Of a stretch of 35,559 nt of DNA, positions 1-35,559 are shown piece by piece. The position numbers and the translations under genes are program-made. Source of the DNA: a virus (Duplodnaviria; Caudoviricetes); the IMG/VR virus record IMGVR_UViG_3300005077_000121, positions 1 to 35,559 of that record; one strand, 5' to 3'. Below the pieces are notes generated by a model, which was not told where the DNA came from, did no database searches, and saw only the letters and a list, made by a program, of their open reading frames with translations. Within the stretch, counting starts at the first letter, position 1, and each line of letters starts with the position of its first letter.

Positions 1-1547
1 GTCGATGTCCCGCCACAAATAACAGCGTATTCTGTATGCGACGAACGCCCCGTGCCGCCGTCTGCTACAGGAATATCAGTCCCGCCCGCCCGATAAACAG
101 CGTTTCCTTCTACCGCAATATCACCAGCACCGGTACGTGTTATTGTCGTATCGGAAGCGTGTCCGAGGTTTATCCCTGCCAACTGCGGGGAGTCGTCCGT
201 ATCGAGTCCGAGGGAGTCGCGAGTCGGGAGCGTCTGGTCTCCGGTATTCGTTCCAGAAAGGTTGGAGAGTTTCGTTTTTTCGACGTCGGTCACATAATTG
301 TCATCGGCTCCAAGCGCGGCGGCATAGAGCGAATCGAAGTACGTCTTCAGCGTTGCTTTGATATTCGCCCACGTCGCCTTTTTCAGTACGTTCGAGGCGG
401 CACTGTCTATGAGAGGCATGGTATCAGCATCAACAGGTGTCGTCTTTGCCGTCGCACCATGAATGGAAGAACCTACATTTCCGGCGTCAGTCACGTCTGC
501 GCCTGCTTCTATGCCGTCGAGTTTTGTTATTTGTGTAGCCGTAGCATATCCGTCCACGGAAGCCGTAGCGGCTCCGAGTTTCATCTTGATACTTGACTGC
601 GTTTCGTCTCCTGTGTTCGTCCCTGAAACATTATCAAGAGCCGTCTTATTAGCGTGCGAGTGGAGAGCTGACTTTTCAGCGTCTGTAATATAATTATCAT
701 CCTCTCCGAGAGCCGGAGCCGCGCCGACGTCTGCGTAAGTCGTCCCGTGCGGGTTCCCAGAAGTCTGCGAATGGTCGTATGCCGTCTTTCCGCGATCGCC
801 TCTGTACGCCGTCGCCGATGTTTCACCGAGTGCAAGAGACGCTGAAATCTCCGCATATGCGGAACCGCTCCACCGATACGTCTTCCCGGTGTCAATCGTG
901 ATGTATATCTTCCCGGTCTCTCCCGTTCCTGGGAGCGAGGCGTAGTCGGCTACTTCCACGACATCATCGACAAACGAAGGCAGTTGCCCGGACGGAACTT
1001 TCCCGGCCGCGTCAAGTTCGGCGTAACCGTTTGAAATTCCCTTATTTGCGCTGTTTTCCGGAGTGAATCCGAGCGCGTCTTGCTTGCCGTTCCAGGTCGA
1101 TTTTTCGGTATCTGTGACAAGCCGATGAGTAGAATCGTCGGAAAGGTCAGCCAGTTCATCCGGGATAGTCGGCTTGTTGAGAATCTGAGCGTCGCCGGAT
1201 GTCGCGTTCCAATCCGCATTGACGTTCACCTCCGCACCTTCCGCAATGCCTGCTAGTTTCGTCTTCTCATCATCGGTAACATAGTTGTCATTCTCACCGA
1301 GCGCGGGAGCGGCGCCTACGTCTTCATACGAAAGTTCTCCCCATTCTACATCGTTATCTTCATCCGTCTTTTTCTTCAAGACTTGACCGGTCTGGCCACC
1401 TTCGGGGATTCCTCCTACAGAAGTGCGTATTTCTGATACCGTTATCTTTTTTGTTTTCAATTCGCTTATATCAACAATGGGAAGAACATCGTCTCCCGAT
1501 ACTGTTTCTATGTCTTCGAGTTGTGATATTTTTTTTGATGCGCTCAT
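1..1547 (-). CDS. Virion fibre/appendage protein, 5' part (runs off the left edge; absent from the ORF track)
   Basis: Manual translation from ATG 1547 is open to the edge: MSASKKISQLEDIETVSGDDVLPIVD...NKGISNGYAELDAAGKVPSGQLPSFVDDVVEVADYASLPGTGETGKIY...LALGETSATAYRGDRGK...IPVADGGTG. These motifs are typical of phage fibre proteins. Confidence 0.8.
   Translation of the reverse strand, partial: MSASKKISQLEDIETVSGDDVLPIVDISELKTKKITVSEIRTSVGGIPEGGQTGQVLKKKTDEDNDVEWGELSYEDVGAAPALGENDNYVTDDEKTKLAGIAEGAEVNVNADWNATSGDAQILNKPTIPDELADLSDDSTHRLVTDTEKSTWNGKQDALGFTPENSANKGISNGYAELDAAGKVPSGQLPSFVDDVVEVADYASLPGTGETGKIYITIDTGKTYRWSGSAYAEISASLALGETSATAYRGDRGKTAYDHSQTSGNPHGTTYADVGAAPALGEDDNYITDAEKSALHSHANKTALDNVSGTNTGDETQSSIKMKLGAATASVDGYATATQITKLDGIEAGADVTDAGNVGSSIHGATAKTTPVDADTMPLIDSAASNVLKKATWANIKATLKTYFDSLYAAALGADDNYVTDVEKTKLSNLSGTNTGDQTLPTRDSLGLDTDDSPQLAGINLGHASDTTITRTGAGDIAVEGNAVYRAGGTDIPVADGGTGRSSHTEYAVICGGTS
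270..1325 (-). repeat. Three dispersed copies of a peptide repeat A(P/A)ALG(E/A)(D/N)DNY(V/I)TDxEK inside the fibre gene
   Basis: Copies at about 1261-1320, 670-730 and 275-325 (approximate bounds). Confidence 0.7.
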
Positions 1548-1699
1548 AGAAGTATGTTTTTCATATTCTCCTGTAAAATTGACAACCCATCCTCTGTGAG
1601 CAGAACCGGGCAATATCTTCCGTCTCCGAAAGGAGATGTGACAGCACTGTATGGTGTGCTTTTTTCGCTATACGGAGATGTGATGCATGTTTCACTCAT
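1544..1699 (-). CDS. 51-aa protein ending in LLTEDGLSILQENMKNILL, coupled to the fibre gene
   Basis: Manual translation. Its TGA overlaps the fibre ATG (ATGA). Confidence 0.6.
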   Translation of the reverse strand: MSETCITSPYSEKSTPYSAVTSPFGDGRYCPVLLTEDGLSILQENMKNILL

Positions 1700-1705
1700 A
1701 TGTTT

Positions 1706-2086
1706 TTATTTTTTCAACACCCCGCGGAACGCTTCCGCGAATTTCGCATACAAGCCGAAGATGCTTCCCGAATATCTCTTTGTCGGAGTATATTCGTTTA
1801 CCTGTTCTTGTGTCGATATAGGTGTATTGTCGCATATTTCGATATCTTCGTCATCATCTTCCCACTGTGATTTCTTCACAAACTCGTAATGCACGGTACC
1901 GGTTCCTGTATCGACCTCTCCGGTAACGGTTCCTGCGGATATATTACTTCTGAGAAGTAGCATCACGATGCCGTCAAGGATGTCTGAATCGAGTCTCGTA
2001 TCTTTCGTCTCTATCAGCACAGTCCCGAAGATGTCGTTTGTCTCATATCGATATCCGTCTTCAGTTTTACGTTCTGTGAAAATCAT
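1706..2086 (-). CDS. Hypothetical protein downstream of the major capsid gene
   Basis: 126-aa ORF in operon order; no recognisable motif. Confidence 0.6.
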   Translation of the reverse strand: MIFTERKTEDGYRYETNDIFGTVLIETKDTRLDSDILDGIVMLLLRSNISAGTVTGEVDTGTGTVHYEFVKKSQWEDDDEDIEICDNTPISTQEQVNEYTPTKRYSGSIFGLYAKFAEAFRGVLKK

Positions 2087-2100
2087 GGTACGGGTGTGAA

Positions 2101-2143
2101 CCCATTTCCGCCCGCGATACGTGTTGCATCGTGGACGGAATGG
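2101..2143 (-). other. Strong stem-loop just after the capsid stop codon (mRNA stabiliser or attenuator)
   Basis: Minus strand CCAUUCCGUCCACGAUGC-AACAC-GUAUCGCGGGCGGAAAUGG, with G-U pairs and no U-tract. Confidence 0.55.
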
Positions 2144-2166
2144 ATGCGCTTCCGTTGCGCCTACCG

Positions 2167-3495
2167 TTAGGCCGAAGCCGATGCGGTAGTGAGTTTCGTG
2201 ACCGCAGCCGGAATGACGCGGACGTACCCTGTGCGCTCTGTGAAACGAATCGCTTCACGATCTGTCGTGATGAGGTTCACGTCAGCGCCGTCTGCGACAT
2301 TCCTCACGACACCGGAATTGAAGCGCATAGCTTCGAGTCCGGATGACTTGTATCCTTGGATACAGGCCTTTCGCAAATCTCCGAAGAGAACGAACGACGT
2401 ATCGACGGCAGTGTCGTCCTTGGAAGGCATGGCCTCCACGAGAACAAGCGGATAACTGTCGATAGTCTGCGGACCATTGCTGGTCGCAGGGGAGTAAATG
2501 TACTGCCCGTTTTCGTCCTTGAGTTTGCGAATATAACTACGGATCGTGCGGTGCATGTAGTATTTGGCATTTGCCAACGCTCCCGAAGGAGTTTCGTCCT
2601 GCATGTCGACAAGATCATCGTAATCGATAGACGCAAACGTCGTTCCGGTCATGACAACTTCGTTCACATCGGCAGCATTCAGGAGTCCTGTAAAGCCACC
2701 GTATGTCGAAGTGCCATCACCCTTGAAGAACGCTTCATCCTCCGCTTTCGCAAAGGCCTCGGCGACACGGGAACCGATGAACGAGAAGAGGTCAATCTCA
2801 CCGTCTTCGAGGAGTTCGCGTGTAAGCGTAACGATTACACCGAGCTTCTCGAGAGTGAGTTCCTCTTGCCCGAGTACGATTTGGCTGCTTCGAATGGTAG
2901 CTGCTTGGTCGACCCAGTACGTGGTGATGTCGGTAGCAAGGTTATTGGCCTTGTACGACCCCTTTGTAAGAGGAAGTGACGTCATCTCTCGGCGAGCGAC
3001 ACCGTATTCGGTCATGAGGTGGCGGATTTCAGCAGAGAGCTCCGAGTCGACGGTGTAACCCGCGTACGGAGAACCTGTTGCATCCGTGGTCATTTCCTTC
3101 ATACGAGCTTCGTCACCGGTCAAGAGGGCCTTCGTCATTTCACGCAAGCGGTCGGACATAAGCTTACGCTTTTCCTGTACCGCAGGATGGTAGATGCCGA
3201 CACCTTTCGACATGAGTTCCTTCTGCTCCTTCAAGAATTCTTTGACGTCGGCTTTTATTGCGGCTGACTCGCGGGAGAAGAGTGCTTTGATGCCCTCCTT
3301 GACCTCCTCCAAGTCTTCCGCACCTTCGTCAGAGCCGGTTTCCGGGAGGTCATTGACCTTCGCGGCCTCGTCTCCGAGGATGGCCTGCTCATCCGCCTTC
3401 AATTTTGCAATATCGGCGGCGAGTTTCGTCTTCTCGTCACGGGTTGCATAACCCTTTGCGAGAAGCGACTTGATGGTTTTGAAAATTTCAACCAT
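2167..3495 (-). CDS. Major capsid protein, HK97 fold, with N-terminal coiled-coil scaffold (delta) domain
   Basis: 442 aa; LTRELLEDGEIDL, AFAKAEDEAFFKGDG, IRKLKDENGQYI, LFGDLRK; follows the prohead protease. Confidence 0.95.
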   Translation of the reverse strand: MVEIFKTIKSLLAKGYATRDEKTKLAADIAKLKADEQAILGDEAAKVNDLPETGSDEGAEDLEEVKEGIKALFSRESAAIKADVKEFLKEQKELMSKGVGIYHPAVQEKRKLMSDRLREMTKALLTGDEARMKEMTTDATGSPYAGYTVDSELSAEIRHLMTEYGVARREMTSLPLTKGSYKANNLATDITTYWVDQAATIRSSQIVLGQEELTLEKLGVIVTLTRELLEDGEIDLFSFIGSRVAEAFAKAEDEAFFKGDGTSTYGGFTGLLNAADVNEVVMTGTTFASIDYDDLVDMQDETPSGALANAKYYMHRTIRSYIRKLKDENGQYIYSPATSNGPQTIDSYPLVLVEAMPSKDDTAVDTSFVLFGDLRKACIQGYKSSGLEAMRFNSGVVRNVADGADVNLITTDREAIRFTERTGYVRVIPAAVTKLTTASASA

Positions 3496-3658
3496 AGATA
3501 GATTGTCGATTATTGTCTTGTAATTTTAGATGCCCGACGTCACGGGGTGTTCGACCTGATAGTGTACGGTCGCCGTTATTATGGTCACACGTGAGACGTG
3601 TGAGCAGTGTGCTGTGTATCGCTCGGCTTCCTAACGTATATCATCACTTGGTAATATA

Positions 3659-4612
3659 TTATTTTGTTTGCATCAGTGTGCGGATTGCTTTGTTCACATT
3701 ACGGATTCGCACTTGCTCTTTCGTCTTTTGGTCAAGATTCGCATGAGATGCTCCTTCATCGAGGAGTGAGCTGATTGCCTTTGCCGCAATCTTATACTTC
3801 TCCCTACGCTCGTTCTCGATATTTCGTATCGCAGACGCGACTTTTGCCGTATACGACATCTGCACGGGTTCCTGCGGTATTACAGTTTCTTCAGGTTCAA
3901 TATCGGCTCCGGTATTTCCGTCTTCTTCATCATCACCGTCTCCTGATCCGCCTTCACTATCGTCGCCGTCTTCGGAAGCGGATTCCTCATCAGTTTCCTC
4001 AACCTCGTCACCTTCTGGAATTTCATCATTCCCTTGCTCTCCGTTTGGTTCTGTTTCGTCTCCATATTCGTCAATGTCTTCAGTGTTATCCGGTAATATG
4101 TCCGTATCGATTCCTTTCGCCTTTGCGAGCGCACGGGCGTTTGCCGGTACCGATACTGCGGAAACCTCCAAGAGCTCCGCTTCTTCGATAATATACCAAT
4201 CATTCGTTCCGTCAGGGTTCTCCTTGAATTTTCTCGGAAGAAATCCTACCGACGATGCATGGAGAAATCCTCCGGCGTATAAATCAAATATGATTTTGGC
4301 CTTCGGGTTTTCATTTACCGCAAATTCCCAATCCTGCTCGAGACGCGATCGTTTCCCCTTGCCGACAATCTCGGTGCGGGTCGCACGTGCTATCACTTCA
4401 GTGGCATCGCCATAGTTGTGGGAATTGAGGATGACAGGGTTTTCGATGAATTGTCCAAGTTGCCAACCGCTTTGGATGACAGTATCTCCGTGACGGTCGA
4501 CATCTTGTGTGGACGCTACCATGGTGAGCGTATGCGCCTCTTTGTTGATGCCCTTCACGGAGACGGGAAGAGACATGTACGCTTTTTGCCCTTTGATAAG
4601 TTTCGTTTTCAT
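3659..4612 (-). CDS. HK97-family prohead protease with long acidic C-terminal extension
   Basis: ASTQDVDRHGD, NPVILNSHN, SSVGFLP, AELLEVSAVSVPAN. Confidence 0.92.
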   Translation of the reverse strand: MKTKLIKGQKAYMSLPVSVKGINKEAHTLTMVASTQDVDRHGDTVIQSGWQLGQFIENPVILNSHNYGDATEVIARATRTEIVGKGKRSRLEQDWEFAVNENPKAKIIFDLYAGGFLHASSVGFLPRKFKENPDGTNDWYIIEEAELLEVSAVSVPANARALAKAKGIDTDILPDNTEDIDEYGDETEPNGEQGNDEIPEGDEVEETDEESASEDGDDSEGGSGDGDDEEDGNTGADIEPEETVIPQEPVQMSYTAKVASAIRNIENERREKYKIAAKAISSLLDEGASHANLDQKTKEQVRIRNVNKAIRTLMQTK

Positions 4613-4619
4613 AGTGAAA

Positions 4620-4628
4620 AGTATAACA
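4620..4628 (-). promoter_or_regulatory. Extended -10 promoter TGTTATACT, 7 nt before the protease ATG
   Basis: Matches TGnTATAAT in the intergenic gap; the spacing implies a leaderless mRNA. Confidence 0.6.
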
Positions 4629-4643
4629 CGTGACTAATAATTA

Positions 4644-6665
4644 TCACAAAACGCACCTGCAATTGATTACTTCTTCTGCCGGTCCGTTCGGGTCTCCCGG
4701 GAACATGAGTCCGTTGCTGAAAGTCCTGTCAATCGGACGTTCCTCGCCGTCTACGGACGCATGCGTGTCTCGAGTCGCTCCGTCCATAACGGCAACCCAT
4801 ATCTTTGTAGTAAGACCTGCCTGTTTATATCCTTGCATTGTACCATATTGTGTTGCGTTATGTACTTCCGTACGTGCAATGAGAGCAGCGCGCGCCTTCT
4901 TCGTATCTCCGTATGTGCTTTGGATTCGTGAGATGAGTCCCTCGCGCCCTTCTTCGGCAGTAATGCTATCTACAAAATCCTGACGAAGTTTCTTAAACGT
5001 TGTCTCGTTTATCTGGCGCATGAAGATACCCATGCGTTTATCGAGCCATGAACGAATATCGTCAGTCATAACGAACGCTCCCGCAGACCCCGCAAACTCT
5101 ACAGCATCGATTCCCGCCTGCTTCAATAGTTCTACCATGAGCGGTGTCAATTTCTCTTTGCCAAGATTCACCTCGACATCGATACTCAGTAATTCGTCGA
5201 ACTGGGCCTTTGTCTTTCGTTTTCCTTTCTCCGGCTGAAGTTTTGAGAGCAATCGTTCTTCTTGCTCCGAGAAATAATCCTGTATCTCACGTACGAACAT
5301 CTTCTCGCGCGAGTCCATACGCTTTGTTTGGATGTTCCAGTACATCCTTCGGATATCATAATCGGCCAAAGGATTTGCGTTCGATTCGTCTTTTGTGACA
5401 GATTTCCCTTTTGCAGAGTTATTCACACTATCCACAGGGTTATCCACAGTTCTGAGTGTTGTCAGATTGAATGGAACAAGGATGTTTTTACCCTCGTTCA
5501 CAGGGTCGAGTTCGAACCCTATCTGCCTAAGAGCTTCACGCTTCTCGTTTGTCGATATGGCGTTTATATTGCTCGCTGTCTCTATATTCTTGCGCTTCTC
5601 ATCAAGATTTTCCGGTGTCGGATCCACAAATGTGAGATTCATCCCATCGGGGAAGAGTTTCTGGTCGAGCGCCATCGTAAGTGTACGCAGAAGAGGCACG
5701 ATTGTCTCACGGAGGAATATCGCGCGGTCTGCGTCTGCGTTGTCGAATTTCACGTCAGTCGTGGATGCGAGCATGCTTTTTGGCACGCTTGTCAGTATGC
5801 AAATGTCTTCAAACGTCATCTTCTTCGCTTCGAGGAATGACAGTTCATCCGGGTTCAATCCGGTACGTACATAGTCGGCACCACCTCCAAGGAAAAGGGG
5901 AACACCTGACCTCTTGCTCTCGGCGTACTCTTTCTTGTAATCGTCTTTCATCTTCTCGAGCTGGTCTTTCGTAATCGGACCTGTGTCGAACTTGAAGACT
6001 CCCTCGACCTTTCCTCCGTTCTCGAGGATGCGCGAATGATATGTGCTTATTTGCGCCTCTGTGCTGATTGCATTGATGCCCGCCTTGAGGAGCGAGACGC
6101 CTCTCATCGGCGACTTCGGGTCCGGGTTGTGTGTATAAATTATTTCGCTTGGATCATACTCGACGCTTACCGAAGAATTTTGATATTGGTATTTCTCGAC
6201 AAGCCCTGTGTCTTTGTTGTAGATGGGCTTTACGAATGTCGGGATGAGAAGATGTAACGCGGTTATCTTCTTCGGGTCGAACAATCGTTCCGGATCTGCA
6301 CTTATCGCACGGTTCGTCGATTCGACGGAGATATATGTTTCGCCAATAAGGTCGAAGTATATCTGCCAAAGCTTCCAGAATTGCTGTCCGGTAAATACTC
6401 CGTTCGGGAGTGCAAGAAGATCGAGAAGCGGATGTTTCTCGATTTTATTTCCTTTTGCGTCATGGAGTACAAACTGTATCTCGCTCACCTTATCTGCGCG
6501 TTTTGCTATTGCTTTGTTCACATAGAGCGATATTTCGTTTGCGGTAAGGAAATCTCCCTGTGCCCAATTTCTCGAATTTGCAGGTAGCGATGTCGGAAGA
6601 ATGCCGAGATATTTTTTTGCTCGAACTTGTCCTCCGATGTTTTTGATGAATTGTGAAATGCCCAT
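4644..6665 (-). CDS. HK97-type portal protein fused to an SPP1 gp7/Mu F-like head morphogenesis domain
   Basis: Portal motifs (HPLLDLLALPN, FLEAKKMTFEDIC..VP, FLRETIVPLL) followed by RAALIARTE, KIWVAVMDGATRDTH, FSNGLMFPGDPNGPAEEVINCRC. Likely start is ATG 6665 rather than 6758. Confidence 0.92.
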   Translation of the reverse strand: MGISQFIKNIGGQVRAKKYLGILPTSLPANSRNWAQGDFLTANEISLYVNKAIAKRADKVSEIQFVLHDAKGNKIEKHPLLDLLALPNGVFTGQQFWKLWQIYFDLIGETYISVESTNRAISADPERLFDPKKITALHLLIPTFVKPIYNKDTGLVEKYQYQNSSVSVEYDPSEIIYTHNPDPKSPMRGVSLLKAGINAISTEAQISTYHSRILENGGKVEGVFKFDTGPITKDQLEKMKDDYKKEYAESKRSGVPLFLGGGADYVRTGLNPDELSFLEAKKMTFEDICILTSVPKSMLASTTDVKFDNADADRAIFLRETIVPLLRTLTMALDQKLFPDGMNLTFVDPTPENLDEKRKNIETASNINAISTNEKREALRQIGFELDPVNEGKNILVPFNLTTLRTVDNPVDSVNNSAKGKSVTKDESNANPLADYDIRRMYWNIQTKRMDSREKMFVREIQDYFSEQEERLLSKLQPEKGKRKTKAQFDELLSIDVEVNLGKEKLTPLMVELLKQAGIDAVEFAGSAGAFVMTDDIRSWLDKRMGIFMRQINETTFKKLRQDFVDSITAEEGREGLISRIQSTYGDTKKARAALIARTEVHNATQYGTMQGYKQAGLTTKIWVAVMDGATRDTHASVDGEERPIDRTFSNGLMFPGDPNGPAEEVINCRCVL
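5419..5448 (+). promoter_or_regulatory. Three tandem DnaA boxes inside the portal-gp7 linker
   Basis: TTATTCACA 5419, CTATCCACA 5428, TTATCCACA 5440; encodes TVDNPVDSVNN on the minus strand. Confidence 0.55.
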
Positions 6666-6682
6666 ATGAGTTACGTGCCTAT

Positions 6683-6747
6683 ATGATAACACGCATGCAA
6701 ACATCTTGGAAAGTGTCAAGATGTGTATTCGTGAATATAGTATAGCA
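6683..6747 (-). promoter_or_regulatory. Two extended -10 promoter candidates upstream of the portal gene
   Basis: TGTTATCAT (6691-6683) with TTCCAA 17 nt upstream, and TGCTATACT (6747-6739). Confidence 0.5.
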
Positions 6748-6758
6748 CTTTGGAACAA

Positions 6759-9700
6759 TCAAACAAAACCGAAGAACGGTTTTTCCGCAAATGTGAGATA
6801 GAATGCTTCTGCAAAGTCAGGCGATGTTCCCGTTCTTGCTTTGAGGTCTGGCTTTGGTTCCATCTGTATCTTCCTGTCCGAGATTGTTTTATATTTGAGC
6901 CACGTCAATTGCACCCATTCGTCACGCTTGTCGAGGCGTGTATCATCTTGCATAACCCACTTGCGCGCCTCCCAACAGAGTTCCGCTTTCAGGTTTGCGA
7001 AGTCATCCGGGCTGAAGATTGCCGGCTCCCCAACGTTCACGGCATGTATGGCATACCCCTTTTCCTTGAGACGATCGGATACACCGCGTCCGATACCGAT
7101 ATCGTCAATATTCACATCCTCTGGCAATATGCCGTATTCTGCCATAATCTCCTCTATTTCAGTCACGTTTACCATTGTGTCATTGCTCTTGTTTTGTCTC
7201 ACCACGCTTGCAAATTTGCCCCAACGCACGACAAACACGTTCCAGTCGCCTCCTCCTCCGATGTCTCCACCGAGTTTCGGTCGTATCTTCATGGATCCGC
7301 CGTTTTCCTCCCTGTGCTTCTCGATAAGCGTCTTAAGGAGTTCCGGTGTCATCCCGAATTTTATCTGGTCGGGAAGCACAAGGAGACGATACCCGCGCGC
7401 GTCCATGACGGACATGTCCGGGAAGAGTGATTCGTACAAAATATCGAAGAGCGGTTTATTCCGCGCTTCGTTTATGAATTCCTCCGTATAGCGCCCTTCC
7501 TTCAATGCTCTCTTGTAGTCGATGAATATCCTGTGATATTTCTCCGGCTGGAGCCATGTTTTGAAGAAGTGACTGTTCGGCGGTGCTGAATAGAACGGGT
7601 TTCCGATTTTTATGTATGACGCATTCGGACCCTTTCCGGCAATCATGCGGTACACTGTTGATTCTGAAGTGTCGCCAACGAGACAAAATTCGTCACCGAT
7701 TACTATTTCTGAATTGTGCACCAAGACACCGGATATAAAATAGTTATGATTTCCTTCAACTTCTATATTGTACACGTACCTAGTATGACTATCGTTTATG
7801 AATTCAACATCTCGGAAAAGAACTTCTTCCACATTTCTCTGTTGTGCCCCGTCTTTCCGTGGCAATGTTCGCATAGTGATACCAGATTGTTCATCCGACT
7901 GTTCGATTTGTCGTAATCTATGTGATGTATATGTAATTTTCCACCATTCCCGCAAATTCTGCATCGATTTCCATCTCTCAATTTTACTTCCTTTTTCAAT
8001 GTCTTTCTGAATTCCGGAGGATATGGCAATGTTCCTATTCCTCCCCTCCAAACTAAGCCCAACGCAAGTGCCATTCAATGCATCCGCACGAATCCACCCA
8101 CTACCAAAAACAAAGATTGGGTGATCATCAGTACATGAAAAAGAACGTCCGTCTTTCGTGTGTATCTTTACGATTCCTCTTTCCCCTCTTTCGTTCTTTT
8201 GCCATGCAAGTACTTTTTTATACTCTATTTTTTTTGTTTGTTCATTGTATGTTGCAACGCGTGTATCGATCTTTTTTTCTACAAATTCACCTATCGAAAT
8301 TTCTCCATATTCTGTCATCAATTTCTCTCCATAAAGAAAACATCCTTGGCCCATCGCCGCCTCGAGTGACTTCTTACTGTTTCGTTCGTCTGTGGATATG
8401 ACGAATATGCCTCCACCATTATTGAGCATGATCCGCTCTTTGTTTTCTTCCATACGAAGCTTCTCGAGGCGACTGTTTTTTTCTAGTTTCGTATAAAAAA
8501 GCGGGCTATCAGAAAGATGCTCAATGTAATATCGCATGATAATTTTCGCTTTGTCTGAAGATGGCGCAACGATGACGACAACCTTGCCGAATATACATGT
8601 CAGGATGAGCGCAGCGAGCGCAACCCACAATGAATTATGCGTCGGAATCATCTTTTTTCCAACGAGGTATATACCACCCTCTACCTGTATACAGTTACCT
8701 TGCACAGGGGATATTTCGCGTATCGATTTTACACATATTCCACGCTTACGTTCGAGTTTTGTTATTTTCTTGCGTGGCAAACGAGTAGGAATATCTATAT
8801 AGGGCGCAAAACCGACATAGTACGTCGTCTTCCTTCCCTTTATACCACTGTTGGATTCTGAGGGTTCCACAGCAGTCACAGATGTTCTCACACCAAGTGT
8901 ATGCAACAGTGTACACACGTCATCAACTAATCTCTTGTTTGTATTTATAAAATACACCCTTCCATTGCGCCACCCATTTTCTCTGTCTTTTTTATTTACA
9001 CTACCATCAGTATCTATCAATCCTGCGAGTAATTCTTTTCTTTGTTCGACACTTGCATGCAAATACATTTCAGGGATGTGTTTATTTCCAAGCAAAGACA
9101 ATTTATCCAATGCATTCAAAAAATCTGTTTTATAAAATGCGTGTGATGCGACCCCTGTTTGTTTGTGTATATGGGTTGTGCTTTTTTTATATGGAATAGA
9201 ATCAAGAATTATGTCATCTTTTGGATTTATGGTTATGACCGGTTTCGATGAGACACCGTCACCTAGCCACACACCAAGTGTATACGGATCCAAAGGCAAC
9301 ACGACATTCTCTCCCTTTATTGGTGAAGTAATCGGAAGAGTAAAATCAGAATAGTTTTTATATTGCTCTATTTTTTTTGTTTCGTATGTCCGGTATCCTT
9401 TAGTTCCTCTTTTGTGAAGTACCCACTCGTGATTTTCATGAACCTTTACGCGCTCTCCGTTCGTAAACTCGATTTCACGATTCGCAAAACCTTTTGGCAT
9501 TATTGCCTCAACACGAACAGCATCTCCTTTTTCGTTGAAAACAAAATCACCAACACGCAAATCACCATGTCGTTTCCACCCTAAAGTTGTCCATACAGGT
9601 TCATCGTCGGCAATCAGCTTACCATATTGGGTACTACAGATGATTTCGACGCGATTATGTTTCCGCAACACAATAGCCCCAAATATATGGAGTTGTCCAT

Positions 9701-9785
9701 ACGTCACCTTCTCGTCTCCACGTGCTCCGTCAACCTTGAAGAGCGCTGTTAGCCCCAACAAGTATTTCCGCTCCTTCTTCGTCAT
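6759..9785 (-). CDS. terL: Terminase large subunit precursor with two inteins (about 470 aa after splicing if the start is 9785)
   Basis: Splicing restores Walker A STQYGK|S and GQG|SEIVIGDE (Walker B). RNase H-like nuclease motifs LGGDIGGGGD, IDDIGIG, SPDFAEA. Lies between TerS and portal. Start uncertain (9785-9905). Confidence 0.93.
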   Translation of the reverse strand: MTKKERKYLLGLTALFKVDGARGDEKVTYGQLHIFGAIVLRKHNRVEIICSTQYGKLIADDEPVWTTLGWKRHGDLRVGDFVFNEKGDAVRVEAIMPKGFANREIEFTNGERVKVHENHEWVLHKRGTKGYRTYETKKIEQYKNYSDFTLPITSPIKGENVVLPLDPYTLGVWLGDGVSSKPVITINPKDDIILDSIPYKKSTTHIHKQTGVASHAFYKTDFLNALDKLSLLGNKHIPEMYLHASVEQRKELLAGLIDTDGSVNKKDRENGWRNGRVYFINTNKRLVDDVCTLLHTLGVRTSVTAVEPSESNSGIKGRKTTYYVGFAPYIDIPTRLPRKKITKLERKRGICVKSIREISPVQGNCIQVEGGIYLVGKKMIPTHNSLWVALAALILTCIFGKVVVIVAPSSDKAKIIMRYYIEHLSDSPLFYTKLEKNSRLEKLRMEENKERIMLNNGGGIFVISTDERNSKKSLEAAMGQGCFLYGEKLMTEYGEISIGEFVEKKIDTRVATYNEQTKKIEYKKVLAWQKNERGERGIVKIHTKDGRSFSCTDDHPIFVFGSGWIRADALNGTCVGLSLEGRNRNIAISSGIQKDIEKGSKIERWKSMQNLREWWKITYTSHRLRQIEQSDEQSGITMRTLPRKDGAQQRNVEEVLFRDVEFINDSHTRYVYNIEVEGNHNYFISGVLVHNSEIVIGDEFCLVGDTSESTVYRMIAGKGPNASYIKIGNPFYSAPPNSHFFKTWLQPEKYHRIFIDYKRALKEGRYTEEFINEARNKPLFDILYESLFPDMSVMDARGYRLLVLPDQIKFGMTPELLKTLIEKHREENGGSMKIRPKLGGDIGGGGDWNVFVVRWGKFASVVRQNKSNDTMVNVTEIEEIMAEYGILPEDVNIDDIGIGRGVSDRLKEKGYAIHAVNVGEPAIFSPDDFANLKAELCWEARKWVMQDDTRLDKRDEWVQLTWLKYKTISDRKIQMEPKPDLKARTGTSPDFAEAFYLTFAEKPFFGFV
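7713..8342 (-). mobile_element. TerL intein 2 (class 1, 210 aa) with no in-frame endonuclease
   Basis: Starts CFLYGEKL, block B CTDDHPIF, ends YVYNIEVEGNHNYFISGVLVHN|S; inserted just before Walker B. Confidence 0.93.
7796..8074 (-). CDS. HNH endonuclease nested in the +1 frame of intein 2
   Basis: 92 aa: WRGG..PYPPEF..LKKEVKLRDGNRCRICG..LHIHHIDYDKSNSRMNNLVSLCEHCHGKT. Has both CxxC zinc pairs and the H-N-H residues. Confidence 0.88.
   Translation of the reverse strand: MALALGLVWRGGIGTLPYPPEFRKTLKKEVKLRDGNRCRICGNGGKLHIHHIDYDKSNSRMNNLVSLCEHCHGKTGHNREMWKKFFSEMLNS
8634..9617 (-). mobile_element. TerL intein 1 (class 3, 328 aa) with LAGLIDADG homing endonuclease
   Basis: Inserted in the P-loop GK|S; begins LIADDEPVWT (no C/S at position 1). 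WCT triplet: HENHEW, GNCIQV, IPTHN. Endonuclease motifs YTLGVWLGDG and LLAGLIDTDG. Visibly more AT-rich than the exteins. Confidence 0.92.
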
Positions 9786-10470
9786 TTTCGGAAGAGGAGG
9801 ACACATGTTGATGCCCGTTCTCTCCGGCATGAGCATCTCCGAGTTTATCGTTGCCAGTGTGTTCTTGTGTGTGTTCGTCTTCGTCATAGTATTCGTCATC
9901 GTCATCTTTTATTTCTACACCAACGACCGCTTCATGCAATCTGCGTATGTCATCGGTCACCTTGTCGTACAGCTCGCGCCCATTCGCCCCTGTCATCTCT
10001 ACTCTTGGATTATACCCCTCGTCTTTTCGTTTTAGGCGAAGGTATGTGAGTGCGGCTTCTCCGCTCTCGACTTGTGTCGCAAACTTCTTTTTTGCGATAA
10101 GTCCGAGGTTTTGCCTACATCTATATTTTATTGTGTAAAGTTCAGGGTGCAATTCTTGGAAGTATTTGAGCTGTTCTGACGAAATCCCTGCATAAAAACA
10201 TGCCTCGTCGTCGTTTGCATCGATTTTCCATGCGTCAATAAGCTTTTGCAACTTTACTTTTCCTGTTTCACCGCCCCACCAGCCATTCTCTGTCGCCAGA
10301 ACGTCAAATTCGCCCACCTGTGGCTCTCTAAATCTATACGAGAACGATATTCCCGTTGACTTCGTTATTCGTCTATTCTCCGCCTTTGGTGCGCTCCTAC
10401 GCCCCTTTACACGCCTGTTTCCTGGGCGTGTCTCTATCTTCTCTATCGTTGTATCGTTTGTCTCCTTCAT
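9730..10470 (-). CDS. terS: Probable terminase small subunit
   Basis: HTH-like EACFYAGIS, then YLRLKRKDEGYNPRVEMTGANG and an acidic tail; directly upstream of and overlapping terL. Confidence 0.75.
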   Translation of the reverse strand: MKETNDTTIEKIETRPGNRRVKGRRSAPKAENRRITKSTGISFSYRFREPQVGEFDVLATENGWWGGETGKVKLQKLIDAWKIDANDDEACFYAGISSEQLKYFQELHPELYTIKYRCRQNLGLIAKKKFATQVESGEAALTYLRLKRKDEGYNPRVEMTGANGRELYDKVTDDIRRLHEAVVGVEIKDDDDEYYDEDEHTQEHTGNDKLGDAHAGENGHQHVSSSSENDEEGAEILVGANSALQG

Positions 10471-10611
10471 ACATGATTTGCGCTTCCTGTGGATTGGGAG
10501 ATTCGGGAGGACTTACACCTCTCGGAACGGTCGGGAGCTACCCTCACGTCATTTATGTACCTTGCAGTTTGAGGTAATCTCCCTTGCAGGTTCCCCCTTG
10601 CTTTTTAAGCC

Positions 10612-11350
10612 CTACGATTCCAACGAAGAGATATCATCATCGCCGGATTCGCTCTCCCTCTCCACAGGAGGTACAAAGTTTTCAGAAACATGCCACGTAT
10701 CTACATTGCCATTCTTTTGGACAGGAACCTTACCGGCAGTATAGTCTACGAACCTTTGCACAATCACGTCGGCAAAGGTCGGGTCGAATTCCACGCCGTA
10801 GTATGTTCGTTCCGTTTTCTCCGCCGCGATGAGGGTCGAGCCTGAGCCACTGAATGGATCCAGCACGATGTCGCCAGCCTTGGAGCTGTTCACGATTGCG
10901 TAGGTAATAAGCTCTACCGGCTTTTGCGTCGGATGCACGTACTCGGAGACCTTGTCGCGCTTCATCGTCCACACCGTTGCGAGTCCCATCACTTCGAGCC
11001 GTTAGGGAGAGGTCTTTGAGTTCCGCTACTACCAAGTCCATATCCCAGTCGGATTCTGCAAGTTTATTGTCAGCGAGGCGGTATGCCTTGATTGCTTCCT
11101 CGGAGAGGTGCTCTGCTCGAATGCACGGCATAGCTTCCAGTTCCAGCTCCATTGCGGCCATGTGCCTTCCGTGGCCGGCGATGAGTTCTCCGTCTTGCGT
11201 AATCACACCCGGCACCAGAAAGCCGAACGCATTTATACTCTCGGCGATCGCTTGCACCTGTTTCTTTGGGTGCTTCTTGGCGTTTTTCTCGTAGTGTTTT
11301 ATGTCCGAGAGCTTCACCATTTCTATTTTGATTTCAGTTTGGATTTGCAT
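10612..11350 (-). pseudogene. ParB-like N-terminal domain plus N4/N6 DNA methyltransferase, internally deleted and frameshifted near 10995
   Basis: One frame gives YEKNAKKHP..IAGHGR..YRLADNKL; another gives HPTQKPVEL..VLDPFSGSGSTLIAAEKTER. No DPPY-type catalytic segment lies between them. Confidence 0.75.
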
Positions 11351-11357
11351 ATACGAT

Positions 11358-11543
11358 TTATTTCTTACCCTCTGTCGCCGCCCAGATAAGAGAGGCGAAC
11401 CATCCGACGAGTGTCCATCCCGTGACAAGGTTGAGGATTGCTATCGCTCCGGTATTCTTTCTGTCCTTCATCATTGCAACAGATGTCGGGAACATGTACA
11501 TCAGCGTACACACGGCCAACAATACTCCAAATACCTTTTTCAT
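11358..11543 (-). CDS. imm: Superinfection immunity protein (T4 Imm family)
   Basis: YMFPTSVA..RKNTGAIAILNLVTGWTLVGWFASLIWA. Confidence 0.88.
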   Translation of the reverse strand: MKKVFGVLLAVCTLMYMFPTSVAMMKDRKNTGAIAILNLVTGWTLVGWFASLIWAATEGKK

Positions 11544-11989
11544 GATGTATGTCGTGAGAAAAAACGAGCAATGCGCGATCGTGTATACGGACGTTCTCCG
11601 CGTTCCTCGAGAATAAGATTTACCACTCCTTCGGTCATTCGCAAATAATCTGCGATAGTCATCTTCGTATAATCGATACCAAGTTCGGTGATGCAGAATT
11701 TCTTGAGTTCTTCAGCCGCTTGCGACTGCTCTTCGTACGCAGCAAACACCTGCGGATGTTTCTCCGTAAGTATTTCCCCAGCCTGACTTCCTTCCCCGAG
11801 ATAGAACACTTCCTCCCAGAGTATCTTTTCCGTCACAGTCACTTCTTTCCCGTCTCGCGAGAATGAATGCTCGCGCAATCCGAATCTGTCTTGCGCGGTA
11901 CGCAAAAGTTCAGACGCCTTTTCCTCGGCATCGGTAACTTTTGCGACTCGTTTTTCGAGTTCTTTGAAACTGTTTCGCTGTATCTTCAT
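11540..11989 (-). CDS. Hypothetical protein
   Basis: Helical ORF of about 150 aa; TATACT lies 8 nt before ATG 11989. Confidence 0.6.
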   Translation of the reverse strand: MKIQRNSFKELEKRVAKVTDAEEKASELLRTAQDRFGLREHSFSRDGKEVTVTEKILWEEVFYLGEGSQAGEILTEKHPQVFAAYEEQSQAAEELKKFCITELGIDYTKMTIADYLRMTEGVVNLILEERGERPYTRSRIARFFSRHTS

Positions 11990-12028
11990 ATGCATATAGT
12001 ATATTACAATTTCGTATAAAGTGGAATG

Positions 12029-12238
12029 CTATCGACGCCACACAATGCGGTTCGATGCCGTTCCTCCGGATGGATCGCGAATGACCTCGACACGGTCGCC
12101 GACGATGATGTTTATATTTCGATAGCGCATCTTTCCGGAAAGATAGCACACTATCTCGTCACCTGCGTCCATGACGACACGGAAGCGCGACGCTCCAAGT
12201 GTTTCCATGACTGTACCCAATTCGTTATGAGTGTTCAT
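12029..12238 (-). CDS. infA: Translation initiation factor IF-1 homologue
   Basis: GTVMETLGASRFRVVMDAGDEIVCYLSGKMRYRNINIIVGDRVEV..RIVWR matches the IF-1 consensus. Confidence 0.92.
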   Translation of the reverse strand: MNTHNELGTVMETLGASRFRVVMDAGDEIVCYLSGKMRYRNINIIVGDRVEVIRDPSGGTASNRIVWRR

Positions 12239-13884
12239 AATGGCTTTGGCTCGCTTTTATAGCGGCTGATTGATCCGTCAGGCATAACTTCGACGGTCTG
12301 CCCGTTTTCGTACACAACACGGTTTGCTCCATGCTTTTTGAACATTCTTTTCAGGAACTCGTCTCGCGTACGAAACTCCTTGTAATGTGCATCCCTCTCG
12401 ACGGGAGGATGACCTATGACAACGTCCGGCGTATACAGTATCTTCCAGTGCGACACCTTCATCCTGAGATAGAAATCCGTATGCTCTGTCACTTTCAGAG
12501 CAGGGTCCCAGAGCATTGTATTGAACAGTTCCCTCCGCATGAGCGCAAAATTCAGCACGCATCCCGTTTTTCTGTATGTGACACCCATGTGTGTTTTCCA
12601 TATCTTTTTTTCAGTTCTGTGGTATATGGTTCCTTGTATAACCTCGGGAGTGAACTCGAAATGCACATCATGTCCGAGTTGCTCGACGCGTCCTCCCACT
12701 ATGCCTATATTTCTGTCAGTTTCGAAGAGCGACACCATCTTCCCGATATCCGTCCCGGGTCCGAATTCCATGTCATCATCGAGTATAAGTTTATATTTAT
12801 TCGGTGTCGTGGTAACAAGATGATTGCGCGCATACGAGAGTCCGCAATCGTACGGAAGCCGTTCTATGGATACACGTTTTACAAGTCCGGCATCATACAA
12901 TTCTCCGCGTAATGTTTTGTAGAATTCACGGTCGAATTCCTTGCTCTGGTCGGCTACGTATACGTTTGCGTGCGGGTAATATCTTGCTATCGACAAAAGC
13001 AATCTCCTCACCGCCTGCGGTCGCTCGAATGTCGTGATGCAAAAATCTACATATTTTACATCGTTTTTCTTCTTCACCGATACATGGTTCGGAGCATAGT
13101 CCTTCGTGCCATGCATATCGATTACATAATCGAGATTATGGCGCGTGAAGAATCTCTCTTTATCGGTTCTCCTCATGCGATATGCGGCATATGTCGGCGC
13201 AATGTCTGATTTCTCGACAATGTTTCGAATGTGTGCCGGCTTATGTATCACGATTGGATCGGGAGAGAAGTATACGTTGCGGTTTGCTTCTTGCAGATCT
13301 ATGAACCAGCTCTCATGCTCATATGCGACCTTTATCTCTTCGTCCCACGGTATATCCTTTATTTTGTCAACGCGCGCAACGAAGAAATTGAACGTCAGAT
13401 CTGTTTTTATAAACCGCAGTCCGGATTGCCTGTCATATTGGTAATCGGCAGTCTCGAGATTTATAGGATGGGTTATGATATGTCTCGGAAAGCGTTCAAT
13501 CTTTCCTTGGTAATTTCTCACAACTCCATCCTGTATGACGCGCCCGCCAATGAGGTCTATTTCAGGATGTCCAGAGATGAGAGCAACCATCTTGTCGACT
13601 CCTGTGGTTTCTTCAAAGAAGAAGTCATCGTCTCCGACGAGGACATATTCTGTTTCGACATGTTGCATGAGCGTGTTGCGGCCGATACAAACACCTGAAT
13701 CGAACGGCAACTCGATATACCTTGCTTGATGCGTTCGACACACCTGCGCTAACTCGTTGTTATATTCTCCGTTCTCTCCGACAATGATTTGAATGTCGGG
13801 ATATGTTTTTTTGAGCGACTCGATACACGCGATGGTATACGCGGGTCGTAAAAAACTAATGATGATGGCAGTCACGTCGTTCAT
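12235..13884 (-). CDS. Tandem two-domain GT2 (GT-A) glycosyltransferase
   Basis: Two repeats of T/SFxRP...LP(F/Y)DxG..RN.L....T.Y.L..DDD...EHxxF/W. Confidence 0.88.
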   Translation of the reverse strand: MNDVTAIIISFLRPAYTIACIESLKKTYPDIQIIVGENGEYNNELAQVCRTHQARYIELPFDSGVCIGRNTLMQHVETEYVLVGDDDFFFEETTGVDKMVALISGHPEIDLIGGRVIQDGVVRNYQGKIERFPRHIITHPINLETADYQYDRQSGLRFIKTDLTFNFFVARVDKIKDIPWDEEIKVAYEHESWFIDLQEANRNVYFSPDPIVIHKPAHIRNIVEKSDIAPTYAAYRMRRTDKERFFTRHNLDYVIDMHGTKDYAPNHVSVKKKNDVKYVDFCITTFERPQAVRRLLLSIARYYPHANVYVADQSKEFDREFYKTLRGELYDAGLVKRVSIERLPYDCGLSYARNHLVTTTPNKYKLILDDDMEFGPGTDIGKMVSLFETDRNIGIVGGRVEQLGHDVHFEFTPEVIQGTIYHRTEKKIWKTHMGVTYRKTGCVLNFALMRRELFNTMLWDPALKVTEHTDFYLRMKVSHWKILYTPDVVIGHPPVERDAHYKEFRTRDEFLKRMFKKHGANRVVYENGQTVEVMPDGSISRYKSEPKPL

Positions 13885-14330
13885 ATCTCGCGTGGATTAT
13901 CGCTTCGTAATTCGTTCCGAATCATCGTCGTCGACACACCGTTTGTGTACGGAATGAACACAATTTCAACACCTTTTTCCTCTATCACTTTTCGTCCCGG
14001 GAAGTCTTTCCAGTCGTCCCCGCGTACGTATACAATTTCGCTCGGAAGAATACCTTTTAGAACAAGGTCGTCGATATGTAATCCTACTCTATACCCGGGA
14101 TCTTCTTCCCAGACAATAATGACTTCATCCGCAAGACGCGATTGGAACAAATTGTCCCATCGATGGTCTTCTTTCTGTACAGGAAATCTTCCTTTGTTGT
14201 GGAATGTGCTCAAATCGTTATGGATGAACACTTTGACATCTTCAGCCATTTCACGCATGTTTTTGAGTAGATTGACATGCCCTTCGTGAAGGCAGTCGAA
14301 TACTCCTACTGTGATTGCTACTTTTTTCAT
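13881..14330 (-). CDS. TagD-like (glycerol-3-phosphate-type) cytidylyltransferase
   Basis: GVFDCLHEGHVNLL, YVRGDDWK, PYTNGVSTTMIR. Confidence 0.88.
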   Translation of the reverse strand: MKKVAITVGVFDCLHEGHVNLLKNMREMAEDVKVFIHNDLSTFHNKGRFPVQKEDHRWDNLFQSRLADEVIIVWEEDPGYRVGLHIDDLVLKGILPSEIVYVRGDDWKDFPGRKVIEEKGVEIVFIPYTNGVSTTMIRNELRSDNPREI

Positions 14331-14343
14331 ATGTTTCGTGAAA

Positions 14344-14907
14344 TTATGATAATGTTTTGCGTATATTACGCGGTCCATATGCCCAATCCCAATCCTTTAC
14401 AGGATCAATCCATCCGGCACCATATTTCAATTCGAGAACAGCTTTGGGATTCGATGGCGCAGGATAGAGTTCGTTTTGGAACATCATCGGGGATATGTTC
14501 TCTATAAGTTCAGCGGGGTATTCGTAGGTAATCACATCATCATTCATATTGCGTCCTCCGTTTTCGAATGCATGGAAGATTCGAAAATCTCCATCCTTTC
14601 GGTAGAAAAACAAATCGATTTTTATACCATTTCGGTGGTATGAAATCTCGAAGTGATTTTCCCAGTCTCCGAATTGATGTTTGATGACAATGTCTTTTTT
14701 TAAGAAAAGATGAGTGAGTTCGAACACATGCACCGGCGTCCATTCCTCGAACAAAACACCAACATCTATGTCGGTGTCGTGTGCTATGAAATCACCGTCT
14801 CTCACAGCACCGAGAAGCGTTCCATCGATGATGAAATGTGTTTTACCCATACCGACAAGCACTTCGTGCACGTTGTGAAGTATGTTCGATGCATGTGTGT
14901 GATTCAT
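14344..14907 (-). CDS. LicD/fukutin-family phosphotransferase
   Basis: DGTLLGAVRDGDFIAHDTDIDVG, KIDLFFY, APSNPKAVLELKYGAGW. Confidence 0.88.
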   Translation of the reverse strand: MNHTHASNILHNVHEVLVGMGKTHFIIDGTLLGAVRDGDFIAHDTDIDVGVLFEEWTPVHVFELTHLFLKKDIVIKHQFGDWENHFEISYHRNGIKIDLFFYRKDGDFRIFHAFENGGRNMNDDVITYEYPAELIENISPMMFQNELYPAPSNPKAVLELKYGAGWIDPVKDWDWAYGPRNIRKTLS

Positions 14908-14911
14908 GGTA

Positions 14912-15115
14912 TTACTGTATGATGCGAAGTACCTTTTTGAATACCTCTTTGTCTTCGGAGATACACTCAACGAGGGCGTCGAGTATCGATTGGCGTGGGA
15001 CCGTTCGCCTCAACTCACCCTCCATTGCAATACTCGCGCGCGCAAGCATTCTCGATTTTTCAGGATCGAGAGAATATGTTTTGCGCTTTTCTTTTATTTG
15101 TGTTTTTTGAACCAT
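14912..15115 (-). CDS. Small putative DNA-binding protein (ribbon-helix-helix-like)
   Basis: 67 aa, KRKTYSLD strand followed by two helices; has its own promoter. Confidence 0.5.
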   Translation of the reverse strand: MVQKTQIKEKRKTYSLDPEKSRMLARASIAMEGELRRTVPRQSILDALVECISEDKEVFKKVLRIIQ

Positions 15116-15121
15116 AGTGTG

Positions 15122-15164
15122 ATTATACTGTTTTCGTATTATCATGCAACTCGCCTGTGGATAA
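15122..15164 (-). promoter_or_regulatory. Sigma70 promoter with adjacent perfect DnaA box
   Basis: TTATCCACA (15164-15156), TTGCAT-16-TATAAT, then ATG 6 nt later. Confidence 0.65.
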
Positions 15165-15518
15165 TATCGTTATTTCAACATGTGGATATTCTTTATCTAT
15201 GTAGAATTCATCAGTGAACCCTGCAACATGTTTTCGCCCGTCATTCTCGAGGATCCCGGCTTGGACGAGTCCGTCATTCAGGAATTTTTTTGAGAATGAG
15301 GTGTTGTCGATATCTTTTCGTTTATCCTTGGAATACCATCGATAGATTATATGTACAGGATACTCCGTAATCGGACATATTCTTGCGATACGTGCTTCTC
15401 GCGCGACTCGTTCCGTCTCAGACTGTTTTATGTTATTGCCTCCCCACCTTGAGCTGTTGAGGGCTTTTATGTATGCATTGAGGTCACAGAGTTCTCCTTG
15501 TATCGTAAGTGTTACCAT
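15123..15518 (-). CDS. RusA-like Holliday junction resolvase
   Basis: KRKDIDN...KKFLNDGLVQAGILENDG; TGGTATAAT sits 6 nt before ATG 15518. Confidence 0.8.
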   Translation of the reverse strand: MVTLTIQGELCDLNAYIKALNSSRWGGNNIKQSETERVAREARIARICPITEYPVHIIYRWYSKDKRKDIDNTSFSKKFLNDGLVQAGILENDGRKHVAGFTDEFYIDKEYPHVEITILSTGELHDNTKTV

Positions 15519-15525
15519 TAGGATA

Positions 15526-16074
15526 TTATACCATGTGATTCTGTATCGGCATCTCATAATCGTACATTCCTTTTTCATTCAGGAGCGATATGAGGTCCGG
15601 GAAGTCATACACCTTTCCGCGTATCTCATCGATGATTTCTCCGCTTATTTGGTCGAGAGTAATTTGAAGCGGTATGTCGCGCTCACCTCTGAAGAACTGC
15701 TTTGCCCTGGCCATGTTTATACCATACAACGCTTTCTCACTCTTTCCGTCGTTCTTCGGTTTGTATACGATTCCTCCGAAGCGGACAAGGTCACCGAAGC
15801 GCGCATACTCGTTTTTCCCGAGCAGATGTTTTACATCTTTCATCTCGAACTCATGCCTTCGTTCTTGACCGCACCAACAGTATATGCGGTAGAGCGCGTT
15901 GATGAGTTCACGGTACAACGCAACCTTTCGGTCTTTTATATTTGCGTTGCAGTACGGGCAACGGCCGATATCGTTCCGGTGCTCGTGGATCATCCTTTTT
16001 TCCATGATGTACCGTTCACTTCCTCTCATCCGTTCCTTGTATTTGTCGAGTGTCATTGTCAGATTTTCGTCCAT
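15526..16074 (-). CDS. Hypothetical protein with a CPYC motif
   Basis: 182-aa ORF in the replication region. Confidence 0.6.
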   Translation of the reverse strand: MDENLTMTLDKYKERMRGSERYIMEKRMIHEHRNDIGRCPYCNANIKDRKVALYRELINALYRIYCWCGQERRHEFEMKDVKHLLGKNEYARFGDLVRFGGIVYKPKNDGKSEKALYGINMARAKQFFRGERDIPLQITLDQISGEIIDEIRGKVYDFPDLISLLNEKGMYDYEMPIQNHMV

Positions 16075-16402
16075 ATGTCTTTAGAAGATAATTGAATAAT
16101 GCCTGTTTGTTTGCACCGTTTTTTGCCTTCTGCATCAGTGCATATATCTCGTTTGTGGACAGTTTCTTCGTTCTTCCGAGCCAGTATTTCATCCGCATAC
16201 TTATCCGTTTTGCTTTCGCTTTCTTTCCCTCTCCGGCTGTATTCCGTTCGAGTACGTATTCTTCGTCGAGCGTCTTATCTTCGCCCATGAACACCAGCAA
16301 TTGGAAGACAATTTCGGAGCGCTCGCTCGTCGATCCTCCTTTCTTTTTTATCCCCATATTCATCCCACTATACATCCCCATGTCGTCGGCAATGTGCTTC
16401 AT
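16016..16402 (-). CDS. Hypothetical basic protein next to the putative origin
   Basis: 128-aa ORF; no recognisable family. Confidence 0.55.
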   Translation of the reverse strand: MKHIADDMGMYSGMNMGIKKKGGSTSERSEIVFQLLVFMGEDKTLDEEYVLERNTAGEGKKAKAKRISMRMKYWLGRTKKLSTNEIYALMQKAKNGANKQALFNYLLKTYGRKSDNDTRQIQGTDERK

Positions 16403-16404
16403 GC

Positions 16405-16671
16405 TAATAGTTACTGTAGTTATTAATAAACGTAGTTATTATTATTACTATGTCTGTGTATATCCTTTGGATAAGTCTATTAAATCGTTTATCGACTTCA
16501 TTTTTTCGATGCGTCAGTATGTGAATAACCTGTTCATATCCCTGTAGATAACCTGTGGTATCACTCTCTTGACATTCGTTCGTTTTATTTTTCTTTGTTT
16601 CATAATCCACTCACTTTCCACAGGTTCTCCACATGCATGTATCCACATACATATACACAATTCTATCCACA
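16405..16671. other. Putative oriC-like replication origin
   Basis: About 10 perfect or near-perfect DnaA boxes in two oppositely oriented phased groups, plus an AT-rich TAG-TAA-TAA-TAA-TAA tract next to a tandem box pair. Confidence 0.72.
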
Positions 16672-16672
16672 T

Positions 16673-17002
16673 TCAGAACTTCCAGTTTTCGACCGTTTTC
16701 ACACCTCCGATTCTATCTTCGAATATCTCCGGATGCGCGTTTTCGAGCGATTCGAATATCTTCTTTCCAACATCGTCCTTACGCATCTTTTGCACTCCGG
16801 ACATTACCGTCGTATGGTCACGTCCGTACAATTTACCGAGGAATGAATAGCTTTTGTCCAGGTGTTCGTGGCATATGTACCACACGGCCATACGCGGCTC
16901 CGTATACTTCCTGTGTTTCATCCTTCCGCGCAATTCGTCTATGGTGATATTCGCAGCGTGCATTATCGCATTCTCTACAAGTGTAATTCGTGGATGTTCC
17001 AT
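16673..17002 (-). CDS. Stand-alone DnaA C-terminal (domain IV) HTH protein
   Basis: ITIDELRGRMKHRKYTEPRMAVWYICHEHLDKSYSFLGKLYGRDHTTVMSGVQKM contains the DnaA signature RDHTTV. Confidence 0.88.
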   Translation of the reverse strand: MEHPRITLVENAIMHAANITIDELRGRMKHRKYTEPRMAVWYICHEHLDKSYSFLGKLYGRDHTTVMSGVQKMRKDDVGKKIFESLENAHPEIFEDRIGGVKTVENWKF

Positions 17003-17004
17003 AT

Positions 17005-19155
17005 CTATTTCGAGATAAGACCTTGGAGGCGTGTTTTTCCTCCGCGGATCATTGGTCCGATAAGTATCATGTCTCCCTTTCCGGAGAGCTTCTCGGCTCC
17101 GGGTTCTCCCAAGATTACTATGCTGTCGACAGGGCTCGCCGTGCGGAATGCTATTCTTGTGGGGAAGTTTGCTTTGATGAGTCCGGTGATGACCTCAACA
17201 CGCGGGTTCTGGGTCGCAATGATGAGGTGTATGCCGGCGGCTCTCCCAAGTTGCGCGATACGCGCTACGAGGTGTTCAACATCGGCTTCAGGTGACATGA
17301 GGATATCTTTTGCATCAAGTGCCTCGAGCATTTCGACAAGTTCATTCTTGTAGGCATCGTCCATATATGGTACGTGTTCTCCCAATTCCATCGCCTTTGT
17401 CGCAATTGCCTTTTTGAGCCATGGTGCACTTCTCGTTTTATATCCTTTTCCTCTTTTTTCCTCCGTCCGGCTTCGCAGTATAAGGTCTGCAAATTCGTCG
17501 ATGACGCACACTTCATACGAGAGTTCGTTCTTTTTTTCGCGTTTACTTTCGTTATATTCGCGAATATCGCTCTTTCCTACCTTTTCGAGTAGTTTGTACC
17601 TCCTCTCCATTTCGTCCGTTAAGGTCAGGAGTGCCCGTACTGCGTCTCTTGGATCGTGAATGACCTTCCCGTCGCCGAGATGCGCTTTCTTTGCGTAGCG
17701 TGCCAATTCTACCCGTTTCGGGTCTATGAGTGTGAGATGCATGGTATCCGGGCGCATTTGTGCGATGAGTGCGTCAAGCGTTGTTTTTATCGCGACGCTT
17801 TTGCCGGATCCTGTCGCGCCTGCTATGAGGAGGTGCGGCATGTCAGTGAGATCTATCGTCATTATCTCACCGTCTACATCTACACCTATCGGTATACGCA
17901 TCGTCTCGGTATCGAGATGCTCTTTTTTCAGCTTTGCAGTCGTGCGCTCGACATTCTCGACCTCGACACCGAAGTATTCAGTGCCGGGGATTGGGGTCAG
18001 GATACGCACCTCTCCTTTCGTTGCCAGCGTACGGATGATATCATCACGATGTTTTTGCACTGTGCTCATGCGTACTCCGGCGCTCACTTTGAATCGATAC
18101 TGTGTTACCTGCGCTCCGGTTATTGTTTCGACAGGTTCGATAGGCACACCGAATTCTGCGAGGCGCATCTTTATCCTTTCTTCCGGGGGGAGATATTTGT
18201 TCTCGACACGGTCGAGGTTCGAGGCGACGAATTTCTTACTGACGAATGCCATGTCCTTTACCTTGTGCATCACCTCTACGTCGCTCATATCAGCACTGAT
18301 GAGACCTTGCGCGTACATCATGCCGGCGTGTTCTCCATCGTACATATCCGATAGGTTCGGAAGGAATATCGGGTCATTTTGCAGGTAGCGTACAACGTCT
18401 TTGTAGAGATTATAGAACATAACGAAGTACGGACGGTGGTCGTATGGAACGGCCCAATCGCGTATCTGAGGGCCGCCGTCTTTGTTGCCTGTTCTTTTTA
18501 CCTCGCGGAAAAGCATTCGTTTTGGTGCTTCCCCAAACTCCTCTTTCACGAGGTGGTACATGAATTGGCTCTGTACGATTTTCAAATAATCCTCCGTTTC
18601 ATAGTCGGTAAACGATTTGACGAATTTCGTATCTATGATTTCGATGTCTCCGTTTGCGTTTCTTACGACAAGGTCCGGGCGTCCCGTTCCCGGGAGCGGT
18701 AGTAAATCACCGTCTATGGTGTGCATTTCTGCATTGAGTTTCTTTTCGCAGAATATCACCTCGTGATAGTTCGGTTCCTCTTTCCAGTAGAAGTCCATGG
18801 CCTGCGCGTACCCTTTCAGCATTTCCTCTCTCGATCCTGTTTTTCCGTAGTCGATGAAGTCATCGCTATGTTCGTCGAGGTATTTCAGACCATGGGCCAT
18901 TGCCTCAGCGCGCGCCTCTATGGGGTCTGCGCTTACGGAGATGTCCGGTTCTCCTCCGTAGTAGAGTTGCAATGCTTTATGACAAGCACTTCCTATCATG
19001 GATCCGACACCCCGCTTGCTGTCGTATACACCGAGGATTTCTTTCAGTTTGAAAATCATCGGATTACGGAGTATCTGTATCATCGAACTATAGCTCAACC
19101 TATCGACCGGAAGCATCTTTTCCGTACTCTTTCTCGTAGAGTCCGTCGTGGTCAT
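17005..19155 (-). CDS. PD-(D/E)XK (RecB/Cas4-like) exonuclease fused to an FtsK/SpoIIIE motor domain
   Basis: N-terminus LSYSS..GSACHKALQ..GRPDLV..EIIDTKF..QSQFMY; C-terminus FtsK alpha domain, PHLLIAGATGSGKS, LIDPKRVEL, VIDEFADL, GRAAGIHLIIATQ, GAEKLSGKGDM. Start is 19155 or 19116. Confidence 0.9.
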   Translation of the reverse strand: MTTTDSTRKSTEKMLPVDRLSYSSMIQILRNPMIFKLKEILGVYDSKRGVGSMIGSACHKALQLYYGGEPDISVSADPIEARAEAMAHGLKYLDEHSDDFIDYGKTGSREEMLKGYAQAMDFYWKEEPNYHEVIFCEKKLNAEMHTIDGDLLPLPGTGRPDLVVRNANGDIEIIDTKFVKSFTDYETEDYLKIVQSQFMYHLVKEEFGEAPKRMLFREVKRTGNKDGGPQIRDWAVPYDHRPYFVMFYNLYKDVVRYLQNDPIFLPNLSDMYDGEHAGMMYAQGLISADMSDVEVMHKVKDMAFVSKKFVASNLDRVENKYLPPEERIKMRLAEFGVPIEPVETITGAQVTQYRFKVSAGVRMSTVQKHRDDIIRTLATKGEVRILTPIPGTEYFGVEVENVERTTAKLKKEHLDTETMRIPIGVDVDGEIMTIDLTDMPHLLIAGATGSGKSVAIKTTLDALIAQMRPDTMHLTLIDPKRVELARYAKKAHLGDGKVIHDPRDAVRALLTLTDEMERRYKLLEKVGKSDIREYNESKREKKNELSYEVCVIDEFADLILRSRTEEKRGKGYKTRSAPWLKKAIATKAMELGEHVPYMDDAYKNELVEMLEALDAKDILMSPEADVEHLVARIAQLGRAAGIHLIIATQNPRVEVITGLIKANFPTRIAFRTASPVDSIVILGEPGAEKLSGKGDMILIGPMIRGGKTRLQGLISK

Positions 19156-19993
19156 AGTTTATGTCTTCGTTAGATTCTGGTAATTGTTTTTGTGTATGTA
19201 CCGCAGGTGCGTGAATCGCCTTTCCCGCCGCAGGTCCCTCAGGGTCGAGGAAGTGTTCGGTGTTTACTGTCGAGTCATTAAAATCTTCCTCCATTGCCCT
19301 TATGAGCTCACTATTCTTTGGTAGCATAGACTTCATCTGGAGTAGGACGGTCTTTTTCCACATGTGGAGTTCCGGGTCGTTGCTCTCTTTCCATGGTGAA
19401 TCGTCTTTCCCGAATGCCTTAGAGAATCGCTTTGCGTGTGCGAGTATGTCTTCTCCATTCATGTACTTGTAGACCGGTTCTCCTGACGGAAGTACAGCCT
19501 TGACGAATGCGCCGATGGCCTTGCCACGTGCCTCTTTGTTTTTGCGCGGATCCACTTTGTGAACCGGCACTCCGTTCTCAAGTGAGAAGTCGTCGTTCTC
19601 CCTCACTATTTCTCCTTGGATTGCGCGTACTCCGGCTCGATAGAATAGCGTCACATATCCTTGGTATCCCATTTGGAATTGCGCTTCGGGTACTCCGTGG
19701 TTCTTATATGGGATGATATATGCTTCTCCGGATACACTCGATGGTGTGAAACGGAACGACGCAATCATCATTGCCGAGTTCACCAGCGACAATGGCGTAC
19801 ATTCGATGAGCCGCGGGTTCCGGCGTATATGGTCCACGAATCCTGTTATGAACCGCATTGCGGCCTTTTGGTCTCCATCGTAAAAGTTTACAACCTGTTC
19901 GAGATATTTCTTTTCGAGGTTATGTTTTGCGATTTGGATTGGCGACAGCGCAGGTTTGTTCGGCGTCGTCGCCACATGGGTATTGTTTTGCAT
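19100..19993 (-). CDS. recT: RecT-family single-strand annealing protein
   Basis: NPRLIECTPLSL, GEAYIIPY, AQFQMGYQGYVTLFYRAG, SPW...MWKKTVL..LP. Confidence 0.9.
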   Translation of the reverse strand: MQNNTHVATTPNKPALSPIQIAKHNLEKKYLEQVVNFYDGDQKAAMRFITGFVDHIRRNPRLIECTPLSLVNSAMMIASFRFTPSSVSGEAYIIPYKNHGVPEAQFQMGYQGYVTLFYRAGVRAIQGEIVRENDDFSLENGVPVHKVDPRKNKEARGKAIGAFVKAVLPSGEPVYKYMNGEDILAHAKRFSKAFGKDDSPWKESNDPELHMWKKTVLLQMKSMLPKNSELIRAMEEDFNDSTVNTEHFLDPEGPAAGKAIHAPAVHTQKQLPESNEDINYDHDGLYEKEYGKDASGR

Positions 19994-20046
19994 AACAATA
20001 TTGAGTATAAATTACGGGTATATAATGCTCGACCTTTCTATCCACC

Positions 20047-20104
20047 ATTATATCCCCATGTCATATCCCAGTCAATGTGATTTCGTATGTTCGTATGTGG
20101 ATAA
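20047..20104 (-). promoter_or_regulatory. Strong sigma70 promoter of the recombination/replication operon with upstream perfect DnaA box
   Basis: TTGACT-17-TATAAT (20075-20047); TTATCCACA at 20104-20096. Confidence 0.75.
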
Positions 20105-20133
20105 CTTTTACTATCAAATGCCCAAATGAACAT

Positions 20134-20162
20134 AAAAAACACCGGAGCATTCATGTCCGGTG
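20134..20162 (-). terminator. Intrinsic terminator ending the early operon
   Basis: CACCGGA/TCCGGTG stem followed by T6 on the minus strand. Confidence 0.7.
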
Positions 20163-20173
20163 CTTACTTTTTC

Positions 20174-20392
20174 TTATTCATTCGGAGGCATAGATACGTC
20201 GAAGAGCTTTGGTTGTTCGGCAATGGAGTCGAAGGTACGCTCGCAGTTTTGGCACATCTCTCGTTTTGCACGATCATGATCGAACGCGATACGTTTCTTC
20301 CCGCATCCTTTGCAGATATAGGGATATACATGTCGCCATTTTTTATTTCGTGTTTTTCTCATATGTCTTTGGTGGGGGTCATATGTTATCAT
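20174..20392 (-). CDS. Small zinc-binding protein (CxxC...CxxC)
   Basis: CKGC and CQNC; start may be 20362. Confidence 0.55.
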   Translation of the reverse strand: MITYDPHQRHMRKTRNKKWRHVYPYICKGCGKKRIAFDHDRAKREMCQNCERTFDSIAEQPKLFDVSMPPNE

Positions 20393-20555
20393 TATAGGGT
20401 ATTAGATTTATTTCTTCTGAAACAATAAACTTTTCAGCACCAGATACAGAGTTCTCAAGCCGATTTATTATTTCTTCGCGCAACTCTTTTTCTTTTTTTA
20501 TCATCTCCTCAATTTCATTTAATAATTGCTCAAGTTCAGTTGTTGTTTGTGTCAT
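20379..20555 (-). CDS. 58-aa coiled-coil hypothetical protein
   Basis: Manual translation MTQTTTELEQLLNEIEEMIKKEKELREEIINRL... Confidence 0.5.
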   Translation of the reverse strand: MTQTTTELEQLLNEIEEMIKKEKELREEIINRLENSVSGAEKFIVSEEINLIPYNDNI

Positions 20556-20564
20556 GTATGTATG

Positions 20565-20750
20565 TCAATCTGAAAATGCTCTCTCGATACAAAGCCTAAA
20601 ATCATCTCTACGTATTTCTTCGTTTTTATATTCCATGAGCAGAACGTTTGTCGTTCCTGCATGTGGATTGACAGGATTGTCGATAAAGTGAGCAAGACGC
20701 ATTCCGTTTTCCGAAAATCCTTCTTCTTTCGTGAGATATAATCTTTGCAT
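20565..20750 (-). CDS. Hypothetical protein
   Basis: 61-aa ORF tiling the operon. Confidence 0.5.
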   Translation of the reverse strand: MQRLYLTKEEGFSENGMRLAHFIDNPVNPHAGTTNVLLMEYKNEEIRRDDFRLCIERAFSD

Positions 20751-20770
20751 ATGTATATGTTAGTTAGTTA

Positions 20771-20926
20771 TCACCACGCATGTCCGCACTTCTTGCATAT
20801 GGTCTTTTTAGTGCTCCATGCGTATACGTCTCTCGACCCGCATACAGGGCATTTCTCGCGAGTAAGCACCATGGCAAGTACCGTGAGGACTGCGACTATG
20901 GTGAGGATGGTTGTGATGATGGGCAT
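20771..20926 (-). CDS. 51-aa membrane-anchored zinc-ribbon protein
   Basis: Manual translation MPIITTILTIVAVLTVLAMVLTREKCPVCGSRDVYAWSTKKTICKKCGHAW. Confidence 0.6.
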   Translation of the reverse strand: MPIITTILTIVAVLTVLAMVLTREKCPVCGSRDVYAWSTKKTICKKCGHAW

Positions 20927-21023
20927 AATTATTCAGTTAAAATCTTGTAAACGTACTTCTTCTCCGGTAATATCTCATAAATCTTCTCTGCGAGTTTTTC
21001 TTGTGGTGTCATGATTGTATGTC

Positions 21024-21067
21024 TAACCTCTCTCCCCACGACGACAAAGCGTGCGTCGGGGGAAGGG
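21024..21067. repeat. 44-bp hairpin-forming direct repeat, copy 1
   Basis: taacctctctccccacgacgacaaagcgtgcgtcgggggaaggg, identical to 22175-22218. Confidence 0.9.
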
Positions 21068-21070
21068 GTG

Positions 21071-22163
21071 CTACCTAATAACATTATCTTGTAAATATTT
21101 TGGGACATTAATAATTTGCGTTCCTCGGAGGTAGAGATGCCCACCCACCTGCAGTCTCTCGGGGAGTGCGGTGATTTGCGTTTCTTCGAGGTAGAGATGC
21201 CCACCCACCTGCAGTCCCTCGGGGAGTGCGGTGATTTGCGTTCCTCGGAGGTCGAGGGTCGAGAGACCCACCCACCCGCAGTCCCTTGGGGAGTGCGGTG
21301 ATTTGCGTTCCTCGGAGGTCGAGAGACCCACCCACCCGCAGTCCCTCGGGGAGTGCGGTGATTTGCGTTTCTTCGAGGTAGAGAGACCCACCCACCCGCA
21401 GTCCCTCGGGGAGTACGGTGATTTGCGTTTCTCGGAGGTCGAGAGACCCGTCAAACAACACATTCTTTTCCATATTAAGAACATCTTTCTTGTCTTCCGA
21501 ATAAATATATCCTTCCTTTGGAATTATGACATCATTTTCCCTCATGTATTTATCACGGAATAGGTTTTTGTTTTCTATTTTATCAGCGCACCATACTACG
21601 TTTTTATATCCAAGGTGCTTCATTTCACTATCACGCATTTCCATACCCAAACTCTCAAAAAAAGTGACAACATAATGCACGTATTTTGGATGTATATCAC
21701 CATTTCCTTTCCCCTTTACTTGATTGTCTTTCTCGACAGTGCAATGTGGGTTATTTTTCTTATCACGAAGTGAGTATACCGTCGTATCTTTCCCATAGTA
21801 CGAAGCAACACAATGCCCCATAAGAAGTCCCTCTCGCTTAAATGAGTTTTCACCAATGAGTTTTACGAAACGGAAACCGTCTCCGAAGTCAAGGACTGTT
21901 TCCGTGTCTTCTGGGAGTTCTTTAATTTCATATGCTTCTTCGTTCATTTTCTCCACCCACTGTTTTGATTTTTCTAAAGCCACAGATACTGACATGTTCT
22001 TTATGCGAGTAGGAGCGTCTGGAGAAGCGAGCCAGTCGATGATATGTTCTACCTCTACTGTTGATACAGTGTCCTCTTTTTTCGCAAGGGTAATAGATAC
22101 CCAGTCATGGACATATTCCTTATCCGTAAACGCTTTTGCGTATTCAATGTATTTTGATACCAT
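21071..22163 (-). CDS. PcfJ-like domain protein with C-terminal 20-aa LRR-like repeats; frameshifted near 21250
   Basis: KREGLLMGHCVASY..YSLRDKKNNPHCTVE..QVKGKGN, then (GSLDLRGTQITALPEGLRVG)n. A 7-nt duplication moves the last repeats into another frame. Confidence 0.72.
21114..21450 (-). repeat. Coding tandem repeat, 60-nt unit, about 5.6 copies
   Basis: atttgcgtt at 21114, 21174, 21234, 21301, 21361, 21421 (spacing 60, 60, 67, 60, 60). Confidence 0.95.
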
Positions 22164-22174
22164 AATAGTATGTT

Positions 22175-22218
22175 TAACCTCTCTCCCCACGACGACAAAG
22201 CGTGCGTCGGGGGAAGGG
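22175..22218. repeat. 44-bp hairpin-forming direct repeat, copy 2
   Basis: Identical to 21024-21067; both copies end 11 nt upstream of an ATG. Confidence 0.9.
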
Positions 22219-22282
22219 AGGTGCTTTGTTGGTTGGTAATTCTACAGAGGCGCGAACGGTTATGATAATGTTCGTGTCCCTG

Positions 22283-22330
22283 ATAAAATCCAGTTTGTAT
22301 ACATGTCGCGGGGAGATGTATACAAACTGG
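22283..22330 (-). terminator. Long hairpin / probable terminator
   Basis: Perfect 15-bp inverted repeat ccagtttgtatacat / atgtatacaaactgg (22290-22330), followed by ATTTTAT on the minus strand. Confidence 0.6.
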
Positions 22331-22342
22331 GGTGGTTGGTTT

Positions 22343-22657
22343 TCAACCTCGGTAGAGGATACCTCTGGCAGTACGCTTCCACTCGTCGAGCGGTTCACCT
22401 TTCCAGCATGCAATTAGTTCACTTCGCGGATCCAGCCAACCTTGGTTGAGGACTTGCGCCAATTCATGCGGGAGAAGGTTTGCTGCGAACGCATGGAAGT
22501 TGCGGTGAGCGTTTGCGGGGACAATGACGATGTTGTGTTTGCCGTACACGTCATAGTTCCGCACATCTTCACGTCTGCTTTTGGGGACGGAATGGTGCCG
22601 GTCATACGCACGAGAGAAACCTTTCCGTTCCGCTTTTCTACGTTGCGCATGGTTCAT
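22343..22657 (-). CDS. Small HNH-like (His-Me finger) protein
   Basis: DRHHSVPKSR...HNIVIVPANAHRNFH; GGAGGT Shine-Dalgarno before ATG 22657. Confidence 0.65.
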   Translation of the reverse strand: MNHAQRRKAERKGFSRAYDRHHSVPKSRREDVRNYDVYGKHNIVIVPANAHRNFHAFAANLLPHELAQVLNQGWLDPRSELIACWKGEPLDEWKRTARGILYRG

Positions 22658-22905
22658 TGTACACCTCCGCACCGTGGGCATGTGCCGACACTATCGCGCC
22701 CGTATCCGACAAAGTATTCTGAAATCAGGTGCACCGTTCCGAATACGAGGTCTGCGAGGATGCGAAGCGCGGTGTGTTCGTCGCATGGTCTCCCGTCCAC
22801 AGCACCGTCTTTTACGGTATACAGAAACCTGTTTTCACCGTTGTAGGTGCACCGCACACCTTTATATACCTTCGAGAACTCGAAGAGTTGTCTTACGTCT
22901 GACAT
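22654..22905 (-). CDS. 83-aa hypothetical protein with C-terminal CPRC
   Basis: Perfect AAGGAGG Shine-Dalgarno 5 nt before ATG 22905; ATGA overlap with the next gene. Confidence 0.65.
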   Translation of the reverse strand: MSDVRQLFEFSKVYKGVRCTYNGENRFLYTVKDGAVDGRPCDEHTALRILADLVFGTVHLISEYFVGYGRDSVGTCPRCGGVQ

Positions 22906-22934
22906 GGTTTCCTCCTTTTTGTTTGTGTTATCGA

Positions 22935-23165
22935 ATATCCCGGAGGAGCGTGCCGATAAGTCCCCTACCGGCGGCCGTAGCCGTGGACTCACGCCCACCC
23001 TGCCGAGTCGAACGGCTGGGTGTACCCTCCTACAGGATATTCGATAACGTTTTCAAAGAACTGTGCCCGTTTCCGAGCGTAAGGATGTCGTCTGTCTCCA
23101 ATGCGCAAACTTTCGCTTGAGCAGGGAATGAGCAAGAGTTTCAAACAACACCCTTACGCTTGGGG
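22935..23165 (-). ncRNA. Candidate structured leader RNA: long hairpin, boxA-like motif and T-loop-containing element
   Basis: 22-bp stem (23073-23162) with three G-U pairs; GTTCTTTGAAAAC (23061-23049); GCCG-TTCGACT-CGGC T-arm-like hairpin near 23002-23017. Confidence 0.5.
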
Positions 23166-23228
23166 CGATTGGTATAGTGTTTACCTATATTAAACCTATT
23201 TTATACCTATCGCCGTTTGCGTTATGAA

Positions 23229-23441
23229 TTAAAATACCACTCTGTCAAAATACCATTCAATATCATCACGTCGTATGTATTCGTATTCTCCTTTGTCTAC
23301 GATTCTGAGAAGGTCTTTGTGGATTTTGTTTCGCTCGTCTTCTCTGGCTCGTTTCATAAGGACAAGCAGTGCAAACGTATTATTCTCTCCTTTAGGATAA
23401 ATACTGCTTTCGAAAGATTTTATGATTTCGTCGTCAGTCAT
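23229..23441 (-). CDS. Hypothetical protein
   Basis: 70-aa ORF in the early region. Confidence 0.5.
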   Translation of the reverse strand: MTDDEIIKSFESSIYPKGENNTFALLVLMKRAREDERNKIHKDLLRIVDKGEYEYIRRDDIEWYFDRVVF

Positions 23442-23466
23442 AGTTTTTTGAGTAGGGTTTTCATAT

Positions 23467-23634
23467 CTATATAAACAAATTTATAACATTCTTCGTGATT
23501 GCCCCCACGAAAAACCCGTCAGGCGGGACCTGTCCGGACATGACCCATGCGACGAACCCGACAAAATCTATGACCAGTATTGCGACGACGATCATGGTCA
23601 CCATATCTATATATTCCATCGTTTTTGCTTTCAT
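23467..23634 (-). CDS. Small membrane protein
   Basis: Hydrophobic helix then SGQVPPDGFFVGAIT; start uncertain. Confidence 0.55.
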   Translation of the reverse strand: MKAKTMEYIDMVTMIVVAILVIDFVGFVAWVMSGQVPPDGFFVGAITKNVINLFI

Positions 23635-23659
23635 TGTGTATGTCGTGAAAAATGAATAA

Positions 23660-23815
23660 TTAGTCAAGTTCTTTGCTCCAGTTGAATCCTCCTCGGTACT
23701 CGTCTTCTATGGCGCGCTCTGCTTCTTCTTCCGTCAGTCCAGATTCCATGAGCGCTTCCTTTGCCATTTCATCGAACAGTTCATCTGTCGGTTCGAGCAT
23801 ATCATCTGTGTCCAT
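23660..23815 (-). CDS. 51-aa highly acidic protein, first gene of the early operon
   Basis: Manual translation MDTDDMLEPTDELFDEMAKEALMESGLTEEEAERAIEDEYRGGFNWSKELD (19 D/E versus 4 K/R). Confidence 0.65.
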   Translation of the reverse strand: MDTDDMLEPTDELFDEMAKEALMESGLTEEEAERAIEDEYRGGFNWSKELD

Positions 23816-23860
23816 ATGCATGTCGGCGTAGGTCGCCACCCGCTATGTTGGTATAGTGTG

Positions 23861-23925
23861 ATTATATGAAATCGTACAAAATAATGCAAGCATGTCACCT
23901 GTGGATAACCTGAGTGTGATATACT
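23861..23925. promoter_or_regulatory. Divergent promoter pair around a perfect DnaA box
   Basis: Minus strand TTGCAT-17-TATAAT (23889-23861); DnaA box 23900-23908; plus strand TGATATACT (23917-23925). Confidence 0.65.
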
Positions 23926-23930
23926 ACGAA

Positions 23931-24021
23931 TGTGCCGGAATGGGTACCGGCATATAATTTCTTACGACGCATGCGGACGCGTATGCAAGAAAAAAACCGC
24001 CATGACATATGGCGGTTTTTT
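23931..24021 (+). ncRNA. Candidate small RNA of about 90 nt with three hairpins
   Basis: Extended -10 just upstream; stems GTGCCGG/CCGGCAT and GCATGCG/CGTATGC, then the terminator stem with T6. Confidence 0.4.
23990..24021. terminator. Bidirectional intrinsic terminator after the lysis module
   Basis: A7-CCGCCAT-gacat-ATGGCGG-T6. Confidence 0.85.
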
Positions 24022-24029
24022 CTCTGTCT

Positions 24030-24314
24030 CTATTTTTCGATCGCGGATCCGATTTGCACGAGAACCTTTCGAACGAGTCCCCACGCGGTCATAACCGAGC
24101 CTGCAAAGAACCCGAGATATTCGACGCTTTTTGCAATCGCGTCTATGAGACCGGTGAGCGTCGTTTCGTCGAGATTGTCGATACCGTAGAAGCGCACCGC
24201 GACCATCGCAAGCGGTATGAGCGTGATGAGCACACCGCGCACACTGAGAGACAGCTTCTCCGGATTTGCTGACGATTCGAGGATAAAATCTTTCATCGAT
24301 TTATTTGTGTTCAT
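24030..24314 (-). CDS. Two-TM holin-like membrane protein
   Basis: SSANPEKLSLSVRG, two hydrophobic helices, basic C-terminus WGLVRK; follows the lysin. Confidence 0.6.
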   Translation of the reverse strand: MNTNKSMKDFILESSANPEKLSLSVRGVLITLIPLAMVAVRFYGIDNLDETTLTGLIDAIAKSVEYLGFFAGSVMTAWGLVRKVLVQIGSAIEK

Positions 24315-24318
24315 ATGG

Positions 24319-25365
24319 TTATTTGTTATAGCTATTGAGTAATGCCACCGACTTCGGTCCAACGCGAACCGCCGACAACGGCGCATGTGCGAAGTCATCC
24401 ATTCCGTTGGAAACTTGCCACTTTACAACGGCTTTTGCCGTCAGTTTGAGGAAGTTCCCCGTACTCGGAATGTTCGTGTCCATGTATCCGCGTTCCTTCA
24501 GAATGTTTTGCAACGCGACCACGTCGGAATCGTTACGCATGCCGTAGGTGAGAAACTTCGTGAATATGTGGTTCGTCTTCGTAGATTGCGACGGCACAAG
24601 AGCCATGATGCTTGCGACACGGTTCCTGACGAAACTCTCCGTGAGAAGACGTTGCCCTGTCGGTTTCCCGTCCTTTTTGAGCGTCGAGAACGCATTGCAC
24701 GAGTCGTCGATAACGATACACCTTTCTCCGTTGTGGAGTGTGTAATTGCGTTTCCCTACGGCCGTGACGAAGTGTGAGAATGTTACGTCTCCTCCTTTGT
24801 GTTCCACGACCTCTTGCCATTCATCAGCATTCGTACGCACGAGAAAGACGATAGCGTGCCCCATTTCGAGTGATTGCGCGATTGCGTCCATGCTCGTACT
24901 GCCACCGATTGCGTGAAAATAATACGCGCTTATCGTGTATCGCTCTTTCATGAGCAGGTCTGCGATGTACTTTGTCGTGATACCGTTCATTTCCGCTTCC
25001 GTGAGCGTTTGTGACGGACTGCGCGATTCGCCCGTCGTTCCCGATTTTTTGAGGATGTCGGCAATGTCGTGCGCCCACATACCCTCTCCGTCATAGTTTT
25101 TACGGAAACGGTATATCGGATTTGCCGACGCAACGACCGACGTAAAGCCCTCGATTGCCTTTGCTCCCGCTTGCCCCCCACAGGACGATGACGTGCTTTG
25201 CGTGCGGAGCGACCACACGTCCCAGTCGAATGTGTCACGTGCCTTCCACACCGGCACGCTCACGCTCCCGCCGAGTATTTCCTCCGGGGTATAATCTTGC
25301 GCTTTCTCCTCGTCGCTCCGAGGATCTTCCGGCACGAATGTGCCTGTGAGTTGGTCCATGCTCAT
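24319..25365 (-). CDS. Putative endolysin: papain-like cysteine peptidase plus C-terminal peptidoglycan-binding domain
   Basis: RTQSTSSSCGGQA (Q..C), FSHFVTAVG (H), IVIDDS; DVVALQNILKERGY..TGNFLKLTAKAVVKWQ..VGPKS. Sits between two holin-like genes. Confidence 0.75.
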   Translation of the reverse strand: MSMDQLTGTFVPEDPRSDEEKAQDYTPEEILGGSVSVPVWKARDTFDWDVWSLRTQSTSSSCGGQAGAKAIEGFTSVVASANPIYRFRKNYDGEGMWAHDIADILKKSGTTGESRSPSQTLTEAEMNGITTKYIADLLMKERYTISAYYFHAIGGSTSMDAIAQSLEMGHAIVFLVRTNADEWQEVVEHKGGDVTFSHFVTAVGKRNYTLHNGERCIVIDDSCNAFSTLKKDGKPTGQRLLTESFVRNRVASIMALVPSQSTKTNHIFTKFLTYGMRNDSDVVALQNILKERGYMDTNIPSTGNFLKLTAKAVVKWQVSNGMDDFAHAPLSAVRVGPKSVALLNSYNK

Positions 25366-25817
25366 CGTGTGCTTATGATTTTATCGAGTAATGTCCGTAT
25401 GCGCCCTATGGCCCATGATACGGCGTCAAATTCGACCTTCACTGATCGTGTTCTCGCGGAGTATATGTTCCCGAGGACAGAATACGTTTCGCCCAAAATC
25501 GCCACATTTACGAATCCCTGCACCGTTGCCGACATATCGAATCCGACACCCTTTCCGGCAAGTCCTACGGTGAATATGGACGTGAGCGCGAGCGCTTTCT
25601 TTATCACGCCAAATGTCAATTCTTTGGAAGTCACCGAACGCCATCCCTTTATGATTCCGGTCCTCACGATTCCGGTTACTATGTCGATAAACATGAGGGT
25701 CGCGTATATGCCGATGCTTTCCGGATTTATGCCGACATACTGCAATGCGCTCGCAAAAACGACCGCATATGATGCGTTTTTTACGATTGCGAGCGTTGTG
25801 AGGTGTTCTGTTGGCAT
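25362..25817 (-). CDS. Phage holin (holin 4 family-like)
   Basis: IDIVTGIV...TSKELTFGVIKK...ETYSVLGNI with TM segments. Confidence 0.8.
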   Translation of the reverse strand: MPTEHLTTLAIVKNASYAVVFASALQYVGINPESIGIYATLMFIDIVTGIVRTGIIKGWRSVTSKELTFGVIKKALALTSIFTVGLAGKGVGFDMSATVQGFVNVAILGETYSVLGNIYSARTRSVKVEFDAVSWAIGRIRTLLDKIISTR

Positions 25818-25820
25818 ATC

Positions 25821-27308
25821 TCAATAAAACAATAACGACGTCGTCGATAACGCAATGCCGACAACATATGCCGAAGACGTAGTGCCGAGTGTTCCATCTT
25901 CTTGTATATAGTATTTCTCTCCTTCCGTAAGTCCTGTCATCCCTGTGACGAGTGTCCCATGTGCCGTATGAATGATTGCATCATTTCCACTGTCAGTGTC
26001 TTCTCGATTTATGCCGACAAACTCATCCCTGTCATCTATTGTGTCAAATGTGCCGACCACAGCACACATATTGTTGCTTTCATAATACGTCACAAACACT
26101 CTAGAGCGAGAAAGCATAAATGCGTCGAGTGATTTATCAGCACCTGTCGCAAATGCTCCAGTTGTCGCAACTGCAGAAATGTCAGTCATTCCCGTATTTA
26201 TTGTAAATATTTTCGCATATACGTATCCGGATTGGATATACGTCGAGAGTATTTTTGCACCCATATATGTATCTCCGGAATACATCATGGCAAGTTTTCC
26301 AGTTACCCCACCGCTCGAAGACACACTGTACGGTGTGGAACATGACAATGTCGTTCCGCTTACAGAGAGAATCGCAGCGTATGCTGTTGTCGAGCTGTCG
26401 AACGCATGTATGAATGCTTTCGTATCTGACAAGGGTATTATTTGCTGATATGCTCCATCGTAATCATCGAGAGTCGTTATTTCACTACCCCAAGACGATA
26501 TTGTTGTACCGCTTACCGTAGCGGCTTTCAGTCGTAATCCACTGTATCTTCCCCCCCCACTACCATACGAAACGACGAGAGATGCCGCGGACAACAAGAG
26601 TATACGTGCATCGTAAGGATAATCAGCGGCAGTGCCATCTACAACTATACTTGCACTTCCGAGAGATGGCGTTGTCCCAGACACTGACCCGATTGCGGCA
26701 TACAAATCGTATCCATTTTTATACGCAAGCGCGAATGTGTCTGAATCGAGTACAGACACAGCAAGAGGTCGTTGCCCGACGTCTACCGGTGTTCCGAGTG
26801 TAATAGTCGTTCCCGACACAGTTCCAACGACCATCGCATTGTTGTATGTTGCGATGAACGATGTATCACTTAGACGTTCTATAATAAATGGCTCACCCCC
26901 CATGCCTGCGACTATGATTGTTGCCTCTGCGTTATTTGTAAGGCCGCCATTTGATGCAATAGACACTGTTCTGAAGCCGACAGTTGTCGAATCCTTGACA
27001 TATATGTGAACGGCCAGCAACGCTGTGAGAAGTGCAGAGTCTCTGTAATATGGATTTCCAAGCGCAAAATTCGCAGGTGTGGCAAGTGATGGTGTTGTGT
27101 CGGCGACATCGATATACTCACCGACAATCTTGCGTACTTCCACACCGCTATTCGACGCAAGTTTTACCAAATCAAAAGCAGAGAGGTCTTCTCCCGCATT
27201 TATTTCTTGCTCTTTCGTAAGACGTATATTTTCGTACACATTATTAAATTCACCATTCAAGTCCGACGCATATACATCTTCACCGGGTGACCATGTTTTT
27301 ATTGCCAT
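25821..27308 (-). CDS. Tail fibre / receptor-binding protein with beta-rich repeats
   Basis: MAIKTWSPGEDVYASDLN N-terminus, repeated (G/T)VSGTT(I/L)S.G, C-terminal GLTEGEKYYIQEDGTL; last gene of the tail module. Confidence 0.75.
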   Translation of the reverse strand: MAIKTWSPGEDVYASDLNGEFNNVYENIRLTKEQEINAGEDLSAFDLVKLASNSGVEVRKIVGEYIDVADTTPSLATPANFALGNPYYRDSALLTALLAVHIYVKDSTTVGFRTVSIASNGGLTNNAEATIIVAGMGGEPFIIERLSDTSFIATYNNAMVVGTVSGTTITLGTPVDVGQRPLAVSVLDSDTFALAYKNGYDLYAAIGSVSGTTPSLGSASIVVDGTAADYPYDARILLLSAASLVVSYGSGGGRYSGLRLKAATVSGTTISSWGSEITTLDDYDGAYQQIIPLSDTKAFIHAFDSSTTAYAAILSVSGTTLSCSTPYSVSSSGGVTGKLAMMYSGDTYMGAKILSTYIQSGYVYAKIFTINTGMTDISAVATTGAFATGADKSLDAFMLSRSRVFVTYYESNNMCAVVGTFDTIDDRDEFVGINREDTDSGNDAIIHTAHGTLVTGMTGLTEGEKYYIQEDGTLGTTSSAYVVGIALSTTSLLFY

Positions 27309-27313
27309 AAAAA

Positions 27314-27883
27314 TTATTCGCCCTCAAGAAGGGTGTACTTAGCTGATATGAACATGCTACCATTCTTCTGCCATCCTCCTGTCTTCAGAAGCGACCACGC
27401 CTGACCGGAATCTGCCGTAACCGTACCATCTATGAATGCACCGAATTCCTCGAACGTCTGGTCCGCAACGTCACCGGATGCGATAAACCAATCGATATAC
27501 GCGATGTTCTCATCGAATGCTTGGCTCGCCGCTTGGCAACGGTATACTTCGCTACCCAGTTCTGTAGATGCGTTCGTAAACGCCGGCGTTGCGTCGCTTC
27601 CGAGTGCCCCCCAATCGACCTCTCCGGAATATGTCGTGTCACCGCACAGGATACGTGCGAGCACAGTGCGCCCGGATGTCGGTATGAGATTGTGCGCCTT
27701 TCGGACATCTGTGATTATTCCGAGATGTTTCAGTGTGTTTATGACTGCATCGTTTCCGGAACGAAGAGCAACACGGATATCATCGAGCACGGCATGTCCT
27801 TTCTGTATTGTCGGAGAAAGAGAAAGAGCGACATATTCGCCACGCACAGTGCCTCGTTCGTTTGCAAATTTTGTAGTGTCCAT
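27314..27883 (-). CDS. Tail-tip/baseplate protein
   Basis: HNLIPTSGR..ALGSDATPAFTNASTELGSEVYR..EEFGAF; preceded by TGGTATAAT at 27905-27897. Confidence 0.65.
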   Translation of the reverse strand: MDTTKFANERGTVRGEYVALSLSPTIQKGHAVLDDIRVALRSGNDAVINTLKHLGIITDVRKAHNLIPTSGRTVLARILCGDTTYSGEVDWGALGSDATPAFTNASTELGSEVYRCQAASQAFDENIAYIDWFIASGDVADQTFEEFGAFIDGTVTADSGQAWSLLKTGGWQKNGSMFISAKYTLLEGE

Positions 27884-27912
27884 GAGAAGTGACTATATTA
27901 TACCACCGACAA

Positions 27913-29415
27913 TCAATAAACGACAAATGAGATATCCAGACGTCCCGGACGTTTTGGATCTGATTGCGATGTCGGCGTATAGGGAGCAAGTACGTATATC
28001 GCATCCGTTTCGTCTCCGAGCGGATCCACGGCATATGTCTCATCGACAGTCACCGTTCGCTCGTCGGATACTGCTGATATAACCTCTATTTCCTCTCGAA
28101 CTTTTACAATCTGAGTATCGGTATATATCTCCTCTGCAACCTCACTTTCATCGCTCGCGCGCGGGTCCGGCTCGAGTATTTTCTGTAAAAGCGTTATAAA
28201 ATCATACCGTTTCGTGCTTACAAGTTGCGCGGTATATACGAACGACTCGTGATCACGCATCGTGAATGAGAGCGTCTTTATGATGAGTTCGTCGTCGATA
28301 TCTTGCAGGTCGCTCTGCACGCGGACAATCATCCCCGCGCGCAATCCGGATGTATATGTCTTGAATGACGCGTCGATAACCGGCTCCGCATATGAGTACA
28401 GCTCGGCGTTTGCCCTGCGCCTTGCGACCGTGTTCGACTCAATCGAGTCGTCACGTATGAGTTTTTCCACAATCCCGTACTGTGCGATACTAATCGGGTC
28501 TTCCGCAACCGAGAACACGGGACGCTTCGGATTTCCCGAGAAGCGTATCTTGTCTCCGTCAGACAAGTTATTTTCGAACCGTATCATCTGCTCTTGGAAG
28601 TTATATAGTACGTCATCTGTCGTAAAGTCATCTATGAAATCGATACCGACATTCTGCGATACATACCCCCCTCCCGTATCAAGTTCTACTGTGAGATTTG
28701 CAAATCGATAGGGCAGTTCGAATGACTTCGTGTCATTTCCTCCGGCGGTCAATGTATCGGTGTATGGTGCTCCGTTATATTCTCCTCCGCGCACCTTGAC
28801 TCGGTTCGCGACTTGGCTCCCGTCTGTATTCCGTTTAAGTGTCTTGTAGATATAATTCCCGTCAGTATCGGTCACATCGAACGGAGCAATATTCGTATAT
28901 TTCTGGAAAAAATGCACGTCCTTTTCTTCGTCGACGTACCAATTGTAGTTCAGAATATCGGCGAGACGTTTTATACAGGTACTCACGGGAACCTGATTGA
29001 ATACGATTTTTTCGATGACGAATATCGAAGCAACATTTGCGTATGTGAAGCTCGGTGCATAACTGTTGATCAGGTCTGCAATGATGTCATGCACGGTTTC
29101 GTTTTCATAGGATTTCGATGCAAGTCGTTTGTCGAGATTGTATGTATAATCGACACACTGTACCTCGAAAAATACCCCGCCTGCTCTCGTTGCCGGTGAT
29201 TGGTTCACGCTCATGACGGTACCGCCGAATATCTTCGTCGTACCGTCGTATATGGCAACCTCCTGCCCATATTCCGGAATGAATGTTTTTCCTCCCGCAT
29301 AGCGCACATCGAAGTCGGCCGTATCGACCTTACTTGTTATATTTTGCGATACCGCAAGAGAACCTTGGATGATTTGGTCCGTCACGTCCGCACTGTTTAC
29401 GAGTACTTGTATCAT
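27913..29415 (-). CDS. Tail hub / minor tail protein
   Basis: 500 aa after the tape measure; IKRLADILNYNWYVDEEKDVHF, NRVKVRGG, SIAQYG. Confidence 0.75.
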   Translation of the reverse strand: MIQVLVNSADVTDQIIQGSLAVSQNITSKVDTADFDVRYAGGKTFIPEYGQEVAIYDGTTKIFGGTVMSVNQSPATRAGGVFFEVQCVDYTYNLDKRLASKSYENETVHDIIADLINSYAPSFTYANVASIFVIEKIVFNQVPVSTCIKRLADILNYNWYVDEEKDVHFFQKYTNIAPFDVTDTDGNYIYKTLKRNTDGSQVANRVKVRGGEYNGAPYTDTLTAGGNDTKSFELPYRFANLTVELDTGGGYVSQNVGIDFIDDFTTDDVLYNFQEQMIRFENNLSDGDKIRFSGNPKRPVFSVAEDPISIAQYGIVEKLIRDDSIESNTVARRRANAELYSYAEPVIDASFKTYTSGLRAGMIVRVQSDLQDIDDELIIKTLSFTMRDHESFVYTAQLVSTKRYDFITLLQKILEPDPRASDESEVAEEIYTDTQIVKVREEIEVISAVSDERTVTVDETYAVDPLGDETDAIYVLAPYTPTSQSDPKRPGRLDISFVVY

Positions 29416-30962
29416 ATTGCAAGTTTTACGTTTGCTCGAAGCGACATCATGATTGCTTCCTGCACTCTATCCACCAGTTCCTTTCCGGACACGTCCCCGT
29501 TCACGACAACATTCACAGACATGCCGCCGGATCCGTTCGGTATGATTGTTCCGCTCGAGCGCGGCACAAACATTTCAGGCCCGCGTTCTCCCACAACATA
29601 CGGTTGCCCTGCTGAAACATGCCCTCCGTCGGCGCGGAATACCGAACTCACGGCACTTCCTACCGATTTCACGGCTCCGCTCACAAAGTTACCGGTCGCG
29701 CTTGCAACCTTCTGCGACCATTCCCATGCACTTTTGAAGCTGTCGATGAGTTTTACGACACTGTCATACACCGCAAGTATCGTCTCCCCTATGGAATCGA
29801 ATGCCGGCTTGAGCACCGAGTAGAATACCGTGTTTATTTTTGCGCACCACGTTCTCAATTCTATGAAGAGCAACACAAGTCCTTCGATTGCTTTTATAAC
29901 GGCACCTATTGCGACGACGAGTATGAATCCGAACACTTTTGCGAGTTCTTGCACGTACGGAGCATACGGCTTCAGTGTTTCCCACAAGTCCATGAGTGCC
30001 GGTTTCAGGTTCGTGTTAAAACTATCCACAATGTTATCCCATGCCTCTTTCAGGAGTGTCACAAGTCCGGTATTTTCATCGAGTGTTTGTATCCATTCGG
30101 AAACTGTTTTTTGCACGGATTGGACGTTCTCTTTATAGTTCATCAGCCAATTCGATGAAGTAATCATCGCTTGCGTAAGGCCATCAAACAACCCCGTCTC
30201 GTTCACCAGATCAGCGAGGAATATGCCAATACTGTCTTTCATGTTCGACATTGCCTGATTGAATGTTCCGGCGTTGTTTTTGTATGCATCAAAGAAGCGC
30301 CCGCCAGAGTCGTTTGCTTTATCGAACATCTCGGTAAGGACGTCGAACGTAACACCGCCATTTTCGATGAGGTCTTGCAGTTCTTGCCCTGTCTTTCCTG
30401 TCGTCTCGGCAAGCATTTCATAAATAGGTATTCCGGCAAACGCGAATTGCTTTATGTCGATAGTTGCAGCACGACCAACCGCAGCAATCTGTTGCAGGTT
30501 CACGATGATACGGTCGAGTTCCGCCTGACCTTTTCCCATTGCCGCAAGTCCTTCGCCGATATCGAGAATGATATCGATTGACTTGTTCCCGTCCTTTGTG
30601 ACAGATGTGAGGAGTTGCACCGCCTGCGTAAGTCCGGGGAGTTCGAATGGTGTCCGCGCCGCCTCGACCTTGAGGCGCGCTACCGTCTCTGCCGCCTTTT
30701 CGCTCGACCCGAGAAGAGTTTGGAGTCCCACTTCGGCTGTCTGGAGTTGCGCCGCAACCTCTATACCCCATTTCGCCCCGCCAATAGCAACGGCTCCGAT
30801 TGCCGACGCGACAACAGCTGCCGCTTTTCCTATGGACGCCAAAGTTCCGCCCCATCCGGAGGCGGACTTTTCTGCATTGCTGAATTCACCTGAAATCTTC
30901 CGCAATTCTGCGGACGCTTGGTCTTGCAATTTGAGAATGATTTGCAGTTGGCGATTGTCCAT
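29412..30962 (-). CDS. Tape measure protein
   Basis: AARTPFELPGL, GTFNQAMSNMKD, RADGGHVSAGQPYVVGERGPEMFVP; follows the tail chaperones. Confidence 0.92.
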   Translation of the reverse strand: MDNRQLQIILKLQDQASAELRKISGEFSNAEKSASGWGGTLASIGKAAAVVASAIGAVAIGGAKWGIEVAAQLQTAEVGLQTLLGSSEKAAETVARLKVEAARTPFELPGLTQAVQLLTSVTKDGNKSIDIILDIGEGLAAMGKGQAELDRIIVNLQQIAAVGRAATIDIKQFAFAGIPIYEMLAETTGKTGQELQDLIENGGVTFDVLTEMFDKANDSGGRFFDAYKNNAGTFNQAMSNMKDSIGIFLADLVNETGLFDGLTQAMITSSNWLMNYKENVQSVQKTVSEWIQTLDENTGLVTLLKEAWDNIVDSFNTNLKPALMDLWETLKPYAPYVQELAKVFGFILVVAIGAVIKAIEGLVLLFIELRTWCAKINTVFYSVLKPAFDSIGETILAVYDSVVKLIDSFKSAWEWSQKVASATGNFVSGAVKSVGSAVSSVFRADGGHVSAGQPYVVGERGPEMFVPRSSGTIIPNGSGGMSVNVVVNGDVSGKELVDRVQEAIMMSLRANVKLAI

Positions 30963-30964
30963 GG

Positions 30965-31174
30965 TTATTTCGTGGACCCTTTCATTTGACGGATCCTGTC
31001 TATGCTGTTTGTTTCGGATATTATTTCGAGGTACTGATGGACATCATCTATATTCATCGAACGTATTTGTTCTGGTGTCCACCCGTATCTATGCGACAAT
31101 GCCTCCATGATAACGGGACCGCTCCATTCCTTCTTCCCTTCAAGTTCTTTTCGGAGTGTGCGCCCCGGTACTAT
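30965..31174 (-). CDS. Tail chaperone GT extension reached by -1 frameshift
   Basis: The -1 frame is open from the A8 run: IVPGRTLRKELEGKKEWSGPVIMEALSHRYGWTPEQIRSMNIDDVHQYLEII, stopping just before the tape measure ATG. Confidence 0.75.
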   Translation of the reverse strand: MVPGRTLRKELEGKKEWSGPVIMEALSHRYGWTPEQIRSMNIDDVHQYLEIISETNSIDRIRQMKGSTK

Positions 31175-31491
31175 TTTTTTTCAGGAGACGTAACTGCGTT
31201 TATTGCCGCAAAGAGCGTATCTCCGTCATCGACAGTGAGATTGTCCATCCACTCCTTCGTATACGGAATATCCGTACCGTCCTTGAGTGTTATCTTCTTC
31301 ACACACACCTCTATCGTCTTATATTTTGCCTTTGTGAGAATTGACGCGTCGAGATCGAGTGATTGCTTCTCCTTGTCGGTAAGCCCTTGGACGCGAATAC
31401 CGCCAAGCATTGCGGAGCGTATCGCCTCCTGCTGGCCCCACGTTATCGAGTCGAGGATTTCAACATCTGCGTTTGATAGTGTAACAATCAT
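31171..31491 (-). CDS. Tail assembly chaperone (G)
   Basis: Between tail tube and tape measure; ends GAA AAA AAA TAG (slippery A8). Confidence 0.8.
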   Translation of the reverse strand: MIVTLSNADVEILDSITWGQQEAIRSAMLGGIRVQGLTDKEKQSLDLDASILTKAKYKTIEVCVKKITLKDGTDIPYTKEWMDNLTVDDGDTLFAAINAVTSPEKK

Positions 31492-31495
31492 ATGC

Positions 31496-32485
31496 TTATG
31501 CGCTCGGTACGTTAGCGTACGAAGCGGTCAAGTTCTTCAATGTGACCGTGGACTGTTCTCCGTCTGTCGGATTGTAAAATGCCTTGAATGAAATCGGCTC
31601 TGTCACGAGGTCGTTTGCGCCCTCTCCGGAACGGTTCCAGTCCATGATTTGCACCTTATTGAGGACAATGGTTATTGTCGGATGCTGTCCCGTTGCGAGT
31701 TCCGCCTCTCCGGTAATGGTGATGCTCATGTACTTTGCGGTATTCCCAAGGTACAGGTCCTTGTAGGTCTCGTCGGCAAAGTTGAGCGTGAATGAGCCGT
31801 CGATTGCAAGTTTCGCGTTGTAAATATCGTCCGGATTGTATGATCCGACGACATGGTCCTTGACGAGACCTTGGTCCCATGTAATTGCGAAATCCTTTGC
31901 TTTTATCGCAGTCGCTCCTGAGAGTCCCGCTTCCGTATCGGCAATCTTGATGACAACGTCGCGCGCAACGAAGTCATACTCGGTATCGTAACTCGGCGTG
32001 TCACTGTTTGATGCCGCAACAGAAGCAAGGAACGATGCCGAGAAGCGCAGATAATCGTCTATCGCCGCAGTAATTTCGAGCGTATTTATCATTGCGTTCG
32101 AGAACGTGCTCTGTTGTACGGATCCGTCCTTCGCAAAAAGCGTGAGCGATTTGTGCTGAATGTTCTGTCCGAGTGTGAAGACATGCGACTTCACAGAGCC
32201 GGTTACTGTGCTCGTATTCACGACACCGTAGATATTCGACAAGAGCCATCCAAGCACATCGATATGCAAGATACCCGACACGTCTCCCTCGATATGCTTC
32301 TGAACAACACGGCGCCCTTCGCCGTCTTCAAGACGTCCGCGCGTTGTATCGTCGAGCGCATGCGTCGCGCGTTCAACGATATTCGCAGTTACTTTTCGCA
32401 GCCACTTGTCGGCAACGGTTTCCGCGGATCCGCGCGTTGCCTCTGTTGCTACTCCGAATTCGATGTTTCGTCCGATTATTTCCAT
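31496..32485 (-). CDS. Major tail tube protein
   Basis: 329-aa beta-rich protein in the canonical position; TGGTATACT at 32542-32534. Confidence 0.85.
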   Translation of the reverse strand: MEIIGRNIEFGVATEATRGSAETVADKWLRKVTANIVERATHALDDTTRGRLEDGEGRRVVQKHIEGDVSGILHIDVLGWLLSNIYGVVNTSTVTGSVKSHVFTLGQNIQHKSLTLFAKDGSVQQSTFSNAMINTLEITAAIDDYLRFSASFLASVAASNSDTPSYDTEYDFVARDVVIKIADTEAGLSGATAIKAKDFAITWDQGLVKDHVVGSYNPDDIYNAKLAIDGSFTLNFADETYKDLYLGNTAKYMSITITGEAELATGQHPTITIVLNKVQIMDWNRSGEGANDLVTEPISFKAFYNPTDGEQSTVTLKNLTASYANVPSA

Positions 32486-32544
32486 ATTGTATGTATCTGA
32501 TTAGTGATAAAAAATAACATCTATTATATACAAAGTATACCATG

Positions 32545-32970
32545 TCAATTACTGGTCAACAAACGAATCTCGACATTGAGCGGTGCGTATGCCACCACTC
32601 CGTCTTCTTCCTGCGACAGTTCCCATGCATCTGCTGAATCTATCTTTACGGTAACCCTATGCCCGTCAATCGTACCTCCGTCCCAATTCTCGTCGAATGC
32701 GTCAATGATTGCGTCAACAGTATTCGGCAGTACGGTTCCGAATGCCTCGCTCGGTTTCAGATTTGTATTCGTTCCGACCATGACAATCATCATAAACCGG
32801 TAGATTGCCATATTCTCGTTATTGGTTTCGAATGTATTTGAAAATCCGTCCGGCTTGAAAAAGACAGCGGGGAACTTCGTCAACTTGCTTTTTGGAACAC
32901 TGAAGACATCCTTCACGTTTGTGACGGATTCGAGAGTCGTCGTTATCTTTGTCATCAGAGTTGCATACAT
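32545..32970 (-). CDS. Tail terminator-like protein
   Basis: 141 aa with FPAVFFKP; directly before the tail tube; TGATATAAT 6 nt before the ATG. Confidence 0.65.
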   Translation of the reverse strand: MYATLMTKITTTLESVTNVKDVFSVPKSKLTKFPAVFFKPDGFSNTFETNNENMAIYRFMMIVMVGTNTNLKPSEAFGTVLPNTVDAIIDAFDENWDGGTIDGHRVTVKIDSADAWELSQEEDGVVAYAPLNVEIRLLTSN

Positions 32971-32982
32971 ACAGCAATTATA

Positions 32983-33432
32983 TCACTTCGCCAGGTCATG
33001 CACGATGTTGACAAGCATCTTTCGATACAGGTCCTCAATTGCACCATCCTGCGTGCTTTTCACATAGTCGAGCCACGGCCGTCCTTGCATCCGGCGTGTT
33101 CCTCCGTGCACATACGCAGCATACGGAGCAATCGATGTATTTGGACCTATGGTGCCTTTCAATCCGTTTATCTGCGTCGTGTGACTGTCTCGAAGATTAC
33201 CGGAGCGCTGTCGTTGGTATCGTCTCGGGTAGCGTGGGTCGTTCGATACAGGTGAACCCCCTCCTCTCCCGCCGATCCTCCACGGGTTTCGTATGATTCC
33301 CGCTTTATATACGGCAAGGCCCCGGGACAGAAACAATCTGCCCTCATCGAGCACTTTCTGCGGATTTCTGCGAATAGCATTCCGCAATTCTTTGAGTCCT
33401 ACCCATTGGAGTTCTGTTTTTGCCATATACAC
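32983..33432 (-). CDS. HK97 gp10-like tail-completion protein
   Basis: GLKEL..RSGNLRDS..APYAAYVHGGTRRMQGRPWL. Confidence 0.85.
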   Translation of the reverse strand: MYMAKTELQWVGLKELRNAIRRNPQKVLDEGRLFLSRGLAVYKAGIIRNPWRIGGRGGGSPVSNDPRYPRRYQRQRSGNLRDSHTTQINGLKGTIGPNTSIAPYAAYVHGGTRRMQGRPWLDYVKSTQDGAIEDLYRKMLVNIVHDLAK

Positions 33433-33654
33433 ATCATAGTACGTTATGCGTCACCATACAATGTACGGAAACATGTCCACCTGCGGACAGTTTTTTTCTG
33501 ACCATTATATTATTGCACTCCTCACATCTATTCTTGCTGGATTGCATATGTTGGATTTGTTGATTGTTCGATTGTAACCTCATGACCCCATGATGGTATA
33601 AAAATTTGAACCAGTCCATGTGGCTTTCATACTATGCCACAAGGATGTTTCGTG

Positions 33655-33975
33655 TCATTCGATATCCTGGATGATAGTGAGTGCCATATGTTCGTTGAGT
33701 CCTACTGCATGAATTTGCACGTTCTTTACGGAATACGTTCCCGCATAATCTCCCGATGCGATTGTGAGCGTGTCTCCCGGCTCCACGTCAGTACCTTTAC
33801 GACACCATGCGACAAACGTCAAGCCCCACGCTTCGCCAATATGTTGCGCGAAGTCAGGTTGCGCCTGTTGGATATGCCCTGAAAACGATCCTGCGGAAAC
33901 ATTGCCGCCACTCTCTCCGGACCATTCCATGCGCTCCACAGTGAAACTCGTTTTGAAGAATCTGTCGATGCTCAT
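33655..33975 (-). CDS. Head-closure / head-tail adaptor protein
   Basis: 106 aa, TDVEPGDTLTI..YSVKNV; position in the neck module. Confidence 0.7.
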   Translation of the reverse strand: MSIDRFFKTSFTVERMEWSGESGGNVSAGSFSGHIQQAQPDFAQHIGEAWGLTFVAWCRKGTDVEPGDTLTIASGDYAGTYSVKNVQIHAVGLNEHMALTIIQDIE

Positions 33976-34595
33976 ATGTGTATCCTTCGATATTGGTCGA
34001 GGATTTGTTTTGCGCGGTCGAAGTCGGCCCATGAATTCGGACCCGCATCATTATACGTTACCTTGTAGGTACCGATGCTCTCGCTCTGCACATCCCTTCC
34101 ACCACCTCTGGATTCGTTTATAATGCCCGCAACGAACACGGTCGCGGCAAATGATATGTCATCAGGAACATCGACACTGTAGCCCCATTTTGCCGTTATA
34201 CGCTGATTTTGTCGTCCTTCCGAGAACGTGCGAGCAGACAATACTATCTTGTGGATGGGAACACCGAGCACGGTTGCATTCGACGGATACGTGAAGTATC
34301 TGTCGGAACCGGTAGCTCCTACGGTTGTGAATGTTCCACCATATGAATCATTTCCGGCTTCGACGAGCGTCACTTCTACACATTCGTCGACAATAAGGTC
34401 CTCAGAGTCGTCGCCGTCAAATAGGCGTGCGCTTGCAACGGTATCGGCAATGAAGTTTCTGCCGGTATAGTTATCAATGATTCGTTCGACACTCGCGATC
34501 CACGAGTCGATTTGCCCGTCGAACGATGAGTCTATCTCTTTGAGGAGATAGTTCTCTATGTTTTCTTTGTCGGTGTATCCTTTGGGAGTTACCAT
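33972..34595 (-). CDS. Head-tail connector (gp6/gp15-like)
   Basis: IIDNYTGRNF, WGYSVDVPDDI, SESIGTYKVTY, ILDQYRR; TGATATAAT at 34613-34605. Confidence 0.85.
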   Translation of the reverse strand: MVTPKGYTDKENIENYLLKEIDSSFDGQIDSWIASVERIIDNYTGRNFIADTVASARLFDGDDSEDLIVDECVEVTLVEAGNDSYGGTFTTVGATGSDRYFTYPSNATVLGVPIHKIVLSARTFSEGRQNQRITAKWGYSVDVPDDISFAATVFVAGIINESRGGGRDVQSESIGTYKVTYNDAGPNSWADFDRAKQILDQYRRIHI

Positions 34596-34687
34596 GGCAT
34601 TTTCATTATATCACTAATAATAAAAACAATCTTGCGTGTTGAGTTCGTCGGTTGTGCACATATCTCGTCCTGATACCTGTTGCGTTA

Positions 34688-34981
34688 TTACTTTTCAAGA
34701 AGCGCGAACGCTTGCCCAACAATGAGTGTTCCGTATCCTGCACCAATCACCTTTTTAATCTCAGCCACTTCCTCAATCGTAAGAGACACGTCTTCCGTTG
34801 CGTGTTGGATTTTTGACGCAAGGAGAAACCGCTTCACTTTTTCCTCTGCGGTGATTTCTTTCTCGCTGTTTGCAAGAAGCGCATTGACCGTTGCGGTGCG
34901 CAGTGTAAACGGAGTGCCTTTTTCGTCCGTAATCACCTCTCCTTCTAAGTTGCAAATGTTCTGTGAAAAGTCGATGTTCAT
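34688..34981 (-). CDS. Hypothetical protein following the fibre genes
   Basis: 97-aa ORF in operon order. Confidence 0.65.
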   Translation of the reverse strand: MNIDFSQNICNLEGEVITDEKGTPFTLRTATVNALLANSEKEITAEEKVKRFLLASKIQHATEDVSLTIEEVAEIKKVIGAGYGTLIVGQAFALLEK

Positions 34982-34985
34982 ATGA

Positions 34986-35309
34986 TTATGCCTCTTGGGC
35001 GTTAGTGAATAAATTGGTCTCTACTTCTTCGGTTATGGGATTACCTTCTTCGTCCACCTCTCCCGTGTCTCGTGTTTCGGTTTTGCTTTCCGTGAGTTTC
35101 TCGTAATAGTCAGAACGTGTTCCGTCGATTGTCTCGACTTGTATTGTGCGGATTTCGAGCGGTGCTTTTCCAGCACGTCGCGCCGCTTCATCAGCGTATC
35201 CTGCGAGATAGATTTCCGTTTGTCCGTCAAAACTCTCATTTGTTCTGATAATACGCCAATATGTTGCGGTTACCCCGAATGTTGTTTCAATTGATTTTTC
35301 GATTGCCAT
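34986..35309 (-). CDS. Hypothetical fibre-associated protein
   Basis: MAIEKSIETTFGVTATYWRI..; TGGTATAAT at 35345-35337. Confidence 0.65.
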   Translation of the reverse strand: MAIEKSIETTFGVTATYWRIIRTNESFDGQTEIYLAGYADEAARRAGKAPLEIRTIQVETIDGTRSDYYEKLTESKTETRDTGEVDEEGNPITEEVETNLFTNAQEA

Positions 35310-35355
35310 ATGATTATGTTAAATGATAATACTGATATTATACCACGAATTGTCA

Positions 35356-35559
35356 CTATGCGGAAATGATTGCTTTCGTCTTCAATGCTGTAACGAGAGT
35401 CCCGAGCACATCAGCAATCTCATCAAGCGTTGTTGCGTCAGCGTCAAACGTCCGTGTTGTCGTCGCGTTCGAGACGTTCCACCCAGAGTCAGCAAGCCCT
35501 ACGGTTCCCCCCTTAAAGGCATACGCCCCGTCATCCCGCACCGTAAGAAGTGCCGTCCC
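35356..35559 (-). CDS. C-terminal end of a fibre-like protein (enters from the right edge)
   Basis: Frame open to the edge: GTALLTVRDDG...RTFDADATTLDEIADVLGTLVTALKTKAIISA. Confidence 0.65.
   Translation of the reverse strand, partial: GTALLTVRDDGAYAFKGGTVGLADSGWNVSNATTTRTFDADATTLDEIADVLGTLVTALKTKAIISA

Follow-up and report, generated by a model that had tools for sequence, protein, structure and literature searches.

Intein 2 of the terminase gene terL in virus record IMGVR_UViG_3300005077_000121 is a real, selected dual-coding intein, in which the splicing domain is read in the TerL frame and a zinc-ribbon HNH core is read in the +1 frame of the same strand. We propose, with a probability of about 0.55, that the nested homing nuclease is eroding toward a mini-intein and that this shortened copy is a weakened relic.

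Intein 2 and the reading frame nested within it

The window analysed in this study is the full 35,559 nt of the record, which is linear and 98% complete, and a profile search of the window proteins also recognised portal, protease, capsid and tail genes. The TerL precursor (6759..9905, minus strand; 1048 aa, from ORF calling and profiles) contains two inteins. Intein 1 (8634..9617, minus strand; TerL aa 97-424), considered here as context, carries an in-frame LAGLIDADG domain; its first residue is Leu rather than Cys or Ser, block B is followed by Trp, block F contains a Cys and the His-Asn is preceded by Thr, a pattern that is presumably that of class 3 inteins. Intein 2 (7713..8342, minus strand; 210 aa, TerL aa 522-731) is inserted at GQG|SEIVIGDE, immediately ahead of an acidic pair that we take to be the likely Walker B of TerL.

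Class 1 inteins are defined by an N-terminal Cys or Ser, a TxxH in block B, a C-terminal His-Asn and a Cys, Ser or Thr at +1. The initial annotation of this DNA described the splicing motifs of intein 2 as intact, and this was borne out by the presence of C1, T71-D-D-H74 and H209-N210 followed by Ser at +1, together with a Pfam Intein_splicing match at E 1e-17. In the structural model a Hint fold is formed from both ends (aa 1-100 and 171-210, pLDDT 90-98). The N-terminal splicing region, with C1 and T71-x-x-H74, covers intein aa 1-98 (8049..8342, minus strand; pLDDT 90-98), the C-terminal one, with H209, N210 and then Ser, covers aa 171-210 (7713..7832, minus strand; pLDDT 94-96), and comparison of the model with intein structures by Foldseek gave E 6e-9. 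Intein 2 is a class 1 intein with a predicted Hint fold, and it likely splices normally, to judge from its motifs and from the fact that terminase is essential to the phage. The TerL frame is open over all 1048 codons, hence the intein halves are not on separate ORFs and intein 2 is not a split intein. Between the splicing regions lies an in-frame linker (intein aa 101-170; 7833..8042, minus strand) modelled at low confidence (pLDDT 44-59). Pfam profiles found no endonuclease domain in the reading frame of intein 2, in keeping with the earlier remark that its middle section resembles no recognisable domain, and the linker is a by-product of the +1 gene.

That gene, an ORF of 92 aa with a zinc-ribbon HNH core (7796..8074, minus strand), lies one base off the TerL frame, and a TGA directly precedes its ATG at 8074. 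The HMM check proposed for 7796-8074 gave a Pfam PF01844 (HNH) score of 23.7 bits against a cut-off of 21.4, and the PHROGs HNH profile matched at E 2e-13. The active-site and zinc residues are C38, C41, H50, H51, N63, C68, C71 and H72, including two CxxC pairs. The model is confident over aa 21-80 (pLDDT ~90), and its fold matches are HNH proteins (McrA, IscB and Cap5), all at E above 0.001. The ORF had been said to fill the endonuclease slot of the intein, and it does lie there; however, it is not placed cleanly between the splicing halves, because in the model each of its ends runs into the splicing domain, by about 9 codons at the start of the HNH ORF (intein aa 90-98) and 12 at its end (171-183).

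The description of this product as a complete HNH nuclease holds for the catalytic core, which retains each of the 7 invariant and 8 near-invariant columns and whose leave-one-out score ranks 13 of 50. However, just 8 residues stand before the WxGG motif, and relatives have 70-180 more codons upstream, thus the nested ORF is complete only as a catalytic core. The N-terminal DNA-binding modules that form an accessory feature of HNH homing endonucleases are absent, the N-P part of the N-P-x-W motif is gone, and residue 76 is Gly, compared with His in 30/49 and Asn in 16/49 of the aligned relatives. A His or Asn four residues past the helix His is the likely second metal ligand; position 76 is Ile or Ser in 2/15 free-standing relatives. 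On two features, Gly76 and the missing N-terminal modules, the predicted protein falls short of a full HNH homing endonuclease.

Elsewhere in the window, also on the minus strand, a ParB-methyltransferase fusion gene (phrog_498; 10612-11428) extends across two overlapping frames, with profile positions 20-157 in one ORF, 342-443 in another and about 185 positions absent, which looks like a deletion with frameshift. The gene at 17005-19155, which adjoins a RecT-like gene, encodes 716 aa that combine an FtsK/SpoIIIE-like domain with an N-terminal part resembling exonucleases, and the gene at 13881-14378 encodes a nucleotidyltransferase resembling heptose-1-phosphate adenylyltransferase.

Dual coding, chance and assembly error

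Both frames stay open for 279 nt, as first noted. When the HNH protein was kept fixed and its codons were drawn synonymously under three codon tables, 6-7 stops were expected in the intein frame and the probability of that frame being open was 7e-5 to 4e-4. At the stop-risk positions, which precede AA-, AG- and GA- codons, T occurs at 0/24, compared with 17/48 elsewhere (p 3.5e-4). Among 18 viral HNH relatives from the protein search, 17 apparently free-standing and 1 an in-frame intein, the corresponding frame contains 1-19 stops.

The layout could also arise if an ordinary in-frame HNH intein had been assembled with two compensating indel errors, and the intein is indeed not covered by reads: two 151-nt read contigs align to the exteins only, one of them ending, with 4 letters hidden, at 8343, the intein boundary. 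In the read search one run shared 7% of the sequence words, and no RNA run was listed. However, the off frame of in-frame HNH inteins is stop-rich (median 12 stops, with zero stops in 1/54), and paired indel errors would therefore leave stops, of which there are none here (P at most 4e-4). In addition, 34 distinct and independent nested loci occur among the matches listed in our family scan, and cultured phages have the same layout. The double open frame is neither chance nor a paired indel error, which upholds the original view that the nuclease truly lies in the other frame, and we regard an assembly artefact as hardly credible.

Amino-acid conservation across relatives, as read from pairwise alignments, follows the +1 HNH frame. 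Between the nested HNH and its nearest relative, L120, identity is 63% in the HNH frame and 36% in the intein frame, with substitutions of 0.28/0.27/0.52 at HNH codon positions 1/2/3. Across 34 nested pairs mean identity is 62% in the HNH frame, a figure inflated by the choice of pairs with at least 55% HNH identity, and 29% in the intein frame, with substitutions of 0.34/0.25/0.59.

Shortening, homing targets and translation of the nested ORF

With 210 aa, intein 2 is shorter than the inteins of 20 distinct nested relatives (268-389 aa). The difference from the G002 and G001 inteins is one gap of 137-142 codons that preserves both frames, and the putative deletion junction (8049..8078, minus strand) contains ATG 8074. 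The missing stretch corresponds to the N-terminal CxxC zinc-ribbon modules of relatives, which are predicted to bind DNA, and the distance from block B to HHID is 68 codons here, compared with 138-250 in relatives (block B could be placed in 22 of 26 long-flank loci, which gave these values). Two proteins, P0002 and P0066, are even shorter, with part of the HNH core missing, and two short inteins, P0155 and P0162, carry no HNH trace; this copy, P0002/P0066 and P0155/P0162 may be read as a deletion series. Searches of viral contigs, metagenome contigs and proteins returned no close relative of intein 2 (the best protein matches reach 30-52% over parts) and no close relative with the same deletion.

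On the erosion reading, ribosomes translating TerL would make the precursor, and the Hint domain would excise itself together with the disordered linker; the TerL frame must remain stop-free because terminase is essential. In full-length members of the family, an internal start 6-38 codons past block B would give a nuclease of 170-310 aa, with zinc-ribbon or other DNA-binding modules, which would nick or cut empty terL alleles and thereby drive homing. In this copy, with the modules deleted, translation of the remaining core could begin at ATG 8074, and its product would be at most a weak nickase of relaxed specificity. There is also evidence against decay: the core shows no general degeneration, the deletion ends at a domain boundary and an ATG heads the core.

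These last features are also those expected of a streamlined active element, in which the 92-aa core from ATG 8074 is a minimal homing nickase acting on a short site near the insertion point. The catalytic residues H50, H51, N63 and H72 and the four zinc cysteines are intact, the score of the core ranks 13 of 50, the deletion cuts cleanly between domains, and 8 codons separate the ATG from the conserved Trp downstream, G001 and G002 having Met there as well. A precedent for so small an enzyme is N.phiGamma, whose 76-aa HNH core retains nicking activity without a zinc ribbon, though weaker and less specific, according to the available portion of PMC3592412. On the other hand, this reading has to accommodate Gly76, the lost N-P and a folded start region, and no second example of this length was found in 22 measured loci or 64 measured proteins.

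An active nickase is helped by the existence of intein-free terL alleles. The terL searches gave 18 metagenome and 6 viral loci, from which one with an unrelated intein and one that was unparsed were left out; in the 22 parsed loci without intein 2 the exteins are joined directly at G-x-G|, indicating precise insertion, and the presence of the intein is patchy among loci. However, the expected natural empty allele GQG|SEIV was not typical of these sites: across 17 distinct empty sites the +1 residue is Ala in 15, Cys in 1 and Ser in 1, and all four closest empty alleles (66-85% identity, best segment) have Ala. Ala is unable to serve as the +1 nucleophile. Viable targets therefore look scarce, and homing into Ala alleles would need co-conversion of the +1 codon. 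As to a co-converted tract that might have brought in the Ser at +1, third-position G+C over the first 20 C-extein codons is 2 and 4 of 10, compared with 9 and 10 in L151, and equally low blocks occur upstream. In all, we regard a working nickase as possible, though the less likely of the two, and retain erosion toward a mini-intein as our preferred reading.

A start codon is present 6-38 codons after block B in 24/24 relatives' loci examined, and in the split relatives L143, L063 and L055 the stop codon of the N-intein overlaps the HNH start or lies upstream of it, which suggests separate, internal initiation in the family; such initiation would be the likeliest route for HNH translation. ATG 8074 may descend from an internal Met of the ancestor, or may have arisen by chance as a codon of a Hint strand. 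Its anti-SD pairing is weak (-3.3 kcal/mol), and since only 3/21 other starts in the window reach -5 kcal/mol or better, a weak site looks normal in this phage. Most of the 21 gene starts lie in unfolded, A/T-rich sequence with no Shine-Dalgarno match, perhaps a reflection of how the host initiates translation. The 40-nt region round ATG 8074 folds at -8.1 kcal/mol, compared with -0.2 to -6.6 kcal/mol at 19 main starts. A regulatory hairpin over this ATG was considered and rejected (z -0.52 against shuffled sequences), no consistent folding was found at the starts of relatives, and no sigma-70-type promoter was found on the coding strand. The initial annotation had named TTG 8029 as one possible start and pointed to its GGAGG, which pairs at -10.1 kcal/mol, and this candidate did not survive comparison with relatives: the GGAGG is encoded by W-R-G-G codons that are internal in G001, G002 and other full-length relatives, the TTG is not conserved, and a start there drops the WxGG motif. 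For the start comparison the HNH part alone was used, the DNA alignment misplacing the N-terminal half.

The weak site at ATG 8074 might also be taken as a sign of +1 ribosomal frameshifting, by which the HNH would be fused to the N-extein and the N-terminal splicing region, and all 47 real out-of-frame matches listed are +1, none +2. However, the +1-frame TGA before the ATG limits any shift to 8078 or later, where the TerL frame offers no stop for stalling; relatives have start codons of their own past block B; the HNH is in the -1 frame relative to the N-intein in L055 and L063; and weak sites, as noted above, are normal here. We consider frameshifting quite improbable.

HNH proteins associated with terminase in DNA packaging are encoded by free-standing genes near terL regardless of any intein. 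Domestication as such a packaging helper would suit the size and zinc-ribbon core of the nested protein, which resemble those of small phage HNH proteins (5h0m, E 3.5e-7), and the nested ORF is the sole A2-family HNH in the 98% complete record; the idea was raised for Brucella phages in the available portion of PMC4422536. However, the HNH is nested here, two 92% complete relatives with intein-free terL have no A2-type HNH in one case and an HNH about 17 kb away in the other, and the same nested layout also occurs in polymerase-like hosts (labelled as such from motifs). A packaging role thus appears very unlikely to us.

The nested family and known out-of-frame intein nucleases

IMG/VR was scanned with a frame-blind pattern consisting of an HNH motif, a gap of 145-175 nt and an intein end, and at least 120 loci were obtained from 33/64 IMG/VR parts, with ~230 estimated overall. 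Among the at least 120 pattern matches listed, 61 are in-frame, 37 are nested +1 (34 distinct) and 10 are split with a +1 HNH; there is no true +2 HNH among them, 12 chance matches having been dropped by eye. Nested +1 forms make up 37/98 of the contiguous HNH-intein matches listed, a share of the sample rather than a census, because the pattern demands a particular first codon and spacing. The host frame was traced from the extein in 22 of the nested loci, 3 were partly checked in their records and 12 were available with 300-nt flanks only. An in-frame trace of the +1 HNH was detected in 66/186 stored proteins, above the reversed-sequence control. The frame kept open in nested loci is the stop-richer one (median 12 vs 7 stops), so the restriction to +1 is not explained by ease; possible causes are that the family descends from one ancestor or that the HNH 3' end supplies the start of the C-intein.

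Contiguous and split forms meet at the terL site itself. At the same G-x-G| site, the 347-aa intein of G002 is contiguous and contains a full nested HNH, and that of G003 is split, the stop of its N-half overlapping the HNH start; the contiguous intein of G001 lies five residues further along. In a 36-row tree, built from a short alignment with a midpoint root and with a median G+C of 0.49 in nested and 0.27 in split forms, this copy falls together with G001 and G002 in a clade that also includes three split forms, a second nested clade lies among split forms, and the contiguous and split states are interleaved. In 9/10 distinct split relatives an intein-frame Met is found 34-66 codons before the intein end. 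L021, L024, L033, L055, L063, L069, L102, L123, L133 and L139 are apparent natural terminase split inteins in which the 3' end of the HNH gene contains the start of the C-half, and they are candidates for new trans-splicing pairs. Long in-frame linkers were also seen in P0004, P0005, P0012 and P0018, inteins of helicase or terminase hosts, and by eye these are possibly the trace of a different, Vsr-like out-of-frame nuclease.

A bolder statement would hold jointly that the 92 aa encoded here work as a minimal homing nickase, smaller than any other nested intein nuclease in these searches, and that the family is one +1-locked design, accounting for more than 1/3 of sampled phage HNH inteins, whose members have changed again and again between contiguous, mini and naturally split forms, this terminase site included. 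We put this forward tentatively and think it rather doubtful as a whole; if true, the +1-locked HNH family would be a main source of mini-inteins as well as of natural split inteins.

The design, which the initial annotation had taken to be a distinct one, is not new: an HNH read out of frame within an intein of terL has already been published, and the layout is common in phages. In the Brucella phages all annotated genomes have, within terL, an HNH gene that the intein encodes in a different frame, as stated in the available portion of a 2015 report (PMC4422536), and in GenBank JN939332.1 (Brucella phage Tb/Pr, Perisivirus) both genes are annotated, as ORF07 and ORF08, at an offset of +1 (3170 vs 2347). 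The present locus shares with this element the terL host, the contiguous intein, the same strand and the +1 frame, and the two HNH proteins are homologous (37% over aa 8-72, E 8e-6). However, the annotated Brucella phage HNH, of 228 aa, has CxxC modules in its N-terminal part and a His at +4, compared with a 92-aa core and Gly here, and the sequence flanking the insertion is C-V-I-I-D-D there and S-E-I-V-I-G-D-E here. Standard annotation was said to overlook such nucleases, and this can be seen in Ralstonia phage RS-CA1 (PP316169.1, L169:270-2756), which is annotated as terminase only and whose intein has an unannotated +1 zinc-ribbon HNH ORF. A literature search covering few subscription journals returned neither a census of +1 HNH inteins nor a test of translation or cleavage by a nested +1 HNH.

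In the portion available, an actinophage preprint describes same-strand out-of-frame EndoVII-like as well as antisense intein nucleases, predicts decay to mini- and split inteins and calls these layouts rare (bioRxiv 10.1101/2025.01.02.630785). As in those inteins, a same-strand nuclease ORF in another frame occupies the endonuclease slot here and the in-frame product is unstructured; theirs is an EndoVII-like enzyme in frame 3, and ours a zinc-ribbon HNH in +1. A contiguous in-frame splicing domain with an other-frame nuclease ORF in its endonuclease slot places intein 2 with the Brucella phage or Gosselin type. Against the term rare, nested +1 forms are 37/98 of the contiguous matches listed, and many inteins labelled mini or degraded may therefore hide a nuclease. 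The cyanobacterial DnaX intein likewise has overlapping frames and a low-confidence in-frame linker, with purifying selection in the nuclease frame and coexisting mini alleles, but it encodes a LAGLIDADG enzyme in a bacterial chromosomal gene (bioRxiv 10.64898/2026.09.14.751524, portion available). The ShiLan domain is similar in that its stop-free insertion hides a zinc-finger HNH read out of frame, but it is without a splicing domain and located in a methylase, as far as the accessible text of PMC11855218 goes.

Dassa et al. (PMC2677866, accessible part) described fractured genes, in which split inteins have an intervening endonuclease of GIY-YIG or Vsr-like type, and proposed a model in which the C-intein start is supplied by the 3' end of the endonuclease gene. 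Ten distinct relatives share this form, one of them (G003) at the same terL site, whereas intein 2 is contiguous. The locus studied here adds one shortened example to a published design, and the wider comparison carries more weight: this shortened copy, the full nested form in G002 and the split form in G003, all at one terL site, make up a natural series for endonuclease loss and the origin of split inteins.
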